NCBI GenBank assembly: GCA_050251055.1
Contig: JBFWNL010000009.1
Span: forward strand, 75,344-139,343
DNA: 64,000 bases
Direction: 5' to 3'
Origin: Bacteriovoracia bacterium
GTDB taxonomy: Bacteria > Bdellovibrionota > UBA1018 > JBFWNL01
The position numbers and the translations under genes were made by a program. Within the stretch, counting starts at the first letter, position 1. Each line of letters opens with the position of its first letter. Below the pieces are notes generated by a model. It ran no database searches. It had not been told where the DNA came from and worked only from the letters and a program-made list of their open reading frames with translations. Below, piece after piece: positions 1 to 64,000 of the stretch.

Positions 1-184
1 TCCAACGCTCAAACGCCCTCATATCGATCTTGAGCTTGGCTTCGGCCTTGTCAGCTTTCGGAAAATACTGACCGAGCTTCTCAAGATACTCGCCTTCGCG
101 CTTCTTCATCTTGTCGATGGCGACCACGAGGTAGTTCGGCTTTTTCTTGGCGCCCTGGCGGGACAAACGGATCACAACGGACAT
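1..184 (-). CDS. rpsP: 30S ribosomal protein S16 (3' end runs off the window)
   Basis: Manual translation from ATG at 184: MSVVIRLSRQGAKKKPNYLVVAIDKMKKREGEYLEKLGQY..., the typical S16 N-terminus; absent from the ORF track because it is truncated. Confidence 0.95.
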   Translation of the reverse strand, partial: MSVVIRLSRQGAKKKPNYLVVAIDKMKKREGEYLEKLGQYFPKADKAEAKLKIDMRAFERW

Positions 185-315
185 GAGATACCTTTCAAAA
201 AAATGATTGAACTCGACTACTTAGCAATCAGCCGGGAGGCCGTCAACAAAAAGGTATCCGAGCGTTTCCCTGTGCCGCGCCCTGCCACAAAAAACACCTG
301 GATGCCTTTATATCC

Positions 316-876
316 TTATTTTGAAAGGGATTTTCGGATGGCCTCGAGGAGCAACGCTCGCTCGGGGTCAGGAGACTTCCAGCCGGGCTTCATGAGGCGC
401 CCCCCAGCCCCCGGAGGGATCTCGTGCGTGGGATTCTCCATCCCGGTCAGGAGCAACGCGGGGATCTTGCGCGTAACCAGCTCCTTGAGAAAATCCAGAC
501 TGGATTCCCCGGGGAGTACTTCATCCAAAAGCACCAAATCCGGCCTACGACGCTCGAGTTCCATGCGCGCCTCCCAAATATTTGCCGCCATCGACTGCAC
601 GACGACTTCGCCGCTCTCCTCCAAGACCAGCTTTAGAAACTGGCGCATGGAATCGATGTCTTCGACGATCATCAACTTATGCTTGCGTACGGGAGACGAT
701 ACCGGAATCCCGGCCGAAGACGCACTCGATATTTTTTTGACAGCCGTGGTGGACCGGCGGACGCGCTTGGATTTTGACGGGGGCCGACTCCGCGCGACCT
801 TCTCATTTCTCATAGGCTTCGCGCCAACCTTGGCCTGCTTCTTCGCCTTGCTTCGCTTCTTTTTCGCCGCCGCCAT
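316..876 (-). CDS. Stand-alone response regulator receiver protein with a basic N-terminal extension
   Basis: LMIVEDID, PDLVLLD (phospho-Asp), LLLTG and MKP receiver motifs; no output domain. Confidence 0.8.
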   Translation of the reverse strand: MAAAKKKRSKAKKQAKVGAKPMRNEKVARSRPPSKSKRVRRSTTAVKKISSASSAGIPVSSPVRKHKLMIVEDIDSMRQFLKLVLEESGEVVVQSMAANIWEARMELERRRPDLVLLDEVLPGESSLDFLKELVTRKIPALLLTGMENPTHEIPPGAGGRLMKPGWKSPDPERALLLEAIRKSLSK

Positions 877-933
877 CGTTCCCGCCGTGATGCCTAGAAG
901 TTAAGTTATTCCGATATTTTACCGAACCAAAGG

Positions 934-1485
934 GTGAGTATGGCTGCGCATCCGCACTTCCTTTGGACCGATCTCTTTCGCCGGCAAAAGTCCGAGCAAA
1001 GCTCCCTCATCGAGGCGCTTAAAGACAACGTTCTCTTCAGCACCTTAAACGCCCGGGAGCTCTCTTATCTCGCGCGCATGGTTTACGAGAGAGTGTATCA
1101 GCAGGACGAGAACATCTTCCACCAAAATGATCGTGGCTTCGGAATGTACCTCATTGTGAAGGGACGCGTGGCGATCAAAACCATGCGCCATGATGGCGAA
1201 GTACTCGTTACCACGCTGGGCAAAGGCAGTTTCTTCGGTGAACTCTCGCTGGTGGATCCAGAAAACATCCGCACCGCCACCGCCGCCGCTTCCGAGCGCA
1301 CCGTGCTGGCCGGGTTCTTCAAACCCGACCTCTTGGAAATCCTGGAGCGCAAACCGGCGATGGGCGTGAAGATCCTCCACCAGCTTTCGACCGTGCTCGG
1401 TCGCCGCCTGCTCGAAACCACCGAAAAGATCACGCTGCTGACCCAGGCGCGCGGAATCGAGAAGGTCCATGGTCAAGTCTTCTGA
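934..1485 (+). CDS. Cyclic nucleotide-binding domain protein
   Basis: IFHQNDRGFGMYLIVKGRV, GSFFGELSL and RTATAAA cNMP-binding motifs. Confidence 0.9.
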   Translation: MSMAAHPHFLWTDLFRRQKSEQSSLIEALKDNVLFSTLNARELSYLARMVYERVYQQDENIFHQNDRGFGMYLIVKGRVAIKTMRHDGEVLVTTLGKGSFFGELSLVDPENIRTATAAASERTVLAGFFKPDLLEILERKPAMGVKILHQLSTVLGRRLLETTEKITLLTQARGIEKVHGQVF

Positions 1486-2557
1486 TTTCCAGCTGCGCCG
1501 AGATATCATCAAGCTGCTCTGCGTGTTCGGGGTCCTGGCCGGAATCGCCGGAATTTTCCTCGTTACGCCCGCGCTTTCCTCGCCCACGCTGATTTCCATC
1601 ATTCTCACGATGCTGCTCTCGCCGCTCGTTACGTCGCTCCAACGCCGGGGATTCAGTCGCTCGCTCGCGATCGGGCTGATCTTCCTCGTCGCCACGGTGC
1701 TTTTCGGCATTGCCAGCATCAAAGCCACGCGATCCATCGGCGCCCAGTGGGAATCGTTCCAACAAAAAGCCCCGGAGTACTTCGATCTCACCGTGATCCG
1801 CCTGAAAACCTTCGAGCAGGGCTGGAAAGCGAAACTTCCGTTCCTAGAGGGTTTTCACGCAACCGACACCCTCATTGGCTGGGGCGAAAAGAACGGGGCG
1901 TGGTTTCTAAGTCACGGAGCCGACTTTCTGAGTTGGATTTTCCTCGTACCCATCCTGACCTTCTTCCTGTTGAAGGATGGATATGCGCTCCGCAAGTGGC
2001 TGATTGATCTTGTGCCTAATCGCTTCTTCGAGTCTTCGTTCATGATCAGCAGCCAGGTTTTCGAATGCCTTTCAGACTATATCCGCGCCAAGCTAATCGA
2101 GGCATTTCTGGTGGGCGCGATGGTGACCGTGGGACTGATGGCGGTGAAAGCTCCCTACCCCGTCGTGTTCGGCGTGATTGCCGGTGTGACGAACATCATT
2201 CCCTATCTGGGACCGTTCCTGGGCGCAATTCCGGGGGTGCTCGTCATGACCTTCGATGCGAGCCAGGCCGAACTGATCTGGCCGGTCGTGATGGTTTACT
2301 TGGTTGCGAACATCATCGATACGGTGCTGATATTCCCAGTAATCGTCGCGAAGCTCGTGGATCTGCACCCCTTGCTGCTTTTAGCGGCGGTGATCGTGGG
2401 TCAGCATTACTACGGACTCGTGGGCATGCTCATCAGCGTCCCGGTGGCCACCGTCTTGAAGGTAATGCTGCAGGAAATTTACTTTGTCGTCTATGAACGC
2501 TCCAAGCAGCGCGTGAACTCCCTGGCCGGGGATGCGGACGAGTCCGCCGCGGCCTAA
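1469..2557 (+). CDS. AI-2E family transporter (PerM-like)
   Basis: Multi-TM protein with FFLLKDG, NIIPYLGPFLG and LHPLLLLAAVIVG...G..GMLISVP motifs. Confidence 0.9.
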   Translation: MVKSSDFQLRRDIIKLLCVFGVLAGIAGIFLVTPALSSPTLISIILTMLLSPLVTSLQRRGFSRSLAIGLIFLVATVLFGIASIKATRSIGAQWESFQQKAPEYFDLTVIRLKTFEQGWKAKLPFLEGFHATDTLIGWGEKNGAWFLSHGADFLSWIFLVPILTFFLLKDGYALRKWLIDLVPNRFFESSFMISSQVFECLSDYIRAKLIEAFLVGAMVTVGLMAVKAPYPVVFGVIAGVTNIIPYLGPFLGAIPGVLVMTFDASQAELIWPVVMVYLVANIIDTVLIFPVIVAKLVDLHPLLLLAAVIVGQHYYGLVGMLISVPVATVLKVMLQEIYFVVYERSKQRVNSLAGDADESAAA

Positions 2558-3714
2558 AGCTCGCTACCGATCCAGGTCTGCCAGTCGGTGAAAAAAGCCG
2601 GATTCCCCGAAACCCCGCCTACGTTCGGATGCCCGCCAAGCGGTCCCAGCGGCGTTACGATGAGCTGGGAGGCCGGCGGATTGGCTGGATTAGTTTTCAT
2701 CCGGGTGAGCAGGCACTTCGTCTGATCCGGAGTGGTCGTATTTGCGCCCAGGTTGAAAGCGCCTACACCTTGACCGGTGCCGGTGTGACAGCTAAAGCAA
2801 TTCGTCCTCAGCGGCGGGAATACGTTCGCGGAGAAGCCCGCGAAATTCTTACAGCCTTGGGCCGCCTCAATCACCACGAAGGCAAAACCCACGGTATCAA
2901 CGCCCGGGCCTTGGGCCTGTGCGACGTTGAGCATGAGTGTGCTCACGTTCTGGGTCGTGGGCGGCATCACCGTGGTGTCCACTGTCGTGTAGGTAGACGC
3001 GCTGAAAATTTCGAGATTATTGATGACTGGAATGAAATCAGCCACGCGTACGCCGTTCGTCGCCCCACCCGGGAAAGTGATGCGTGGGTTGCGGAAAAGA
3101 TAGGCGTTAGTGGGATTGCTCGTGCCGGGCACATTCGGCCGACTCACTTCGATGGTAAAGGTGTATCCCGCTAGCTGCGGGCTGACTTCGGAAAGGTTCC
3201 AGGCCGGCAGCACCTGGAAGGTCGCGTTTAGACCCGCGGGAATCTGTTTCTGGGAAAGCCGGATACGGGAACTCGGCGCCGGGGCACCCCCGTCGCAAGC
3301 TCCCTGAACCACGCATTCTCCGTCTTCCCACCAGTGAGTAACCGCGTCCTGCATTTGCTGGCGACGCGCGGGGGTACCACAAAGCTCTACGCTGCCACAG
3401 TGATTATCCCCGGATTTTACGACGATCTTGGAACCCGGGATGTTCCCGAAGTTAACGATGCTGCTCGAGAGCACGACGCTGTAAGCCTGTTCCGCGCTCG
3501 CCACCGCGAACTGAGGTGACTGGATGGTACCGTGGCACTGGGAACAGTTGGCGGTGATGATGGGGAATACGGATGTCTTGAAAGCTCCGAGACTGTCGCC
3601 ACTGCGGGAGACTCGGCTGGCCAGCACGGCGTCCTTCTGCTTGAAGAGCGAACAACCGGAGGCAGCGAAACCCACCGTTAGCATCAACAGGCTAATTAAT
3701 CCCTGAATACGCAT
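2554..3714 (-). CDS. Di-haem c-type cytochrome lipoprotein
   Basis: Lipobox AASGC; two CxxCH motifs (CSQCH, CFSCH), each in a VFP...NC..CH context. Confidence 0.75.
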   Translation of the reverse strand: MRIQGLISLLMLTVGFAASGCSLFKQKDAVLASRVSRSGDSLGAFKTSVFPIITANCSQCHGTIQSPQFAVASAEQAYSVVLSSSIVNFGNIPGSKIVVKSGDNHCGSVELCGTPARRQQMQDAVTHWWEDGECVVQGACDGGAPAPSSRIRLSQKQIPAGLNATFQVLPAWNLSEVSPQLAGYTFTIEVSRPNVPGTSNPTNAYLFRNPRITFPGGATNGVRVADFIPVINNLEIFSASTYTTVDTTVMPPTTQNVSTLMLNVAQAQGPGVDTVGFAFVVIEAAQGCKNFAGFSANVFPPLRTNCFSCHTGTGQGVGAFNLGANTTTPDQTKCLLTRMKTNPANPPASQLIVTPLGPLGGHPNVGGVSGNPAFFTDWQTWIGSEL

Positions 3715-3773
3715 CCGCTCTACTATCCCCTTCCCCTGCCGAACTACCGTCCTAAATGATACCCGATCCGCGG

Positions 3774-5240
3774 CTATCCGCGCGCGAAAACCACGCCTTT
3801 ACCCAAGTCAGTGCCGTTGAGAATCGGCGTGCGGCCCGCCGGCAATTTGGCGACGTACTCGTCCGGAGCCCGGCGATTGAACGACAACCAATTGGCGACT
3901 AGGAGCTCGCAAGCCCCGCCCGGGTTACCCGAAAAGGTGGCGTAGTTGTTGAGCACGCCGCCATTGTCGGCGTTGAGCACGCCGACTTGCGGCTTGGAAA
4001 CGACCGGACGATTGACCGGATCGTAGGCGAAAAGCGAAACCGCGCCAGCCTCCCCGCGGTCGGAAGCCCAGCCGAAGAAGCTCACGCCGCCTGAGTTGGG
4101 CTGACTGCCCGCATCTACGGTACCGTTCGAGGAGACCGAACCATCGGAGATCAAGCCGATCATCAGCGGCTTGCCCGCGCGAGCTGCCGCCTCCAGCGCC
4201 TTGCGGATCACGAGCGCCGTCTTGCGGTTGCGTGTCGTACCGGCGTTGCGGTTGTTGTTGTGATAATCGAAGCCGCCCAATTCGGCGGTCGCAAATCCAG
4301 CATAGCCACTGAGCAGGAGGTGCACGAGCGTAGCGACCCGCGCTTCTTCGTTATCGCCCAGGTTGAAAGCGCCGGCCGTGACGGCGCCGTCGACGATCGA
4401 ATTACCCGTCGGGTTCGGCGAGGCCGCACCACCGCCTAGCTCCGCGCCGCCTTTGTATCCGCAGTACACCAGATCCTGCACTTGCTTAGGCAAAGACTGG
4501 GCGCTGTAGTTGCGCACTTGGCTGTCGGTCATGCTGGCGATACCGCGCAACACCCGGCTCACGAGGTTGTTATCGTTATTCAGCCGCGTACGCAGCTGTC
4601 CCAAACTGATGAGCGCTCCTGCGTCGTTCGGTGAACTCACACGCACAGAGGTAAAGGCCGCATCGGCAAATAAACTGACGGAGTTACCACCGGACGGGCT
4701 ACCTTGGGTACCCACGACCTTGGCAATGATGCCGTTGGCCCCGCAACGACCCATGGTCGTGCCGGGATTAAAGGGATTGTTGCTTTGATCGTCCCCGCTT
4801 TGCACGGCGATGATGGTGCTATTCACCTTGGCCTTCACGTTAGCCGGCATCGCGGCGAACTCCTGCGAAAAAGGCAGGCCTTGAATATAACGAATCCCGA
4901 TACTGTTATCGAGCAATCCGGTAGGGTCGCCATTCGTACCAAGGCTTCCGTACCCGCCCGCGTTGAGGGGTTGATCGCCCGAAGTAAGCGCAACGGTTTC
5001 GTGGATCATGGCCATGCCGCCGGAGCAATCGATCAAGAGAAAGGGGACGTTTGGCGAAGCCGCCAAGGGAGGGCACGCGACGTCCGCGCGGGCGCGGGCG
5101 GCGAGGGCCATGCCCAACACCGACGGAGCCATCGCCATGCCGACGCCGCTGATGAGGCCGTGACCCAAGAAGTCGCGGCGGGTAACCAGCTTAGGATGGC
5201 CTTCCGGCAATACGATCTTTTTTCCTTTATTATCTTCCAT
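3774..5240 (-). CDS. Putative Tat-exported protein, DUF1501/DUF1552-like
   Basis: TRRDFL twin-arginine motif, then a hydrophobic stretch and ARA; GGFDYH motif reminiscent of DUF1501 GGWDTH. Confidence 0.6.
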   Translation of the reverse strand: MEDNKGKKIVLPEGHPKLVTRRDFLGHGLISGVGMAMAPSVLGMALAARARADVACPPLAASPNVPFLLIDCSGGMAMIHETVALTSGDQPLNAGGYGSLGTNGDPTGLLDNSIGIRYIQGLPFSQEFAAMPANVKAKVNSTIIAVQSGDDQSNNPFNPGTTMGRCGANGIIAKVVGTQGSPSGGNSVSLFADAAFTSVRVSSPNDAGALISLGQLRTRLNNDNNLVSRVLRGIASMTDSQVRNYSAQSLPKQVQDLVYCGYKGGAELGGGAASPNPTGNSIVDGAVTAGAFNLGDNEEARVATLVHLLLSGYAGFATAELGGFDYHNNNRNAGTTRNRKTALVIRKALEAAARAGKPLMIGLISDGSVSSNGTVDAGSQPNSGGVSFFGWASDRGEAGAVSLFAYDPVNRPVVSKPQVGVLNADNGGVLNNYATFSGNPGGACELLVANWLSFNRRAPDEYVAKLPAGRTPILNGTDLGKGVVFARG

Positions 5241-5279
5241 AACTCTCTCTATCCTTCCCCTAAATACGAAACGAAAAAA

Positions 5280-5873
5280 TTAGTTCAAAACCGTCGACTT
5301 CGCCGAAGCGAGCACGGCCGTGCAAAGCGCCACGTTCAAGCCCTGGCCGTTCGCTCCCCCCGCCTTCAAATCCGAGTGCAGGGAACGCAGGACTTCCACC
5401 TGCTCCGCCGCCGGCGACGGTTCGAGCAGAAATTTCTGAAGGAGCGCCGTGATCACGCCATCCCGAGCCGCGTCCGGAAAGCTGGTGTTAGTCGTGCCCG
5501 GAAAGTAATCCAGGCGATTGGCGGCGCCATTCAGGATGTCGCAGAAACGCGAAGCCAGACGCGCTTGCGCCACCGTTACCGTGGCCGAAAGCGTTCGCGG
5601 ATCGTTCACGGAGGTCATCAGGTTGTTGCGCACGCTATTGTATTCGTTGTTGGCCGGGCCGGCGGTCGAAGTGTCGATGCCGGTGAGCACGCCCATGGTC
5701 TTGTAAGTCTGCACGAAATCACGGGATCCCGTACCCAAGATCAGACTATTGATATCGAATTCACTCGGCCGGGCGTAGTTGACCAGGTCTTTCTTAGGGG
5801 TCAAGGAACACGCCGTAGCCAGAAGCAGCATCGAAGCGAGGGAAACTTTTTGCATCATATAATTCGTCTTCAT
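5280..5873 (-). CDS. Hypothetical lipoprotein
   Basis: Lipobox LATAC; co-oriented within the 2554-7072 cluster. Confidence 0.7.
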   Translation of the reverse strand: MKTNYMMQKVSLASMLLLATACSLTPKKDLVNYARPSEFDINSLILGTGSRDFVQTYKTMGVLTGIDTSTAGPANNEYNSVRNNLMTSVNDPRTLSATVTVAQARLASRFCDILNGAANRLDYFPGTTNTSFPDAARDGVITALLQKFLLEPSPAAEQVEVLRSLHSDLKAGGANGQGLNVALCTAVLASAKSTVLN

Positions 5874-5884
5874 GGGCTACTCCT

Positions 5885-7072
5885 TTACTGCATCATGCAC
5901 TGAGGAAGGATGGACGCGTCCTCAATGAGTTCCCGTAAGTTATAGTTGTCCGCTTCGAAGCTGGTCGCGAGCTGGACGATGGTTCCGGACTCATCTCCGC
6001 TTGGTTCACGCAAGCAAACCAGGCGAAACGCGCGCTTGGCCATGCATTTTGAAAAAGCTTCCGTCTTCTGGAGCGCTTCCCCCAACGCGCGCACGCCGTT
6101 GCCGCCCGAAGTAGCCGGGCCGCGCCAGCCGAGACCTACGTTGTTATTCTCATCCCAGTAGTTGAGCCAGGAGTTGTTCGATGTTTGGAACCCGGAAGGA
6201 TAAACGCCGCCGTTTTGGTTCATCTTGTTCTGGACGCCGCCTTGGGTGATCTGATCCGAGAAGTTGAAGAAAGCCCAAGCGCCGGACATCGCATCCAAGC
6301 CTTTGTGACAGCCGCTGCACTGAGTTTGATAGATCGTGTGATCTCCCGTAGGATACCGGCTCACGTCGCGCCGCACGCGATCATCGCTGATGTTAGTATC
6401 AGCAACTTCGGGAATGTCCTTACAAAGGAAGTCTATGAACGCGAACCGGGTGGCGCGCCGGTTGGTGCCGGCGCTCAAGAATGCAGATCCGAAAGCGCGG
6501 GTGGTGAGCAAACCGGCCGTGTCCGTGATCTGTGGCTGCGCCGCACTTTGCGCGACCATCTCGAGGGTTGCCGACGCGCGCAGGTCCAGTCCGCCGGCGG
6601 CCGTGGTCAAACGGCCTTCCAGCTGTTGATAGTGGTTATTGCTATTCACCGCGTAGGCCGCGACGCCGGTGAGGCCCGCTACCCCACGGTAAAGGCGGTC
6701 GACCGAGAGCGATTGGTCAAACGGGAAGTCGTCCCGGACCATGCCGACGAACGTGGCCACGAAGTCGTTCATATCCACGTAGGAGTTGATGTCTACGTTG
6801 GTCAGCGGCTTCGCCATGCGCGGAAGGTTGAGATTGTAGAAGTAAAAACTATCGTTCGCCGGCAAGGTCGCGATCTGAGCCGCGCCCTTCAGGTTGCCGA
6901 CATCGATCAAGTTTTTCATCTGGATGATAGTCGATTCGCTGGGCACGACGCCCGTCAAACGACTAAAAAGAAGAATCGCTTTTTCACGAGATCCACCCTG
7001 GGCCGTCGCTGCCGAAAGAAGCACGGCGCTCCCGAGTACGATACCACCGAAAATACCACCACTAATCTTCAC
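5885..7072 (-). CDS. Secreted mono-haem c protein with DUF1585-like C-terminus
   Basis: Signal peptide; CSGCH; C-terminal FSKCMAKRAF...CLREP...F....YNLRELI resembles DUF1585; GTG start preceded by GAGGAGG. Confidence 0.65.
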   Translation of the reverse strand: MKISGGIFGGIVLGSAVLLSAATAQGGSREKAILLFSRLTGVVPSESTIIQMKNLIDVGNLKGAAQIATLPANDSFYFYNLNLPRMAKPLTNVDINSYVDMNDFVATFVGMVRDDFPFDQSLSVDRLYRGVAGLTGVAAYAVNSNNHYQQLEGRLTTAAGGLDLRASATLEMVAQSAAQPQITDTAGLLTTRAFGSAFLSAGTNRRATRFAFIDFLCKDIPEVADTNISDDRVRRDVSRYPTGDHTIYQTQCSGCHKGLDAMSGAWAFFNFSDQITQGGVQNKMNQNGGVYPSGFQTSNNSWLNYWDENNNVGLGWRGPATSGGNGVRALGEALQKTEAFSKCMAKRAFRLVCLREPSGDESGTIVQLATSFEADNYNLRELIEDASILPQCMMQ

Positions 7073-7189
7073 TCTGCCTCCTCAGCTCTCACCGGCGTGC
7101 ATTGCCGTTACCGGTTTCTCTCTAAAACCGGCGTGAGACGATCCGTTCTCTTGAGCTGACCCCTAGTACCTATTGCAGAGTCTAAACAG

Positions 7190-7206
7190 AGCAAGCGTGG
7201 TGCCAA
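7190..7206 (-). promoter_or_regulatory. Sigma54 (RpoN) -24/-12 promoter
   Basis: Minus strand reads TTGGCACCACGCTTGCT, matching TGGCAC-N5-TTGC, about 120 nt upstream of the 7072 start. Confidence 0.8.
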
Positions 7207-7387
7207 AGCGGAGTCCTTTGATTTCAACTCCTTGGCTGCCTCGCGCGCTGTCGATTTTCTAGGAAGTTGTTTGGGTATTAGACGACCGTCTAGAAGTTCG
7301 AAATGTGTCCCCGGAAACGCAGGTCATTTCTCTCATGTTTTCAAGGAAAAGCCGGGCAGAAGCAGGTAAACCCGCGGGGCCCAGACG

Positions 7388-8764
7388 TTACCCTACGACC
7401 GACACGTCGTTTAGGAGCGCGAACTCGGGGCCGTAGTAGCCCACGCCGTGCGGACGATCGTTCGCCATAAAAGTAGAAAACTCCGCGCTCTTCACGCACC
7501 GATTGGAAAGCCGCACGTTCGAAAAGTTTTCGAAGATCGATCCAGCTAACGAACCGCCTTTCAGGTACGTCACCGTACCCGCCACGTTATCGAACAGGCG
7601 AGCAAGACGAATCTCGCTGCCGAACGTACCGGTGGTCGGATTGGTGAAAAGGGCCGAGAACTGGAGAATCTCGAGCACCTTGGGGGCGGCCTTCGTCAGC
7701 TCTTCGTAGGTGGACTTACCCGGTTCAATGACCACGCTCCCGCGCGTAGTCGTGGGCCGAATCTTGAGGTAATCCGAGTACTGCTTGTCGGCGATGGTCG
7801 TGATGATCCTATTTTCGCGGACCAGCTCAAGCGGACGCTGTTCTACCCCCTGGTCGGAGATCGAGGTGGATCCCGCCGCGAGCTCGAACTGCGGATCCAG
7901 CTTCAACGTGAGCAAGTCGCCCTTCGCGTCCGGAATAAGCGCGTCACCCGGCTTTTTGAAGGGCAGACCTAAATAGGAGCTCGTCGCCGAAAGATACGGG
8001 ATGTAATCGTTGCAGAGCGAAAGCAACACGTCCGCGCCGACGATCACCGGATAACTGCCGGTCTCGGGCTTTGCCACCTCGATCGTGCGTTCGGCCAGCA
8101 TGGCCGTTTCATCGAAGAGCTTTTCAATGGAAAGGTCGTTCAAACCCACCGACCAAACGCGCGTGTTGAACTCGTCGGAAACCTTCTCGGCTCCGCTTCC
8201 CTTTTCAGCCGAGAACGCCGCTTCAGAATAAATGCGCGAAGAACTTTGGCGACGCACGAGCCCGTTGCTCAGATGCAACTCGCGATCGTGCACGGAAAGG
8301 AAGAGCTCAGCGGAGTTGAAGATAGCCCGACGCTTGGCGGAGGCGAAGCGCACAACATCACGGGTCAAGTCATTCACGACCCGATTCAGGTCTTCGGACA
8401 TCCGGGGGTCCGCCGTGCGTACCTCGGGCAACTTTTGCGGGACCTCTGCGGGCAAATCCCACGCTTCCATATCGGTTTGCTGGGCGGCCGCCACGGCTGA
8501 ATCGAGCTGGGGCCCGAGCGGCAAGAGCGGAAATAGGTTTTTAGCAATCTCGCCCTGGCGTCCCGGTTTTGGGAGCTTCACGAACAAGCGCACGGAGATG
8601 CTCTGCGATTCCGTGTCACGGTCTTGATCCACCGCCACGTGCCCGTCTTTCTCGGCCAGGAAGTATCGCTCTCGGCGATGGACATTCTCCTGGGTCACGA
8701 CCCAAGCCTTCAGCTCGGGACGGCGGCTCAGCTCCGATTTCAACTGCGCGAGCGTCCACTTCAT
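7388..8764 (-). CDS. PmbA/TldE-like metallopeptidase partner subunit
   Basis: TldD/PmbA C-terminal fold motifs (G.YPVI, DQGV, TGTFG.EIRLA); no HExxH; ATGA overlap with the upstream TldD. Confidence 0.8.
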   Translation of the reverse strand: MKWTLAQLKSELSRRPELKAWVVTQENVHRRERYFLAEKDGHVAVDQDRDTESQSISVRLFVKLPKPGRQGEIAKNLFPLLPLGPQLDSAVAAAQQTDMEAWDLPAEVPQKLPEVRTADPRMSEDLNRVVNDLTRDVVRFASAKRRAIFNSAELFLSVHDRELHLSNGLVRRQSSSRIYSEAAFSAEKGSGAEKVSDEFNTRVWSVGLNDLSIEKLFDETAMLAERTIEVAKPETGSYPVIVGADVLLSLCNDYIPYLSATSSYLGLPFKKPGDALIPDAKGDLLTLKLDPQFELAAGSTSISDQGVEQRPLELVRENRIITTIADKQYSDYLKIRPTTTRGSVVIEPGKSTYEELTKAAPKVLEILQFSALFTNPTTGTFGSEIRLARLFDNVAGTVTYLKGGSLAGSIFENFSNVRLSNRCVKSAEFSTFMANDRPHGVGYYGPEFALLNDVSVVG

Positions 8765-10353
8765 CCGAGCACGACCTGGTCCATGAGCATGTAAGGCCCG
8801 CCCGATCCGGCGAATACGAGCTCTTTGTGGTATTTGCCGCAGCCGCCGGCATCATTATAAGGGAAGCGTGCTTGGTCCGGGCCCGCGCGCTCGGCTTCGA
8901 TCTTCGACTTGCCTAGGATGGAGTTCAGCACTTCGGGCGTATAACCCGTCATTTGAATCTCCCCTCCCGTCGGCCCCTTGAAGAAACGACCGGTAAGCTT
9001 GCCGCCTTTTACTTCCTTCACGTAGGCCATGCCGACTTGGATACCCATGCCCTTGGGGTCTTCCATGCCGCCGGCCGGTCGCACGGCCAAGAAGCCATCT
9101 TCGATTTGCGCGAGCAGCTGCCCGTAAGTTTCCTCACCGGGGCTGAAATAGGTATTGGTCTGACGCGTATAAACGCCGCTCGCCCAGCTCTCGCGCTTGC
9201 CATTGGCCGTGCGCGGGACGCCCAAACGTACGGCCGAAGTCAGGTTCGTCATCGGCGGCTTGAGTTTACCCGATTCGAGCAGAACCTGTTCCTGCGCGAA
9301 CCAGCCTTCCTCGTCGAAGAAGTAACTACCCCAGGCGGCGTATTTCTGATCGCCGTTCTCGTACATCGCGGGGTTATTCAAAATCGTGGCGTGCCGGTTT
9401 CCCACCAGCTCGCCTGAATGATAGAGATCCCACGCCTTGCTGCGACCGCGGACGCACGTATCGCCTTCTTGCGAATGCCCAAACGCCTCGTGCGCGAGCA
9501 CGCCGGATATACAAGGCGCGAAAAGCACGCGGTACTTACCCGGCTTCAGGCGCTCGGCGTGCTTCAGCCCATGTAGGTCACGGAGGACGTTCTCTAACTC
9601 CACCTCGGGTACTTCGATCACTTCGCGACCGCCGAGACCTCCGACGTAGAAGTAGCTACGTTCTCCCCCCGAGCGTAAGGTCACGTTCGCGGCGAAACGG
9701 TACAACGTTTGGGAAAGGTTCACTTCGCGATCGATGAAGACCGTTTCTTCGAGATGGAACCGCTCCAAAGCGGAGCCGTAGGTGATGTCCTCGGCCTTAA
9801 GACCGAAACGCGGCGCCAACTCCTGGCAACGCGCGAGCAGCTGTTTCAACCGCGCCAAGCGGGCCTCGCCCGCGACGGCGTCCGGCGCGACGTCGAAGCG
9901 AATTCCGAAATGCACGGGAGTGGAAGCCTTCACGTCGGCGGGGACCTGCACGCGAATCTCTTCCTCGAGAGGAAGGGCAAGGCGTTCGCGCCAGCTCGCG
10001 GGCCGATAGGGACGCCGCGGAAGTCCGCGGTAAGTCTCGTCCCCTTGGGCCGCGCGCACGCGCGCGACCAGCTCATCGACGGCCTTGCGAAGCGCCGGGG
10101 CCTCGAGTTCGTCGGTGGCCTTTTCGTACATCGTGACGCCGTCGAAAATCCGCAGCACTACGCCCATCGTGACGTTTTCGCTGACGTTGGTTTTCTTCAA
10201 ATCGGCTTGAAAATAATTTGACGATTTGCATTCAAAATAGACGGAGCCGTACCAGTCGGGAGCAGCTTCTAGAGCCGAGACCAGGGGCGTTAAAGTCTCC
10301 CGAATTTTGACGGTTTCCGGGGAAAGCGGGGCGCGTTTAGTCTGCGAAGTCAT
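8761..10353 (-). CDS. tldD: TldD family metalloprotease
   Basis: GVLAHEAFGHSQEGD zinc motif; GSYFFDEEG; TANGKRES; RQTNTYF; GGCGK. Confidence 0.9.
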   Translation of the reverse strand: MTSQTKRAPLSPETVKIRETLTPLVSALEAAPDWYGSVYFECKSSNYFQADLKKTNVSENVTMGVVLRIFDGVTMYEKATDELEAPALRKAVDELVARVRAAQGDETYRGLPRRPYRPASWRERLALPLEEEIRVQVPADVKASTPVHFGIRFDVAPDAVAGEARLARLKQLLARCQELAPRFGLKAEDITYGSALERFHLEETVFIDREVNLSQTLYRFAANVTLRSGGERSYFYVGGLGGREVIEVPEVELENVLRDLHGLKHAERLKPGKYRVLFAPCISGVLAHEAFGHSQEGDTCVRGRSKAWDLYHSGELVGNRHATILNNPAMYENGDQKYAAWGSYFFDEEGWFAQEQVLLESGKLKPPMTNLTSAVRLGVPRTANGKRESWASGVYTRQTNTYFSPGEETYGQLLAQIEDGFLAVRPAGGMEDPKGMGIQVGMAYVKEVKGGKLTGRFFKGPTGGEIQMTGYTPEVLNSILGKSKIEAERAGPDQARFPYNDAGGCGKYHKELVFAGSGGPYMLMDQVVLG

Positions 10354-10472
10354 AGACTAATGGAGGTAGCCCAAATCCCCGCGAATATCAAAAGCAGACT
10401 TTTGACGCCCTTAGCAGACTGCTTTAGTCCGCTTAGATCAAGGTGTTGGCAGATTCCGTCGAGAAGAAAGGT

Positions 10473-11558
10473 ATGGAACGGTCCATTTCCCTCATTGCTT
10501 TCGCGGGGATGCTCACGGCGTGGGGCATGAGCGGCTGTGCGAAGCCGGGCGATGAAGATCTCTTGCGGCTCACTCGGCGCTCAAGCCATCTCTACCTGGT
10601 AAGTGGCGCCTGCTACGGCGGAACCGCGTCCGTCGCGAGCGGATCATCCACCGTCGCCCGCTACAGCATGTTTACCGGTACTTTCCAAGACGTGGTCTGG
10701 GACTACGCAACAGAGTCCCCGGGCGACGTTCCCGTCGGCATCGCCGAGCTCAACGAAGACGAGCTGCTGGTCACTGTTCATAGCTCCTGGGGCAACCGCA
10801 TCGATCGCGTGGCAAAAGACGGCAGCTCGGCCACGCCGTGGCTAGCCAATGCGGCGTACTTGACCGGAGATTTTCACGCGTTCAGCTTAATGGCCGACGG
10901 ATCGCCGATTCTCACCCGGGGAAACGTCGGTGGCGTCGTGGAAAAGCTGACGACGGCCGGCGCTCGACTCGCGCCCACCGGACTAAGCAACAAGGCGTTC
11001 GTCGAAGGCCCCGTCGGCGCCGGCGGCTGCGGAGCCACGACCACGCTTTCGCGCGTGACGGGCGCGGTCGCGCTGGATGACGGCAAGCTCATTCTGACCA
11101 ACGCCGGAAATTCGCCGAACAACCGCTTGTTGATGGTTTCCGCCACGGGTTACGGCGCGAGCGCGAACTGCCTGGCCGCGACCCAAGTCGGGGCGTCCGC
11201 GAGCTCAAACCCCACGGCCTTGCTCCTTCACTCGAGCGGAAAAGTCGTGGTTGCCTCCGCCGGCACCCTGGGCGCGAACAACTATCTCCACACCTACGAC
11301 GTCGATCCGGCTTCGCCCGCTTTCACGCAAGGCACGCGTGCATACCAAGACCCCGCGGTAGTGAATGGCGTGACGGCGCTGGCGGAAAGCCCCGTCTCCG
11401 GCGAGATTCTGGTAGCCAACGGCCAGCAAGATCTCAACACGATCGAAAAGTTTTCCTTTGACCCCACCACGCGCACCGCGACCCGCGTAGGCGCTCAGCC
11501 CTTCATTCCCGCCAGCGTCTTCACCCGCTGCGTGAGTGGGATGATCGTCGGCTATTGA
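10473..11558 (+). CDS. Hypothetical lipoprotein, probable beta-propeller
   Basis: ATG 10473 gives MERSISLIAFAGMLTAWGMSGC lipobox; beta-rich repetitive segments. Confidence 0.65.
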   Translation: MERSISLIAFAGMLTAWGMSGCAKPGDEDLLRLTRRSSHLYLVSGACYGGTASVASGSSTVARYSMFTGTFQDVVWDYATESPGDVPVGIAELNEDELLVTVHSSWGNRIDRVAKDGSSATPWLANAAYLTGDFHAFSLMADGSPILTRGNVGGVVEKLTTAGARLAPTGLSNKAFVEGPVGAGGCGATTTLSRVTGAVALDDGKLILTNAGNSPNNRLLMVSATGYGASANCLAATQVGASASSNPTALLLHSSGKVVVASAGTLGANNYLHTYDVDPASPAFTQGTRAYQDPAVVNGVTALAESPVSGEILVANGQQDLNTIEKFSFDPTTRTATRVGAQPFIPASVFTRCVSGMIVGY

Positions 11559-11570
11559 AAACCCCGCGCG

Positions 11571-12233
11571 CTACTCGGTTTCTTTCGTCTCTTCTTTCAC
11601 CGGTAGAATCATCCCGGCTAGGTCTATCCGGATATCGCACAAGGTGACGAGCGGGCGATAAACGCTGATACCGCCCCCGCGGCTCCGACGGGCCACGCGC
11701 TTTTTGAAACATTGCACATGGGTACCTCGGTAAGAGGGATGCCCCCAATTTCCGGGATACTCCACGCCGTGCTTGGCAAGATGCTCATACAGGAACGTGG
11801 CCACATCCCCCTTGAGCTGCAGGAAAAAATCAGGGTCGGCGGCGTTCGGCGAGCAAACCACGCCTTGGAACCGGATCTCCCGTTTCGGGTCGGTTAAGTC
11901 GCCGCGCATGCGAACATCATCGCGCTTCAGCAGGGTCGGAGCGCCCTGACGATCCAGAATCATCATCGCATAGGGCCGTGGGCCGTACTGGGTTTCCAAA
12001 TCCGTCCACACGAGATTCGCCATCTCACCTAGCTGCAGTCCTTCCTTGAAGGATTTAGCGCCGCCCCAGCCCAGCTCGATGCGGATCGCACTTTGCTCGG
12101 AATCTTCCCAGTAAATCGCCGCCTCGGTGGCGATTCCTTCGCGACCCGCTTCCGCGGACGTGGCCCGCACGCCCATCCCGGCACTCAAAGCCAAGCAAGC
12201 CATCACCACATTTAATAAGAGAGATTTTTTCAT
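11571..12233 (-). CDS. Hypothetical secreted protein
   Basis: MKKSLLL... signal peptide, AGGGG RBS; no recognised domain. Confidence 0.65.
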   Translation of the reverse strand: MKKSLLLNVVMACLALSAGMGVRATSAEAGREGIATEAAIYWEDSEQSAIRIELGWGGAKSFKEGLQLGEMANLVWTDLETQYGPRPYAMMILDRQGAPTLLKRDDVRMRGDLTDPKREIRFQGVVCSPNAADPDFFLQLKGDVATFLYEHLAKHGVEYPGNWGHPSYRGTHVQCFKKRVARRSRGGGISVYRPLVTLCDIRIDLAGMILPVKEETKETE

Positions 12234-12341
12234 CGGCTACCCCTACGACTCATCCAGACCGAAGTCAGTCGGGGCTACCTAGCAATTTCATTGCGCCGAG
12301 TCAACACCCGCGGCCGTCACCGCAAGGACTAGCGCCATGCA

Positions 12342-12599
12342 TTACTTTTGTTCCGTCTTCGGAAAACGCCCGTAGATGACGTTACCGGCGGAATCCACCG
12401 TGGCCTGTTCAGGCGCCTGAATACGCTTGCGGATTTCTTGCGAAAGTTCCGCCATCGTTTCGGCCACGGCGACGAACGCTTCTTGAGACACGTTGATCAC
12501 GCTAGGGCCAAAGCTCAGATGCACTACTCCGCACCCACAAGCACGAACATAGAATTGATCTGTATTCGTCATTACGCATGGACCACCGTGATTGCTCAT
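12342..12599 (-). CDS. Small hypothetical protein with CxCGxxH motif
   Basis: AAGGAG RBS before ATG 12599; ACGCGVVHL motif. Confidence 0.6.
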   Translation of the reverse strand: MSNHGGPCVMTNTDQFYVRACGCGVVHLSFGPSVINVSQEAFVAVAETMAELSQEIRKRIQAPEQATVDSAGNVIYGRFPKTEQK

Positions 12600-12640
12600 G
12601 AGAAACACTCCTTAAATGTAGCTTTACAAGCAGCACCAAA

Positions 12641-12662
12641 GATGAGAATGATTCTCATTATT
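12641..12662. promoter_or_regulatory. Fur-box-like operator
   Basis: GATGAGAATGATTCTCATTATT; palindromic ATGAGAA-N3-TTCTCAT similar to the Fur consensus, between divergent genes. Confidence 0.7.
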
Positions 12663-12740
12663 AATGAAAGCCGTTTCGAGGTCAAGGATATTCCTCCGGG
12701 TTGTCTTGGCTGACGGCGAGTTTATAAAGAAGAGGAGCCT

Positions 12741-13718
12741 ATGAATTATCTGCCTACTCTAATGATGGCTTTCGCCGCCGTCGTTTCCGTCAACCATGCA
12801 AACGCGGCCGACACGCAACTCGAACGCGGCCTGAGCGCCCTCAAGAGCATGACCGGCTGTTACCTCGTGGACTACAGCTACACCGAAACCGAGTCCCTCA
12901 AGGAAGGTTACGAGCGCGACAAACGTGTTTACGACGTCAATCAGGACAAGTCGGTAAAGGAATGGGTCTTCGCCGATAGGGTTTCCGACACCCGTGTGCG
13001 CATGCAGCACGTGCTGTTCGCGACCGACCTGAACGGAAAAATTTTCGACGGCGCGTTTCTGCGCCACACCGGCGAAGACTGGGAATACGATGCACCTTTC
13101 TTATATGATTACCAAGGCCCGCTCGTTTGGAACGTGAAGGACCTTAAGGAAAGCAAAGGTAAATGGACCCGCCGCGTGACGAACCTCGACGACGGCCTAC
13201 GTTACCAGTGCGCCGCCGCCTGGGAAATGGGCACGGCGTACCCGGAGTGGACATGCGACGGTTACGCGCCCATTCCCGGCCGCGAAACCCGCGACATGGG
13301 CCGCAAAGACTACAACACGCTTCAACGCTCCACCCGCATCGTCGCTTATGGCACGAACTGGCTCGAGCGCCAGGCCAACACGAAGATCATCCACGGCAAG
13401 GACAACTCCCGCACGCCGCTCGCCAAAGAACTGGGGAAGAACTGGTACGTTCGCCTGCCTGACTCCGAATGCGCGCCGGCCGTGAAATTCATCGAACCGC
13501 AGCTTCCCTTCTGGACGCTCGTGCGCGAAACCTGGGATGAAGTATTCACCGGAGATCGCCCATTCATCGAAAAGGTGCCACAAGCCGCGCCCCCTCGCTT
13601 CATCCGCGTGATGGAACTCGAGGAAGAATACGCAGCGAAGGACCTGAAAAACCCCGACGTGCGCAAAGCCGCGCGGGCGGAGCTGCTGAAGATCATCGCC
13701 GATTACCGTAGCAACTGA
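12741..13718 (+). CDS. Secreted DUF6607-like protein
   Basis: Signal peptide; GCYLVDYSYTETE, RVRMQHVL, WTRRVTNLDDGLRY and PIPGRE motifs recalled from DUF6607; AGGAG RBS. Confidence 0.65.
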   Translation: MNYLPTLMMAFAAVVSVNHANAADTQLERGLSALKSMTGCYLVDYSYTETESLKEGYERDKRVYDVNQDKSVKEWVFADRVSDTRVRMQHVLFATDLNGKIFDGAFLRHTGEDWEYDAPFLYDYQGPLVWNVKDLKESKGKWTRRVTNLDDGLRYQCAAAWEMGTAYPEWTCDGYAPIPGRETRDMGRKDYNTLQRSTRIVAYGTNWLERQANTKIIHGKDNSRTPLAKELGKNWYVRLPDSECAPAVKFIEPQLPFWTLVRETWDEVFTGDRPFIEKVPQAAPPRFIRVMELEEEYAAKDLKNPDVRKAARAELLKIIADYRSN

Positions 13719-15346
13719 GGCAGCGGCTGCATGCGGTCGCCCAGCACGGCTGCCGTGAAGGTCCCTGTACGCGGGCTGACATAGTTGGGGTCGATTCCTG
13801 AACGGAAAACGTTGTTGCCGTTCGCGTCCACTGGGATCACTAGATTCGCGTAGCCGTTCGCTACGCCGCCGGGGTTGGCATAGTCTTCCGGCGCCAGGCC
13901 CATCGCCCGCATCACGCTCACCCACCAGCGCTGCAGCGGCAGCCCCGGGAAGGAACGAGCCCAACTGACGTCCGCCTCATTTTCCACCACGTGGTTATCG
14001 AGGTTGCGAAAGTCGTGGTATTGGCCCGTGTTCAGGCGACCACCGGCGCTGCCAAAGGACATGAGGAAAGCTTCGCGCTGAAGGTGGGTCGTAGGCCCCG
14101 CCTCGTTTTGATAGACCACGAGCGATTGATCAAGTAGCGAGCCTCCCGCACCCGACGGCATGCTGTCGAGGGTCTGCAGCAAGGGTTTGAGCAGATACTC
14201 GAACACTCGCCGCTGACTCCGCACGTAGATGCGTTGACGTTCGGGATTCGTGTGGGCATGAGCGATGTGGTTATGGAAATCGGAAGAACCGATTTCCGAA
14301 TTCGTGCTCATCGTGTCAGGGATGCCGATCGTGGCGATGCGGGTCGCCCCGCAGCTGAGGGCGATCGTGATGATCTCGATCATGTGCTGCCAATAAAGCG
14401 CCGTGTAGGTCGGATCATAGTACGCTTCGTTCGGATCGTAGTTGACGCGCTGATAGCGGGAGCGCGGCATGGGCTGACACGTGAAGGTCGTTGGCGCCAG
14501 GCGGCGCTGCAGGTCCGTAAGGAGCGAAACGAACTGGTCGATGCGGTTACGATCTTGGCCGCTCATGCGCGCCGCGGGACCATACGCGCTGCGGGTTACC
14601 CGCCGATAATCCTCGAGCACCCGGTCGATCAAGAAAGTCCGGTTCGGCGCGGCTTGCCCCGAGGTATCCGGAAAGAGCGCATCAAACAGCTCGTTCGGCC
14701 AGTAATACTGCCCGGCGCGGGTGGAGGGGTTGGCCGGCGCGAAGGACATACTCCAACGTCCCAACCCTACCGTCCGTAGCCGAGGATTTTGCGGATAGAA
14801 TCCAGGCGCGGCGGCGATCGTGTGGTCGAGCGACTGCACAAACGGGCCGATACCCGGCATGCGATTGGGCTCTCCGTTCGTGTAGGTCTGGTTGCCCAAG
14901 AACTGTCCCACCGAGTGCTCCGGGTTAAACAGCTGGTCCACGCCGCGATACATATTCATGCGCGTGAGATAAGGATTCATGAAACTGCCCAACATCCGCG
15001 ATAGGCGCGCCTGGCCCGCGTCGGGGTCCGCCTCCGGATTTCCGAGGGGGCTATTATCCACGGTTTTCAGATTGTTCAGCTCACCTTTGCGCACGTAATA
15101 GTTCGGATAGAGGAGACTCTCGGAAATGCCCCCGATCGCTCCGCGCGTGTACTGGGTGGCCACCGCGTTGGGATAAAAATTCACGGGATGGAAACCGCCG
15201 TGCCCCTGCGCGGTGTAAATGAGTGCACGGGGAGGGCCGTCCGCTGCCTCCGCTCGAGTCAGGAGCGAGGGTAGAAACGGGAGGGCTAGGGTCGCCCCGC
15301 CCACTCCCTGCAAAAAATGCCGCCGAGAAAGCTTCGTTTGCTTCAT
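13703..15346 (-). CDS. DUF1552 (HxxSHH-like) Tat-exported protein
   Basis: MKQTKLSRRHFLQG.GG..LALPFL N-terminus; ALSCGATRIATI; FHNHIAH; SLLDQSLVV. Confidence 0.85.
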   Translation of the reverse strand: MKQTKLSRRHFLQGVGGATLALPFLPSLLTRAEAADGPPRALIYTAQGHGGFHPVNFYPNAVATQYTRGAIGGISESLLYPNYYVRKGELNNLKTVDNSPLGNPEADPDAGQARLSRMLGSFMNPYLTRMNMYRGVDQLFNPEHSVGQFLGNQTYTNGEPNRMPGIGPFVQSLDHTIAAAPGFYPQNPRLRTVGLGRWSMSFAPANPSTRAGQYYWPNELFDALFPDTSGQAAPNRTFLIDRVLEDYRRVTRSAYGPAARMSGQDRNRIDQFVSLLTDLQRRLAPTTFTCQPMPRSRYQRVNYDPNEAYYDPTYTALYWQHMIEIITIALSCGATRIATIGIPDTMSTNSEIGSSDFHNHIAHAHTNPERQRIYVRSQRRVFEYLLKPLLQTLDSMPSGAGGSLLDQSLVVYQNEAGPTTHLQREAFLMSFGSAGGRLNTGQYHDFRNLDNHVVENEADVSWARSFPGLPLQRWWVSVMRAMGLAPEDYANPGGVANGYANLVIPVDANGNNVFRSGIDPNYVSPRTGTFTAAVLGDRMQPLPQLLR

Positions 15347-15347
15347 A

Positions 15348-18300
15348 TTAAGGAGCCCCACCTTTTCGAAGTTTGAAGTGCGGATGCGTGGCGATCGCCC
15401 GCATCACCGACTTGATGTCGCGCTGGCCGCCCTGGGTCGCCTGTTGAAACATCTGCTGTACCATGCAGGCATCCCCGCCCGTCAGGTCTTCCGACTTGCG
15501 GAAGCTGTAGCGAAACCACTGACGCGAGAAGCACGCCTCGCCCTTGAGCGAATCGGCGATCATCCGTGAAAGCGTGACCCCATCCATTGAGGTTCGACTA
15601 TCCTGGCTGAAGATCAGTGGAATCGTGGCCGAGTCCACTGTCGCCCGGCGCAGCTCCATCCCCGCTTGCCCACTTGTATCCGAGTAATAAACTATTTCCT
15701 GCTCCCGGTCGCGTCCGAAAGAATCGTAATTCTCCAGTGCAAATCCGAGCGGGTTGATCTGCGTCGTGTGACAGCCGGCGCAAGCGGTACCAGGAATCTG
15801 CGTAATCGCCTCGACGTACTGACGGGTGGTTTGATCCGGCGTGATCATCGCGGTCGCCGGAGTATTGTTATCCGCGGGCGGAAGCAGCGTATCGCAAAGA
15901 ATGCGACGGCGAATGTCAGCGCCTCGGATAATTGGCCGGGTCTTGGCCGAACCCGTGAACGAGGTCTGCGCACGCGTAAGGATGCCCGCGCGAGTGCCGG
16001 CGGGGAACCTAACGAGGTTGGTCGGCGACCCACCCCACGGAGCGACGTTATAGATCGCCGAGGCGAGGTTTCCGGCGCGGGCGAACGAGGCATCCGAAAG
16101 CAGGAGGTCGCGATAAGTGCCTTGGTTCGCGAAGTAGTGGCCGGTCAGACTGTACATCTCGTCGATCATCTCCTGGCGAACGGACGCCATGTTAATGCCG
16201 CTCACCTGCAGGGTCGCAATGAAGGATTGAGTGGAGGGAAGATTGTTGATTGCCGGGGTATCTTCCAACTTCAGCCATTCATTAAAGAATGTACGCACGC
16301 CAGTCACGGTCTTCGCGGAGCCGACCACCCGATCCAGCTGGGCGGCAAAGCCCGCGGTGGTCAAAAGGCTGCCGTCCGCCGCCGCGGCGAAAAGCGCGGA
16401 ATCCGGCATGCTCTGCCAGAACGTGTACGAGAGACGCGCAGCGATCTCGTAACCCGTCAACGGATAGAGATAGCTCGTTCCCGCCTGAGCGTTGGCGCCA
16501 TTTTCGAAGTGATGCAGGAAATAGGGTGTCGTCAGCATTACGACGAGCGTATTGCGAAACCCACCATTGCTCGCGTCGTTGAAGATGCCTTGCAGGTAAC
16601 TAAGATCATCTGGCTCAAGCAGCGGCCGACGATACGTAAGGCGGCCCACCTCGCGCAAGAAGGCGTCCCGGCAAGTCGCGGAAACCGGGATCGTCGTGGC
16701 GCAGGCGCCGCCGATCTTTTGGAGCTTGGCGGCGGTGTTTGTGAGTTCGGTCGCGATGATCTCCGCCGCTTCGAAATACTTATCCACGTGGAGCGCGGTC
16801 AAGGACTCATCCATGCCGGCCATGGTCGAATGCGCATCTTTGGGGATAGATCCGATCGGCGCTCCCGCGGCGTTCATGGCGGCCGCTATCTCCGTCTCGG
16901 TATAGGCTTTCGTCCGCATGAGATCTTGGAGCGAGTTCACGTATTCCACTTTCTTCAGTCGCTTGAGTACGCTCACCGACGGCTCCGCCGTAGCGTTACA
17001 AGAAAACCCTTGGTGCGTCGGGAAATCCCCCATATCTGGGCTCGCAGTCATGCCGTTGATCCAATTACTGAGCTTCGCCGCCTCCACCTCATTGAAGGTG
17101 CCCAGCGCGGGCGGCATATTCGCGGCTCCGGAAGTGCCGACAAAGCGCGTGCGCTGCACGAGGCGCGAGCCCGCGGCGTTGCCCGCTACCACGAGGCCAG
17201 AAGCGACAAACTCCGCCTCGGTCGCGTAGTCCAGACGCGCGGAAGGCACACTGCCCGCGGGATTGTGACAACTCGTGCAGTACGTCTGCAAAACCATGCG
17301 GGCCGCCTCGAACCGATCCACCGGCAGCGTGATCGTGACGTTCACGGTGGCGGTAGCGGTCAATCCACCCGAATCGCGAATCGTATACTGGAAAGAGTCC
17401 GCCCCGCTCGCGGACGCGCCCGCCGTGTAAGTAACGGTCGAAGCGCTGATCACGGTCGTGCCCTTGGTGGCGCCCGTGGCGCTCACCACCTGAATGGCTT
17501 GACCGTCCGGGTCGGAGTCATTTGTCAGCACGTTCACGGTAACACTCTGCCCCTGCTCCACGGCCGTGGCGTCATTCAGGGCGATCGGCGCGCGATTGGG
17601 CGGGAGGGTCACCACGACCGAGACCGTCGCCGTCGCGGTTAACCCTAGCGGATCACGCACGGTGTAGGTGAAGGCGTCCGTGCTCGCGAAGTTCCCGCTC
17701 GGCGTGTAGACGATATTCATGCCGGAGATCGAGATCGTGCCGCGACTAGGGTTCGTTGCCGAGCTGATCGTCAGCGAATCGCCGTCGGGATCCGAGTCGT
17801 TCGCCAACACCTGGACAGAAACGCTTTGGCCGTACACCACCGTCGAAGCGTCGTTCTGGGCGACGGGCGGCCGATTCGGATTCGCGGAAATATTTACCGT
17901 CACCGTACCCGTAGCGGTACCGCCGCGGCCGTCGGAGGCCACATACGTGAACGTGGTGCTGACATTGGGAGTGGCGGGCGCCAGGTAGCTCACTTGCGAG
18001 CCCGAAATCGCCGCCGTACCCCGGCCTGGCGCGGTGATACTCATTAACGTCAGGGCGTCGCCGTCAGGATCCGAGTCGTTCGCCAATACGGAAATCAGGA
18101 TGGCTTGCGAGGGCAGCACGGTGACCGTGTCATTTACCGCGACGGGGGCGCGATTAGGTAGCGGAAGAATGGAAACTGTGACCGAAGACGTGGCGATTTC
18201 TCCGCGGCCGTCGGAAATCGTGTAGCCGAATACGTCTTCTACATTGGCGAGACTGCCGGCCACGTAGCGAATCTGGCCATCAAGAATCTCCGTGGTGCCG

Positions 18301-18563
18301 TAAGTGGCCTCCCCCACATTCAAGATGGTCAGGGCATCGCCATCCGGGTCGGAGTCGTTCGCCAACACGGGAATCACCAAAGTCGCGCCAACGATGACCG
18401 AAGCCGTGTCCGGCCGGGCCAGCGGAGCCGCGTCCTCCGGGGCCGCCTGCTGCGCTTGGCCTGGACGACGCGCTTCCGAGTAAAGCTTGGGCTGAAAAAA
18501 ACAGCCCGAGGCGCTAAGTGCGAATATTCCCAAAGCGATTCTGAATGAAAGCATCGTCTTCAC
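15348..18563 (-). CDS. Lipoprotein: four cadherin/Ig-like repeats + cytochrome c + DUF1587/1595/1592/1588/1585-type domains
   Basis: Lipobox ASGC; 4x VLxNDSDPDG repeats; CTSCH and CAGCH; LKRL...EY.NSL.DL, YEIAARLSYTFWQSMPD, RAGILT, INPLGFALENYD..GR. Confidence 0.85.
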   Translation of the reverse strand: MKTMLSFRIALGIFALSASGCFFQPKLYSEARRPGQAQQAAPEDAAPLARPDTASVIVGATLVIPVLANDSDPDGDALTILNVGEATYGTTEILDGQIRYVAGSLANVEDVFGYTISDGRGEIATSSVTVSILPLPNRAPVAVNDTVTVLPSQAILISVLANDSDPDGDALTLMSITAPGRGTAAISGSQVSYLAPATPNVSTTFTYVASDGRGGTATGTVTVNISANPNRPPVAQNDASTVVYGQSVSVQVLANDSDPDGDSLTISSATNPSRGTISISGMNIVYTPSGNFASTDAFTYTVRDPLGLTATATVSVVVTLPPNRAPIALNDATAVEQGQSVTVNVLTNDSDPDGQAIQVVSATGATKGTTVISASTVTYTAGASASGADSFQYTIRDSGGLTATATVNVTITLPVDRFEAARMVLQTYCTSCHNPAGSVPSARLDYATEAEFVASGLVVAGNAAGSRLVQRTRFVGTSGAANMPPALGTFNEVEAAKLSNWINGMTASPDMGDFPTHQGFSCNATAEPSVSVLKRLKKVEYVNSLQDLMRTKAYTETEIAAAMNAAGAPIGSIPKDAHSTMAGMDESLTALHVDKYFEAAEIIATELTNTAAKLQKIGGACATTIPVSATCRDAFLREVGRLTYRRPLLEPDDLSYLQGIFNDASNGGFRNTLVVMLTTPYFLHHFENGANAQAGTSYLYPLTGYEIAARLSYTFWQSMPDSALFAAAADGSLLTTAGFAAQLDRVVGSAKTVTGVRTFFNEWLKLEDTPAINNLPSTQSFIATLQVSGINMASVRQEMIDEMYSLTGHYFANQGTYRDLLLSDASFARAGNLASAIYNVAPWGGSPTNLVRFPAGTRAGILTRAQTSFTGSAKTRPIIRGADIRRRILCDTLLPPADNNTPATAMITPDQTTRQYVEAITQIPGTACAGCHTTQINPLGFALENYDSFGRDREQEIVYYSDTSGQAGMELRRATVDSATIPLIFSQDSRTSMDGVTLSRMIADSLKGEACFSRQWFRYSFRKSEDLTGGDACMVQQMFQQATQGGQRDIKSVMRAIATHPHFKLRKGGAP
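17330..18430 (-). repeat. Four tandem ~90-95 aa cadherin/Ig-like (Big_9-type) coding repeats; boundaries approximate
   Basis: Repeated P.A.ND....V.VLANDSDPDGD.L.I......GT......I.Y......D.F.YT..D..G..AT..V.V. Confidence 0.85.
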
Positions 18564-18786
18564 GTTCGAACCTCATCGAGTTACATGCGTAGATTCGATA
18601 TGCATCCAGTCGTGAAGGAACGTACGGTAGACGCGGACTGCCTGCTCACTTAGGATAATCCCGGCCGGCCCCGCCCCTCCACGATCCCGCGCCGCCTTAA
18701 CCACTTCGTGTTTCCCCGTGTTGACGCGGTTTGGGGTGCTTACGACACACTACCTCGAGAGGAATTCGCCTTTACAAGGTCTCATA

Positions 18787-18809
18787 ATAATGAGAACGCT
18801 TCTCATTAT
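18787..18809. promoter_or_regulatory. Fur-box-like operator
   Basis: Perfect palindrome ATAATGAGAA-CGC-TTCTCATTAT, ending at the ATG of the downstream gene. Confidence 0.7.
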
Positions 18810-19359
18810 GACAAAACGAAGACAACAGATCGCTTGGGCACCCTATATTGGGCTCCTCGTGATGTCCTTCATCGGTTTCGGAATACCTAGCTTGGCGCAC
18901 GAAGGCGGACACGGCGTGAAGGTCCCCGGCCAAGGCCCGCACGGCGGCAAAATGTCCGCGGTGATATCAGCGGCCGATTCCGAAAAGGGTTCCGCCGCCC
19001 CGACCCAAGGCGTGGCCGAGTGGAAACAGCAGGGTCCAGAGATCGAAGTTCACCTCTGGGATAAGTCACCGATGGCGGGCAAACCCGCCGCCGTGAGCGT
19101 TCCGGTGGCGGATGGCGCGAAGTCCGAGTTAAAGTGGATCGTGCTTTACGGAAACCACGGAGAAAAAAAACCGGCACGCAAGCCGTTAGTGGTGAAGTCG
19201 GAACTTGTCGCGACTGCCGCGACCTTTAAGCACGCGTTCACCCCCGAAGAGCTAACGGGCGCCCAGACGATCGAAGTGATCTTGCCGGCCTTCGGCTCGA
19301 TCACCCAAAAGCACGTTTTCGAAATGAGTTTAGGCATCCCCAAAGGATCGAGAAAGTGA
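18808..19359 (+). CDS. Secreted His-rich hypothetical protein
   Basis: Signal peptide from ATG 18808 (MTKRRQQ...SLA); mature HEGGHG...GPHGG. Confidence 0.7.
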   Translation: MTKRRQQIAWAPYIGLLVMSFIGFGIPSLAHEGGHGVKVPGQGPHGGKMSAVISAADSEKGSAAPTQGVAEWKQQGPEIEVHLWDKSPMAGKPAAVSVPVADGAKSELKWIVLYGNHGEKKPARKPLVVKSELVATAATFKHAFTPEELTGAQTIEVILPAFGSITQKHVFEMSLGIPKGSRK

Positions 19360-19373
19360 AAGGAAAAATAAAA

Positions 19374-19958
19374 ATGAACCCACTGAAAGCTCTCTCCTCA
19401 TCTTTATGTTTGGCCGCGGTTTTGACGTTTTCGAGCGCCGCTTACGCGCATGACGAACACAAGGCCGGCACCATTACCGGCGCTGGCATCCAGCTTTTTG
19501 AACGCGACCACGGCTTCGCCGGCCACGTCCTGGATCGCCCCGTCTTCGGCGCGTTCGAGCACGAACCCTTCGGCGCGAAGGTGCAAATCCGCAAAGGCGA
19601 GAAAATCATCGCCCTGGAACTCGTCTCCAACGACAGCCAATATGCGGGCGTTTTGAGCGAAGTCCGGGAAGACGAAAAGACCGGCGGCAAGCTCACCGTG
19701 GAAACCAAGGTTGAGTTCGTCAAGGTAAAGAAAACCGGCGAAGCCGAGGGCATGATCACGCTGAAGCTCGACGGCGCCGAAGTCACCGTGCAAGTCACTG
19801 GTAAAACCTTCGCCAATGGCCACTTCCAAGCCCCGAGCTTCAAGACCACGCTGAACGGCAAGGAAGTCTCCTTCGCTTTCACCGGCGAAGCGTGCTTCGG
19901 CTACTCATCGAACCTCTCCATGATGATCCTGGGCGCCTACGCCCACCTGCAGAAGTAA
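19374..19958 (+). CDS. Secreted hypothetical protein, mature N-terminus HDEH
   Basis: AGGA RBS, ATG 19374, signal peptide ending AYA then HDEHK. Confidence 0.75.
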   Translation: MNPLKALSSSLCLAAVLTFSSAAYAHDEHKAGTITGAGIQLFERDHGFAGHVLDRPVFGAFEHEPFGAKVQIRKGEKIIALELVSNDSQYAGVLSEVREDEKTGGKLTVETKVEFVKVKKTGEAEGMITLKLDGAEVTVQVTGKTFANGHFQAPSFKTTLNGKEVSFAFTGEACFGYSSNLSMMILGAYAHLQK

Positions 19959-19978
19959 TTTAGGTCCATATAAAACGG

Positions 19979-20014
19979 CGAAGGCCGCGACTGAGAACTC
20001 AGTCGCGGCCTTCG
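19979..20014. terminator. Strong hairpin between convergent genes
   Basis: CGAAGGCCGCGACTGAG-AA-CTCAGTCGCGGCCTTCG, 17-bp perfect inverted repeat. Confidence 0.75.
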
Positions 20015-20055
20015 TGCTTCTAACCCCACCTTATACTAGGTAAATCTGCTTAATC

Positions 20056-20325
20056 TTATTGCTTCAAATCGGAGAGCTCCTGGCTCTTATAGAGAAGTTG
20101 TTGGGCCTCTACGAATTTGCCGGCCATCACGGCCTCGACGGCTTCCTGAGAGTAGCCTTGCTCCATTAGGAAGGCGGCCATGTTCTGGACGGCTTCGGCT
20201 TCCGCTTCGCTGCCATCTAAAATCATTCCACGGGGGCCGCCACCATGCCCGGTTCCTTCCGCACCAAACGCAGACACGGAAAGCATCAAGAAACCCAGGG
20301 CTAAAAATGAGGACACGTACTTCAT
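20056..20325 (-). CDS. Small secreted protein with Gly-rich mature N-terminus
   Basis: Signal peptide ...SAFG/A then EGTGHGGGP; AGGA RBS. Confidence 0.7.
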   Translation of the reverse strand: MKYVSSFLALGFLMLSVSAFGAEGTGHGGGPRGMILDGSEAEAEAVQNMAAFLMEQGYSQEAVEAVMAGKFVEAQQLLYKSQELSDLKQ

Positions 20326-20454
20326 TCAATCCTGCCTTGTTTGAGTTTCTTAAATTTTAACGAGTATTTGACTATTTTTATATGTTAATAAATCATGACC
20401 TTTCAAAAAAAAATCATTTAATTTCAATTAGTTAAAAACAGAGAATGTTAATAG

Positions 20455-23400
20455 TTAAATATTATGAACGATTTTATAGTGAGTATTGCGACCTCGGCCA
20501 ATCGGCGCGATCAGCCTCATTGAAACTAATGAACGCAACTCACGCTTGCATAGCGTCGGGCTGACTTTGAGTGCCTGTTCGATGGTGGCCCGGTGAATCC
20601 GTCCGTTGTTTTCCAAATACTTGATGATCCAATCCTGCCGCTCCGTCAGCACGCTGGGACCGTCGGCAAAATTCGTAGCGATGCCATACCTCACGTCGGC
20701 ATTGACCGAGTATTTATGCCCATGACTTTCCACAACGGAGTAACCGGAGATCGACTTCATCAGCGAACGAACGCGTTTTACTGATGTGTAAATACGGGCA
20801 TCGTGTACGAGTGGGTTGTACTTTTCGTGCCAAACATGAAGAGCAAGCTCTTCCTTTGAAAAAGCCTCCTGCGGATGCCGCAATAAAAACTGAAGCAAAT
20901 TATAAATAATCGGCTTTGCTCCCAGCGGGACCGTTTTATCTCCCGAAGACGCGGTTCTATCTTCTTCTCTAAGCAATAACTCGTATTCTCGACTCTTAAC
21001 CTTTTGATCCAGTTCACTACGGTTATAAATAAAGTTCTTGCCTCGAGAGTAGACTTGAACCTTTTCCGGATTCTTCAATCCCAGCAGGGCATAAAGTGCG
21101 TCATAGTATTTCTGATCCTGCTCAGTGGGCTCGATTCCGAATGTGACAAATTCCGGAAAATAAACCCTCGACACTTTTCGGACGAGGTAACTCAGCTTGC
21201 TTCCGTCAGGAATTTTCGCGAGCCAGGCTTTTGCCTGGGTATTTGATTGCCGGCGCAAAGCCACGGCCGCCAAACCGATCCAGTAAAGGTTTAGATCCTC
21301 CACAAAGAAGACCCTTTCCATGAGAGCGCGATTCGACAGCAGCCGTCGCTCTGCGGCGTCGACCCTGCCCAAAGCCAAGTCGATTAACGCCAAAAAACAA
21401 GTCGATCGAATCTGCCAGACGAAGTAGGATCGCCGCGACGCATTCTCGTTACAATGGATCAAGCTAGCTTCCGCTTGTTTTAACTGTCCTCCTAGAATTT
21501 CCCATACGCCACGAAAGAACCGATACTGAATAGAAATGTAGCCCGCTTGAGACACCCCGGGCCACGCCGGCAACTGCTTTAGCAGTTCCCCAATTTTAGG
21601 GCGCATCGAGAATCGGTAATACGCCTCCAAAGCCATCAAACCCACGGTCGGCCGTTCAAAAAGGCTTAACTGGTCTAAAACTTCGGGGGCTACGGCCTTA
21701 TCGAGGAGCTTAAAATCCCCTAAAAACAAAGCCTCGGCGATATTGATAAGGGCTACCGAAAAAGCCCGTCTAGAGGGAGAGTTCTGAATTTCGGATACCA
21801 AGAGCCTCTTACGGGCTAGCTCCAAAGCCAAACCGTAGTCTGACATGCGAAAGTAACAACTAATTACGTTCTGCATGGAAAGGTCTTCAGGGGTTGTAAT
21901 CATCGGATACTGAATGCCTTCCACCTGGTGAGAGACCTGGTCCTTCGCCTCCGTCAAAAGCCCTTGATTGAAATAGTCGTTGCTTCGGTAAATACGGCAA
22001 TAAGCCAAGAATCCTCTATACGAATGCCTTTGGCACTCCGTCTCCGCCGCCTGCACCTCCTTGCGAAATTCATCTAGATTTCCGACGAAAAACAATGCGT
22101 TCACGAGGTTCAGCCTGGCCTTCACCACGTCATAGTGCTTCCCTGCGAGCGAATAGTTCGCCAAGGATTCCTGGAAGTCGCTTACACTCTCGAAGGTTCG
22201 CCCGGCACGAAACTTTGAATACCCTTCCCCGAAAAGAATATCGGCATTCAGCAAAGCCCGCTCGGGGTCATTGCCGGGAATCAGCCTCCTGGCCTCATTA
22301 AAACAATCCAGCGCTTTTTCTGCGTCAAAAACTGAATAAACCAATCCTCGCTCAGTAAATACTCGAGCGAGATACATCCCCCCATCCCCAAGGCCGGCGG
22401 CTCCTTCCTCAAGGTCAGATAATACTTTGAGCGAAGAATCTGAGTCCCCACGCCGATCAAGACTCCTCGCCAAAAATAAGTCCAACTCAAATCTAGAAGC
22501 ATCCTCCCAGTTTACGATTCTACCTTTCAAATCCGAACACTCTTCCACGATCTCGGCATAAGCTCCCGCCGCGTACATCAACCTCAACCGAATCAACGCA
22601 CTCTCCGGCGCCAAATGCCCCCGCAGCGCCGCGCTTAACTCCAAGCAAACCACCGATTCGCCTTGCGCCACCATCGTCGGCGCGATTTTCGAGAAAAGCG
22701 CCGCGGCTTCCGGAATTTTTCCGAGCTTGATCATTTGCCAAAGCTTCTCTTTTAATCCAGCCTCGCCACCGCCCACATCGGACAGGATCTCCTCGCGCAA
22801 CGTTTTTTCTTGTCCGCCTTCGATCCGGCGCAACGTCCACGCCAAAAAATCCGGCGCGATCTCCAGGCGCCCCCCTGCTTTACGAACTAAGTCATGTGCA
22901 TTCAGGGATCGAAATACATCGGAAGTAAGCAGGGCCGCGAGACTCGAGGCGAATTCCTGCTCAAAACGCACGAGACCGATCCGACGCACGTCTTGCCAGG
23001 CTCCGCGATCCCAACGCGCGGTAATCTTCTCGAACGCGCGCTCGCGCACATTTACAAGCACGTCATTCAACTCACCCACGGTCAGCACCTTCCCTTCGAG
23101 GGAAGAGGCCGCAAGCGCCATTTTGATTTGTTGCGGATTGCCCTGCGTCTGGGTGAGTAACGCCCCCGCGAGCACGCGGGCGTCGGCGCCGAGCGCGCCC
23201 TGGCTCGCGTTCACGAGCTGCTCGATCTGCGCTACGTTCAATCCCAAGTGCCGGTAAGTGAAAAGGTCGAATAGCACGTTGAGCTCGAGATTGGGCACCG
23301 ACTTCGCGGTGGCGATTAATCGCGCGGAACGCAGTCGCGAATGCAAGAACTCAACGAACACTTCCCAGTCGCGCACCTGATCGATGTCATCAATAAAGAC

Positions 23401-23709
23401 CACGGCCCGGTTACGCTCAAGGTGCTCAATGACGGCGTCTTGCAACCGCGTGAGCTCCGTCAGCTTCTGCCACCCCCGCAGAGACACCGCCTCTGCCAAG
23501 CGGCGAAACATGGCGGCGGGTTCGGGCTGATCGGAAACCGAGAGCTGAACACGCGGACCGGCTCCGAGCGACGCCGAACCCGGAGCCTCCAAAATCTGCC
23601 TCAGTAAGACGGACTTACCCGAGCCACTAGGCCCATAAAGAAGGGCGATTCGACGGCTTTCCCAGCCTCGATTTATGGTTTCGATGACTTCGGTGAGTAC
23701 TATCTGCAT
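20455..23709 (-). CDS. STAND-type (MalT/AfsR-like) regulator: NTPase + TPR + OmpR/PhoB-type wHTH + terminal HTH
   Basis: Walker A GPSGSGKS, Walker B VVFIDD, GNP motif, TPR-like helices, AFSKEELALHVW...IYTSVKRVR wHTH, LTERQDWII...G.GRNTHY. Confidence 0.8.
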   Translation of the reverse strand: MQIVLTEVIETINRGWESRRIALLYGPSGSGKSVLLRQILEAPGSASLGAGPRVQLSVSDQPEPAAMFRRLAEAVSLRGWQKLTELTRLQDAVIEHLERNRAVVFIDDIDQVRDWEVFVEFLHSRLRSARLIATAKSVPNLELNVLFDLFTYRHLGLNVAQIEQLVNASQGALGADARVLAGALLTQTQGNPQQIKMALAASSLEGKVLTVGELNDVLVNVRERAFEKITARWDRGAWQDVRRIGLVRFEQEFASSLAALLTSDVFRSLNAHDLVRKAGGRLEIAPDFLAWTLRRIEGGQEKTLREEILSDVGGGEAGLKEKLWQMIKLGKIPEAAALFSKIAPTMVAQGESVVCLELSAALRGHLAPESALIRLRLMYAAGAYAEIVEECSDLKGRIVNWEDASRFELDLFLARSLDRRGDSDSSLKVLSDLEEGAAGLGDGGMYLARVFTERGLVYSVFDAEKALDCFNEARRLIPGNDPERALLNADILFGEGYSKFRAGRTFESVSDFQESLANYSLAGKHYDVVKARLNLVNALFFVGNLDEFRKEVQAAETECQRHSYRGFLAYCRIYRSNDYFNQGLLTEAKDQVSHQVEGIQYPMITTPEDLSMQNVISCYFRMSDYGLALELARKRLLVSEIQNSPSRRAFSVALINIAEALFLGDFKLLDKAVAPEVLDQLSLFERPTVGLMALEAYYRFSMRPKIGELLKQLPAWPGVSQAGYISIQYRFFRGVWEILGGQLKQAEASLIHCNENASRRSYFVWQIRSTCFLALIDLALGRVDAAERRLLSNRALMERVFFVEDLNLYWIGLAAVALRRQSNTQAKAWLAKIPDGSKLSYLVRKVSRVYFPEFVTFGIEPTEQDQKYYDALYALLGLKNPEKVQVYSRGKNFIYNRSELDQKVKSREYELLLREEDRTASSGDKTVPLGAKPIIYNLLQFLLRHPQEAFSKEELALHVWHEKYNPLVHDARIYTSVKRVRSLMKSISGYSVVESHGHKYSVNADVRYGIATNFADGPSVLTERQDWIIKYLENNGRIHRATIEQALKVSPTLCKRELRSLVSMRLIAPIGRGRNTHYKIVHNI

Positions 23710-23937
23710 TTTAAATGGTTCTAATCGGACACATTTATAAAAACTCTATTTTATATCTATTTGTAATTACTAAATAAATAATAGCACAGCACAGCATTAA
23801 AAATCAAAAAATATAAAATAATTAATAATATTATATATTTATAAATTATATCATTGTCATTTCAAGTCAGTTCAAAAATGACACACCCCAGCGTATTTAC
23901 TCCTTGCAGCGAATGACGCTGTTTTTTGGAGGTTCAA

Positions 23938-24609
23938 ATGCAAGTGGTCGATATCAAGCAATCCGAAGCCCTCACCCTGCCCCGCCGGGCCGAAAAGACC
24001 GGAGTACGATTCGAGCAGGTGCAAGATCCCGAACGCCGTGACCAGTGCTATCGCCTACGTTACGACGTTTTCGTGGAAGAGCAGGGACTCACCACCAGCG
24101 CCAACTCAACCTTTCGGATCCTGGCCGACGAGCTAGATGAAAGCGCGGTCTTACTGGGCGCTTTCGATGGCGACGAAGCGGTGGCCACGAGCCGTATCAA
24201 CTATACTGACCACGAACGCTCGCCTTACCGTGCCCTGTACGACTTGGACGAGCAGGAGGCCGCGCTCCCGGGACGCGTTTCGGTGATCTCGAAGTTAGTG
24301 ATTGCCACTAGCCACCGCCATAGCTCCGTGTTCCTCCGCTTCTGCCGCTACATGTATCGGCAACAGCTGGAACGAAATATCGCCCACTGCTTCGTGGGCT
24401 GCGCTCCCGCGCTCGCAGGCCTCTACGCAAAGCTGGGCTTCCGTCCTTACAAAGCCGCCATCGACGTCGAAGGCTTCGGACCCATCCAGCCCATGCTCCT
24501 CGACGTTTTCAACGAGGCGTACCTGAATGAAATTCGCTCTCCCCTGCTCCCCATCTTGAAAGTTCTCAAAAACACCGGTTCGGTAACGAAAGGAAATGAA
24601 AATGAGTAA
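23938..24609 (+). CDS. GNAT-fold N-acyltransferase (FeeM/N-acyl amino acid synthase or LuxI-like)
   Basis: GGAGG RBS before ATG 23938; YRLRYDVFVEE, DELD, ATSRIN, ISKLVI...HR, LYAKLGF. Confidence 0.75.
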   Translation: MQVVDIKQSEALTLPRRAEKTGVRFEQVQDPERRDQCYRLRYDVFVEEQGLTTSANSTFRILADELDESAVLLGAFDGDEAVATSRINYTDHERSPYRALYDLDEQEAALPGRVSVISKLVIATSHRHSSVFLRFCRYMYRQQLERNIAHCFVGCAPALAGLYAKLGFRPYKAAIDVEGFGPIQPMLLDVFNEAYLNEIRSPLLPILKVLKNTGSVTKGNENE

Positions 24610-25351
24610 GCTAGAAATCATCAAGTCGGAATGGCAGAAGGCCATGCAAGAAATGTCCGCGAGCCCAGGCTTCCGGAAACTATTGAATGGCGAAATGACA
24701 ATCGAGCATTATCAGGCAATCCTGCGCCAGATCTTCCATCAGGTACGCGAACACCCCCAAGCGCTCGCTCTCATGACGGTAAACTTGCGGGGCCGCCAAC
24801 GCCAGATGGTAAAAGGTTTGCTTCGGCATTCGCTTTCGGAAGTGGGACATGACCAGCTCGCGCTCAATGACTTGAAGGCGATGGGCGTCGACACCTTCCG
24901 CATCCCCTTCGAGCGGCCGCTACCGTCAACTTCGGCGATCTTGGGCTTTATGTACTACCTGCTCGAGCATCAAAACCCGCTAAGCTTCCTAGGTTACCTT
25001 TTTCACCTGGAATTCATGCCCACTTCGGCGGGCGAACTCTACGCCCAGGCACTCGCACGCGCGGGCGTAAAGCCAAATCAAATGACGTTCCTGAACGACC
25101 ATGCCGAGGTAGACGTGCATCACAATAAGCTCATGGCCCAGTACGTGGATGAGTTGGTACTCACCGAAGACGACTTAGAATCGGTGATCTACGCCGCGAA
25201 AGCCACCGCCCAGCTGTATGGCCGCATGATCACCGAAGCCATGGAGTCGGTGGACCAAGCCACTAGTTATGGACTTTCTCGGGCCGAGCTCGTCGGGCAC
25301 CCCGTGAGCCACCCCGTAACTCAGCCGGTCGCCGCCGTCGGCACGGCTTAG
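24596..25351 (+). CDS. Haem-oxygenase-like diiron (HDO; TenA/PqqC/CADD-like) redox enzyme
   Basis: H...EVGHDQLA..DL, GYLFHLEF and FL..HAEVDVHH diiron ligand pattern. Confidence 0.85.
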   Translation: MKMSKLEIIKSEWQKAMQEMSASPGFRKLLNGEMTIEHYQAILRQIFHQVREHPQALALMTVNLRGRQRQMVKGLLRHSLSEVGHDQLALNDLKAMGVDTFRIPFERPLPSTSAILGFMYYLLEHQNPLSFLGYLFHLEFMPTSAGELYAQALARAGVKPNQMTFLNDHAEVDVHHNKLMAQYVDELVLTEDDLESVIYAAKATAQLYGRMITEAMESVDQATSYGLSRAELVGHPVSHPVTQPVAAVGTA

Positions 25352-27084
25352 GCCGCGCGTTTGCGACGAGACCGCACCATCAGCGGCAATGAAGACACGC
25401 GCTTGGACCAGATCAGCTCGTTGAGATTGCCCGCCACCCGATCGTCCGGGCAAATGGCCAGCGCTTCCTCGAAATGACGGGCGGCCTGCTTGGGCCGCCC
25501 CGCCTCGAGAGCGGCAATGCCCGCCTCGAAAACCCGACGGGAACGGCTTAGGCGCTCCTGCAGGAACGGCCCTTCGGCCGCGTAAGCGTGATAAAACGAT
25601 ACGGGCTCGGACTTCCCCTTGAGCACGGCATGGCCGAGCCACCGGATGTTGGCGCGCGACTCTTCGCCTAGTTCCCGATAGGTCTCCTCACTGAGCAAGA
25701 TCGTCGCGCCCATCTGCTTGGTCAGGCCCTCGAGCCGAGAGGCGGTATTCACGCAGTCGGAGATAACGGTGCCTCGCATCTGCTGCACGTTCCCGATCGT
25801 GCCCAGGATCACCCTCCCGGTGTTCAGGCCCAGGCCGATGCGAATCGTTTCGTATCCCGATTGGGCTCGGTGCTGATTGTAGACATCGAGCTGCTGGGAC
25901 ATCTCGACGGCGGCTCGCATGGCATCCTGCGCGGAACCAGGGAAGATCGCGATGATGCCGTCGCCGATGAAGTTGTCGATGAATCCGCCGTGCTTGCGAA
26001 TGATCGGGGAAACCCGGCCCAAGTAGGAGTTTAGGAAATTGAATGTTTCCTGGGGGCTCAATCCTTCCGAAATTCGCGTAAAATCCCGCACGTCGGAAAA
26101 AAGCACGGTCATGCGCCGTTCGATGAAATCACCCAGCTGGATGTCCAAGATGCTCTGCTTGTTGAGCAGCTTCAATAGCTCCCAGGGTACGAAGCGGCTG
26201 TAAGAATCGGCGAGCTTGACGGACTTTTCCTTGGCCGCGAACACCTCGTGATACCGACGATCCATGCGCGAAAGCGCGTCCAGGCTTTGCTTCACGCTGC
26301 GCTTAAGACGCAGATGCCGCGCCCAGAAATTCATCGATATGCCCGCGAACGCGAACACTCCGGCGCTTAGCACCGAGAGCAGCCAAGAACCCGACTGGCG
26401 GTAAGCGAACCACGCCGCCAAGCCCGCCAGCGGCGGCACCAGTAAAAACGAGGCCGTTTGCCAATAGGGCGCGTGCGACTCGAACTGGATACGCATGCGG
26501 TAGCTAGCTCCGCGGGTTTCATCCTCCGTTAGGTCCGAATCGATTCGCGCGGGGGCCAAATTCTGGATCGTGGGCAGCGCCGTGTAGTAGCCAATGGTGT
26601 TTTCCAGCGCATATTGAAGCGCGCGCTTCGCGGTCTCACGATCAATCGATCCCGCCATCTGCGGATTCACCTGGAAGCGCAGTTCGATGTGATTGCGGCC
26701 GAAGCTCAGCACGGAAACCTCGGTCACTTTGCTGAACATAGCGGTGAAAACCGGGATCTGCTTATAAATACTCTTCAGCGGGATGACGTACTTCACGAGG
26801 AGATACAGTGAGCGCCCCACTAACTCTTCGGAGATCGAAACTTCTCCCGCGCGGTAGGTAAAATCGCGCAGCTTCGTTTCCTGAATACAAAGCTCGGTGA
26901 AACGTACGGCGAAACCCGCCGACACCCAGTTCTCGCCGTTCTCGATGTACTCCAAAGGAAGTCCGGCGCGGCGGCAGAGCGCTGCCAGATCGATCTCGGG
27001 ACAATTACGCTGGAGGTAATAGAGGTACCCCCGAAAGATCTTCGTGCTGTAGTGCTGCTGGGTAAGGTCCAGCTCGGATTCCAT
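25348..27084 (-). CDS. Class III adenylate cyclase with N-terminal sensor domain and 2 TM helices
   Basis: TVLFSDVRDFT, FIDNFIGDGIIAIF, IGLGLNTG..ILGTIG, TVISDCVNTASRLEGLTK; TPR-like tail. Confidence 0.9.
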   Translation of the reverse strand: MESELDLTQQHYSTKIFRGYLYYLQRNCPEIDLAALCRRAGLPLEYIENGENWVSAGFAVRFTELCIQETKLRDFTYRAGEVSISEELVGRSLYLLVKYVIPLKSIYKQIPVFTAMFSKVTEVSVLSFGRNHIELRFQVNPQMAGSIDRETAKRALQYALENTIGYYTALPTIQNLAPARIDSDLTEDETRGASYRMRIQFESHAPYWQTASFLLVPPLAGLAAWFAYRQSGSWLLSVLSAGVFAFAGISMNFWARHLRLKRSVKQSLDALSRMDRRYHEVFAAKEKSVKLADSYSRFVPWELLKLLNKQSILDIQLGDFIERRMTVLFSDVRDFTRISEGLSPQETFNFLNSYLGRVSPIIRKHGGFIDNFIGDGIIAIFPGSAQDAMRAAVEMSQQLDVYNQHRAQSGYETIRIGLGLNTGRVILGTIGNVQQMRGTVISDCVNTASRLEGLTKQMGATILLSEETYRELGEESRANIRWLGHAVLKGKSEPVSFYHAYAAEGPFLQERLSRSRRVFEAGIAALEAGRPKQAARHFEEALAICPDDRVAGNLNELIWSKRVSSLPLMVRSRRKRAA

Positions 27085-27173
27085 CGCTTATCTGATCGGA
27101 TTAAACCCGCGCGGGATCAACCTATCAAATTTTTGACGTTGTCCTGGCGCCAAATCCTCAGAGCACATAAACT

Positions 27174-27830
27174 ATGCGCATGGGACTTCCCGCTACCCGC
27201 CTCCCGCCAGTCGTGGCCGCCATAATGGCCTTGATCTTGACGCCCCTGGCGAACGCCCACCCCGTTGCTTATCCAGGCGCTATCGGCGTCATGACCTGGA
27301 ATCAATCCTATCTCGCCGATCATTGGCTTACCTATAGCTTCAGCCACCGGTTCGCCGTAGCTGCACGCTACATGCGCATGACCATGCGAGATGGAGAATT
27401 CCGCGGCTACCTCGCCCAGGCAGATTGGCTTTTACAGCGCTGGAACGGCGAGAATCTACAGGCCAATGTCTATCTCTTCGCCGGCGGCGGAGGAATGCAC
27501 TTCGACGGTCGAAATGGAGCCTGGGGCCTGACCGGCTTGGAGATAGACGCCGAAAGCCGCAGCCTCTTTGGCTTGGCGAAATATGAAGGAGGATTTCCTT
27601 CGCATGGGCAGCAGTTTCACCATGGCGAATTTTGCGTTGGAGTCGCCCCGTACGAGGCTGAATTCGACGAACTCGCCGCGTGGTTCATGCTTCACTTTCA
27701 GTACCACCCGCTGCTCGTCCGCAACTATGCCCTCACCCCGATGGCGCGTTTCTATTACAAGAATGTGCTTTGGGAGACGGGAGTAAGTTTCGATGGGGAT
27801 TGGATGCTAAACCTCATGTTTCATTTTTAG
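27174..27830 (+). CDS. Hypothetical exported protein, probable outer-membrane beta-barrel
   Basis: Signal peptide ending ANA/HPVAY; alternating aromatic beta strands; terminal Phe. Confidence 0.65.
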   Translation: MRMGLPATRLPPVVAAIMALILTPLANAHPVAYPGAIGVMTWNQSYLADHWLTYSFSHRFAVAARYMRMTMRDGEFRGYLAQADWLLQRWNGENLQANVYLFAGGGGMHFDGRNGAWGLTGLEIDAESRSLFGLAKYEGGFPSHGQQFHHGEFCVGVAPYEAEFDELAAWFMLHFQYHPLLVRNYALTPMARFYYKNVLWETGVSFDGDWMLNLMFHF

Positions 27831-27925
27831 CCGTCATAAGTATTTGATATTACTTAATTTAAAAAAGAACCCACCTTAACCATTTACCACGCAAAGCATC
27901 ATACAATAAAGGGAACGGGGGCTTT

Positions 27926-28564
27926 CTGAACTATCTGCGTTTCCTTTCCATCGCATTTTTAGTGGTCCAAGGCGCGTGCGCGCGGGGATCGCAAAGCATC
28001 GAAGCTTCGGGGGGAGGTTCTTCCTCGGGCAACCCGATTACCCCGGTGCAGATTCGTTTGAATCGCCTGCCCACGGTCAACGTTTCTACCGTCGTCGGCA
28101 TTTCTGAAATCTACTTCATTAAACCCAATGGCGACGCCGTGCTCGCTTATCAAGCGACCGAGTTCTCGGGGCTGTTGGCCTGGAACGAGGAATTCAATCC
28201 GCTGCCGCTCGCGGCGGCGCCCGCCGGCAGTTATATCGGCCTCCACATCGTGAACCACGCAACCACGATCGTGAACCAGCACGGCGAAAACTTCACCACG
28301 GAAGATCCTTACACAATCCGGTTTGACGGGGTGTTTGAAGTACCGAACGCCCAAGAGGCCCGCATGGGACCGCTCGAGATATCCAACTCGTCGTTTTTCA
28401 CGCGCGCCAGCCGCATGCGTGACGTGAACGCCTTTGGCTACGTGTATTCCGCGATCGGAAAAATTCAAGCCCACCCCCTGGAAGGGAAAGACGGCGTGAC
28501 CGAAGCGGTGAACGTGGTGGAGATCGTTCCGCTTCAGCCCCTGACCCCACCCGGCGGCCCCTAA
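27926..28564 (+). CDS. Hypothetical lipoprotein, probable CTG start
   Basis: In-frame upstream extension of the 27962 ORF gives (M)NYLRFLSIAFLVVQGAC lipobox; GGGGG just upstream; GGGSSSGNP motif. Confidence 0.6.
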   Translation: MNYLRFLSIAFLVVQGACARGSQSIEASGGGSSSGNPITPVQIRLNRLPTVNVSTVVGISEIYFIKPNGDAVLAYQATEFSGLLAWNEEFNPLPLAAAPAGSYIGLHIVNHATTIVNQHGENFTTEDPYTIRFDGVFEVPNAQEARMGPLEISNSSFFTRASRMRDVNAFGYVYSAIGKIQAHPLEGKDGVTEAVNVVEIVPLQPLTPPGGP

Positions 28565-28571
28565 GCCAAAA

Positions 28572-29402
28572 TCAAGCTTCTTCGGCATGGGCGGTGGGAA
28601 ACGCCGCCATGGTTACGTGGTAGACCGCGTTGCGGGAAGGATTCGCTTGGCTCAGCTCGCGAATCTTCTGCATGGTTTCCTCGAATAAAACCGTCACTTT
28701 TTGGTAGGTATCGGCGTCCATACCGATAGTGAAGCCGGAAACGTGGCGTTTCTCGCGCTCCACCCGGTGGAGCGAATCAGCACCCAACGCTAGCATCGCG
28801 ATGTGAAACTCTGTGAGCGCTACCCGGTAGACATTACCCTCGCACTGGATGTGCTTATCCCCCGTCGAAACCCGGCCCTGCTTATCCACCACTTCAATGA
28901 AGCCATGCTCTTTTAGAAACCGAATCGCCTTTTTGATCTCGGCTAGCGGCACCGTGCGGACGAGCCGCCGGCTAATCCACTCGGCATCGAGCTTAAAGTG
29001 CTCAAGCTCCGCCATTTCGCGAATCGTGACGTAAAACCACCGGCTGAAGTAGCGAGAAACCTCAAATTCCTTAGGATTCATGCGCCGGTACGTACGGAAG
29101 TTCTGGATGGCATGAAAGCCTTCGGATCTTTCCTGCAAGTCCTTCGATTGCCCCATGGCGCGCAACGAGCGGAAGAAACTCGCTTCGGATGGAGAAAGAT
29201 CCAAATGCGGAAGGACTTTTTCCAAAGCCTTTTCCGTGAGCGGACGCTTACGCAATAAGACCTGGGGAAAGAAGGCGCTCGAAAAGCCCGCCCGACGGGC
29301 GAACGCCCGGACGGTGAATCGCCCTTTAGCGGCTTTCTTGTAGGCGAACCAGTCCTTCAAAAAGGCAATGGGATCGTGGTAGCTGCGTATATCGGGTTTC
29401 AC
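28572..29402 (-). CDS. TIGR02147 / DUF4423 family HTH protein
   Basis: FLKDWF..KK....FTVRAFARRAGFSS, FSRWFYVTIREM, WISRRL, A...FH..ML.L..DSL, NAVYHV..A.FP. Confidence 0.9.
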   Translation of the reverse strand: MKPDIRSYHDPIAFLKDWFAYKKAAKGRFTVRAFARRAGFSSAFFPQVLLRKRPLTEKALEKVLPHLDLSPSEASFFRSLRAMGQSKDLQERSEGFHAIQNFRTYRRMNPKEFEVSRYFSRWFYVTIREMAELEHFKLDAEWISRRLVRTVPLAEIKKAIRFLKEHGFIEVVDKQGRVSTGDKHIQCEGNVYRVALTEFHIAMLALGADSLHRVEREKRHVSGFTIGMDADTYQKVTVLFEETMQKIRELSQANPSRNAVYHVTMAAFPTAHAEEA

Positions 29403-29529
29403 ATCTAAAATGCTAACAAAATATCAGTCAAAATTCAATATACGGTCAGCAGTACTATGTTACCTAATTGTAATAATTAATTATTTATAAAATATAATCA
29501 AAATCTGCTAACAAAATATATAACATTAT

Positions 29530-29558
29530 TTGACTTACACCGTCGGAAATCGTATGCT
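29530..29558 (+). promoter_or_regulatory. Sigma70-type promoter
   Basis: TTGACT (29530-35), 17 nt, TATGCT (29553-58), downstream of an AT-rich UP-like tract. Confidence 0.75.
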
Positions 29559-29564
29559 GTTTAC

Positions 29565-29795
29565 AAGGGGGCAGCAAAACGGGTTGGGGCAAAGCGGTTC
29601 GCTTGTGGCGACGCCATTCGGGGTAAAATGCCAAAACCCACTACTCCCTAAAATCTTGGTTCGGGGCGCTCACGTTGTCATTCGTAGTGAACGCGTTTTT
29701 TCGACACCCGTGTCTGGCCCATTATCCCTGCGGCCGCGTCGAAAAGGCGAGTCTGAATTCCATTTCGGGGCGAATTCGGGCGACAACGTGAGCGT
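29565..29795 (+). ncRNA. Putative novel structured non-coding RNA
   Basis: Begins at the predicted TSS; 13-bp perfect closing stem 29667-79/29782-94 encloses 12-bp and 10-bp stems that need G-U pairs on the + strand; structured 5' domain; no credible ORF. Confidence 0.6.
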
Positions 29796-29805
29796 GTGGC
29801 ACTCC

Positions 29806-30477
29806 TCACGCGCGTTCCGCGACGACCAGAGTCTTACGCAAAAACTTACCCAAAGCACTGCCTTCCGGTAAATGCTGGTGAATCAAAGCCCATGCCTCGT
29901 CATCCGAAAACGCTCCCGAAGCTTCCCACAAATCCTCGTATAGATGCCGAGTCGCGCCGACCGCGAGCGAAGGAAACGCGCCGTCATCCACCTCCCCAAA
30001 AGCCACGATCGAAAGACGGGTGAAGAGCTCCTTAACGCCCTTGCTATAGGCGCTTTCGTTAAACTTCCCTTGCAGATCGGTCATGCGCTTGAGCTCCTTG
30101 GTGGAAAGCGGCGAATCACTCTCCAAGGCTTCCAATATCCGGCGAGCGGTTAGGGAGTAACGGCTCCCCCCGGGTGGAATCCCGGCGTCCTGGCGCCGAT
30201 ACACGGCCAATAGCGCGGTGAAAAGCGGGCGAGAAAAGAACGTAGCGCGGCCCTGATACCACTTCACGTAGACAACCTGCCGACAGTCGCTTAAGCGCTT
30301 CATGAGATGCCACATGTCCGCAACGCGGTTATCGCCGCTCTCATCCCATTCCCAGCGCATGGGCGTGCGTGGAGAGAATTCATACCAAAGCGAGCGCGGC
30401 TCACGCTTATTGTTCACGGGAAACACGAGCAACACTCCGGCTCGATTGATCTTGCTGATGGCGCTGCGCTGGTTCAT
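29806..30477 (-). CDS. Hypothetical winged-helix protein (AlkZ/YcaQ-related)
   Basis: VVYVKW..GRATFFS and RILEAL....PLSTKELK wHTH-like motifs. Confidence 0.6.
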   Translation of the reverse strand: MNQRSAISKINRAGVLLVFPVNNKREPRSLWYEFSPRTPMRWEWDESGDNRVADMWHLMKRLSDCRQVVYVKWYQGRATFFSRPLFTALLAVYRRQDAGIPPGGSRYSLTARRILEALESDSPLSTKELKRMTDLQGKFNESAYSKGVKELFTRLSIVAFGEVDDGAFPSLAVGATRHLYEDLWEASGAFSDDEAWALIHQHLPEGSALGKFLRKTLVVAERA

Positions 30478-30656
30478 CCGTCTCTTGGTGTATCACGAGA
30501 AAGCCGGACGGCAATCTTGCGGTTGGCGCGAGATTGGGATTCCTCGGTTGGATAGCGGGCGGCTCGTTTTAAAGTGCACGGGCGATTTTGCTTCGCGCAT
30601 CCTGCGCTACGCAAGATCGCTAAGGAAGGTCGCGCCTCCAGCGCTCCTCACCGCAT

Positions 30657-30815
30657 GAACCATTTTTCTTCTCAATTTTATCTTAAAAAAAGACGCCGAC
30701 CCGGGAGGGGGCATCCGCGGGCCACGAGGGCGCTGAGCGGTTGAGCGCATGGAAGCGCGTCCCCCTCACGGGTCGGCGTCTTTTTTTAAGATAAAATTGA
30801 GAAGAAAAATGGTTC
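30657..30815. repeat. Long inverted repeat (47 bp perfect, 55 bp with one mismatch) abutting the tRNA 3' end
   Basis: 30657-30703 is the exact reverse complement of 30769-30815; 49-nt spacer. Confidence 0.95.
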
Positions 30816-30884
30816 GGGCGATTGGGGTTGAACCAACGACCCCCACCGTGTCAAGGTGGTGCTCTGCCACTGAGCTACGCCCGA
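30810..30884 (-). tRNA. tRNA-Val (GAC)
   Basis: TCGGGCG-TAGCTCAGTGGCAGAGC-A-CCACC-TTGACAC-GGTGG-GGGTC-GTTGG-TTCAACC-CCAAT-CGCCCGA-A-CCA cloverleaf with encoded CCA. Confidence 0.97.
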
Positions 30885-30961
30885 ACATTAAATGATTGGC
30901 CTAAAGGATATAGCCTTTCCGCCTTGCTTCCGTCAATACCGGGGTTTAATCTCGTAAAACG

Positions 30962-31696
30962 ATGAAAAAGCCGCCAAAAACCCCCGATTCTCCGCCGGCG
31001 TTTCCCTACGAGCCCATTCGCGAAATCGCCCCGGACCTGTTCTGCGTGGACGGGGATTGGCGTAACGCTTTCCGTCGCCGAATGACGATCATGCGACTCA
31101 AATCCCGCGAACTCATCGTCCATAGTGCGATCCATCTCCGCGACGAGGACTACCGCGCACTCGACAAGCTAGGCGAAGTCTCTACCATCGTGGTGCCGAA
31201 CAAGTTCCATTGCAGCGAGGCCTTCCTTTATGCGGAACGCTATCCGACCGCGAACGTCCTCGTTTCCCCCGCGGCCGTAAAGGCCATCCAAGGCCGTTGC
31301 CGCGTCGACGGCCTGCTGCCCACCGACTGGCCCGCGCGCGCAAAGGAAGAGGTCGAATGCCTGTCCGTACAAGGCACGCGCTTATTGGAGGAAACGGTTT
31401 TTTTCCACCGCGCTTCGAAGAGCCTCGTGACCACCGACCTGGTTTTCAATCTGCAATTCGAAATGCGGGGCCTTGGAAAAATTTTCGGGAAGTGGAATCG
31501 GATTTACAAGCGGTTTGGACCGAGCAATATCTTTCGACTCGTGTTTACAAAAGACCCCGAGATGGTGCAGGAATCCGTGAACCGCATCTTGCGCTGGGAC
31601 TTCGACCGCGTAATCATGAACCACGGGCAAATCCTGGAAAAAGGCGGGCGCGAAGCGCTCCAGCGCGGTTTTGCCGAAATATTCCCTAAAAAATAG
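30962..31696 (+). CDS. DUF4336 family (metallo-beta-lactamase-like) protein
   Basis: RRMTIMRL, VVPNKFH, ETVFFH..SKSLVTTDL, WDFDRVIMNHG. Confidence 0.85.
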   Translation: MKKPPKTPDSPPAFPYEPIREIAPDLFCVDGDWRNAFRRRMTIMRLKSRELIVHSAIHLRDEDYRALDKLGEVSTIVVPNKFHCSEAFLYAERYPTANVLVSPAAVKAIQGRCRVDGLLPTDWPARAKEEVECLSVQGTRLLEETVFFHRASKSLVTTDLVFNLQFEMRGLGKIFGKWNRIYKRFGPSNIFRLVFTKDPEMVQESVNRILRWDFDRVIMNHGQILEKGGREALQRGFAEIFPKK

Positions 31697-32375
31697 AGTT
31701 TTCTGCGCTCCCATAGACGGCTTCCGTCGCGCGCGTAATAACCTGCCCCGCTTCATCAAATAGTGCGGACGCAGGGGGCTCGGAAAACACGAAGTCCGCC
31801 GAGGCGCAAAGCCCGCAGGGATTGATCCCAAAAAAACTCTCCGGCGTACGAAAGAAGTTGATGGCTAGCCCATGCAACAACCAGCCGTCCACGATTTGCA
31901 CGCCTACCGACGCGAGTTTCCCACGCGCGGTCCACACGCCCGTTTGCGTGCCGCCGCGAATCTCGGCCGGACAATCAAACTGCCGAGCCGCCCGAACGCC
32001 GATCTCCAGTAAGCCTTCCACCGCTTTACGCACCCCACGCGAATCCCCCACCAAACGCGCCAAGGGAAAGACGGGGAAAAGCACCCATTGACCCGGTCCA
32101 TGGTAGGTCGCAAGCCCCCCGCGATCAGTCGTCAGGACTTCTACTCCTCGAGACGCGAAATCATCGGGTGAGGCCAACAGCTGATCGGCCCCCGCGCGAC
32201 GTCCCAGGGTAATGACGGGAGAAACTTCGGAGAGCAGGAATCGGCCCTCGCCTGCGCGCATCAGCTCACGCTGACGCTCATCCTTGCGAGCGTAAGTCCA
32301 AGGAGCCGCTTTCGAATGGCGGCGGACCTCCCAGGCGGATTTCCCATGGATTTCCATGGGCGAGCCATACCACAT
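31686..32375 (-). CDS. lipB: Lipoyl(octanoyl) transferase
   Basis: PVITLGRR, TDRGGLATYHGPGQ.V, GVW....KLASVG, HGLAIN, F.GINPCGL. Confidence 0.92.
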   Translation of the reverse strand: MWYGSPMEIHGKSAWEVRRHSKAAPWTYARKDERQRELMRAGEGRFLLSEVSPVITLGRRAGADQLLASPDDFASRGVEVLTTDRGGLATYHGPGQWVLFPVFPLARLVGDSRGVRKAVEGLLEIGVRAARQFDCPAEIRGGTQTGVWTARGKLASVGVQIVDGWLLHGLAINFFRTPESFFGINPCGLCASADFVFSEPPASALFDEAGQVITRATEAVYGSAENSIF

Positions 32376-32512
32376 CCCCTACATGTCCGGGCATGTCGGC
32401 TGACGGAGGTCAAAAATCCGACTATATTGCACTGCGTTACGAATCAGCACTCGGGCTAAACCCTTAAGTCATTCATATTACGACTTAATTTAGGATCAGG
32501 AGATCGAATCAT

Positions 32513-33190
32513 ATGAAGCGAATCATTTTCACTGTTTTAGCCATGGCGTCCACCAGCTGGGCAATGGCGGACCAACTCACCCCCCAGCAACAGATCGACA
32601 CGGTCGCGGGAGACCTCGAAGCCCTCATCATGCAACAACGGGTGACCTTCCCCCAAGGCGCCGCCGACCAGTTGGTCTACATGCAGGCGCTCCTGACCCT
32701 CAAAAACGTTTCCAAAGAACTCGCCGCCGCCCCGGCTCCGGCAGCGGACCCCAACCAACCCGATAAGATGGACAAACTCGTGGAAGAGCTCGTCGAACTC
32801 CAGGGCCACGTCTCCGCTTTCTTGGGCGAAAAGAACACCTTCGGCTACGTGCTGAAAAAAGATCCCTCGCAGATCAAGATCAATGGCGCGGCTATCATTG
32901 GCGGCGTCGGCAGTAAGGTCGGCGGCGTGCTGGGCGGGATCCTGGGAGGCAGCGTAAAGATCGATACCTCGAAGGAGATCGTGAGCAAGTTCCAGGAATA
33001 TCGCGGCAAGTACCTCGCCAAGCTGGCGCAGATCGCCGGTTTGGACAAAACCGACGACCGCGCCCGCGCGCAAGTAGCCTGGCCGCGCTCATTCAAAGTG
33101 ATCTACCCGGGCGGTGATGGCTTCGGAAAGGAATTCTGGTCCCAACCGGAATGCATCAAGCTCTTCAACGATTACGACCTCTGCCGTTAA
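32513..33190 (+). CDS. Secreted hypothetical protein with glycine-zipper-like segment
   Basis: AGGAG RBS; signal peptide ...WAMA; IIGGVGSKVGGVLGGILGG. Confidence 0.75.
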   Translation: MKRIIFTVLAMASTSWAMADQLTPQQQIDTVAGDLEALIMQQRVTFPQGAADQLVYMQALLTLKNVSKELAAAPAPAADPNQPDKMDKLVEELVELQGHVSAFLGEKNTFGYVLKKDPSQIKINGAAIIGGVGSKVGGVLGGILGGSVKIDTSKEIVSKFQEYRGKYLAKLAQIAGLDKTDDRARAQVAWPRSFKVIYPGGDGFGKEFWSQPECIKLFNDYDLCR

Positions 33191-33206
33191 AAAAGGAGAA
33201 GAAATC

Positions 33207-33887
33207 ATGCAAAAATCAAAACACTTTCTAGCCGGTCTGATTGTGTTGGCGAGCGTCAGTCTCGCGGGATCGGCGGCGGCGACTGCCGACGAAGGCAAAA
33301 AAACGCATCCGAAGTTGAACAAATCGGAAGTGAATAAGTGCGTGAAGGCGCTCAGCAAGAAGTTCCTCGTCGGCCACTACGAAGGCTGGGACTCGATGTA
33401 TAAGGATCGCTTCACCACCTATTGCGAAAGCAACGGATTTCGTCTGCCCGCTTACTTGGAATGCAACAACCGGATCGCCGAAAAGCTAAAGACGGCGCTT
33501 CCGGATACGATTCCGGCGTTCTGCCGGCACGCCCGTGAGCGCAATGCGGCGGCATACTTGGAATACCAAGATTGCATCATCGATCTGTATCCGATCAGTG
33601 GTTTCGGTGCCTTCGCCCGGAGTCACTGTGTGGACAACTCGAGCGTTGAGGCGCGTAACTGCGTGAAGAACGCGCCCAAGGACGAAAATGCCCCGCGCAT
33701 TTTCGAGCCGGTGGGTGAACCCGACGCGAATGGCAACCCGCCCACTTCCGGCGCCGCAGACCCCACCTTCCGCAAGGCTGAACAGGCCAAACAGGCGATG
33801 GATGACTGCGCCAAGAAGTTCCCCAAGCAGGTTCGCGCGGATGACGACGAGTCCTTGAACTGGTATCCGCTCCCTCACGAGAAATAG
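33207..33887 (+). CDS. Secreted cysteine-rich hypothetical protein
   Basis: AAGGAG RBS before ATG 33207; signal peptide; 8 Cys in the mature part. Confidence 0.75.
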   Translation: MQKSKHFLAGLIVLASVSLAGSAAATADEGKKTHPKLNKSEVNKCVKALSKKFLVGHYEGWDSMYKDRFTTYCESNGFRLPAYLECNNRIAEKLKTALPDTIPAFCRHARERNAAAYLEYQDCIIDLYPISGFGAFARSHCVDNSSVEARNCVKNAPKDENAPRIFEPVGEPDANGNPPTSGAADPTFRKAEQAKQAMDDCAKKFPKQVRADDDESLNWYPLPHEK

Positions 33888-33901
33888 GTTGTCTCAACGA
33901 A

Positions 33902-33936
33902 GCCCCGCGGCGTACGTCACCTGGACGTCGCGGGGC
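33902..33936. terminator. GC-rich hairpin between convergent genes
   Basis: GCCCCGCG...CGCGGGGC imperfect stem. Confidence 0.5.
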
Positions 33937-33942
33937 CAATCT

Positions 33943-35613
33943 TTAAAAATCGGTTTTCTTTTCCGGGAAGATACGAGGGCCGGCGATCGTGTAGATTCGG
34001 TCCGGCGCTAGATAAGCGTCGATTCGATAGCCCCCCGTGCGGCTGAGCAACACGTGAAAATGCTCGGACGTGAAGTACCGCAAGCCGTGCGCAACGAGCT
34101 TTTCCTCCGGCATGCCTTGGGCTTTGACCGTGCCGGAAACGGATAATGTGCCGTCGTCTTGCCGCTTATACTCCACCAACACTTCCAAACCGATTCTATC
34201 CGCACGTAGCGAAGTGGTTCCATCACTTTCGGTGTGCTCGACCGAGATGTCGTCCTTGGTCTGAGCGAACGGGTCCGCCATCGCGCCGAGACCTCGGACT
34301 AATGCCATGGAAGTCACCCCTTTTCCATTTTCATGGTAGCCCGGGAGCTTGTAATCCAAGCCGGGCGGTAGGGGTTCGTCGGGATGGCTTAGCCAAAATT
34401 TCCCGTCCTTTTCGAAAACACCGCGCAGTAATTCGGGTTTGGCCAAACTTTGACGAATCGAAGGCGAAGCCGGCTCAAACTCATTCCACCCGTAACCGTT
34501 GCGCTCACGCAGCGAAAGCCAGCGTTTTCCGTCAACCAAGATTCCCGTCACGGGCAACGCACGCTTTCCCGGACGCATCGCCCCCGGGCCTCCGTCACCC
34601 AGGCTACCACCACCGTCGCCTAAACTACCGCCGCCATCTCCTAAACTTCCTCCGGCCGGGATCTTAAGTTCGCGCAGATGTACCGCCCCGGAAGCGACAT
34701 AAAGAGTCCCCTGCCGATCGCGACGCACCGGCTCCTGATCGATGGATTCTTTACATTTGAAGATGTCCTGAATCAGGCGAAAAATTTTCGGGCCCGGCAG
34801 CGCGGCGATCTGCCGGCCGTAGGCATCCACCGCTAGCACCATACCGATCAATCGGTCGTTTTCACGGTAGAAGTGCGCTGACATCGCCATATTGGAATTT
34901 TGATCGACATTGCCCCACGGGTCCGGCCAGGCAATCACCGCCGATCCCGATTGCCCACGCCAACCCCGGCCAAAAACCAGCAATAGGCGCCCCGTTTCGT
35001 CGTGACCGGCGATGCCGGTCTCGTAAGAGGCGACCGCCATGGTTACCATGTGATGCGTTTTGATTTTCCAATCCGCCGGCACATCGGGGGATTCAATGCG
35101 AAGCTGGGTTTTCTGGCGCGTACTGACGGCATCGATATCGTAGCCTTCTACCACGTGAAACTTCGTGGCGATCGGTAAACACGGCGTATTGGCCACGGCG
35201 GACGAAAACAGAGAAAAATCCGCCAACCCACTCGTATCTTCGAGCCGCAGCTCTAAGCCATCTTCGGTCACTATCTGGTTTTTTCCGTCGGAAACGTGCG
35301 CCGGAGTAATCCACCACGACCGATTGGGCGGGGGTTTGCGCCAGAGTCGCCGTGCCTCGCGATCTTCTTCGTAATATTTCTTATCCAAGCACACGTGCAC
35401 GGCGGTGCCGATGCGCCGGCCGCCGACTTTATCTAAGAGCACGCTCGTATAGCGCGCGCCACCCACTTCGGTAAGCCCCACTTGGGAAGAGTCGCTATTT
35501 CGGGTCAACTCCTGAAAAAACGACGGCGGCTCCTCGGCGCGCACGCGAATCCAATCGCCCATCGCCCAGGCGAGCAAGATTCCACCGACGGTGATCCACC
35601 GGCTCGAGTTCAC
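33943..35613 (-). CDS. Secreted trypsin-like serine protease with GGSLGDG x3 repeat
   Basis: Signal peptide; WITPAHV (His), ADFSLF (Asp), GQSGSAV (Ser), LIGMV. Confidence 0.65.
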   Translation of the reverse strand: MNSSRWITVGGILLAWAMGDWIRVRAEEPPSFFQELTRNSDSSQVGLTEVGGARYTSVLLDKVGGRRIGTAVHVCLDKKYYEEDREARRLWRKPPPNRSWWITPAHVSDGKNQIVTEDGLELRLEDTSGLADFSLFSSAVANTPCLPIATKFHVVEGYDIDAVSTRQKTQLRIESPDVPADWKIKTHHMVTMAVASYETGIAGHDETGRLLLVFGRGWRGQSGSAVIAWPDPWGNVDQNSNMAMSAHFYRENDRLIGMVLAVDAYGRQIAALPGPKIFRLIQDIFKCKESIDQEPVRRDRQGTLYVASGAVHLRELKIPAGGSLGDGGGSLGDGGGSLGDGGPGAMRPGKRALPVTGILVDGKRWLSLRERNGYGWNEFEPASPSIRQSLAKPELLRGVFEKDGKFWLSHPDEPLPPGLDYKLPGYHENGKGVTSMALVRGLGAMADPFAQTKDDISVEHTESDGTTSLRADRIGLEVLVEYKRQDDGTLSVSGTVKAQGMPEEKLVAHGLRYFTSEHFHVLLSRTGGYRIDAYLAPDRIYTIAGPRIFPEKKTDF

Positions 35614-37076
35614 GCGATTTCCCCCGTTTCGCGGCGGCGCAGGTCGTAGCGAAGTACGATCGACCCGTCACCGGGTAACTGCCACGGGCAGGGTAATCCC
35701 CGCGCCGTAAACTTCGCCTCGGAGCGCTTGAGGAGCTTTTGGAGACGCCCGTCGTGAAGTCTCGCGACATAGCGACTACGGGTCAATTTTTCGTGCAGAT
35801 AAGACTTCTGGAACGAATCGCCACGTCGGCCTCCCAACAGACGCAGCAAAGCCAAAGTGATGGGCTGCCGCCGCAAACTCAGGGAAACGGACTCCGGATG
35901 TCCAGGCGTCTGAAACACAACCTCATTTTCCTCCAGGGAAAACGCAGAGGCGGATGTCACCTGCAAAGGGAACAAACGACGCTCTAGCCGTTGGCGCCAA
36001 GGAGACTCGACTCCCCCCAGCCGATCGGCATCGATCGCCGGCATCAACGGGGAACGAAACCCCACCGCGGCTAACTGCGGATTCAGCTCATCCCGCCAAA
36101 TCCGCCGCGCGTAGTCGACGTCTTCATCGATCGCGATCAGCGCCGTCAGATAAGTGAAATACAAACGGAAACGCCAGGGCAAGGATTCCACTCGGACGCG
36201 AGGACGATCAGAATCACCCCAGAGACGGCGGCAGAGAGTAGCGATGGCCCTTCGGCCCGGGTCGCGCTGAACGTCGTCCGAGCGGAAATACTCGTGCAGC
36301 CATCGCGCATGAGCTAGAGCCGCAGGATCGTAGATAAAGAGAAATTCCGTGCAAAGCTTGGCGATATCGAAGCGATCGGGCGCGGCCACGTGCACGGGTG
36401 GCCCCTCCACGCTCCAGCGCCGGGCAAGGCTCGAATCTCCGTCGCCATCGAGGAACTCGAGGCAGAGGTCCACCCGAGGCAGAAAGCCGGGAGGGATGCG
36501 GTCTCGAACTCCCCGCAGGTACTCGGGGTTGCCCAGATCCCAGCGGATCCAAGCTTCGTTCATCTGGCTGAGACCTCGGCGGTAACCGGCCGCACGCGTA
36601 TCGGCGGCGATACTTTGAAAGAGATCCGCGGCCACGAAGAGCTTGCCCAGTTCGGCCTGGGCAAATGCATAGGCGAATTTGGCGTCATTGCCCAACATCG
36701 CGGCGACCGAAGGATCCCCGTGATTTTGGCTCAGTTCCCAGCCAATTTGGGCGGTCTGGGCGGCTTCCACGAACTTGCCTTGGGCTCGCTCCACGCGGGC
36801 CTGGGCGAGTAAGGCCCGCAGCTCCGTCTCCGGGTCGAACACGGGAGGACTCTCATCCGCCGCCGCGCGGACTTCACGGATCATCCGGCAAGCGTCCTCT
36901 TCACGCCCCAAGAATGCGTACGCGCGCGCCAGGGCCGCTTTTTCCCGCAGGCCGCGATGCAGGCGAGGCTCGAGCACGCGCACGACGGACGCAAAATCCC
37001 CTTCCCGTTCGTATTGCCGGTAGTCGGGTGTTAAAAAATTCGACAATCCATCGCGCGGATTCGCCACTTGAGACAT
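35610..37076 (-). CDS. TPR + C-terminal winged-helix putative regulator
   Basis: TPR-like N-terminal helices; C-terminal PITLALL.LL...SFQKSYL....Y...LHDGRL..LLKR resembles the wHTH of the 20455 protein. Confidence 0.6.
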   Translation of the reverse strand: MSQVANPRDGLSNFLTPDYRQYEREGDFASVVRVLEPRLHRGLREKAALARAYAFLGREEDACRMIREVRAAADESPPVFDPETELRALLAQARVERAQGKFVEAAQTAQIGWELSQNHGDPSVAAMLGNDAKFAYAFAQAELGKLFVAADLFQSIAADTRAAGYRRGLSQMNEAWIRWDLGNPEYLRGVRDRIPPGFLPRVDLCLEFLDGDGDSSLARRWSVEGPPVHVAAPDRFDIAKLCTEFLFIYDPAALAHARWLHEYFRSDDVQRDPGRRAIATLCRRLWGDSDRPRVRVESLPWRFRLYFTYLTALIAIDEDVDYARRIWRDELNPQLAAVGFRSPLMPAIDADRLGGVESPWRQRLERRLFPLQVTSASAFSLEENEVVFQTPGHPESVSLSLRRQPITLALLRLLGGRRGDSFQKSYLHEKLTRSRYVARLHDGRLQKLLKRSEAKFTARGLPCPWQLPGDGSIVLRYDLRRRETGEIA

Positions 37077-37133
37077 TCGACGCGGGCTATAGCAAGCGAT
37101 GTACCGCGGGGAGGCTAGGGGGCGGGCGGGCGA

Positions 37134-38099
37134 TTAATACAGGCGGACGACGTCGCCTTCTTGGAACTGGCCGCCGGTGTGGATGTTCGCCACGGCTGCG
37201 TCCTCGCCGATGAAATCAACGACTTCTAGCGTGCCTTTTAATTGGCCTTGCGAGCGGCCCAGATAAGCACCGGTTTCGGGATCGTAAACGTCATCGCCCT
37301 TGGTGAGAACCTTTAGGATATCTCCCCCGACCAAGCCCGAAACGCGGCCCGAGTTGAGGTAAACCTTCTGCCCCGTGATTTTGGCGATGGCACCCTGCCA
37401 GGTCATTTTTTCGATGCCGCGGATCACGTCGTTGGTGAACTGCTTCATCGCCTCGCGGATGGCGAGCTTGATGAGTTCGGCGCGGTACTCGGGCGTCTGC
37501 ATGTCGCTGCCTTCCATCGTCACAACGGCGTTATTGGAAGACTCCCCCGCATGGGCCGAAGCCATCATTTCACGGCCGGCGGCCACGTCAAACATCTTGA
37601 TCTCGACGTCGGCGGCGGCGAGCGATTGTTTCTGGCGGAACAAACCCACCTCGTCGCCGCGTTGCCGGAAAAGCACGCGCTTGATGCGACCAATAACCAG
37701 CACGGCCACGCCCATGCGACGACCTTCCTGAATCAACTGGGCGACGCGCACCTTATCTCCCTGGATGAAGTCCGAAGTCTCGAGCTGCGTGCGCAGGTCT
37801 TGGGGCAAGATCAGGCGCTCGGTTTGGTGGAGCTCGCGCCGAAGCTCATCGGCCGCGAAAGTGCCTAACTCCTTGTAGTCGGTGGGCGTGTCGTTCCAAA
37901 AATTAAACACCACGATGCGCTTCTTGGGCTGTCCCAGCTGGGCCAGACGCTGCGTGGGCGGCTGCGGGGCTTCGTCCGCGCGATTGTAATAACTCACCGG
38001 CTCGTCGACCACCTCCTGCTTGCGCGCGTATTCCTGGGAGCGCGCGCAACCGGTCGCCATTAAAATCAAAAACGCCATTCCGATCGACTTTTTCATCAC
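37134..38099 (-). CDS. CsgG/FlgT-like lipoprotein
   Basis: Lipobox MATGC; KKRIVVFNF; VYLNSG...GL..GD.L.V....YDPETG.YLG FlgT-C-like motif. Confidence 0.75.
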   Translation of the reverse strand: MMKKSIGMAFLILMATGCARSQEYARKQEVVDEPVSYYNRADEAPQPPTQRLAQLGQPKKRIVVFNFWNDTPTDYKELGTFAADELRRELHQTERLILPQDLRTQLETSDFIQGDKVRVAQLIQEGRRMGVAVLVIGRIKRVLFRQRGDEVGLFRQKQSLAAADVEIKMFDVAAGREMMASAHAGESSNNAVVTMEGSDMQTPEYRAELIKLAIREAMKQFTNDVIRGIEKMTWQGAIAKITGQKVYLNSGRVSGLVGGDILKVLTKGDDVYDPETGAYLGRSQGQLKGTLEVVDFIGEDAAVANIHTGGQFQEGDVVRLY

Positions 38100-38731
38100 C
38101 TAATCCTCACGCTGAAGGCAAAATCCCCCGAGCTGGAATCGAGCACGGATACGGTCGAAGCCGCGCTTCCCGGCAACGTCAGGCGTGAAATCACCCCGCG
38201 CAGGTCGGCGACCGGCATCGAAGTCTTAATCTCCATCACCACCTGGCCACGCGATACCTTTTTTTCAAAAAAGGAAGACCCGTTGGGGAGCTGCTGGCCC
38301 AGCATTTCTTTAAAGGCCGCCAAATGCTTGTAAGACTTCAACTCCGCGATTTCGAAGTAAAGCGCCTGCGTACCCCCTGTGGTTTCCGGAGCCGTCGCCA
38401 CATCGGTCGTCGCGCCCCCCATCAGATTCTGCTGGGTATCGCCAATCGCCGTGGAAAGGCCCGTTTCGGGAATCACCTGGGGAGAGGCCGCCGTCTTCGG
38501 CCGGGCGGCGGGCCTCACTCGCTTTCCCTCGGTACCCAGGGTCGGGACAGGGACCTTCTGGCCGGGGGCACCACTCTCCGCGGCCGCAGCCTCGTCGGAC
38601 GGCGGCGCCTCATCCGAATAATCAGCTTCGCTGGACGACGGGGGTTCCGCGTACGCGACGATGGCGATCAATATCAGGAGACATAACCCGGCGTGGATAG
38701 TCGATAGAACAGCCCTGTTCATCTCCATCAT
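38096..38731 (-). CDS. Hypothetical exported/membrane-anchored protein
   Basis: N-terminal hydrophobic segment, low-complexity linker; co-oriented with dnaE. Confidence 0.6.
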   Translation of the reverse strand: MMEMNRAVLSTIHAGLCLLILIAIVAYAEPPSSSEADYSDEAPPSDEAAAAESGAPGQKVPVPTLGTEGKRVRPAARPKTAASPQVIPETGLSTAIGDTQQNLMGGATTDVATAPETTGGTQALYFEIAELKSYKHLAAFKEMLGQQLPNGSSFFEKKVSRGQVVMEIKTSMPVADLRGVISRLTLPGSAASTVSVLDSSSGDFAFSVRIR

Positions 38732-38755
38732 CTTAACCGGAAAAAACCAGAATGG

Positions 38756-41700
38756 CTACTCGCGGAGGCTGACGACGGAGGCGCCGAAGATCTTATTGAC
38801 GGCCGCGACCATGGCCGGCGAGGTGGCGACTTTCAGGTCTCCCGGCAAATCCAGCCGGGTGCGGAATTTCCGACCGGACGACTCGCCGGCGAATTCGATG
38901 GCGACCGGACACTTGCCCCGGTGCTCGATGAGGTGTTTTTTCAATTCGCGCAGCTGCTCGACGCTGATACCGGTGGAGTTAAGGCTCACGATCACGCGCG
39001 AGAACTTGCCCTGCTGGTTATCGTTGAGGACTTCGGAGGCCTTCTCGATCGCTTTCGCCAGAATCTTGACGGTGCCATCGCGATACTCGAGCTCGCCAGT
39101 AATGATCACGGGCTCGGCCTCGCCCAAGGCCAGCTTCAGCTTATCGGCCAAACTCGCGTAGGCATCGGGAAAGAAGATGATCTCAACCTTCCCTTTTAGG
39201 TCTTCGAGCTGGGCAAACGCCATGCGGGTGCCCTTCTTCGTGGTGATCTCCTTGCTCTCGGTCATAAGACCCGCAATACGGATTTCCTTCCGCTGTGGCC
39301 GCTGAAAACCGCCCTTCCCGAAAGTCGGCGTGGAGGCCGGGGCCTGCGGCTGCAAGGCCTTTTGCTCGCCCCAGGCCTGAAGCTTCTCGGTGCTCCAACC
39401 CAGCCACTCCTCGCAAATGGTTTGCCAGTGATCCATCGGGTGGCCGGACACGTAGAAGCCGACGACCTGCTTTTCGTTCAAAAGCTTCTTAGCGAGCGGC
39501 CAGTCGGGCTCTTGTTTGAAGATGAGCGAAGTAGGCTGCACGAGCTTGATATCTTCGGCGTTGAAGGAGTCAAAGAGCGAGGACTGCCCCAGCTCACGCT
39601 CCGCCTGCTCGTCGGCCGCCGTCTCCAGCAGCCCTTCCAGAGATGAAAAGAGGCTCGCGCGATTGACCGGGCTGATGCGATCGAGCGCGCCCGAAAGCGT
39701 CAATGCTTCCAGAACCTTCTTGTTGACCTTACGGACTTCCACGCGTTTGCAGAAATCGGCCACGTCTTTAAAATCTTTTGTCGTGCGCGCGTTAAGGATG
39801 GAGTCAACGGCGATGCCGCCCACGCCCTTGATGGCTTCCAAACCAAAGCGGATCGCTTTTATCGGTTTGCCCGTGCCGCGCAGAGCCTTGGGATACTCAT
39901 CGTGATCGGGCGTGAGCACTTCCACGCTGAAATGCTTTTTCGAGCGGTTCACGTCCGGCGGCAGGATCGGAATCTGGTGCGCGCGCGCGTCGGAGATGTA
40001 CTTCGTGATCTTGTCCGTGCTGTTGAGTTCGGTTGTCATCAGCGCGGCCATGAATTCCGCGGGATAGTACGTTTTCAGGTACGCCGTCTGGTACGTCAGG
40101 ACCGCGTAGGCGGCCGAGTGGGACTTGTTAAAGCCGTATTCGGCGAACTTCGCCATCAAGTCGAAGATCGTTTCGGCCTTCTTTTGGTCGAACTTACGCT
40201 CAATCGCGCCCTTAACGAACATGTCGCGATGCTTGGCCATCTCGTCGGCCTTCTTCTTGCCCATCGCGCGACGGAGCATATCGGCTTGCCCTAGCGAGTA
40301 GCCCGCCATCTCGCGGGCGATCTGCATCACCTGTTCTTGATACAGGATCACCCCGTACGTATCTTTTAAGATGGGCGCGAGTTCCGGCACTTCATAGACG
40401 ATTTGCTTGCGCCCGTGCTTGCAGTCGATGAAGTCATCCACCATGCCCGACCCCAGCGGGCCCGGGCGGAAGAGCGCGTTGATCGCGGTGAGATCTTCGA
40501 CCGAGTTGGGCTGCAGCCGGGCGCAAAGGTCCTTCATGCCCGAGCTTTCGACCTGGAACACGCCGTCGGTATCGGCCGCGGAAATCAGCTCGTATACTTT
40601 GGGGTCCCGGTAATTAATCCGCTCGAGCCTTACTTCCACGGCCGGCTCCGCCGGAGCCGAAACTTCGCGTACCAGCCGAATCGCATTGTCGATCACGGTC
40701 AGGGTCTTGAGTCCCAAGAAGTCGAACTTCACCAGACCGATCTTTTCGGCAAAATCTTTATCGAACTGACAGACGGGCGCGCCTTCCGAGCCCATATACA
40801 GCGGGCAATAGCTGACGACCGGCTTTTCGGTGATGATCACGCCGGCGGCGTGCACGCCCGCGTTGCGCGATAAGCCTTCGAGCGCCAACGCGTACTCCAT
40901 GACTTTAGCGAGCTTGGCGTCCGCGTTCATGCGATCGCGCAGCAGCGGTTCCTTTTCAATGGCATCGGTGAGCTTGATATTCAGCTCGTCCGGCAGAAGC
41001 TTCGTGATCTGGTCGGATTCTGCGAAAGTCAATCCCAGCACACGCGCGACGTCCTTGATGACCGCGCGGGCCTGCAGCTTACCGAACGTGATGATCTGGC
41101 AAACGTTCTGGGCGCCGTACTTGCGATTCACGTAATCGATGACTTCCCCGCGGCGGTCCTGGCAGAAGTCGACGTCGAAGTCGGGCAAGCTGATACGCTC
41201 GGGATTGATGAACCGCTCGAAAAGCAGGTTGAACTCGATGGGATCGATATCCGTGATGAAAAGCGAATAAGCGACGAGCGAGCCCGCGCCCGATCCGCGG
41301 CCCGGCCCCACCGGAATCTGGTTCTTTTTTGCGTAACCAATGAAATCCGCGACGATGAGGAAGTAACCGGCGAATCCCGTGCGCTGGATCATCTCGACTT
41401 CGTCTTTGAGTCGCTTGCGGTAAATCTTCTCTTTTTCGGCCCAATCGGTGGCTTTTTTCTTCTCGAGAAACTGCGGCTCCAACAGCCGTGCTTCCAAACC
41501 CTTCAGGGACTCCTCGGCGAAGTACTTGCCGATGTCGAAGGCCTTGTCTTCCGCACTGCCCGGCACGATCCCATCGGGACGGAAACTGGGCAGGTGGTAA
41601 ATCGGCCGACCTTCGGCATCTTTAAACTTGAACTTGAGATCGCACTTCTCGGCGATCTCCAGCGACGCTTCGCAAACGCCAGGAAAACGCTCAAAACGCG

Positions 41701-42544
41701 CGTGCATCTCGGCCGCGCTCTTCACGTGGTACTCACTCGGCACCAGGCTTTTCGGCCGATCGAAGTCGAGGTTGCGCCCATTCATGATGCACTGAAGGAC
41801 CTCGTGCGCTTCGGCGTCCTCGGGATTCAGGTAGTGGCAATCGTTCGTGGCGACGCAGGCGATGCCGAACTTCTTACCGAAGTGATAAAGGATGTCGTTC
41901 GTCTGCGTCTGCTCAGGCAACCCGTTGTCTTGCAGTTCGAGATAAAAATCCGCGCCGAAACGCTGCTTGAACCACTTGACGATTTTTTCTGCGCCCTCTT
42001 CGTCCCCCTGCAGGATCTTGTAAGCGAGCTCCCCGCGTAGGCAGCCCGAGAGCACGACCAAGCCGTCGCCGAACTGATCGAGCAGCTTTTGACTGACGAG
42101 CGGAAGCGGCGCCTTCTGCCCCTTTTTGGGCGGAGGCATGTCCGTGTACGCATGCGTAACGAGTTGGCAAAGATTTTGGTATCCCGCCTGATCCTTGCAA
42201 AGCAGCACGAGGTGGTGGAATCGCGGCTTCAAGCGGTCCGCTGGCGAAAGCGCGGCCGCTTCTCCCCCGAAATGGCCTTCGGCATGATAGAGAACTTCGC
42301 AACCAATGATGGCCTTGATGCCGTATTCTTTGGCGGTGAAATAGAAATCGATCGCGCCGAAGAGGTTATTCGTGTCGGTAATGGCGACCGCCGGCATGCC
42401 GAGCGATTTCACTTTTTCGAATAGTGGCTTTACGCGAATTGCGCCCTGGAGCAGGCTATACTGCGTGTGCATGTGCAGGTGCACGAAACCGGGGCCAGGT
42501 GTGGCCGGTGCAGTATGAGCTGAAGATTCCTTAGGCTTTTCCAT
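38756..42544 (-). CDS. dnaE: DNA polymerase III alpha subunit
   Basis: FVHLHMHTQYSLL PHP domain, GPGRGSGAGSLVAY, RISLPDFDVDF, KFDFLGLKTLT, YGFNKSHSAAY. Confidence 0.98.
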   Translation of the reverse strand: MEKPKESSAHTAPATPGPGFVHLHMHTQYSLLQGAIRVKPLFEKVKSLGMPAVAITDTNNLFGAIDFYFTAKEYGIKAIIGCEVLYHAEGHFGGEAAALSPADRLKPRFHHLVLLCKDQAGYQNLCQLVTHAYTDMPPPKKGQKAPLPLVSQKLLDQFGDGLVVLSGCLRGELAYKILQGDEEGAEKIVKWFKQRFGADFYLELQDNGLPEQTQTNDILYHFGKKFGIACVATNDCHYLNPEDAEAHEVLQCIMNGRNLDFDRPKSLVPSEYHVKSAAEMHARFERFPGVCEASLEIAEKCDLKFKFKDAEGRPIYHLPSFRPDGIVPGSAEDKAFDIGKYFAEESLKGLEARLLEPQFLEKKKATDWAEKEKIYRKRLKDEVEMIQRTGFAGYFLIVADFIGYAKKNQIPVGPGRGSGAGSLVAYSLFITDIDPIEFNLLFERFINPERISLPDFDVDFCQDRRGEVIDYVNRKYGAQNVCQIITFGKLQARAVIKDVARVLGLTFAESDQITKLLPDELNIKLTDAIEKEPLLRDRMNADAKLAKVMEYALALEGLSRNAGVHAAGVIITEKPVVSYCPLYMGSEGAPVCQFDKDFAEKIGLVKFDFLGLKTLTVIDNAIRLVREVSAPAEPAVEVRLERINYRDPKVYELISAADTDGVFQVESSGMKDLCARLQPNSVEDLTAINALFRPGPLGSGMVDDFIDCKHGRKQIVYEVPELAPILKDTYGVILYQEQVMQIAREMAGYSLGQADMLRRAMGKKKADEMAKHRDMFVKGAIERKFDQKKAETIFDLMAKFAEYGFNKSHSAAYAVLTYQTAYLKTYYPAEFMAALMTTELNSTDKITKYISDARAHQIPILPPDVNRSKKHFSVEVLTPDHDEYPKALRGTGKPIKAIRFGLEAIKGVGGIAVDSILNARTTKDFKDVADFCKRVEVRKVNKKVLEALTLSGALDRISPVNRASLFSSLEGLLETAADEQAERELGQSSLFDSFNAEDIKLVQPTSLIFKQEPDWPLAKKLLNEKQVVGFYVSGHPMDHWQTICEEWLGWSTEKLQAWGEQKALQPQAPASTPTFGKGGFQRPQRKEIRIAGLMTESKEITTKKGTRMAFAQLEDLKGKVEIIFFPDAYASLADKLKLALGEAEPVIITGELEYRDGTVKILAKAIEKASEVLNDNQQGKFSRVIVSLNSTGISVEQLRELKKHLIEHRGKCPVAIEFAGESSGRKFRTRLDLPGDLKVATSPAMVAAVNKIFGASVVSLRE

Positions 42545-42664
42545 TTATTGGCGTGCGGTTCCCGTGAATGCTTGCCCTGCTTCTATGAAACCCGACTCGG
42601 AATGTCTATACGAAGCGCGCAATTTGACACGAGGCAACACAAACTTGTAAGCTGGGGTGAAAAT

Positions 42665-43372
42665 CTAGTCTTTGGAACCCGAAACAATCGCCATATGCGG
42701 CGCATGAAGGAGGCCGATATGCCGCTTCTGGCCGGCAATCTGACCCCATTCGTAGACTAAGTACTTTTCGCCAGGGAGCGGCACGGCGTCTCCCTCGGGG
42801 ATGTAAACCACGATCTGCTTGCCTTTTTGGATCTCCACGCCCACGCCCTGTAGGCAGTACATCCAGGTGAAATCGTCGGCGCGGGTCAACGCGGGATTCG
42901 TCACCGTGCCCTGAAAGGCGGGCTTCTGTTTTTCCAGCACTCGCCTCGCCTTCCGGTATTGGATGCCCAGTTGGTCCATCGCGAAGAAAAAATAGGCCAG
43001 CACCCACAACAGGGGGGACAGGGCTAGCGCCGAGGTTTTGGCTAAGTCCTCCCAATGCTGCACGCAGGTACGCTTCTGAAAGTCGTTCACGGCTCCGCCA
43101 AAGATACAGACGGCGGGGGGCAGAAAAACGAGTTTCAGAAAACGCCCATAGGTTTGCGCGACTTTCATGGGCGGAGAAACCCGCACGGGTTCCGCCGGCA
43201 CGAGCGAGGGAATCGCTTCGTCACGTTTCGTTTCTCGGATGACTTGGAAGGCGGGAAGGTCGGCGAGGAACCCCACGAGAAAAACACCGACGAGGGCGGC
43301 GGCGACGCCATTTTTCCAGCGCCGCCGCGCCAATTCAAGTTTGGGGATTCTGCGGAAAGGAAGATTCGACAA
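42665..43372 (-). CDS. Hypothetical membrane protein
   Basis: Two to three hydrophobic segments; directly follows the 43373 gene. Confidence 0.6.
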   Translation of the reverse strand: MSNLPFRRIPKLELARRRWKNGVAAALVGVFLVGFLADLPAFQVIRETKRDEAIPSLVPAEPVRVSPPMKVAQTYGRFLKLVFLPPAVCIFGGAVNDFQKRTCVQHWEDLAKTSALALSPLLWVLAYFFFAMDQLGIQYRKARRVLEKQKPAFQGTVTNPALTRADDFTWMYCLQGVGVEIQKGKQIVVYIPEGDAVPLPGEKYLVYEWGQIAGQKRHIGLLHAPHMAIVSGSKD

Positions 43373-44029
43373 TCAGAACCAGTCGAAGAACCAGCCCAGG
43401 CTCATGTAGGGCAAGCCACCCAGGCCTGCCTGAAGTCCTTTGATGTAGCCCAAGCCGAAGTTCAAGCCGTACTCGGTTTGCCAATCAATCCCGAAGCTCA
43501 CGCTCATCGTGTTACCCGAGGCCGAAAAACCGCCGATATCCAGCCCGCTCGTGTTTCCGGTCAAAGTCAATGTCGCGATGCTGTACCCAAATCCCACCAC
43601 CGGCGTAAAATTCCACCCCGGCACCATCGCCTTCACGCCAAATCCGATGGTTTTGAGCGAAATACTGGCGTTGCCACTCGTGGTGCTCGCCATGCCGTAG
43701 CCGGCGTGGAAGCGGAAAACGTCGATAACGTTATAGCCCAAGTTAAAACCGTAAAGCGCTGGGAACGGCTCGCCCAACAGGCTGGCGTAAATGCCGAAGC
43801 GCTTGGAGTTACGCGCGCTGCCCCCCAGGGATTCGGCCGGAATCTCCACGGGCGGAACCGAAGCCGGCGTGGCCACGACGGGCGCTTCCGGAGCCGACGG
43901 CGTCGCCGGTGCTTCCGTGGTTGTGGGTTTGGTGATGCGTGAAGACTTCGCCTTCTTTTCCGCGGCGCTAACCGAGATCGCGGCCCCCATGGCGAACAGC
44001 ACAACTAAAACTCGAAGAAACTTGGTCAT
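43373..44029 (-). CDS. Outer-membrane beta-barrel protein
   Basis: Likely ATG 44029 (MTKFLRVLVVLFAMGAAISVSA); 8-strand-like pattern; C-terminal GWFFDWF. Confidence 0.75.
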   Translation of the reverse strand: MTKFLRVLVVLFAMGAAISVSAAEKKAKSSRITKPTTTEAPATPSAPEAPVVATPASVPPVEIPAESLGGSARNSKRFGIYASLLGEPFPALYGFNLGYNVIDVFRFHAGYGMASTTSGNASISLKTIGFGVKAMVPGWNFTPVVGFGYSIATLTLTGNTSGLDIGGFSASGNTMSVSFGIDWQTEYGLNFGLGYIKGLQAGLGGLPYMSLGWFFDWF

Positions 44030-44120
44030 ACCCTTATCCCCCTGATTTTTAATGAAGAGAGTATGATTATTGGCGGGTTTAACAACCGCGTCAACGGGAA
44101 ACCCGCCCGCGCCGGCAGGG

Positions 44121-47200
<3,080 letters not shown>

Positions 47201-47788
47201 TCATCCTCCTTCAAAGGGTTCTTCGACAAACGGGTCTTCCAAATCCTGCTCGCGGTTACCCAATAGCACCGGACCGCGGACATAACTTTTATAAGCCTGC
47301 GAGTCGCGTACGTAGTTGTCCGCGCTGCGCTTCAGGAATTCGCGCTCATCCGACGTAAGCTCGCGCGTGGCCTTCGCCGGCGATCCTAGGATCAGGCTAC
47401 CGGGCGGGAACTTCTTTCCCTTGGGCACGAGGGCCCCGGCGGCGACGATGCTATCGTCGCCGATCTCGACATCATCCATCACGATCGCCCCCATCCCAAT
47501 CAGCACGCGATGGCCAATCCGGCAGCCGTGTAGGAGCGCGCGGTGACCCACCGTCACGTCGTCGCCGATAACGGTGGCGCTGACCTGACGGGTCACGTGG
47601 ATGGTCGAGGAATCCTGAATGTTGGTGCGGGCGCCAATGCGGATGGAGTTCACGTCTCCGCGCACGACGCATTGAAACCAGATACTGGAATTTTCTCCGA
47701 TCTCCACCTCGCCGATAATGTCCGCGGAAGGCGCCACGAAAGCCGTTTCGTGGATCCGGGGCCACTTATCGTGATGAGGAATGATCAT
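47201..47788 (-). CDS. Gamma carbonic anhydrase family (hexapeptide repeat) protein
   Basis: VVRGDVN.I.IG..TNIQD, VTVGH.A.LHGC, G.PAK..REL. Confidence 0.92.
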   Translation of the reverse strand: MIIPHHDKWPRIHETAFVAPSADIIGEVEIGENSSIWFQCVVRGDVNSIRIGARTNIQDSSTIHVTRQVSATVIGDDVTVGHRALLHGCRIGHRVLIGMGAIVMDDVEIGDDSIVAAGALVPKGKKFPPGSLILGSPAKATRELTSDEREFLKRSADNYVRDSQAYKSYVRGPVLLGNREQDLEDPFVEEPFEGG

Positions 47789-49383
47789 TCCGGAATCTCC
47801 AGTGCGAGCTCACCGTAGAGGGCCAGGCTCGTAGCCTCGGTAATCTTCACGTTCACGAGCTGACCGTTCAGGGCGCGCGTCATTTGATCCGGTGTCCGAC
47901 CGAGGACTTGCCCTGGAGACGCGATAAAGTTCACGATCCGATTGCAGGTCGTGCGGCCCGTGAAAACGCGGGCGGCGGTCGCCGAGTTCATGGACGGGTG
48001 CGCCGATCCCGAATCGCCGGGCACGCCCAAGCTGCTGGCTTCGCTGATGGCCGCCTTCGCGGCTTCCCGCTCGGCCATGAGTTGGTTTTTCGCCTCGCCT
48101 TCGACCAGCACTTCCATCGTCTGGCCGACCTTCGCGGCGTAACGCTTGGCGGAGATCCCGAGCTGGTAATCCAGCAGATAATTCAGCCGATCGGCCTTCA
48201 CTTTCTTCGGAACGTCGTCTTCCATCTTCGCCGCCTTGGTTCCAGGGCGCGGGGAATAGGCGAACGCGAAAATCATGTCGTACTGGATCGCGTCGAGCAG
48301 CTTTATGGTTTCTTGGAATTCTTCGTCCGTTTCCGTGGGGAATCCGACGATGAGATCCGTCGAAATGCCGACCAGCGGATTGAGTTCCTTCAAGCGACGC
48401 ATTTGGGCGATGTAGTCTTCGATTTTGTGGTGCCGGGACATTTTCTGCAAGACCCGATTGCTACCGCTTTGGACCGGCAGGTGTAAATGTTGCGCAAGCT
48501 TCGCCACCCCACCCTGGTCGGCCGGAGCGTAGCACTCGATTAACTGATCACTGAAGTCCAGTGGATGGCTCGACGTGAAGCGAATACGCTTAAGCTTCGC
48601 GCAACGCGGATCGGAATCGAGCGCGCGCAGCAGCTGCGGGAAGTTCTCCTCGCCCTCGCGCGGACCAACCTTGCCGATGCGGTTGCTGAGTTCGCGCGGC
48701 TCGCGGGCATAAGCATTCGGATTGCCCTTTCCGAAGGAGTTCACATTCTGACCAAGCAACGTCACTTCCGTCACGCCCTTTTCCACGAGCGCCGCCACGT
48801 CGTCGACCACTTCGTCGATGGTGCGCGATTTCTCACGGCCCCGCGTAAAAGGTACAATGCAGTAGCTGCAGTACTTGTCGCAGCCCTTCATAATATTGAC
48901 GAATGCTTGGGCCTTCTCGCCTACGACTTTCGTGCGCGTCGAATACTTCATCGACTTGTCGAAGTCGGCGAATACCGCGTGGCGCTTCCCGTGATCGACT
49001 TGATGGAGGATTTCCGGCAGCTCGTCGATCGCATCCGGGCCAAACACGAAGTCGAGATAAGGCGCGCGGTTGAAAAGCTGGTCTTTGGTAAGCTGCCCCA
49101 CGCAGCCACCCAACCCGATGAGCGGGCCGCGGCCGTTGTTCTTTAAGATTTGGAATCGCCCGAGGGCGGACACCGCCTTGTGTACGGCCTTCTCACGCAC
49201 GCTACAGCCGTTGACGAGGATTACGTCGGCGCGATCGGCGCTCGGAGCGGGGGTCATGCCCGTTTCCGAGAGCAGCGCTTCCATTCGCTCCGTGTCGGCG
49301 ACGTTCATCTGGCAACCAAAGGTTTGGATGAAGTATTTGCGCCCCGCGGGTGGCGTTTGCTGAGTTACTTCCATAGGTTGCAC
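47785..49383 (-). CDS. miaB: tRNA-2-methylthio-N6-dimethylallyladenosine synthase
   Basis: TFGCQMN, NGCSVREKA, GCDKYCSYCIVP radical SAM motif, RFTSSHP, HLPVQSGS, TRAM domain. Confidence 0.96.
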   Translation of the reverse strand: MQPMEVTQQTPPAGRKYFIQTFGCQMNVADTERMEALLSETGMTPAPSADRADVILVNGCSVREKAVHKAVSALGRFQILKNNGRGPLIGLGGCVGQLTKDQLFNRAPYLDFVFGPDAIDELPEILHQVDHGKRHAVFADFDKSMKYSTRTKVVGEKAQAFVNIMKGCDKYCSYCIVPFTRGREKSRTIDEVVDDVAALVEKGVTEVTLLGQNVNSFGKGNPNAYAREPRELSNRIGKVGPREGEENFPQLLRALDSDPRCAKLKRIRFTSSHPLDFSDQLIECYAPADQGGVAKLAQHLHLPVQSGSNRVLQKMSRHHKIEDYIAQMRRLKELNPLVGISTDLIVGFPTETDEEFQETIKLLDAIQYDMIFAFAYSPRPGTKAAKMEDDVPKKVKADRLNYLLDYQLGISAKRYAAKVGQTMEVLVEGEAKNQLMAEREAAKAAISEASSLGVPGDSGSAHPSMNSATAARVFTGRTTCNRIVNFIASPGQVLGRTPDQMTRALNGQLVNVKITEATSLALYGELALEIPE

Positions 49384-49463
49384 CTTGGGATACCATAGAA
49401 TCCGAACAAACCCTTATTTAAAATTTAATAGTAATTTCAGATAGATAAAGTATCCTGAGACTT

Positions 49464-50027
49464 GTGGCAAACGTCCTTTACCACTTCCCTGCCCGGGCCG
49501 GGCACGGAGCCCAGAAAGTCCCCCACCTGCTCTTCGGAGGAATCACGTGCTTTCTCCTCGCCATCGCTTGGATCAGCGCGCAATTTCGGCCGATCGCCGT
49601 CCCGCTCGGCACCGTCCTACCCGTATGGCTGACCTTCTGGCTTAGGGGGAGCCCCCGGTGGACGCGCTATCAAATTCGACCGGACGGGTTATTTGTGGGT
49701 CGCTACTTCTACCGCACGCTGATCCCCTACGGCGAGATTCGGAGTGTGGACATCCAATCGGGGCCGGAAGTTTTGGCCGAACTCCGAGCGAAGACCCCGT
49801 CCGAATCACCTTCTCCGCTTCAGCTGCGGCGAGCCTTGAACGCGACGTTACGTTACTCGTCCGTTCCCCAAAGTTATCGCCATGCGCACTCGCGTGTTAC
49901 CGGACTCCACCTCGCCGGGGATTTCGTAAAGTTGGAGCTCATGAACGGCAAAACGCTTCACCTCAGTCCGCTGGATTGCGATGGCCTGATGGGCCAGGTG
50001 CGAGAGATGATGACGACGGTGGGATAA
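49464..50027 (+). CDS. Membrane protein with bacterial PH-like domain
   Basis: Two TM helices then YQI..DGL.V.....IPY.EI..V and ..HLSP.D. Confidence 0.6.
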   Translation: MANVLYHFPARAGHGAQKVPHLLFGGITCFLLAIAWISAQFRPIAVPLGTVLPVWLTFWLRGSPRWTRYQIRPDGLFVGRYFYRTLIPYGEIRSVDIQSGPEVLAELRAKTPSESPSPLQLRRALNATLRYSSVPQSYRHAHSRVTGLHLAGDFVKLELMNGKTLHLSPLDCDGLMGQVREMMTTVG

Positions 50028-50119
50028 GATTGAATAAGGGGCGAGACAACTTGGACTTCCAGCGTATCCGCGATTTCCCAACCATTGCCGAACGGGGGAA
50101 CTTGGGCTACTCAAGGAAT

Positions 50120-50329
50120 ATGGCACCGAAGGGAAAAGCCCCCCTCTTAAAACTCTGCTACACTGCCCTGGCCGCGGTCAGTTTCGCGGTGGGGGCCTCT
50201 TCGGTCGTCACCGGACAATGGGAAACCATGCTCTATGCGGGCGGATTCCTGCTCGTGCTGTCGCTCCTCGCCCTAGGCCAAGCCGCCCTTCAAGGCTGCC
50301 GCAAATTCTTCGCGCGCGGCTCGACGTGA
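50120..50329 (+). CDS. Small 2-TM membrane protein
   Basis: AAGGA RBS before ATG 50120; two hydrophobic helices. Confidence 0.5.
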   Translation: MAPKGKAPLLKLCYTALAAVSFAVGASSVVTGQWETMLYAGGFLLVLSLLALGQAALQGCRKFFARGST

Positions 50330-50604
50330 TTCCCGTGCCTTCTCGCCTCCGCCTCGCCTTGATCGCATTCACGCTCCACGCACCAGGATTGATCCACTTC
50401 GCGAAGTACCGCCTCCGCCGCCAGACGCGCGCGCTTAACCTGGTGTTTCTAGGGGCTACACTTTTCGCGATGAGTTTTGTGGCGCCGGAGGAAGGCGGAG
50501 CCGGCATCTTGCGGGTCTGGCTAATTGGGCATTTCGCCTGGAGCGTCTTTTTGGCGGTGCTGGTTTATCGGGGAATAGGCGGCGTACCCGGCGCTAAAGC
50601 TTAA
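50326..50604 (+). CDS. Small membrane protein
   Basis: GTGA overlap with the previous stop; three hydrophobic segments. Confidence 0.5.
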   Translation: MIPVPSRLRLALIAFTLHAPGLIHFAKYRLRRQTRALNLVFLGATLFAMSFVAPEEGGAGILRVWLIGHFAWSVFLAVLVYRGIGGVPGAKA

Positions 50605-52522
50605 CCTGTAGCCCCAGCTCGATCACGTGATCGGGTGGGACGTGAAAGAACGCGGTCGCCGACTGCGCATTGCGGGACATGAGCGTGAAGAGCTTCTTGC
50701 GCCAGCGCCACATATTGGTTTGCCCCGGAATGAGCTTCACGGGCCCGGGCTTGCCCAAGATGATCGTTTCGCGCCCCAGGAAGAAGCTCACGTCGTCCCA
50801 GCGAATTTTCAACTCCGTGAACTCGCAACGTTTCAGAATCTCGAGCACGCTCGGGTTCTGCATGTAACCGTAACGCGCGACCAACTGGAAAAGACCGTGG
50901 CCCAGATTGGTCAACCGGCAGTGTTCTTCGGAAGGCACCGAGGGCACGTGTTCGTTGAGGATCGTGAGGAAAACCACCTGCTCGTGCAACGCTTTGTTGT
51001 GTTTCAGATGGTGCAGCAGGATCCCGGGCGCGATATTCCAGTTCGGCGTCATGAAGATGGCCGTGCCCTTCACGCGCGCGGGCGCCTCTTTCTTCACCTT
51101 GTCTATGAGCTCCCGAATCGGCATCGATTTGGCGAGCAACGTCGTGTAAAGCATCGTGCGGCCCTTCCGCCAGGTCGACATCAGCACGAAGAAAAAGACC
51201 CCCACGCCGATCGGCAACGCGCCGCCATGCATGATCTTCGCGAGATTCGCGCCCAGGAAAGAGAGATCGATCAAAAGAAAACCGCCCGTCGCGGCGAACG
51301 CCGCTAACCACGACCATTCCCAAATCCAACGCGACACCGCGAAAAAGAGTAACGACGTGATGACCATGGTTCCCGTCACCGCGATCCCGTAAGCACCGAC
51401 CAACCGGTCGGAGCTCTGGAAATAGAGGGTGATGGCGATGCAGGAGATCGCCAAAAATTGGTTGATCTTCGGAATGTAGATCTGGCCTTCGGTCGAAGCT
51501 GAAGTGTGCACGACTTTAAATCGCGGCAAAAATCCCAGCGCGGTCAGCTGGTGCGTCAGCGAGAAAACGCCCGAGATCAACGCCTGCGAAGCGATCACGG
51601 CCGCCATCGTCGCCAGGATCACCATCGGATAAAGCAGCATGCTGGGTACCATGCCGAAGAAGGGGTTCTTGATGATTTCCTCGCCTTTGGTAAGCAGCGC
51701 CGCGCCTTGGCCGAAATAGTTCAATAACAGCGCGGGAAACACCACGCGGTACCAAGCCATACGGATGGGTTTCTCCCCGAAGTGGCCCATGTCGGCGTAA
51801 AGCGCCTCGCCGCCCGTGATGCAAAGGACGACGACTCCCAGCGAAAGAAAGCCGTGGAATCCATTGTCGCGAAAGAACCGGATTGCTTCCCATGGATTAA
51901 TGGCACGCAGGATGTCGGGCTTCTGCAAAATCCAGTAAAGGCCCAACAGACCAATCGCCGTAAACCAGCTTAAGATGACCGGCCCAAACACCGCGCCTAC
52001 CTTAGCCGTGCCGAAGCGCTGGGGAAGAAAAAGCATGATAAGAACGGCCACCGTGATCGGAACGACGAACGGGGCGAACATCGGCGTGGCGGTCTGAAGC
52101 CCTTCCACCGCGCCCAATACGGAAATAACGGGCGTGATCATGCTATCGCCAAAGAGAAGCGACGCTCCGAATAAGCCACACAAGATGAAGTAGTAGATGT
52201 GCTTGTGCTCGGCGGAAGAGCGCATCTTGAAGATCAAAAGCGCCATGAGCGCGGTGACCCCACCTTCGCCCTCGTTGTGCACACGCATGAATACGGTCAA
52301 GTACTTCACTACAATGACGAGGGTGAGCGACCAGAAGAAAAGCGAAAGGATACCGAGCACGTTGTGCTCGGTCAGCACCAGCGCGCTGTGCCCGTAAAAA
52401 CATTCTCGCACGGCATAGAGCGGAGACGTACCGATGTCTCCATACACCACGCCCAAGGCCGCCATCGCCAAAGGCAGCATCTTTCCGGTTTTGGCAGAAT
52501 GCGGTTTCCGATCGGTTTTCAT
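50594..52522 (-). CDS. kup: KUP/HAK/KT potassium transporter
   Basis: ALGVVYGDIGTSPLYA, GEGG..AL, ITGGEALYADMGHFG, ASQALISG, GQIYIP; start uncertain (52522 or 52480). Confidence 0.96.
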   Translation of the reverse strand: MKTDRKPHSAKTGKMLPLAMAALGVVYGDIGTSPLYAVRECFYGHSALVLTEHNVLGILSLFFWSLTLVIVVKYLTVFMRVHNEGEGGVTALMALLIFKMRSSAEHKHIYYFILCGLFGASLLFGDSMITPVISVLGAVEGLQTATPMFAPFVVPITVAVLIMLFLPQRFGTAKVGAVFGPVILSWFTAIGLLGLYWILQKPDILRAINPWEAIRFFRDNGFHGFLSLGVVVLCITGGEALYADMGHFGEKPIRMAWYRVVFPALLLNYFGQGAALLTKGEEIIKNPFFGMVPSMLLYPMVILATMAAVIASQALISGVFSLTHQLTALGFLPRFKVVHTSASTEGQIYIPKINQFLAISCIAITLYFQSSDRLVGAYGIAVTGTMVITSLLFFAVSRWIWEWSWLAAFAATGGFLLIDLSFLGANLAKIMHGGALPIGVGVFFFVLMSTWRKGRTMLYTTLLAKSMPIRELIDKVKKEAPARVKGTAIFMTPNWNIAPGILLHHLKHNKALHEQVVFLTILNEHVPSVPSEEHCRLTNLGHGLFQLVARYGYMQNPSVLEILKRCEFTELKIRWDDVSFFLGRETIILGKPGPVKLIPGQTNMWRWRKKLFTLMSRNAQSATAFFHVPPDHVIELGLQVKL

Positions 52523-52544
52523 TGGCTTATGATGGCAGAATACC

Positions 52545-53312
52545 ATGCTTTTCTTGACCTTCCTTGGTCTTTTTGTGGGCGCTTTCGGCACGATGATCGG
52601 CACCGGGGGGGGCTTTATCCTCATGCCGATCTTTCTATTGCTGTACCCGGGGGAAAGTCCGACCCGCCTGACCGCCCTTTCCTTGGCGGTCGTCTGCTTA
52701 AATGCGATTTCCGGTACCTGGGCTTACCACCGGAAGCAGGCCGTGCATTTTCCGTCGGGCCTGGTCTTCGGCGCGGCCGCCATCCCTGGGTCACTCTTGG
52801 GCACGTTCGTCGTGGCGCGCGTTTCCAGCGCCGACTTTCAAAGCATCTTCGGCGTGTTCATGGTGATCGCCGCCGTCTATCTATTTCGCAAAACTTTCGA
52901 CGGGATCAAACGGCCCCACGTTTTCGACCCTGCCCAAGTCCGCGCCTTTCGACCCAACCTGCAGAAAGGCTCGGCGCTCGGATCGCTCGTCGGGTTCGCG
53001 TCGAGTACGCTCGGCATCGGTGGCGGAATCATCCTCGTGCCCGCGATGGTGCACGCCCTGAAGTATCCGGTGATGCTCGCCGCCGGTACATCGCAGCTGT
53101 TTTTGATCTCATCGAGCTTGGTGGCGTGCCTATCGAACTTTTTTCGAGGATCGCTCGATGGCCAGCTCGACAAGGTGATCCCGCTCGGATTCGGCGCGAT
53201 CGTCGGCGCCCAAGCCGGCGCGCATCTGGCCCGCCGAGTTTCCAGTAATTGGCTGCTCAGGTTGCTCGCGATTGCGGTGGCCGCCGCTGGCCTTCGTCTG
53301 TCGTTTTTTTAA
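52545..53312 (+). CDS. Sulfite exporter TauE/SafE family protein
   Basis: Duplicated G..G.GGG.I..P motifs (GTGGGFILMP, GIGGGIILVP); AAGTS. Confidence 0.9.
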   Translation: MLFLTFLGLFVGAFGTMIGTGGGFILMPIFLLLYPGESPTRLTALSLAVVCLNAISGTWAYHRKQAVHFPSGLVFGAAAIPGSLLGTFVVARVSSADFQSIFGVFMVIAAVYLFRKTFDGIKRPHVFDPAQVRAFRPNLQKGSALGSLVGFASSTLGIGGGIILVPAMVHALKYPVMLAAGTSQLFLISSSLVACLSNFFRGSLDGQLDKVIPLGFGAIVGAQAGAHLARRVSSNWLLRLLAIAVAAAGLRLSFF

Positions 53313-53316
53313 CGCC

Positions 53317-53799
53317 CTAAGCACGGGGAGGCCGTTGCACGACCTGGGACCCGAAGATCAGGTCGTGCAGCGCACGTTTGTCCCCACGTACTCCGGCCAT
53401 GATGTACCCGATCATCAGTGGAATCGCCGAAACGAGCTTGCCCAACGTATCGCGTAAGCCGGCGCGGAAGAAATCCAGATTTTGCCCCGTCTTCGTGTCC
53501 ACGACCACCATGTCGAAGATCATTTTGCCGGGAGTAGCGCCACGCGCACTGTAGAAGTACCCGTGGTAAAGAAATCCCACGCCCAAGCCCACGAGATAAC
53601 TCGCGCCTTGGAACATCCAATAGCCGGCCGATCCTCGCGGTCCCGCCACCTCCGCTCCCTGCAACACTCCCTTCAGGAGCGATTCCGCTCCTACGATCAT
53701 GCCTAGCACGAGGAGAAACGGCGCCTGGATCGCGGTGGTGATCAAGCCGTCGATCGCGGCGGCCACAAAGCGTTTCCAAAATCCAACTGGCATTTTCAT
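53317..53799 (-). CDS. RDD family protein
   Basis: GFWKRFVAAAID, GATPGKM, R..LRD, KRALHDLI.G. Confidence 0.92.
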   Translation of the reverse strand: MKMPVGFWKRFVAAAIDGLITTAIQAPFLLVLGMIVGAESLLKGVLQGAEVAGPRGSAGYWMFQGASYLVGLGVGFLYHGYFYSARGATPGKMIFDMVVVDTKTGQNLDFFRAGLRDTLGKLVSAIPLMIGYIMAGVRGDKRALHDLIFGSQVVQRPPRA

Positions 53800-53805
53800 C
53801 CCCTT

Positions 53806-54438
53806 TCAAAGCGCTGCGCGCGCAAAATCTTCCGGCGTATTCAAATTCTGCAGAACTCTTTGATCTTCAACCCGTACCCGACGCACCGATTCGCGCGGAA
53901 GCGCGCGTAAAAAGACATCCAACCGTGAGCCGTCGGCCGCGGTGCCCACGCCCAAGGTCCCCCGGAGAAGAACGGGGTGCCCTCCCTGGGTCACCCCATC
54001 GGTCTGCTCGCAGTAGGGCGCGGTTACGAGGGTCGCTTCCCCATCCATCGCCCCGGCAAGCTTCCGCCAAACTTCCGGGTGAGGGCAGGGTACGTCAACG
54101 GGAAGCACAAACGCGGCGTCGAGCGACCCGGCCACGGCCCAAGCCGCTTTCAGCGTCGAAAACGGACCGTGCTCGGGTCGCGGGTTGATCGCCACCCGAA
54201 GCCGTAAACCCTCGGCGTCGATCCAGTTCTCCATGGCGGTCCGCCAATCAGGAAAGCGCTCGAAATACTGCTCCGAACCAAAACCGAGTCCCAGCACGGC
54301 GTGCGTGACGCCAGCCGTCCGTAAGGCGCGAAGCTGATGGAGGATCCATGGTTCACCCCTCCGCTCAAAGAGCCCCTTTAAGACTCCGAGCCGTGAAGCC
54401 CGCCCTCCGGCGAGCAAGATGCAGGTCGTGGTCTTCAT
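53806..54438 (-). CDS. Molybdenum cofactor nucleotidyltransferase (MocA/PucB-like)
   Basis: ATG 54438; ILLAGGRASRLG..K, G...SL, PVDVP, GGHPVL, NLNTPED. Confidence 0.85.
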   Translation of the reverse strand: MKTTTCILLAGGRASRLGVLKGLFERRGEPWILHQLRALRTAGVTHAVLGLGFGSEQYFERFPDWRTAMENWIDAEGLRLRVAINPRPEHGPFSTLKAAWAVAGSLDAAFVLPVDVPCPHPEVWRKLAGAMDGEATLVTAPYCEQTDGVTQGGHPVLLRGTLGVGTAADGSRLDVFLRALPRESVRRVRVEDQRVLQNLNTPEDFARAAL

Positions 54439-55220
54439 GACCCGGAATGCTCCCCGGCTACTCCGTGGTACTTTTGCAAGAGCTCCGCCGCCAACGAAAT
54501 CGCCACTTCGGAGGGGGATTTTCCGCCCGTCGGCAAGCCCAGGGGACACTTGACACGGTTGATGCGTTCGCCCGAAATTCCTTTGGCTTCCATCCGCTGC
54601 TGGAATCGGGACCACTTGGCCTCGCTTCCGATCAATCCAATGTATTTCGCGGGAAGCTCCGACACCTTTTCGATGATCGCCTGATCGGTGTCGTGCCGAT
54701 AAGTCATCACCGCGACGTAGGTACGATCGGCATCCCAGATCGCCTCGCGCACGAACTCGTCCCATTCACATTCATGGCGAATCACCGCGTCCGAAAGCAC
54801 GGGAGATTGCACCCAGGTTTCGCGATCGTCGATGACGTGCACCAAAAACGGCGTGCCTTCCAAGATCCGGCAAACCGCCTGGGCGACGTGTCCGGCCCCG
54901 AACAGGTAAAGGCGCGGGCCGTGATTCATCGGTTCGAAAAAAAGGTCCATGGTTCCACCGCAGCATTGGCCGGTTTTGGCTCCGAGTGGATAACGTTCTA
55001 CTTTGGCCTGACCATTGGCGATGACCGTCTGCGCGTCTTGAATCGCCTGGTGCTCGAGATTACCGCCGCCGATCGTGCCCCAGATCGATCGGTCCGCCCG
55101 CACGAGCATCTTAGCGCCGGGTTCGCGGGGACCGGACCCGCTCACGGCCGTCACGGTCACGACCGCGAAGGGCTGGCCTTTCGCACGCAGCCTAATGAGT
55201 TCTCCGGCCCAATCCGTCAC
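54435..55220 (-). CDS. xdhC: Xanthine dehydrogenase accessory protein
   Basis: GS.PREPGAKM, GTIGGGNLE, GQCCGG, LFGAGHV, YIGLIGS..K, K.P.EVAIS. Confidence 0.92.
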   Translation of the reverse strand: MTDWAGELIRLRAKGQPFAVVTVTAVSGSGPREPGAKMLVRADRSIWGTIGGGNLEHQAIQDAQTVIANGQAKVERYPLGAKTGQCCGGTMDLFFEPMNHGPRLYLFGAGHVAQAVCRILEGTPFLVHVIDDRETWVQSPVLSDAVIRHECEWDEFVREAIWDADRTYVAVMTYRHDTDQAIIEKVSELPAKYIGLIGSEAKWSRFQQRMEAKGISGERINRVKCPLGLPTGGKSPSEVAISLAAELLQKYHGVAGEHSGS

Positions 55221-56128
55221 GCGCGGCCCTTTCCGCCCACTCGCTCTAAGAACTCCCGCAGCAGATTTCCCGAAACCTTCAAACGGTAGGCACGCGTGGA
55301 TCGAATATCGTCGATGGGGCCAATCTCCCGTTCCAGCGCGGAAACGGCAGATTCCACCAACGCCGGCGTCAGCTTCTGCCCGCGCAGCACAGACTCCGAG
55401 TGGCGCAGGCGGAGGGTCACCGGTCCCACGCTACCCACGACGATACGAACATCGGAAAGGGAGCCGGCGGGAACCGGGGATTTCCCACCTTTTGTAAGCG
55501 GCGCCGCCCAGGCCGCCATCACGACCTTGGAGATCGCCTGCGCCTTACGGGTCCCGACTTTGCGGTAATAATGATGGCCTTTCCAGCGTCCGCGCGGCAG
55601 GCGGATCGCGGCGAGCAATTCGTCCGGGCGCCGGGCCGTCTGCTTATAAGCCAAGAAAAACTCGGAGATCGGCACCGTGCGGGTACCGTCGCGCGACGCG
55701 AGCACCAGCTCCGCGTCGTAAGCCAGGAGCGCGGGGGGCGAATCGGCGGCAGGCGAAGCATTGATGATGTTCCCGCCCAGGGTACCGCGATTTTGAATTG
55801 CCCAAGCCCCGGTTTCTCGCGCCGCTTCGACCAACATCGGAAACTCGCGCGCCAGCACCGCGTGCTCACGAATCTCGGTGAAGGTGGTGAGCGCACCCAG
55901 CTCGATCCAGTTGATGGAAGTGCGAATCCCTTTCAGTTCGCGCAAGCCCAACAAGTTGAGATAACGCCCCGGCGGCAGCTGGCCCGTCTCGAAAACTACC
56001 ATGAGGTCGGTACCCCCGGCGAACGGGGTGAGGCTCTCGCTTGCGCCCGCAGCTTCGCCTAGAAGGGTAAGCGCCTCGGGAAGTTTGCGCGGGCTGAGCA
56101 TCTCGTAGTGCGGGACGTAGGCTCTCAT
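55217..56128 (-). CDS. Xanthine dehydrogenase family FAD-binding subunit
   Basis: AGGTDL, IQNRGTLGGN..NASPAAD, PIDDIRST..YR. Confidence 0.92.
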   Translation of the reverse strand: MRAYVPHYEMLSPRKLPEALTLLGEAAGASESLTPFAGGTDLMVVFETGQLPPGRYLNLLGLRELKGIRTSINWIELGALTTFTEIREHAVLAREFPMLVEAARETGAWAIQNRGTLGGNIINASPAADSPPALLAYDAELVLASRDGTRTVPISEFFLAYKQTARRPDELLAAIRLPRGRWKGHHYYRKVGTRKAQAISKVVMAAWAAPLTKGGKSPVPAGSLSDVRIVVGSVGPVTLRLRHSESVLRGQKLTPALVESAVSALEREIGPIDDIRSTRAYRLKVSGNLLREFLERVGGKGRA

Positions 56129-56135
56129 CGCATCC

Positions 56136-56648
56136 TCACTTCGGGTGCCCCGAACTCGTGGGCTTCTGCCCGCACGCCTTGCGGACGGCGTCGAAAATTT
56201 TCATGTAACCGGTACAACGACAAAGATTGCCCGATAGCCCCTCTTGAATGTCTTCGGTTTTCGGCCGCTTATTCCCCTGCAGGAGATTCGCCGTGGCCAA
56301 GATCATGCCGGGCGTGCAGATGCCGCACTGGGCGCCTCCGCACTCCACGAAAGCCTTCTGCACCCGCGAGAGCTCGCGCTTTCCCGCCACCCCCTCGATC
56401 GTGGTGATCGTCGCGCCTTCTACCTGGGCCACCGGCACGAGGCAGCTATTGACCAAACGCCCGTCCAGCATCACCGAGCAGGCGCCGCACTCGCCTTCGC
56501 CGCAGCCTTCTTTAGTACCCGTGAGCTTCAACTCTTCGCGAAGCACGTCGAGCAGGCGGGCCATCGGATAGGCCGTGAAAGAACGACGCTTGCCATTCAC
56601 CTTGGCGCGGATGGAGACCATTTTGGAGATTTTTCGAATCTCAGCCAT
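56136..56648 (-). CDS. Xanthine dehydrogenase family [2Fe-2S] subunit
   Basis: GTKEGCGEGECGACSV, NSCL, QCGICTPG, GNLCRCTGY. Confidence 0.95.
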   Translation of the reverse strand: MAEIRKISKMVSIRAKVNGKRRSFTAYPMARLLDVLREELKLTGTKEGCGEGECGACSVMLDGRLVNSCLVPVAQVEGATITTIEGVAGKRELSRVQKAFVECGGAQCGICTPGMILATANLLQGNKRPKTEDIQEGLSGNLCRCTGYMKIFDAVRKACGQKPTSSGHPK

Positions 56649-58971
56649 GCCGCGCGCCTCCCGCGTTTTCCAATCCCTTCATTAAATCCTCCGGCAGCAA
56701 TGGAATATGATTGGCCGCCGTCCCCTGCGCGCTCCCCAGCGCGGCGTAAACGGCGTTGCCGATCGCGGGCGCGGGCCCATCCATCGGCAGCTCGCCAATC
56801 CCCTTGGCCCCACCCGGGCCGAACGGCGAAGGAAGCTCGGCAAAGTGCACGCGAATCGGTGGCAAGTCCATGGACGTGGGCATGATGTAATTCGTCATCT
56901 TATTGTTTGCCATCCGTCCATCTTTCCAAACGACCTTTTCGTAGATCGCGTACCCGATGCCTTGGGCGACCCCGCCTTCGATCTGGCCCGCGGCCAACAC
57001 GGGGTGGATGACTTTGCCCACTTCCTGCGAAGCCACGAAATCCTGGAGGCGGATTTCGTAAGTGCGCGTGTCGATCGCCACGTCGGCCACGTACACGCCC
57101 CACGCGTATGTCGCATAGGCCTCGCCTTGGTACTTCTGATCGTCCCAGAACACGCCCGCCGGCTGCTTGTATTGGGCTTCGGCGCGAAGCGCCCCGCGCG
57201 ACTTTACGAAGCGAGACACCGCCTGTTTGAATTTCGTACGGCTGAACTTCTCGGGCAGCGCTTTTTCGGCGATCAGCCGATCGCGTAAATTCAAAGCCGC
57301 CGTCTCGACGAGCTTTCCCACGACCATGGCCGTACGCGAAGCCACCGTCGGGCCGCTATTGGGCACGAACTTCGTATCCGGCTGGGCGACCTCGACATCC
57401 TCGAACGCGAGCCCCAACACGCGCGCGACGATCTGTGAAAAAATCGTCTTCGTACCTTGGCCGATTTCGGTACTGCTAGCGAGCACGCGGACTTTGCCAT
57501 CCTTCGTGCCTTCCACCGCGACGACGGAAGCGAGATAACGCTCCCCCGAACCGGTAAAGCCCGCCCCATGCATAAAGGTCGCGAAACCCACTCCCCGCTT
57601 GATGGGCGAGCGCGGGTTTTCACGCGCATAGCGCTTCTGCTTTTCGTGGTACCCAGCGAGCTTGAGCGCGCCGTCCAAGAGCTTGTCGAGCTGAATCGGC
57701 TCGCGAATGACCTGGCCCGTGGCCGTCGTCATGCCTTCCTTTAGAAAATTCTTCTTTCGTAGCTCCACCGGACTCATCCCGAGCTTGGCGGCCACGTGAT
57801 CCAGGTGCCGCTCCATCGCGAAGATGCTTTGGGGCGCGCCGAATCCACGAAACGCCCCGTGCGGAGGCGTGTTCGTCGCGAGCGCGCGGCTGCTCACCCG
57901 CACATTTGGGCAGGCATATGGCCCCGGCGCGTGGATCGTGCCACGCGAAAGCACCACCGGAGAAAGTGTGAGATAAGCCCCGCCATCTAAGTCAAACTGG
58001 ATGTCGATCGCCTGTAATTTTCCGTCCGGGGTCACGGCGGTGCGGATCTTCGAGCGCGACGGGTGCCGCTTGGTCGTGGCCACCATGTCTTCCGAGCGGT
58101 CGTAAATCATCTTTACGGGACGTCCGGACTTCCAAGCCAGTAAGGCCGCGTGTCCGGCCAGCATGGAAGGATACTCTTCCTTGCCGCCGAAACCACCGCC
58201 GGTCTCGGCCTGAATCACGCGAAGTTTTTCTTCGGGAAGCGGAAAGAGCTCTTTTAGCGCTTTGTGTACATAGTACGGGCATTGCAGGGAGCCCCATACG
58301 CACACCCCGTCTTCCGGGTTGGCGGTCGCGATCACGCCATTGTTTTCGATGTAAAGCTGCTCCTGCGCGCCCGTGGAATACTCGCCTTCCAGCACCACGA
58401 GACCATCCGCCTTTTTCCACACGGAATCGACGTCACCTTTTTCAATCAGGAAGGACTTGAACAGATTGTCTTGGCCCCAGATCACGGCCGCGGGATCCCC
58501 ACCCGACCTTCCCGTGCCGGCGAGGTATCCCTTGATCGCTCGATCCAGGTCCAATACGGCGGGTTCGGGCGCGTACTCGATACGGACGTGCTGCCGTGCG
58601 CGCTCGGCGAGGTATTTATCAGGATGGGCGAGCAGTACTACCGGCTCTTCGCAATGGCTGGTAAAGCCATCGGCTAAGTAAGGCTGGTCCATTTGAATCA
58701 AAGCGACGTGATTTTTGCCGGGAACGTCCTTTGCCGTGACGATGGTGAATTCCGACCAAGGAATGTCGCCCTCGTAATGGATTCGGAGAATTTTTCCGCG
58801 CGGGATGGAGCTGCGCACGGTCACGCCGTGGAGCATACCCGCCAAGTGCATATCGTCGATGTACACGGCCGCGCCCGTGACCTTCTCGGGTCCTTCTTTG
58901 CGCTTCACCGCGTAATTGAACGACGCGCCCGCCTTAACCGTCGGCTTGGACTTCGCTTTGGCCATGGACAT
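56641..58971 (-). CDS. Xanthine dehydrogenase family molybdopterin-binding subunit
   Basis: KVTG.A.Y.DD, GGGFGGKE, AFRGFGAPQ, EIGQG, PTVASR, GQIEGG..QG, AKGIGE. Confidence 0.95.
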   Translation of the reverse strand: MSMAKAKSKPTVKAGASFNYAVKRKEGPEKVTGAAVYIDDMHLAGMLHGVTVRSSIPRGKILRIHYEGDIPWSEFTIVTAKDVPGKNHVALIQMDQPYLADGFTSHCEEPVVLLAHPDKYLAERARQHVRIEYAPEPAVLDLDRAIKGYLAGTGRSGGDPAAVIWGQDNLFKSFLIEKGDVDSVWKKADGLVVLEGEYSTGAQEQLYIENNGVIATANPEDGVCVWGSLQCPYYVHKALKELFPLPEEKLRVIQAETGGGFGGKEEYPSMLAGHAALLAWKSGRPVKMIYDRSEDMVATTKRHPSRSKIRTAVTPDGKLQAIDIQFDLDGGAYLTLSPVVLSRGTIHAPGPYACPNVRVSSRALATNTPPHGAFRGFGAPQSIFAMERHLDHVAAKLGMSPVELRKKNFLKEGMTTATGQVIREPIQLDKLLDGALKLAGYHEKQKRYARENPRSPIKRGVGFATFMHGAGFTGSGERYLASVVAVEGTKDGKVRVLASSTEIGQGTKTIFSQIVARVLGLAFEDVEVAQPDTKFVPNSGPTVASRTAMVVGKLVETAALNLRDRLIAEKALPEKFSRTKFKQAVSRFVKSRGALRAEAQYKQPAGVFWDDQKYQGEAYATYAWGVYVADVAIDTRTYEIRLQDFVASQEVGKVIHPVLAAGQIEGGVAQGIGYAIYEKVVWKDGRMANNKMTNYIMPTSMDLPPIRVHFAELPSPFGPGGAKGIGELPMDGPAPAIGNAVYAALGSAQGTAANHIPLLPEDLMKGLENAGGARHG

Positions 58972-59073
58972 TCAGGCTTATCCCAGAGCCCCGCCCAAGA
59001 AAAGCGGGAAGGCGCCCCACTCGCTATGCCAAACAGGGGTTGATTCGGCGCGGGGTTCCGGTAGCGTAGCTGC

Positions 59074-59685
59074 ATGGCCACCTCCCCGATCACCATTGAA
59101 TACGAGGACTTCTCGGCTTCCATGCGAAGCTGGCGGGTGAGCTCGGTGGATCAGACCGGGGGAGCGGACCACATCGTTCAGCTCCACGCCATGCCCGTCA
59201 CCGGGATGAACCCTCAAGTCGAGCTGGACGGCGAAACCGTGGCCGTCAAGTGGGAGCCGGTGCAAGGGGTACCCGTCGAGAAAGTCGAGTGCGCCCGCCT
59301 CGAGGTCGATGGGCAAGCGATCTATTGTTATGCCTGCACCGCACTCAGCGGTTATCTGATTTTCGGCACCCGCCACTATCATCTTTCCACCGAGGCCGGC
59401 AAAAGCGACTGGAAAGTCCGCGAAGACCCGGGCCACGTCTGGGCTTACCGCCGACTACTGAACTTCGTCGCCGTGGTGGTCGCCGCCACCGGATTGCTCA
59501 ACTTCCTGCCTCATCGCAGCACGGCGGTCGTCACGCCCTCCACGAAGGACCAAGTCATGCTGGGCGCCCTGACCCTGGGCGCGCTCGCGCTGCTCTATCA
59601 TCATTACAAGCAGTGGCGCGAGGCTCAGCGCGAAGGCATCGGCTGGAAACGGTGGCTGGCCCGACGGGCGGCCGCACGAAAGTAA
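59074..59685 (+). CDS. Hypothetical membrane protein
   Basis: Soluble N-terminal region plus two C-terminal TM helices. Confidence 0.6.
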   Translation: MATSPITIEYEDFSASMRSWRVSSVDQTGGADHIVQLHAMPVTGMNPQVELDGETVAVKWEPVQGVPVEKVECARLEVDGQAIYCYACTALSGYLIFGTRHYHLSTEAGKSDWKVREDPGHVWAYRRLLNFVAVVVAATGLLNFLPHRSTAVVTPSTKDQVMLGALTLGALALLYHHYKQWREAQREGIGWKRWLARRAAARK

Positions 59686-59707
59686 AAGCGCCCGAACCCA
59701 GATCCCG

Positions 59708-60997
59708 CTACCGCGAATATTCGATCGCGAGCAGCAGCATCGAAAGCGCGGCAATGCCCCACATCACCGAATGCACTTCCTTACGCCGCCCCGCGAGGGC
59801 GTAGAGCGCGACGTGCGAAATAAACCCCCAGAGAATCCCCTGGGTGATGCTGAACGTGAGCGGGATGAGGATCACGGTTAGGAATGCCGGCACCGCGTCT
59901 TCAAGCTTCTGTAACTTCAAATCCGCGACACTGCGGAACATCAGCGCGCCCACGAGCACCAGCACCGGCGCGGTGGCATAAGCCGGCACCATTTGGACGA
60001 TCGGCCCGATGAAAAAACAGGGCAAGAAGCAAAGCGCCGTCACGACCGCCGTGCGACCCGTGCGGCCGCCGACTTCGGTCCCGGCCGAGCTTTCGATATA
60101 GGCCGTTCCAGAAGAAGTACCCGCGATGCCCGCGCCTAAAGTAGCGAAGGCGTCAACGACCAGGCCCTCTTTTAAATTCTTGGGATCGCCTTTTTCGTCG
60201 AGCAACCCCGAAGCTTGCGAAACGCCGATGAAAGTGGATATCGAATCGAAGAGATCCGTGAACAAAATCACGATGATCGTGGGCACGAGCACCCACTGGA
60301 GCGCACCGAGCGCGTCGAATTTGAAAAAGACGCTCGAAAAATCGGGCGCACTCACGAGCTGTTCCGGAGGCTTCACGTAACCCAAGATCAACGAGACGAC
60401 GGTAACCCCCACCATTCCCGCCAGGAACGCGAAGGGACTTTTCCTGCGCAAGAGCACGATCATCACGCCGAAGCTTAAGATCATGAAGGCCGTGCGATGG
60501 TCCCAGGGTCCCAGTTTCACGAAGGTCACCGGATCCGCGACAATGAAGCCGCCACTCTTAAGCCCAATAAAAGTCAGAAAGAGCCCGATCCCCGCCGCGC
60601 AGGCATGGCGCAGCCCGTGCGGAATGGCGCGCGCGATGGTCACACGCACCGGTGTGACCGAAATCAGCAGGAACAAAATCCCGGCCCAGAAAACCATGCC
60701 AAGGGCGATCGGCCACGGGACCTGCTGCCCCAAGATCACCGTGAAGGTGAAGTAGGCGTTGATCCCCATGCCCGGGGCAACCGCGAACGGAAGATCCGCG
60801 TACAGCCCCATCATGAGCGTCATCAGAAAACAAATCAGCACCGTCGCGGTCATCACCCCCGAGAACGGCATGCCGGTACCGGCCGTGGAAAGAATCCCGG
60901 GGTTCACGACCACAATGTAAGACATGGTTAAAAAAGTAGTGATGCCGGCCACCACTTCGGTCTTCAAGCTAGGCGCGCCCGCGCGAGATTTTGCCAT
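59708..60997 (-). CDS. NCS2/AzgA family purine permease
   Basis: E..AG.TTFLTMSYI.VNP, APGMG.NAYF, DLFDS..T, YIES.AG...GGRTG, IPLTFSI..G. Confidence 0.93.
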   Translation of the reverse strand: MAKSRAGAPSLKTEVVAGITTFLTMSYIVVVNPGILSTAGTGMPFSGVMTATVLICFLMTLMMGLYADLPFAVAPGMGINAYFTFTVILGQQVPWPIALGMVFWAGILFLLISVTPVRVTIARAIPHGLRHACAAGIGLFLTFIGLKSGGFIVADPVTFVKLGPWDHRTAFMILSFGVMIVLLRRKSPFAFLAGMVGVTVVSLILGYVKPPEQLVSAPDFSSVFFKFDALGALQWVLVPTIIVILFTDLFDSISTFIGVSQASGLLDEKGDPKNLKEGLVVDAFATLGAGIAGTSSGTAYIESSAGTEVGGRTGRTAVVTALCFLPCFFIGPIVQMVPAYATAPVLVLVGALMFRSVADLKLQKLEDAVPAFLTVILIPLTFSITQGILWGFISHVALYALAGRRKEVHSVMWGIAALSMLLLAIEYSR

Positions 60998-61210
60998 CTA
61001 TTTCTCCCCTTGCCTCTCAGGATACTGGAGGCAAGAAGCGAACTCAATCGCTCAGACTTACATAGCTTTGCGATTTGCCCACCCATATAAAGTCACCGAT
61101 TTGACGAAACCCCGCTCTAGATCAGTAAAACGGGAAATTACGCACCCCACCTAGGCCAATCGCGACCCGCCTCTCAGTTTTTCCTCCCCTTTACCGATAG
61201 TTAGCAGTAG

Positions 61211-61891
61211 ATGGTATACTCAAATCACCGCATGAAGCAGCGAAGCATGATCACCCTCAGCGTTCTCACCGTTTTCAGCCTAGGTTACTCACCGGTAGCC
61301 TCCGCCGAAGCGGTGCAAGCCACGCCCAAGCAGTACGACTGCGCGGAGGCGAAGTGGACTCACGACCCTTCACTCGAGGACGGGATTTTCATCAGCTCGC
61401 TTGGCGCCGACTGCACGATCGAAAAATCGCCCGAAGCCAAGCCGACCATCACGAACCTCGTCACTTATATTCGCGAATTGATCCAAACCACCCGCACGGT
61501 CCACGACGCGCCGACGGAGGAAGTCGTCAACGGCATGCAATCGCTGAAGTTCGACACCACGTCGATCGTGAAGGATGACGGCTCGCCGATCGAAATCCGT
61601 GAAGTGGTCACCCTTTCCTGGAACGCCCAGGGCCTGACTTACTCCACGACCTCGAAGGACGTGAAAGCCTCGGGCATGGCGGGTTACCTGAAGAAGGTCG
61701 ATTTCCTGGCCGAAGTCCGCGCCGCCGCCGAGATCGGCAAGTTCAAGGTGCGCATGACCAACGCCGTGACCGTCGAGCGTCCTTGGTACGCTTTCGCGCC
61801 GATCTTCTTTGCCATCGCCAAGGGCGTGGCCCGCGATAAGTTCGATATCGCTCGGGACAAGATCCTGCCCGACCTCGTCAGCCACCTGTAA
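61211..61891 (+). CDS. Secreted hypothetical protein
   Basis: Signal peptide ...PVASA; RPWYA motif; no recognised family. Confidence 0.7.
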   Translation: MVYSNHRMKQRSMITLSVLTVFSLGYSPVASAEAVQATPKQYDCAEAKWTHDPSLEDGIFISSLGADCTIEKSPEAKPTITNLVTYIRELIQTTRTVHDAPTEEVVNGMQSLKFDTTSIVKDDGSPIEIREVVTLSWNAQGLTYSTTSKDVKASGMAGYLKKVDFLAEVRAAAEIGKFKVRMTNAVTVERPWYAFAPIFFAIAKGVARDKFDIARDKILPDLVSHL

Positions 61892-61955
61892 AAGCCTCGT
61901 TTTTCCCCCGAAATCCTATTGCCGTCTTCTTAGCAGCGGCGTTAGACTGTTCGCC

Positions 61956-63833
61956 ATGTCCGAACTTTTAGGCAATCAAGGCAAGAATAAGAGCGAAATC
62001 GAATCTTTGGAAGTGGCGGAGGAATCGCGCGAGACGGAGTGGCAATCGCCTAGCTTCGTGGCCGATCTCTTCATGGGCAAGGTGCAAACCGACGCCTTCC
62101 TCCCCTACCCATTGCAAGAACCGGAAGACAAGAAAATCGGCGACGAATTCTTGCGGAAGTTCGATGCCTATCTCAGTAAAAACCTCGACGGAGACCAGGT
62201 CGATCGCGAAGGCAAGATTCCGGACGAAGTCATGAAGGGGCTAGCCGAGCTGGGCGCCTTTGGCTTCAAGATCCCGAAAGAATATGGCGGCCTGGGTTTT
62301 TCCCAAACGAATTACAACCGTGCGCTCGCCACGGTGGGCGGTTACTGCGGATCGACGGCGGCGACTCTCTCCGCCCACCAAAGCATCGGCGTGCCCCAAC
62401 CGCTGAAGCTCTTCGGCACGCCTGAGCAAAAGAAAAAATATCTGCCCCGGTTCGCCAAGGGCGCCGTATCCGCGTTCGCCCTCACCGAACCCGAAGTGGG
62501 TTCCGACCCGGCGAAGATGTCGACGACGGCCACCCCGACCGAAGACGGCAATCACTACATTATCAACGGACAAAAACTTTGGTGCACCAACAGCGTCATC
62601 GCCGACGTGATCGTCGTCATGGCCCAGACGCCGCCCAAGATCGTCGATGGCCCCAAGGGCAAGCGCGAGAAGAAGCAAATCACGGCTTTCATCGTCGAGA
62701 CCAATACTCCCGGCTTCGAAGTCCTGCACCGCTGCCGCTTCATGGGCCTCTCCGGCATCCAGAACGGGCTTATCCAATTCAAAAACGTGAAGGTCCCGAA
62801 GGAAAACATCATCTGGGGCTTGGGCAAGGGACTGCGCCTGGCCCTTATCACCCTCAACACGGGCCGCCTGAGTTTGCCCGCCGTTTGCATCGGCGGCGCG
62901 CGCAAGGGGCTCGAAGAAGCGCGCAAGTGGGCGAACGAGCGCGTACAGTGGGGCGTGAACATCGGCAAGCATGAATCTGCCGCGGCGAAAGTCGCCCAGG
63001 TAAGCGCCGACACCTTCGCGATGGAAGCCATCACCTGGGCCGCGGCCGCCTGGGCCGACAACGGAAAGCGCGACATCCGACTGGAAGCCGCGATGGCGAA
63101 GATTTTCTGCAGCGTCCGCTCCGACCTGCTCGTCGATGAAGTCATCCAACTCAAGGGGGGGCGCGGTTACGAAAATCAATCCTCGCTGCAGGCGCGCGGC
63201 GAGCGGCCGGTTCCGCTCGAGCGCATGTACCGCGACTCGCGCATCAACCAGATCGTGGAAGGCACTTCCGAAATCCTGAGCCTCTTCATCGCGCGCGAGG
63301 CGCTCGACAAGCATCTGCGCATCGCGGGCGACGTACTCAATCCCACGCTGCCGTTCGGGCGCCGGGCCGCTGCGTTCCTACGCTCCGCCGCCTTCTATTC
63401 CTGGTGGTATCCAGCCCAGTGGATCAGCCTCGCGATTTGGCCTCGGTTCGCGGGCCTGGGTAAGCTCGGTTGCCACATGCGCTTCGTGGCCTGCGCTTCG
63501 AAAAAACTTGCGCGTACGACGTTCCACCAGATGGTCTTGAACGGCCCCAAGCTCGAGCGCCGACAGATGCAGCTCATTCGCTTAGTGGAAATCGCGACCG
63601 ACCTCTTCGCCATGGCCGCCGTCATCGGACGCGCCCACACGAAGCAGTCGGCGGACGCGAAAACCTACGGAAACGTCGACGATGTCGCCGACTACTTCTG
63701 CCGGATGGCCCGGGTACGGATCCGCCAGAACTTCCGCGCCGTGCGCTGCAACCCGGACAAGCAGATGCGTCGCTTGGCCGACCAGGTGCTCAAGGGCCAA
63801 AGCGTGTGGCAGGAAAATCATCTCGAGATCTAA
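61956..63833 (+). CDS. Acyl-CoA dehydrogenase (long, ACAD9/VLCAD-like)
   Basis: ATG 61956; AHQSIGV, AFALTEPEVGSD, INGQKLW.TN, LNTGR, GGRGY, RDSRIN.I.EG. Confidence 0.93.
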   Translation: MSELLGNQGKNKSEIESLEVAEESRETEWQSPSFVADLFMGKVQTDAFLPYPLQEPEDKKIGDEFLRKFDAYLSKNLDGDQVDREGKIPDEVMKGLAELGAFGFKIPKEYGGLGFSQTNYNRALATVGGYCGSTAATLSAHQSIGVPQPLKLFGTPEQKKKYLPRFAKGAVSAFALTEPEVGSDPAKMSTTATPTEDGNHYIINGQKLWCTNSVIADVIVVMAQTPPKIVDGPKGKREKKQITAFIVETNTPGFEVLHRCRFMGLSGIQNGLIQFKNVKVPKENIIWGLGKGLRLALITLNTGRLSLPAVCIGGARKGLEEARKWANERVQWGVNIGKHESAAAKVAQVSADTFAMEAITWAAAAWADNGKRDIRLEAAMAKIFCSVRSDLLVDEVIQLKGGRGYENQSSLQARGERPVPLERMYRDSRINQIVEGTSEILSLFIAREALDKHLRIAGDVLNPTLPFGRRAAAFLRSAAFYSWWYPAQWISLAIWPRFAGLGKLGCHMRFVACASKKLARTTFHQMVLNGPKLERRQMQLIRLVEIATDLFAMAAVIGRAHTKQSADAKTYGNVDDVADYFCRMARVRIRQNFRAVRCNPDKQMRRLADQVLKGQSVWQENHLEI

Positions 63834-63865
63834 GCCAAGGAAAGTCGGGCGACTCACTATTCCCG

Positions 63866-63887
63866 CGGCGCCAAACGTTTGGCGCCG
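63866..63887. terminator. Perfect 22-bp palindrome downstream of the acyl-CoA dehydrogenase gene
   Basis: CGGCGCCAAAC|GTTTGGCGCCG; no U-tract, so the terminator role is uncertain. Confidence 0.4.
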
Positions 63888-64000
63888 TACGCATGAAACA
63901 CACCTTTTGCTCACGCTTCCCCCGCGTTGTTCCCGATAAGGAAACGTGGAGTTTCATAACATCGGACAGCGCATCACGCCGATTTTCATCGTTAGCTTAA

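What the first reader, a model, noticed from the sequence alone, without database searches (positions are those of the whole stretch)
29530..29795. Orphan promoter-driven, highly structured ~230-nt RNA divergent from a TIGR02147 gene
Seen: TTGACT-N17-TATGCT on the + strand puts a TSS near 29565, and no credible protein gene follows before the convergent CDS stop at 29806. The 3' domain forms a four-way junction: P1 CGCTCACGTTGTC(29667-79)/GACAACGTGAGCG(29782-94), perfect; P2 TTCG/TGAA(29681-91); P3 CGTTTTTTCGAC(29694-705)/GTCGAAAAGGCG(29738-49) with inner CCGTG/TGCGG; P4 GTCTGAATTC(29751-60)/GAATTCGGGC(29772-81), abutting P1. The non-Watson-Crick positions within these helices are G-U on the + strand (A-C on -), agreeing with promoter direction. 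A 5' domain starts at the TSS (AGGGGGCAG 29566-74 / CTACTCCCT 29641-49; GGGTT/AACCC; two inner hairpins). It does not look to me like tmRNA, RNase P, SRP or 6S. Inference: an undescribed stand-alone ncRNA, possibly the target or partner of the neighbouring TIGR02147 protein.
Basis: partly seen in the sequence, partly recalled or inferred. Interest (0 to 1): 0.85.

Follow-up and report, generated by a model that had tools for sequence, protein, structure and literature searches.

The report
Orphan promoter-driven structured transcript, unconserved
A promoter that normally drives secreted-protein genes next to a family of uncharacterised regulators here drives about 235 bases with no clear gene; the stretch folds into a stable three-armed RNA, but no relative exists to show that the fold matters.

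Summary
The sequence features are at the stated coordinates. The + strand promoter is probably real. The same TTGACT-N17-TAnnCT-G core sits 134-138 nt from the start of three other TIGR02147 paralogs in this genome, and it also occurs at four further AT-rich sites.

Only the 3' domain (29667-29794) folds better than shuffles (z -4.2 on +, -3.2 on -). P1, P3 and P4 are robust, P2 is weak, and the 5' domain is not significant. In a scan of the whole 64-kb window the domain ranks 57-109 of 7982 windows, so it is in the top 1-2% but not exceptional.

There is no Rfam match. I found no homologue of the stretch anywhere, and no close relative of this organism has been sampled. Covariation therefore cannot be tested, and no RNA data exist.

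By my reading, all seven other promoters of this type drive protein genes, five of them signal-peptide proteins, often through structured leaders. This one has a GGGGG ribosome-binding motif but no well-placed start codon.

Most likely reading: a non-coding, leader-like transcript of a TIGR02147-controlled module that has no protein partner. A functional sRNA or a small orphan protein remains possible. Interest is modest.

The parts
28572..29402 (-). TIGR02147 / DUF4423 family gene (276 aa, GTG start). One of 33 paralogs over the cut-off in this genome.
   Evidence: NCBIfam TIGR02147 E 9e-47. Pfam DUF4423 E 3e-28. 36 matches in the genome, 33 over the cut-off.
29410..29438 (-). Promoter-like site of the TIGR02147 gene itself: TTGAAT (29438-29433), 17 nt, TAGCAT (29415-29410). 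The GTG start follows 7 nt after the -10 box, so the mRNA would be leaderless or nearly so. This is inferred.
   Evidence: Pattern scan of the genome, row C9 - 104781; coordinates read.
29411..29424 (.). Proximal copy of the 14-nt direct repeat TGCTAACAAAATAT. It overlaps the -10 box of the TIGR02147 promoter. Proposed operator.
   Evidence: D8 (two copies, 100% identical, spacing 95). 0 of 100 shuffles give a repeat as long.
29506..29519 (.). Distal copy of the 14-nt repeat. It ends 10 nt before the -35 box of the + strand promoter. Proposed operator.
   Evidence: The 13-nt core GCTAACAAAATAT occurs at only one other place in the genome (C10:82310), with a one-mismatch copy about 96 nt away in the same AT-rich region.
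29530..29558 (+). Sigma-70-type promoter TTGACT-N17-TATGCT. The transcription start is inferred near 29565.
   Evidence: The same core lies 134-138 nt from the start codon at paralog loci C4:329003, C1:552266 and C13:8789, and at four further AT-rich sites.
29567..29571 (+). GGGGG, the ribosome-binding-type motif that precedes the start codon in sister modules. Here no ATG or GTG follows within 4-10 nt; the first start-type codon in the open frame is TTG at 29584, 12 nt away.
   Evidence: Read. Homology to the C10 module ends at this motif.
29566..29649 (+). Not better than shuffles and dependent on where the transcript ends.
   Evidence: z -0.58 on +. The outer helix has p about 0.9 only if the RNA ends at 29800 and about 0 otherwise.
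29667..29794 (+). 3' domain: a three-way junction closed by the perfect 13-bp P1, with P3 (29694-29749) and P4 (29751-29781). P2 (29681-29691) is marginal.
   Evidence: (I18).
29584..29871 (+). Open frame, 95 codons from TTG (105 from the ATG at 29554, which lies inside the -10 box). It overlaps the end of the convergent gene by 66 nt. Coding status is unresolved.
   Evidence: Called as a singleton 105-aa protein. Codon score -0.085, 3rd percentile of long genes. AlphaFold2 mean pLDDT 37.5.
29806..30477 (-). Convergent AlkZ-related gene (223 aa), single copy. Its neighbourhood is not conserved in relatives.
   Evidence: Pfam PF24741 E 2.9e-17. Single copy. No shared neighbours in 11 loci.

Best explanation
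The stretch is the transcribed part of one copy of a paralogous control module that accompanies TIGR02147 (DUF4423) genes in this genome.

The module has five elements:
- the regulator gene;
- a roughly 130-nt very AT-rich spacer;
- two copies of a paralog-specific direct repeat about 95 nt apart, one over the regulator's own -10 box and one 10 nt upstream of the divergent -35 box;
- a divergent TTGACT-N17-TAnnCT promoter;
- a GGGGG ribosome-binding motif.

I propose that the TIGR02147 protein binds the two repeats and so sets both its own expression and that of the divergent transcript.

In the sister copies that transcript is an mRNA, mostly for a signal-peptide or pilin-like protein, often preceded by a 60-140-nt structured leader. 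In this copy no protein partner is recognisable. The promoter would make a non-coding, leader-like RNA of about 230 nt whose 3' half folds into a stable three-way junction. Having no intrinsic terminator, it probably reads on antisense into the last codons of the AlkZ-related gene.

Shown:
- the sequence features;
- the recurrence of the promoter and repeat architecture;
- the thermodynamic stability of P1, P3 and P4;
- the absence of a known RNA family or any homologue.

Inferred:
- transcription itself;
- binding of the repeats by the protein;
- the non-coding status;
- read-through.

Whether the RNA has a function of its own is open.
For: - Promoter: the TTGACT-N17-TAnnCT-G core sits 134-138 nt from the TIGR02147 start in 4 of the 21 lower-scoring paralog loci examined (ours, C4:329003, C1:552266, C13:8789). 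Two of these are the closest paralogs of our gene, at 56% and 53% identity.
- Repeat: it is exact, 14 nt, spaced 95 nt, with 0 of 100 shuffles as long.
- Repeat spacing elsewhere: the longest repeat is spaced 94-96 nt in 5 of the 21 loci.
- Second locus: the same repeat, spacing, promoter type and GGGGG recur only at C10:82150-82330. That copy has no TIGR02147 gene beside it and drives a 95-aa signal-peptide, cysteine-rich ORF.
- Homology limit: similarity between the two loci stops at GGGGG. Downstream DNA and protein local scores are not above shuffles (219 of 300 and 196-234 of 300 shuffles score as high).
- Sister modules: by my reading, all 7 other promoters of this type are followed on the same strand by an ORF of 95 aa or more, with a G-rich ribosome-binding motif 0-8 nt before its ATG. 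Leaders run from about 10 to about 140 nt. One (C1:552130) contains a canonical intrinsic terminator.
- Start codon here: the nearest start-type codon is a TTG 12 nt after GGGGG.
- Composition: the stretch is 56-57% G+C, like coding DNA and like the sister leaders, while the spacer is about 25-32%.
- Fold: P1, P3 and P4 have p of at least 0.9 in three transcript contexts, apart from the outermost P1 pair. The + strand folds 6 kcal/mol better than the - strand.
- Terminator: none was found on either strand next to the domain.
Against: - No RNA data exist, so transcription is unproven.
- The promoter hexamers alone are at chance level.
- A frame is open across the whole stretch, and gene callers took it for a protein.
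- Its codon score (-0.085) is low for this genome but equals that of the ORF I took as the partner gene at the sister locus C1:552266 (-0.087). Codon usage therefore does not exclude coding.
- The fold ranks only 57-109 of 7982 windows.
- The - strand also beats shuffles (z -3.2).
- The repeats at C4:329003, C1:552266 and C6:217700 are not individually significant (10, 35 and 19 of 100 shuffles).
- Binding by the TIGR02147 protein is pure inference. The one paper found that mentions the family gives no function (passage only).
Confidence: 0.42

Rival explanations
1. One reading: a functional, stand-alone structured small RNA gene. Its three-way-junction domain is the working part, for example as a protein-binding or base-pairing regulator under control of the neighbouring TIGR02147 protein.
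For: - A promoter supported by paralog comparison.
- Coding-like G+C kept in a genome whose spacers are AT-rich.
- A robust, well-defined P1/P3/P4 fold.
- All four G-U pairs lie on the + strand (read).
- No known family matches.
Against: - No homologue was found in 60 relatives by blastn, in 116 genomes of the order by a covariance model (best foreign hit E 0.09, 16.6 bits), or in 74 related loci.
- There is no second copy in the genome.
- There is no terminator.
- The fold is only in the top 1-2% of the window.
- The four G-U pairs were found by a reader who was looking on the + strand, so their strand bias is weak evidence.
- Sister promoters drive protein genes.
Confidence: 0.2
2. A small orphan protein gene. 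Either 95 aa from TTG 29584 (105 aa as called from ATG 29554), or a 38-aa ORF at 29675-29791 behind GGGG at 29663-66, by analogy with the 37-aa ORF in the C4:329003 module.
For: - The frame is open for 113 codons and is called as a protein in the public collection.
- It is in register with the codon 6 nt after GGGGG (read).
- Its codon score and G+C by codon position are the same as for the partner gene at C1:552266.
- Partner genes of this family are mostly family-less orphans.
- The C4 module holds a 37-aa ORF after a leader of about 115 nt.
Against: - The ATG at 29554 lies inside the -10 box, upstream of the inferred start of transcription.
- TTG is 12 nt from GGGGG, whereas sister genes have ATG 0-8 nt away.
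- There is no signal peptide, unlike 5 of the 7 sister products.
- The codon score is at the 3rd percentile of long genes and typical of open non-coding frames (56% of those score as high or higher).
- G+C at the third codon position is 0.58 against 0.71 for genes.
- The frame ends 66 nt inside the convergent gene.
- It is a singleton among 5.8 billion clusters, although no close relative exists that could hold it.
Confidence: 0.22
3. The structure belongs to the - strand or to the DNA. It would be a 3' untranslated structure or terminator substitute of the AlkZ-related gene, a barrier between two convergent units, or a chance or rearrangement-born inverted repeat without function.
For: - The domain begins 12 nt after the AlkZ-related stop codon.
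- The - strand also folds better than shuffles (z -3.23, 1 of 300).
- About 8 perfect 13-bp inverted repeats within 150 nt are expected by chance in a 3.77-Mb genome (my arithmetic).
- Many coding windows fold better.
Against: - There is no U-run after any helix on the - strand, although the genome does use canonical terminators (for example 19966-20016, and the C1:552130 leader).
- P4 is poor on the - strand (z -0.95).
- The 11 + 5 AlkZ-related relatives carry nothing similar downstream.
Confidence: 0.14

Closest known systems
Bacterial trans-acting or orphan small RNAs with their own promoter, the 'massively expressed' orphan riboswitch RNA of Bdellovibrio included (this example is recalled, not from a call)
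   Same: Own sigma-70-type promoter, no downstream gene on the same strand, about 200-250 nt, a stable multi-helix fold, and an intergenic site.
   Different: No intrinsic terminator, no conservation in any genome searched, no Rfam family, and no expression data. The promoter belongs to a module that otherwise drives protein genes.
Structured 5' leaders / attenuators of the sister TIGR02147-associated modules in the same genome (C1:552130, C4:329925, C6:211031, C2:93064)
   Same: Same promoter type and the same position next to the AT-rich spacer. Also G+C-normal and structured in the first 100-140 nt.
   Different: The sister leaders end at a ribosome-binding motif plus ATG of a real ORF, and one holds a canonical terminator. 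Here no ORF with a proper start follows, and the sequences are unrelated.
Divergently transcribed local regulators with two operators, in the style of autoregulated helix-turn-helix repressors/activators (general knowledge)
   Same: The regulator gene is divergent from its presumed target. A repeated site overlaps the regulator's own -10 box, and a second site lies just upstream of the target -35 box.
   Different: The repeats are direct, not palindromic. They are about 95 nt apart and flank an extremely AT-rich spacer. The protein family (TIGR02147/DUF4423) has no demonstrated DNA binding.

Membership tests
Any Rfam 15 family (riboswitches, ribozymes, 6S, RNase P, tmRNA, SRP and Y RNA included) | Covariance-model score at or above the family's gathering score | tested here: not met
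   In the whole window at gathering thresholds, the only match is tRNA at 30813-30884. For 29400-29900 at E up to 10, the only match is a chance snoR01 hit in the AT-rich spacer (E 3.4).
Housekeeping RNAs (6S, RNase P, tmRNA, SRP) | The element is the genome's only candidate for that RNA and is conserved in relatives | tested here: not met
   6S is at C4:170863, RNase P at C13:3198 and tmRNA at C5:289718. SRP RNA was not detected anywhere. The element has no homologue in 116 genomes of the order, which a housekeeping RNA would have.
Stand-alone sRNA gene | Own promoter | tested here: met
   TTGACT-N17-TATGCT, recurring at the same place in three paralogous loci. It has not been shown to be active.
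Stand-alone sRNA gene | Defined 3' end (intrinsic terminator) | tested here: not met
   There is no terminator-like site between 29565 and 29900 on either strand, and no U-run after P1.
Stand-alone sRNA gene | Conservation of structure with compensatory changes | not testable with these tools
   No homologue was found. The nearest relatives of the flanking proteins are 39-59% identical.
Stand-alone sRNA gene | Detected transcript | not testable with these tools
   No RNA run holds the stretch.
Cis-regulatory 5' leader / riboswitch | A regulated gene downstream on the same strand | tested here: not met
   The next gene is convergent and stops at 29806.
Protein-coding gene | Start codon at working distance from a ribosome-binding motif | tested here: inconclusive
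   GGGGG is at 29567-71. There is no ATG or GTG within 4-10 nt, and TTG follows at 12 nt. Sister genes have ATG at 0-8 nt.
Protein-coding gene | Codon usage of the genome's genes | tested here: inconclusive
   The score is -0.085, at the 3rd percentile of long genes, but it equals that of the sister partner gene at C1:552266.
Protein-coding gene | Homologous proteins or a family match | tested here: not met
   Pfam finds none. The collection of 5.8 billion clusters holds only the protein itself.
Repeated / mobile element (MITE-like, 13-bp terminal inverted repeats) | More than one copy in the genome | tested here: not met
   There is a single copy by blastn and by covariance model.

The most novel reading that the evidence does not exclude
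TIGR02147/DUF4423 proteins are a large, lineage-expanding family of local transcription regulators. Each recognises its own pair of direct repeats set about 95 nt apart across an extremely AT-rich divergent promoter region. In this locus one such module has been turned from a secreted-protein gene into the gene of a structured regulatory RNA. That RNA would be co-regulated in trans with a second target, the 95-aa secreted protein gene at C10:82150, which carries the same repeats. It would be the first RNA product, and the first predicted operator and regulon, for this uncharacterised family.
Probability: 0.15. Interest if true: 0.55.

Novelty: new member of a known kind. Interest (0 to 1): 0.3.

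Why it matters
The RNA by itself is a lineage-specific orphan candidate that cannot be validated by comparison, so it matters little for now.

The context is more useful. It gives a concrete, testable hypothesis for a protein family with no known function: TIGR02147/DUF4423, with 33 copies in this Bdellovibrionota genome.
- A predicted 14-nt binding site that occurs in two copies at exactly two loci.
- A conserved site spacing of about 95 nt.
- A conserved divergent promoter.
- A predicted target set of signal-peptide and pilin-like proteins.

If the RNA is made, it would show how such a module can be re-used for a non-coding product.

Tried and rejected
Searches for homologues, all without a usable result:
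- blastn of 29560-29800 against 60 relatives. The only foreign matches were two fragments of 24-26 nt.
- A single-sequence covariance model R1 run on the genome itself (self only); on 116 genomes of the order, G000 included (best foreign E 0.09); on 11 AlkZ-related loci with filters off (best E 0.49); and on 63 further loci totalling 233,089 bases (0 matches at E up to 1).
- The open frame translated and scanned in metagenome contigs (412 seed matches, none confirmed) and in viral contigs (13, none).
- The AlkZ-related protein used as an anchor in genome contigs (11 loci, 31-59% identity, no shared neighbours) and in metagenome contigs (5 loci, at most 58%).
- Protein collection: the ORF finds only itself. 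The TIGR02147 protein finds itself, three paralogs of the same genome (55, 53, 48%) and then 39% or less. No close relative has therefore been sampled.

Expression and population data:
- No RNA holder is listed.
- Laying three DNA runs gave identical sequence in the two likely source runs. The third run covered the stretch only at 29797-30010. No variant falls in the region.

Other tests:
- AlphaFold2 of the 95-aa frame without an alignment gave mean pLDDT 37.5, which is uninformative.
- Residual homology between the stretch and the C10 partner ORF: none. blastn-short against the sister divergent units gave only promoter-core matches.
- Rfam on six sister loci found only a tRNA.
- SRP RNA was not found in the genome with RF00169 or RF01854. 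A motif hit at C3:315351 did not score in Rfam. I dropped the idea that the element is the missing SRP RNA because it has no homologue in the order.
- MITE, attC and tRNA-like readings were considered and dropped: the element is single copy, ARAGORN finds only tRNA-Val, and the attC core motifs, compared from memory, did not fit.
- Literature: one search for TIGR02147 / DUF4423 found one paper. I read only the passage that lists a DUF4423 protein as up-regulated during growth in prey (PMC12546842). Supplements were not seen.

Full report
What is there.

The finding lies in a 403-bp gap between a TIGR02147/DUF4423 gene (28572-29402, - strand) and a convergent AlkZ-related gene (29806-30477, - strand). 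The gap has two parts:
- a very AT-rich spacer at about 29403-29560, with 32% G+C in the 200-nt bin;
- a stretch of about 235 nt at 29565-29800 with 56-57% G+C, as high as coding DNA.

The genome is G000, a 3.77-Mb, 21-contig assembly that is 93.5% complete. It belongs to the Bdellovibrionota, judged from the titles of the nearest AlkZ-related loci.

Is the structure more than chance?
- The whole 236 nt is not convincing: z -1.78 on the + strand and -1.65 on the - strand.
- Split in two, only the 3' domain (29667-29794) stands out. It gives z -4.16 with 0 of 300 shuffles as good on +, against z -3.23 with 1 of 300 on -.
- The 5' domain gives z -0.58 on +.
- P1, P3 and P4 have pair probabilities of 0.9-1.0 in three transcript contexts, apart from the outermost P1 pair.
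- P2 reaches only 0.13-0.35.
- The outer helix of the 5' domain disappears if the RNA reads past 29800.

These z-scores use boundaries chosen to fit P1. I therefore scanned the whole 64-kb window with 144-nt windows, step 16, on both strands, adjusting the free energy for composition. The windows that hold the domain rank 57 and 109 of 7982 (z -2.8 and -2.4). That puts the domain in the top 1-2%, behind many coding windows and far behind a 60-nt inverted repeat at 30652-30820. The fold is real thermodynamically but not exceptional.

Known families.

There is no Rfam family at gathering thresholds in the window except one tRNA, and nothing in 29400-29900 at E up to 10 except a chance hit in the spacer. 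6S, RNase P and tmRNA lie elsewhere in the genome. SRP RNA was not detected at all. The element cannot be SRP RNA, because it has no counterpart in any of the 116 genomes of the order that were searched.

Homologues.

None was found.
- The element is single copy.
- blastn in 60 relatives gave nothing.
- A single-sequence covariance model in 116 genomes of the order gave nothing.
- The model also found nothing next to 11 + 5 AlkZ-related relatives or in the loci of TIGR02147 relatives and paralogs.
- Degenerate-pattern scans of metagenome and viral contigs found nothing.

The reason is sampling. The best foreign relatives of the flanking proteins are only 39-59% identical, and the neighbourhood of the AlkZ-related gene is not conserved. 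Covariation, the decisive test, cannot be run. No RNA run holds the stretch, and the DNA runs show no variants.

The context changes the reading.

The genome holds 33 TIGR02147 paralogs over the cut-off. About twenty of them have extremely AT-rich upstream regions, down to 2-18% G+C per 50 nt. Of 120 raw segments with at most 25% G+C, 22 lie directly upstream of a TIGR02147 gene. Those segments overlap and were not merged.

In four of the 21 lower-scoring loci examined, a TTGACT-N17-TAnnCT-G promoter points away from the regulator at 134-138 nt from its start. The four are ours, C4:329003, C1:552266 and C13:8789. C4:329003 and C1:552266 are the closest paralogs of our gene, at 56% and 53% identity. 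The promoter hexamers alone are at chance level (1 found, 1.0 expected). This recurrence is therefore the real support for a + strand start near 29565.

The spacer also carries an exact 14-nt direct repeat, TGCTAACAAAATAT, at 29411 and 29506 (spacing 95; 0 of 100 shuffles as long).
- The proximal copy overlaps a TTGAAT-N17-TAGCAT site whose -10 box ends 7 nt before the regulator's GTG.
- The distal copy ends 10 nt before the divergent -35 box.

The longest repeat is spaced 94-96 nt in 5 of the 21 loci. Only two of those repeats are individually beyond shuffles.

The 13-nt core of the repeat occurs at just one other place in the genome, C10:82310, with a one-mismatch copy about 96 nt away in the same AT-rich region. 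That locus has the same promoter type (TTGAGT-N17-TAATCT) and the same GGGGG motif, but no TIGR02147 gene. There the promoter drives a 95-aa ORF with a signal peptide and eight cysteines. Similarity between the two loci ends at GGGGG, and the transcribed parts are unrelated.

What the promoter type drives elsewhere.

A genome-wide pattern scan gave 17 promoter-like sites with an AT-rich upstream region. Eight have the TTGAC/G-T ... TAnnCT/TATGTT form. By my reading, the seven others are all followed on the same strand by an ORF of 95 aa or more with a G-rich ribosome-binding motif 0-8 nt before ATG. Five of those ORFs carry a signal peptide; the others are a pilin-like 340-aa ORF (C13) and a 957-aa ORF (C2:93064). 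Their leaders run from about 10 to about 140 nt:
- C1:552130 holds a canonical intrinsic terminator in its leader;
- C2:93064 has a perfect 19-bp hairpin;
- C4:329925 has a 37-aa ORF plus a terminator-like hairpin ahead of a 247-aa secreted protein.

Our copy has GGGGG at 29567-71 but no ATG or GTG within 4-10 nt. The first start-type codon of the open frame is TTG at 29584.

Coding or not?

One frame is open from 29530 to 29871, and a 105-aa version is on record as a called protein, a singleton.

Against coding:
- the ATG lies inside the -10 box;
- there is no signal peptide;
- the codon score is -0.085, at the 3rd percentile of long genes and typical of open non-coding frames;
- G+C at the third codon position is 0.58 against 0.71 for genes;
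- the frame ends 66 nt inside the convergent gene.

For coding:
- the ORF I took as the partner gene at C1:552266 has the same atypical score and composition;
- the partner proteins are mostly family-less.

AlphaFold2 without an alignment was uninformative. I put a small protein at about 0.2.

Verdict.

The best-supported reading has two parts.
- The promoter is one copy of a TIGR02147-associated control module. The regulator most likely acts on the two DNA repeats, not on the RNA.
- The 235-nt stretch is a non-coding, leader-like transcript of a module without a recognisable protein partner. It has a stable three-way junction and no terminator, so it probably reads antisense into the end of the AlkZ-related gene.

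A functional stand-alone sRNA is possible (about 0.2) but has no positive support beyond fold stability and kept G+C. The element is a new, unverifiable member of a known kind, an orphan sRNA or leader candidate. The more interesting lead is the predicted operator architecture of the uncharacterised TIGR02147 family.

Noticed in passing
window 30652-30711 and 30761-30820: A 60-nt inverted repeat, 95% complementary, with 49 nt between the arms. Its right arm overlaps the 3' end of tRNA-Val (30810-30884, - strand). It is by far the strongest fold in the window (z about -11.7), and Logan contigs break there. It could be a long tRNA terminator hairpin, an inverted duplication of the tRNA flank, or an assembly effect.
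   Followed up: partly
G000:C10:82150-82330 (not in the window): An orphan copy of the control module. It has the same 13/14-nt repeat with the same spacing of about 96 nt, a TTGAGT-N17-TAATCT promoter and a GGGGG motif, but no TIGR02147 gene. It drives a 95-aa signal-peptide, cysteine-rich ORF and is a likely second target of the regulator encoded at 28572-29402.
   Followed up: partly
G000, 21 TIGR02147 loci; e.g. C4:329003, C1:552266, C6:217700, C1:211444: Paralog-specific direct repeats spaced 94-96 nt lie in the AT-rich region upstream of 5 of the 21 paralogs examined. Upstream spacers reach 2-18% G+C in a 58% G+C genome. Of 120 raw AT-rich segments, 22 lie directly upstream of TIGR02147 genes.
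   Followed up: partly
G000:C1:552130 (- strand) and G000:C2:93064 (+ strand): Sister promoters of the same type with structured leaders. C1 has a leader of about 110 nt ending in a canonical intrinsic terminator before a secreted-protein ORF. C2 has a perfect 19-bp hairpin before a 957-aa ORF and no TIGR02147 gene beside it. These are candidate attenuators. No Rfam hit was found on the loci scanned, which did not include C2.
   Followed up: partly
G000 whole genome: No SRP RNA was detected with RF00169 or RF01854, even at lax E-values. In the RF00169 searches only 150 of the 248 first-look candidates were scored. A domain-IV-like motif at C3:315351 (- strand) does not score in Rfam. The SRP RNA may be unassembled or divergent.
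   Followed up: partly
window 19966-20016: A GC-rich hairpin between two convergent genes, an ordinary bidirectional terminator. It is the second strongest fold signal in the window.
   Followed up: yes
window 20340-20480: Another very AT-rich spacer holding ATTTGACT, the same -35 type, upstream of the 20455-23709 region. It has no TIGR02147 gene beside it.
   Followed up: no
window 27959-28588: Two long ORFs lie on opposite strands of the same stretch (209 aa on -, 200 aa on +). The - strand ORF has a codon score of 0.003 and an arginine/glycine-rich translation, so it may be spurious. Neither ORF has a family match among those tested.
   Followed up: no
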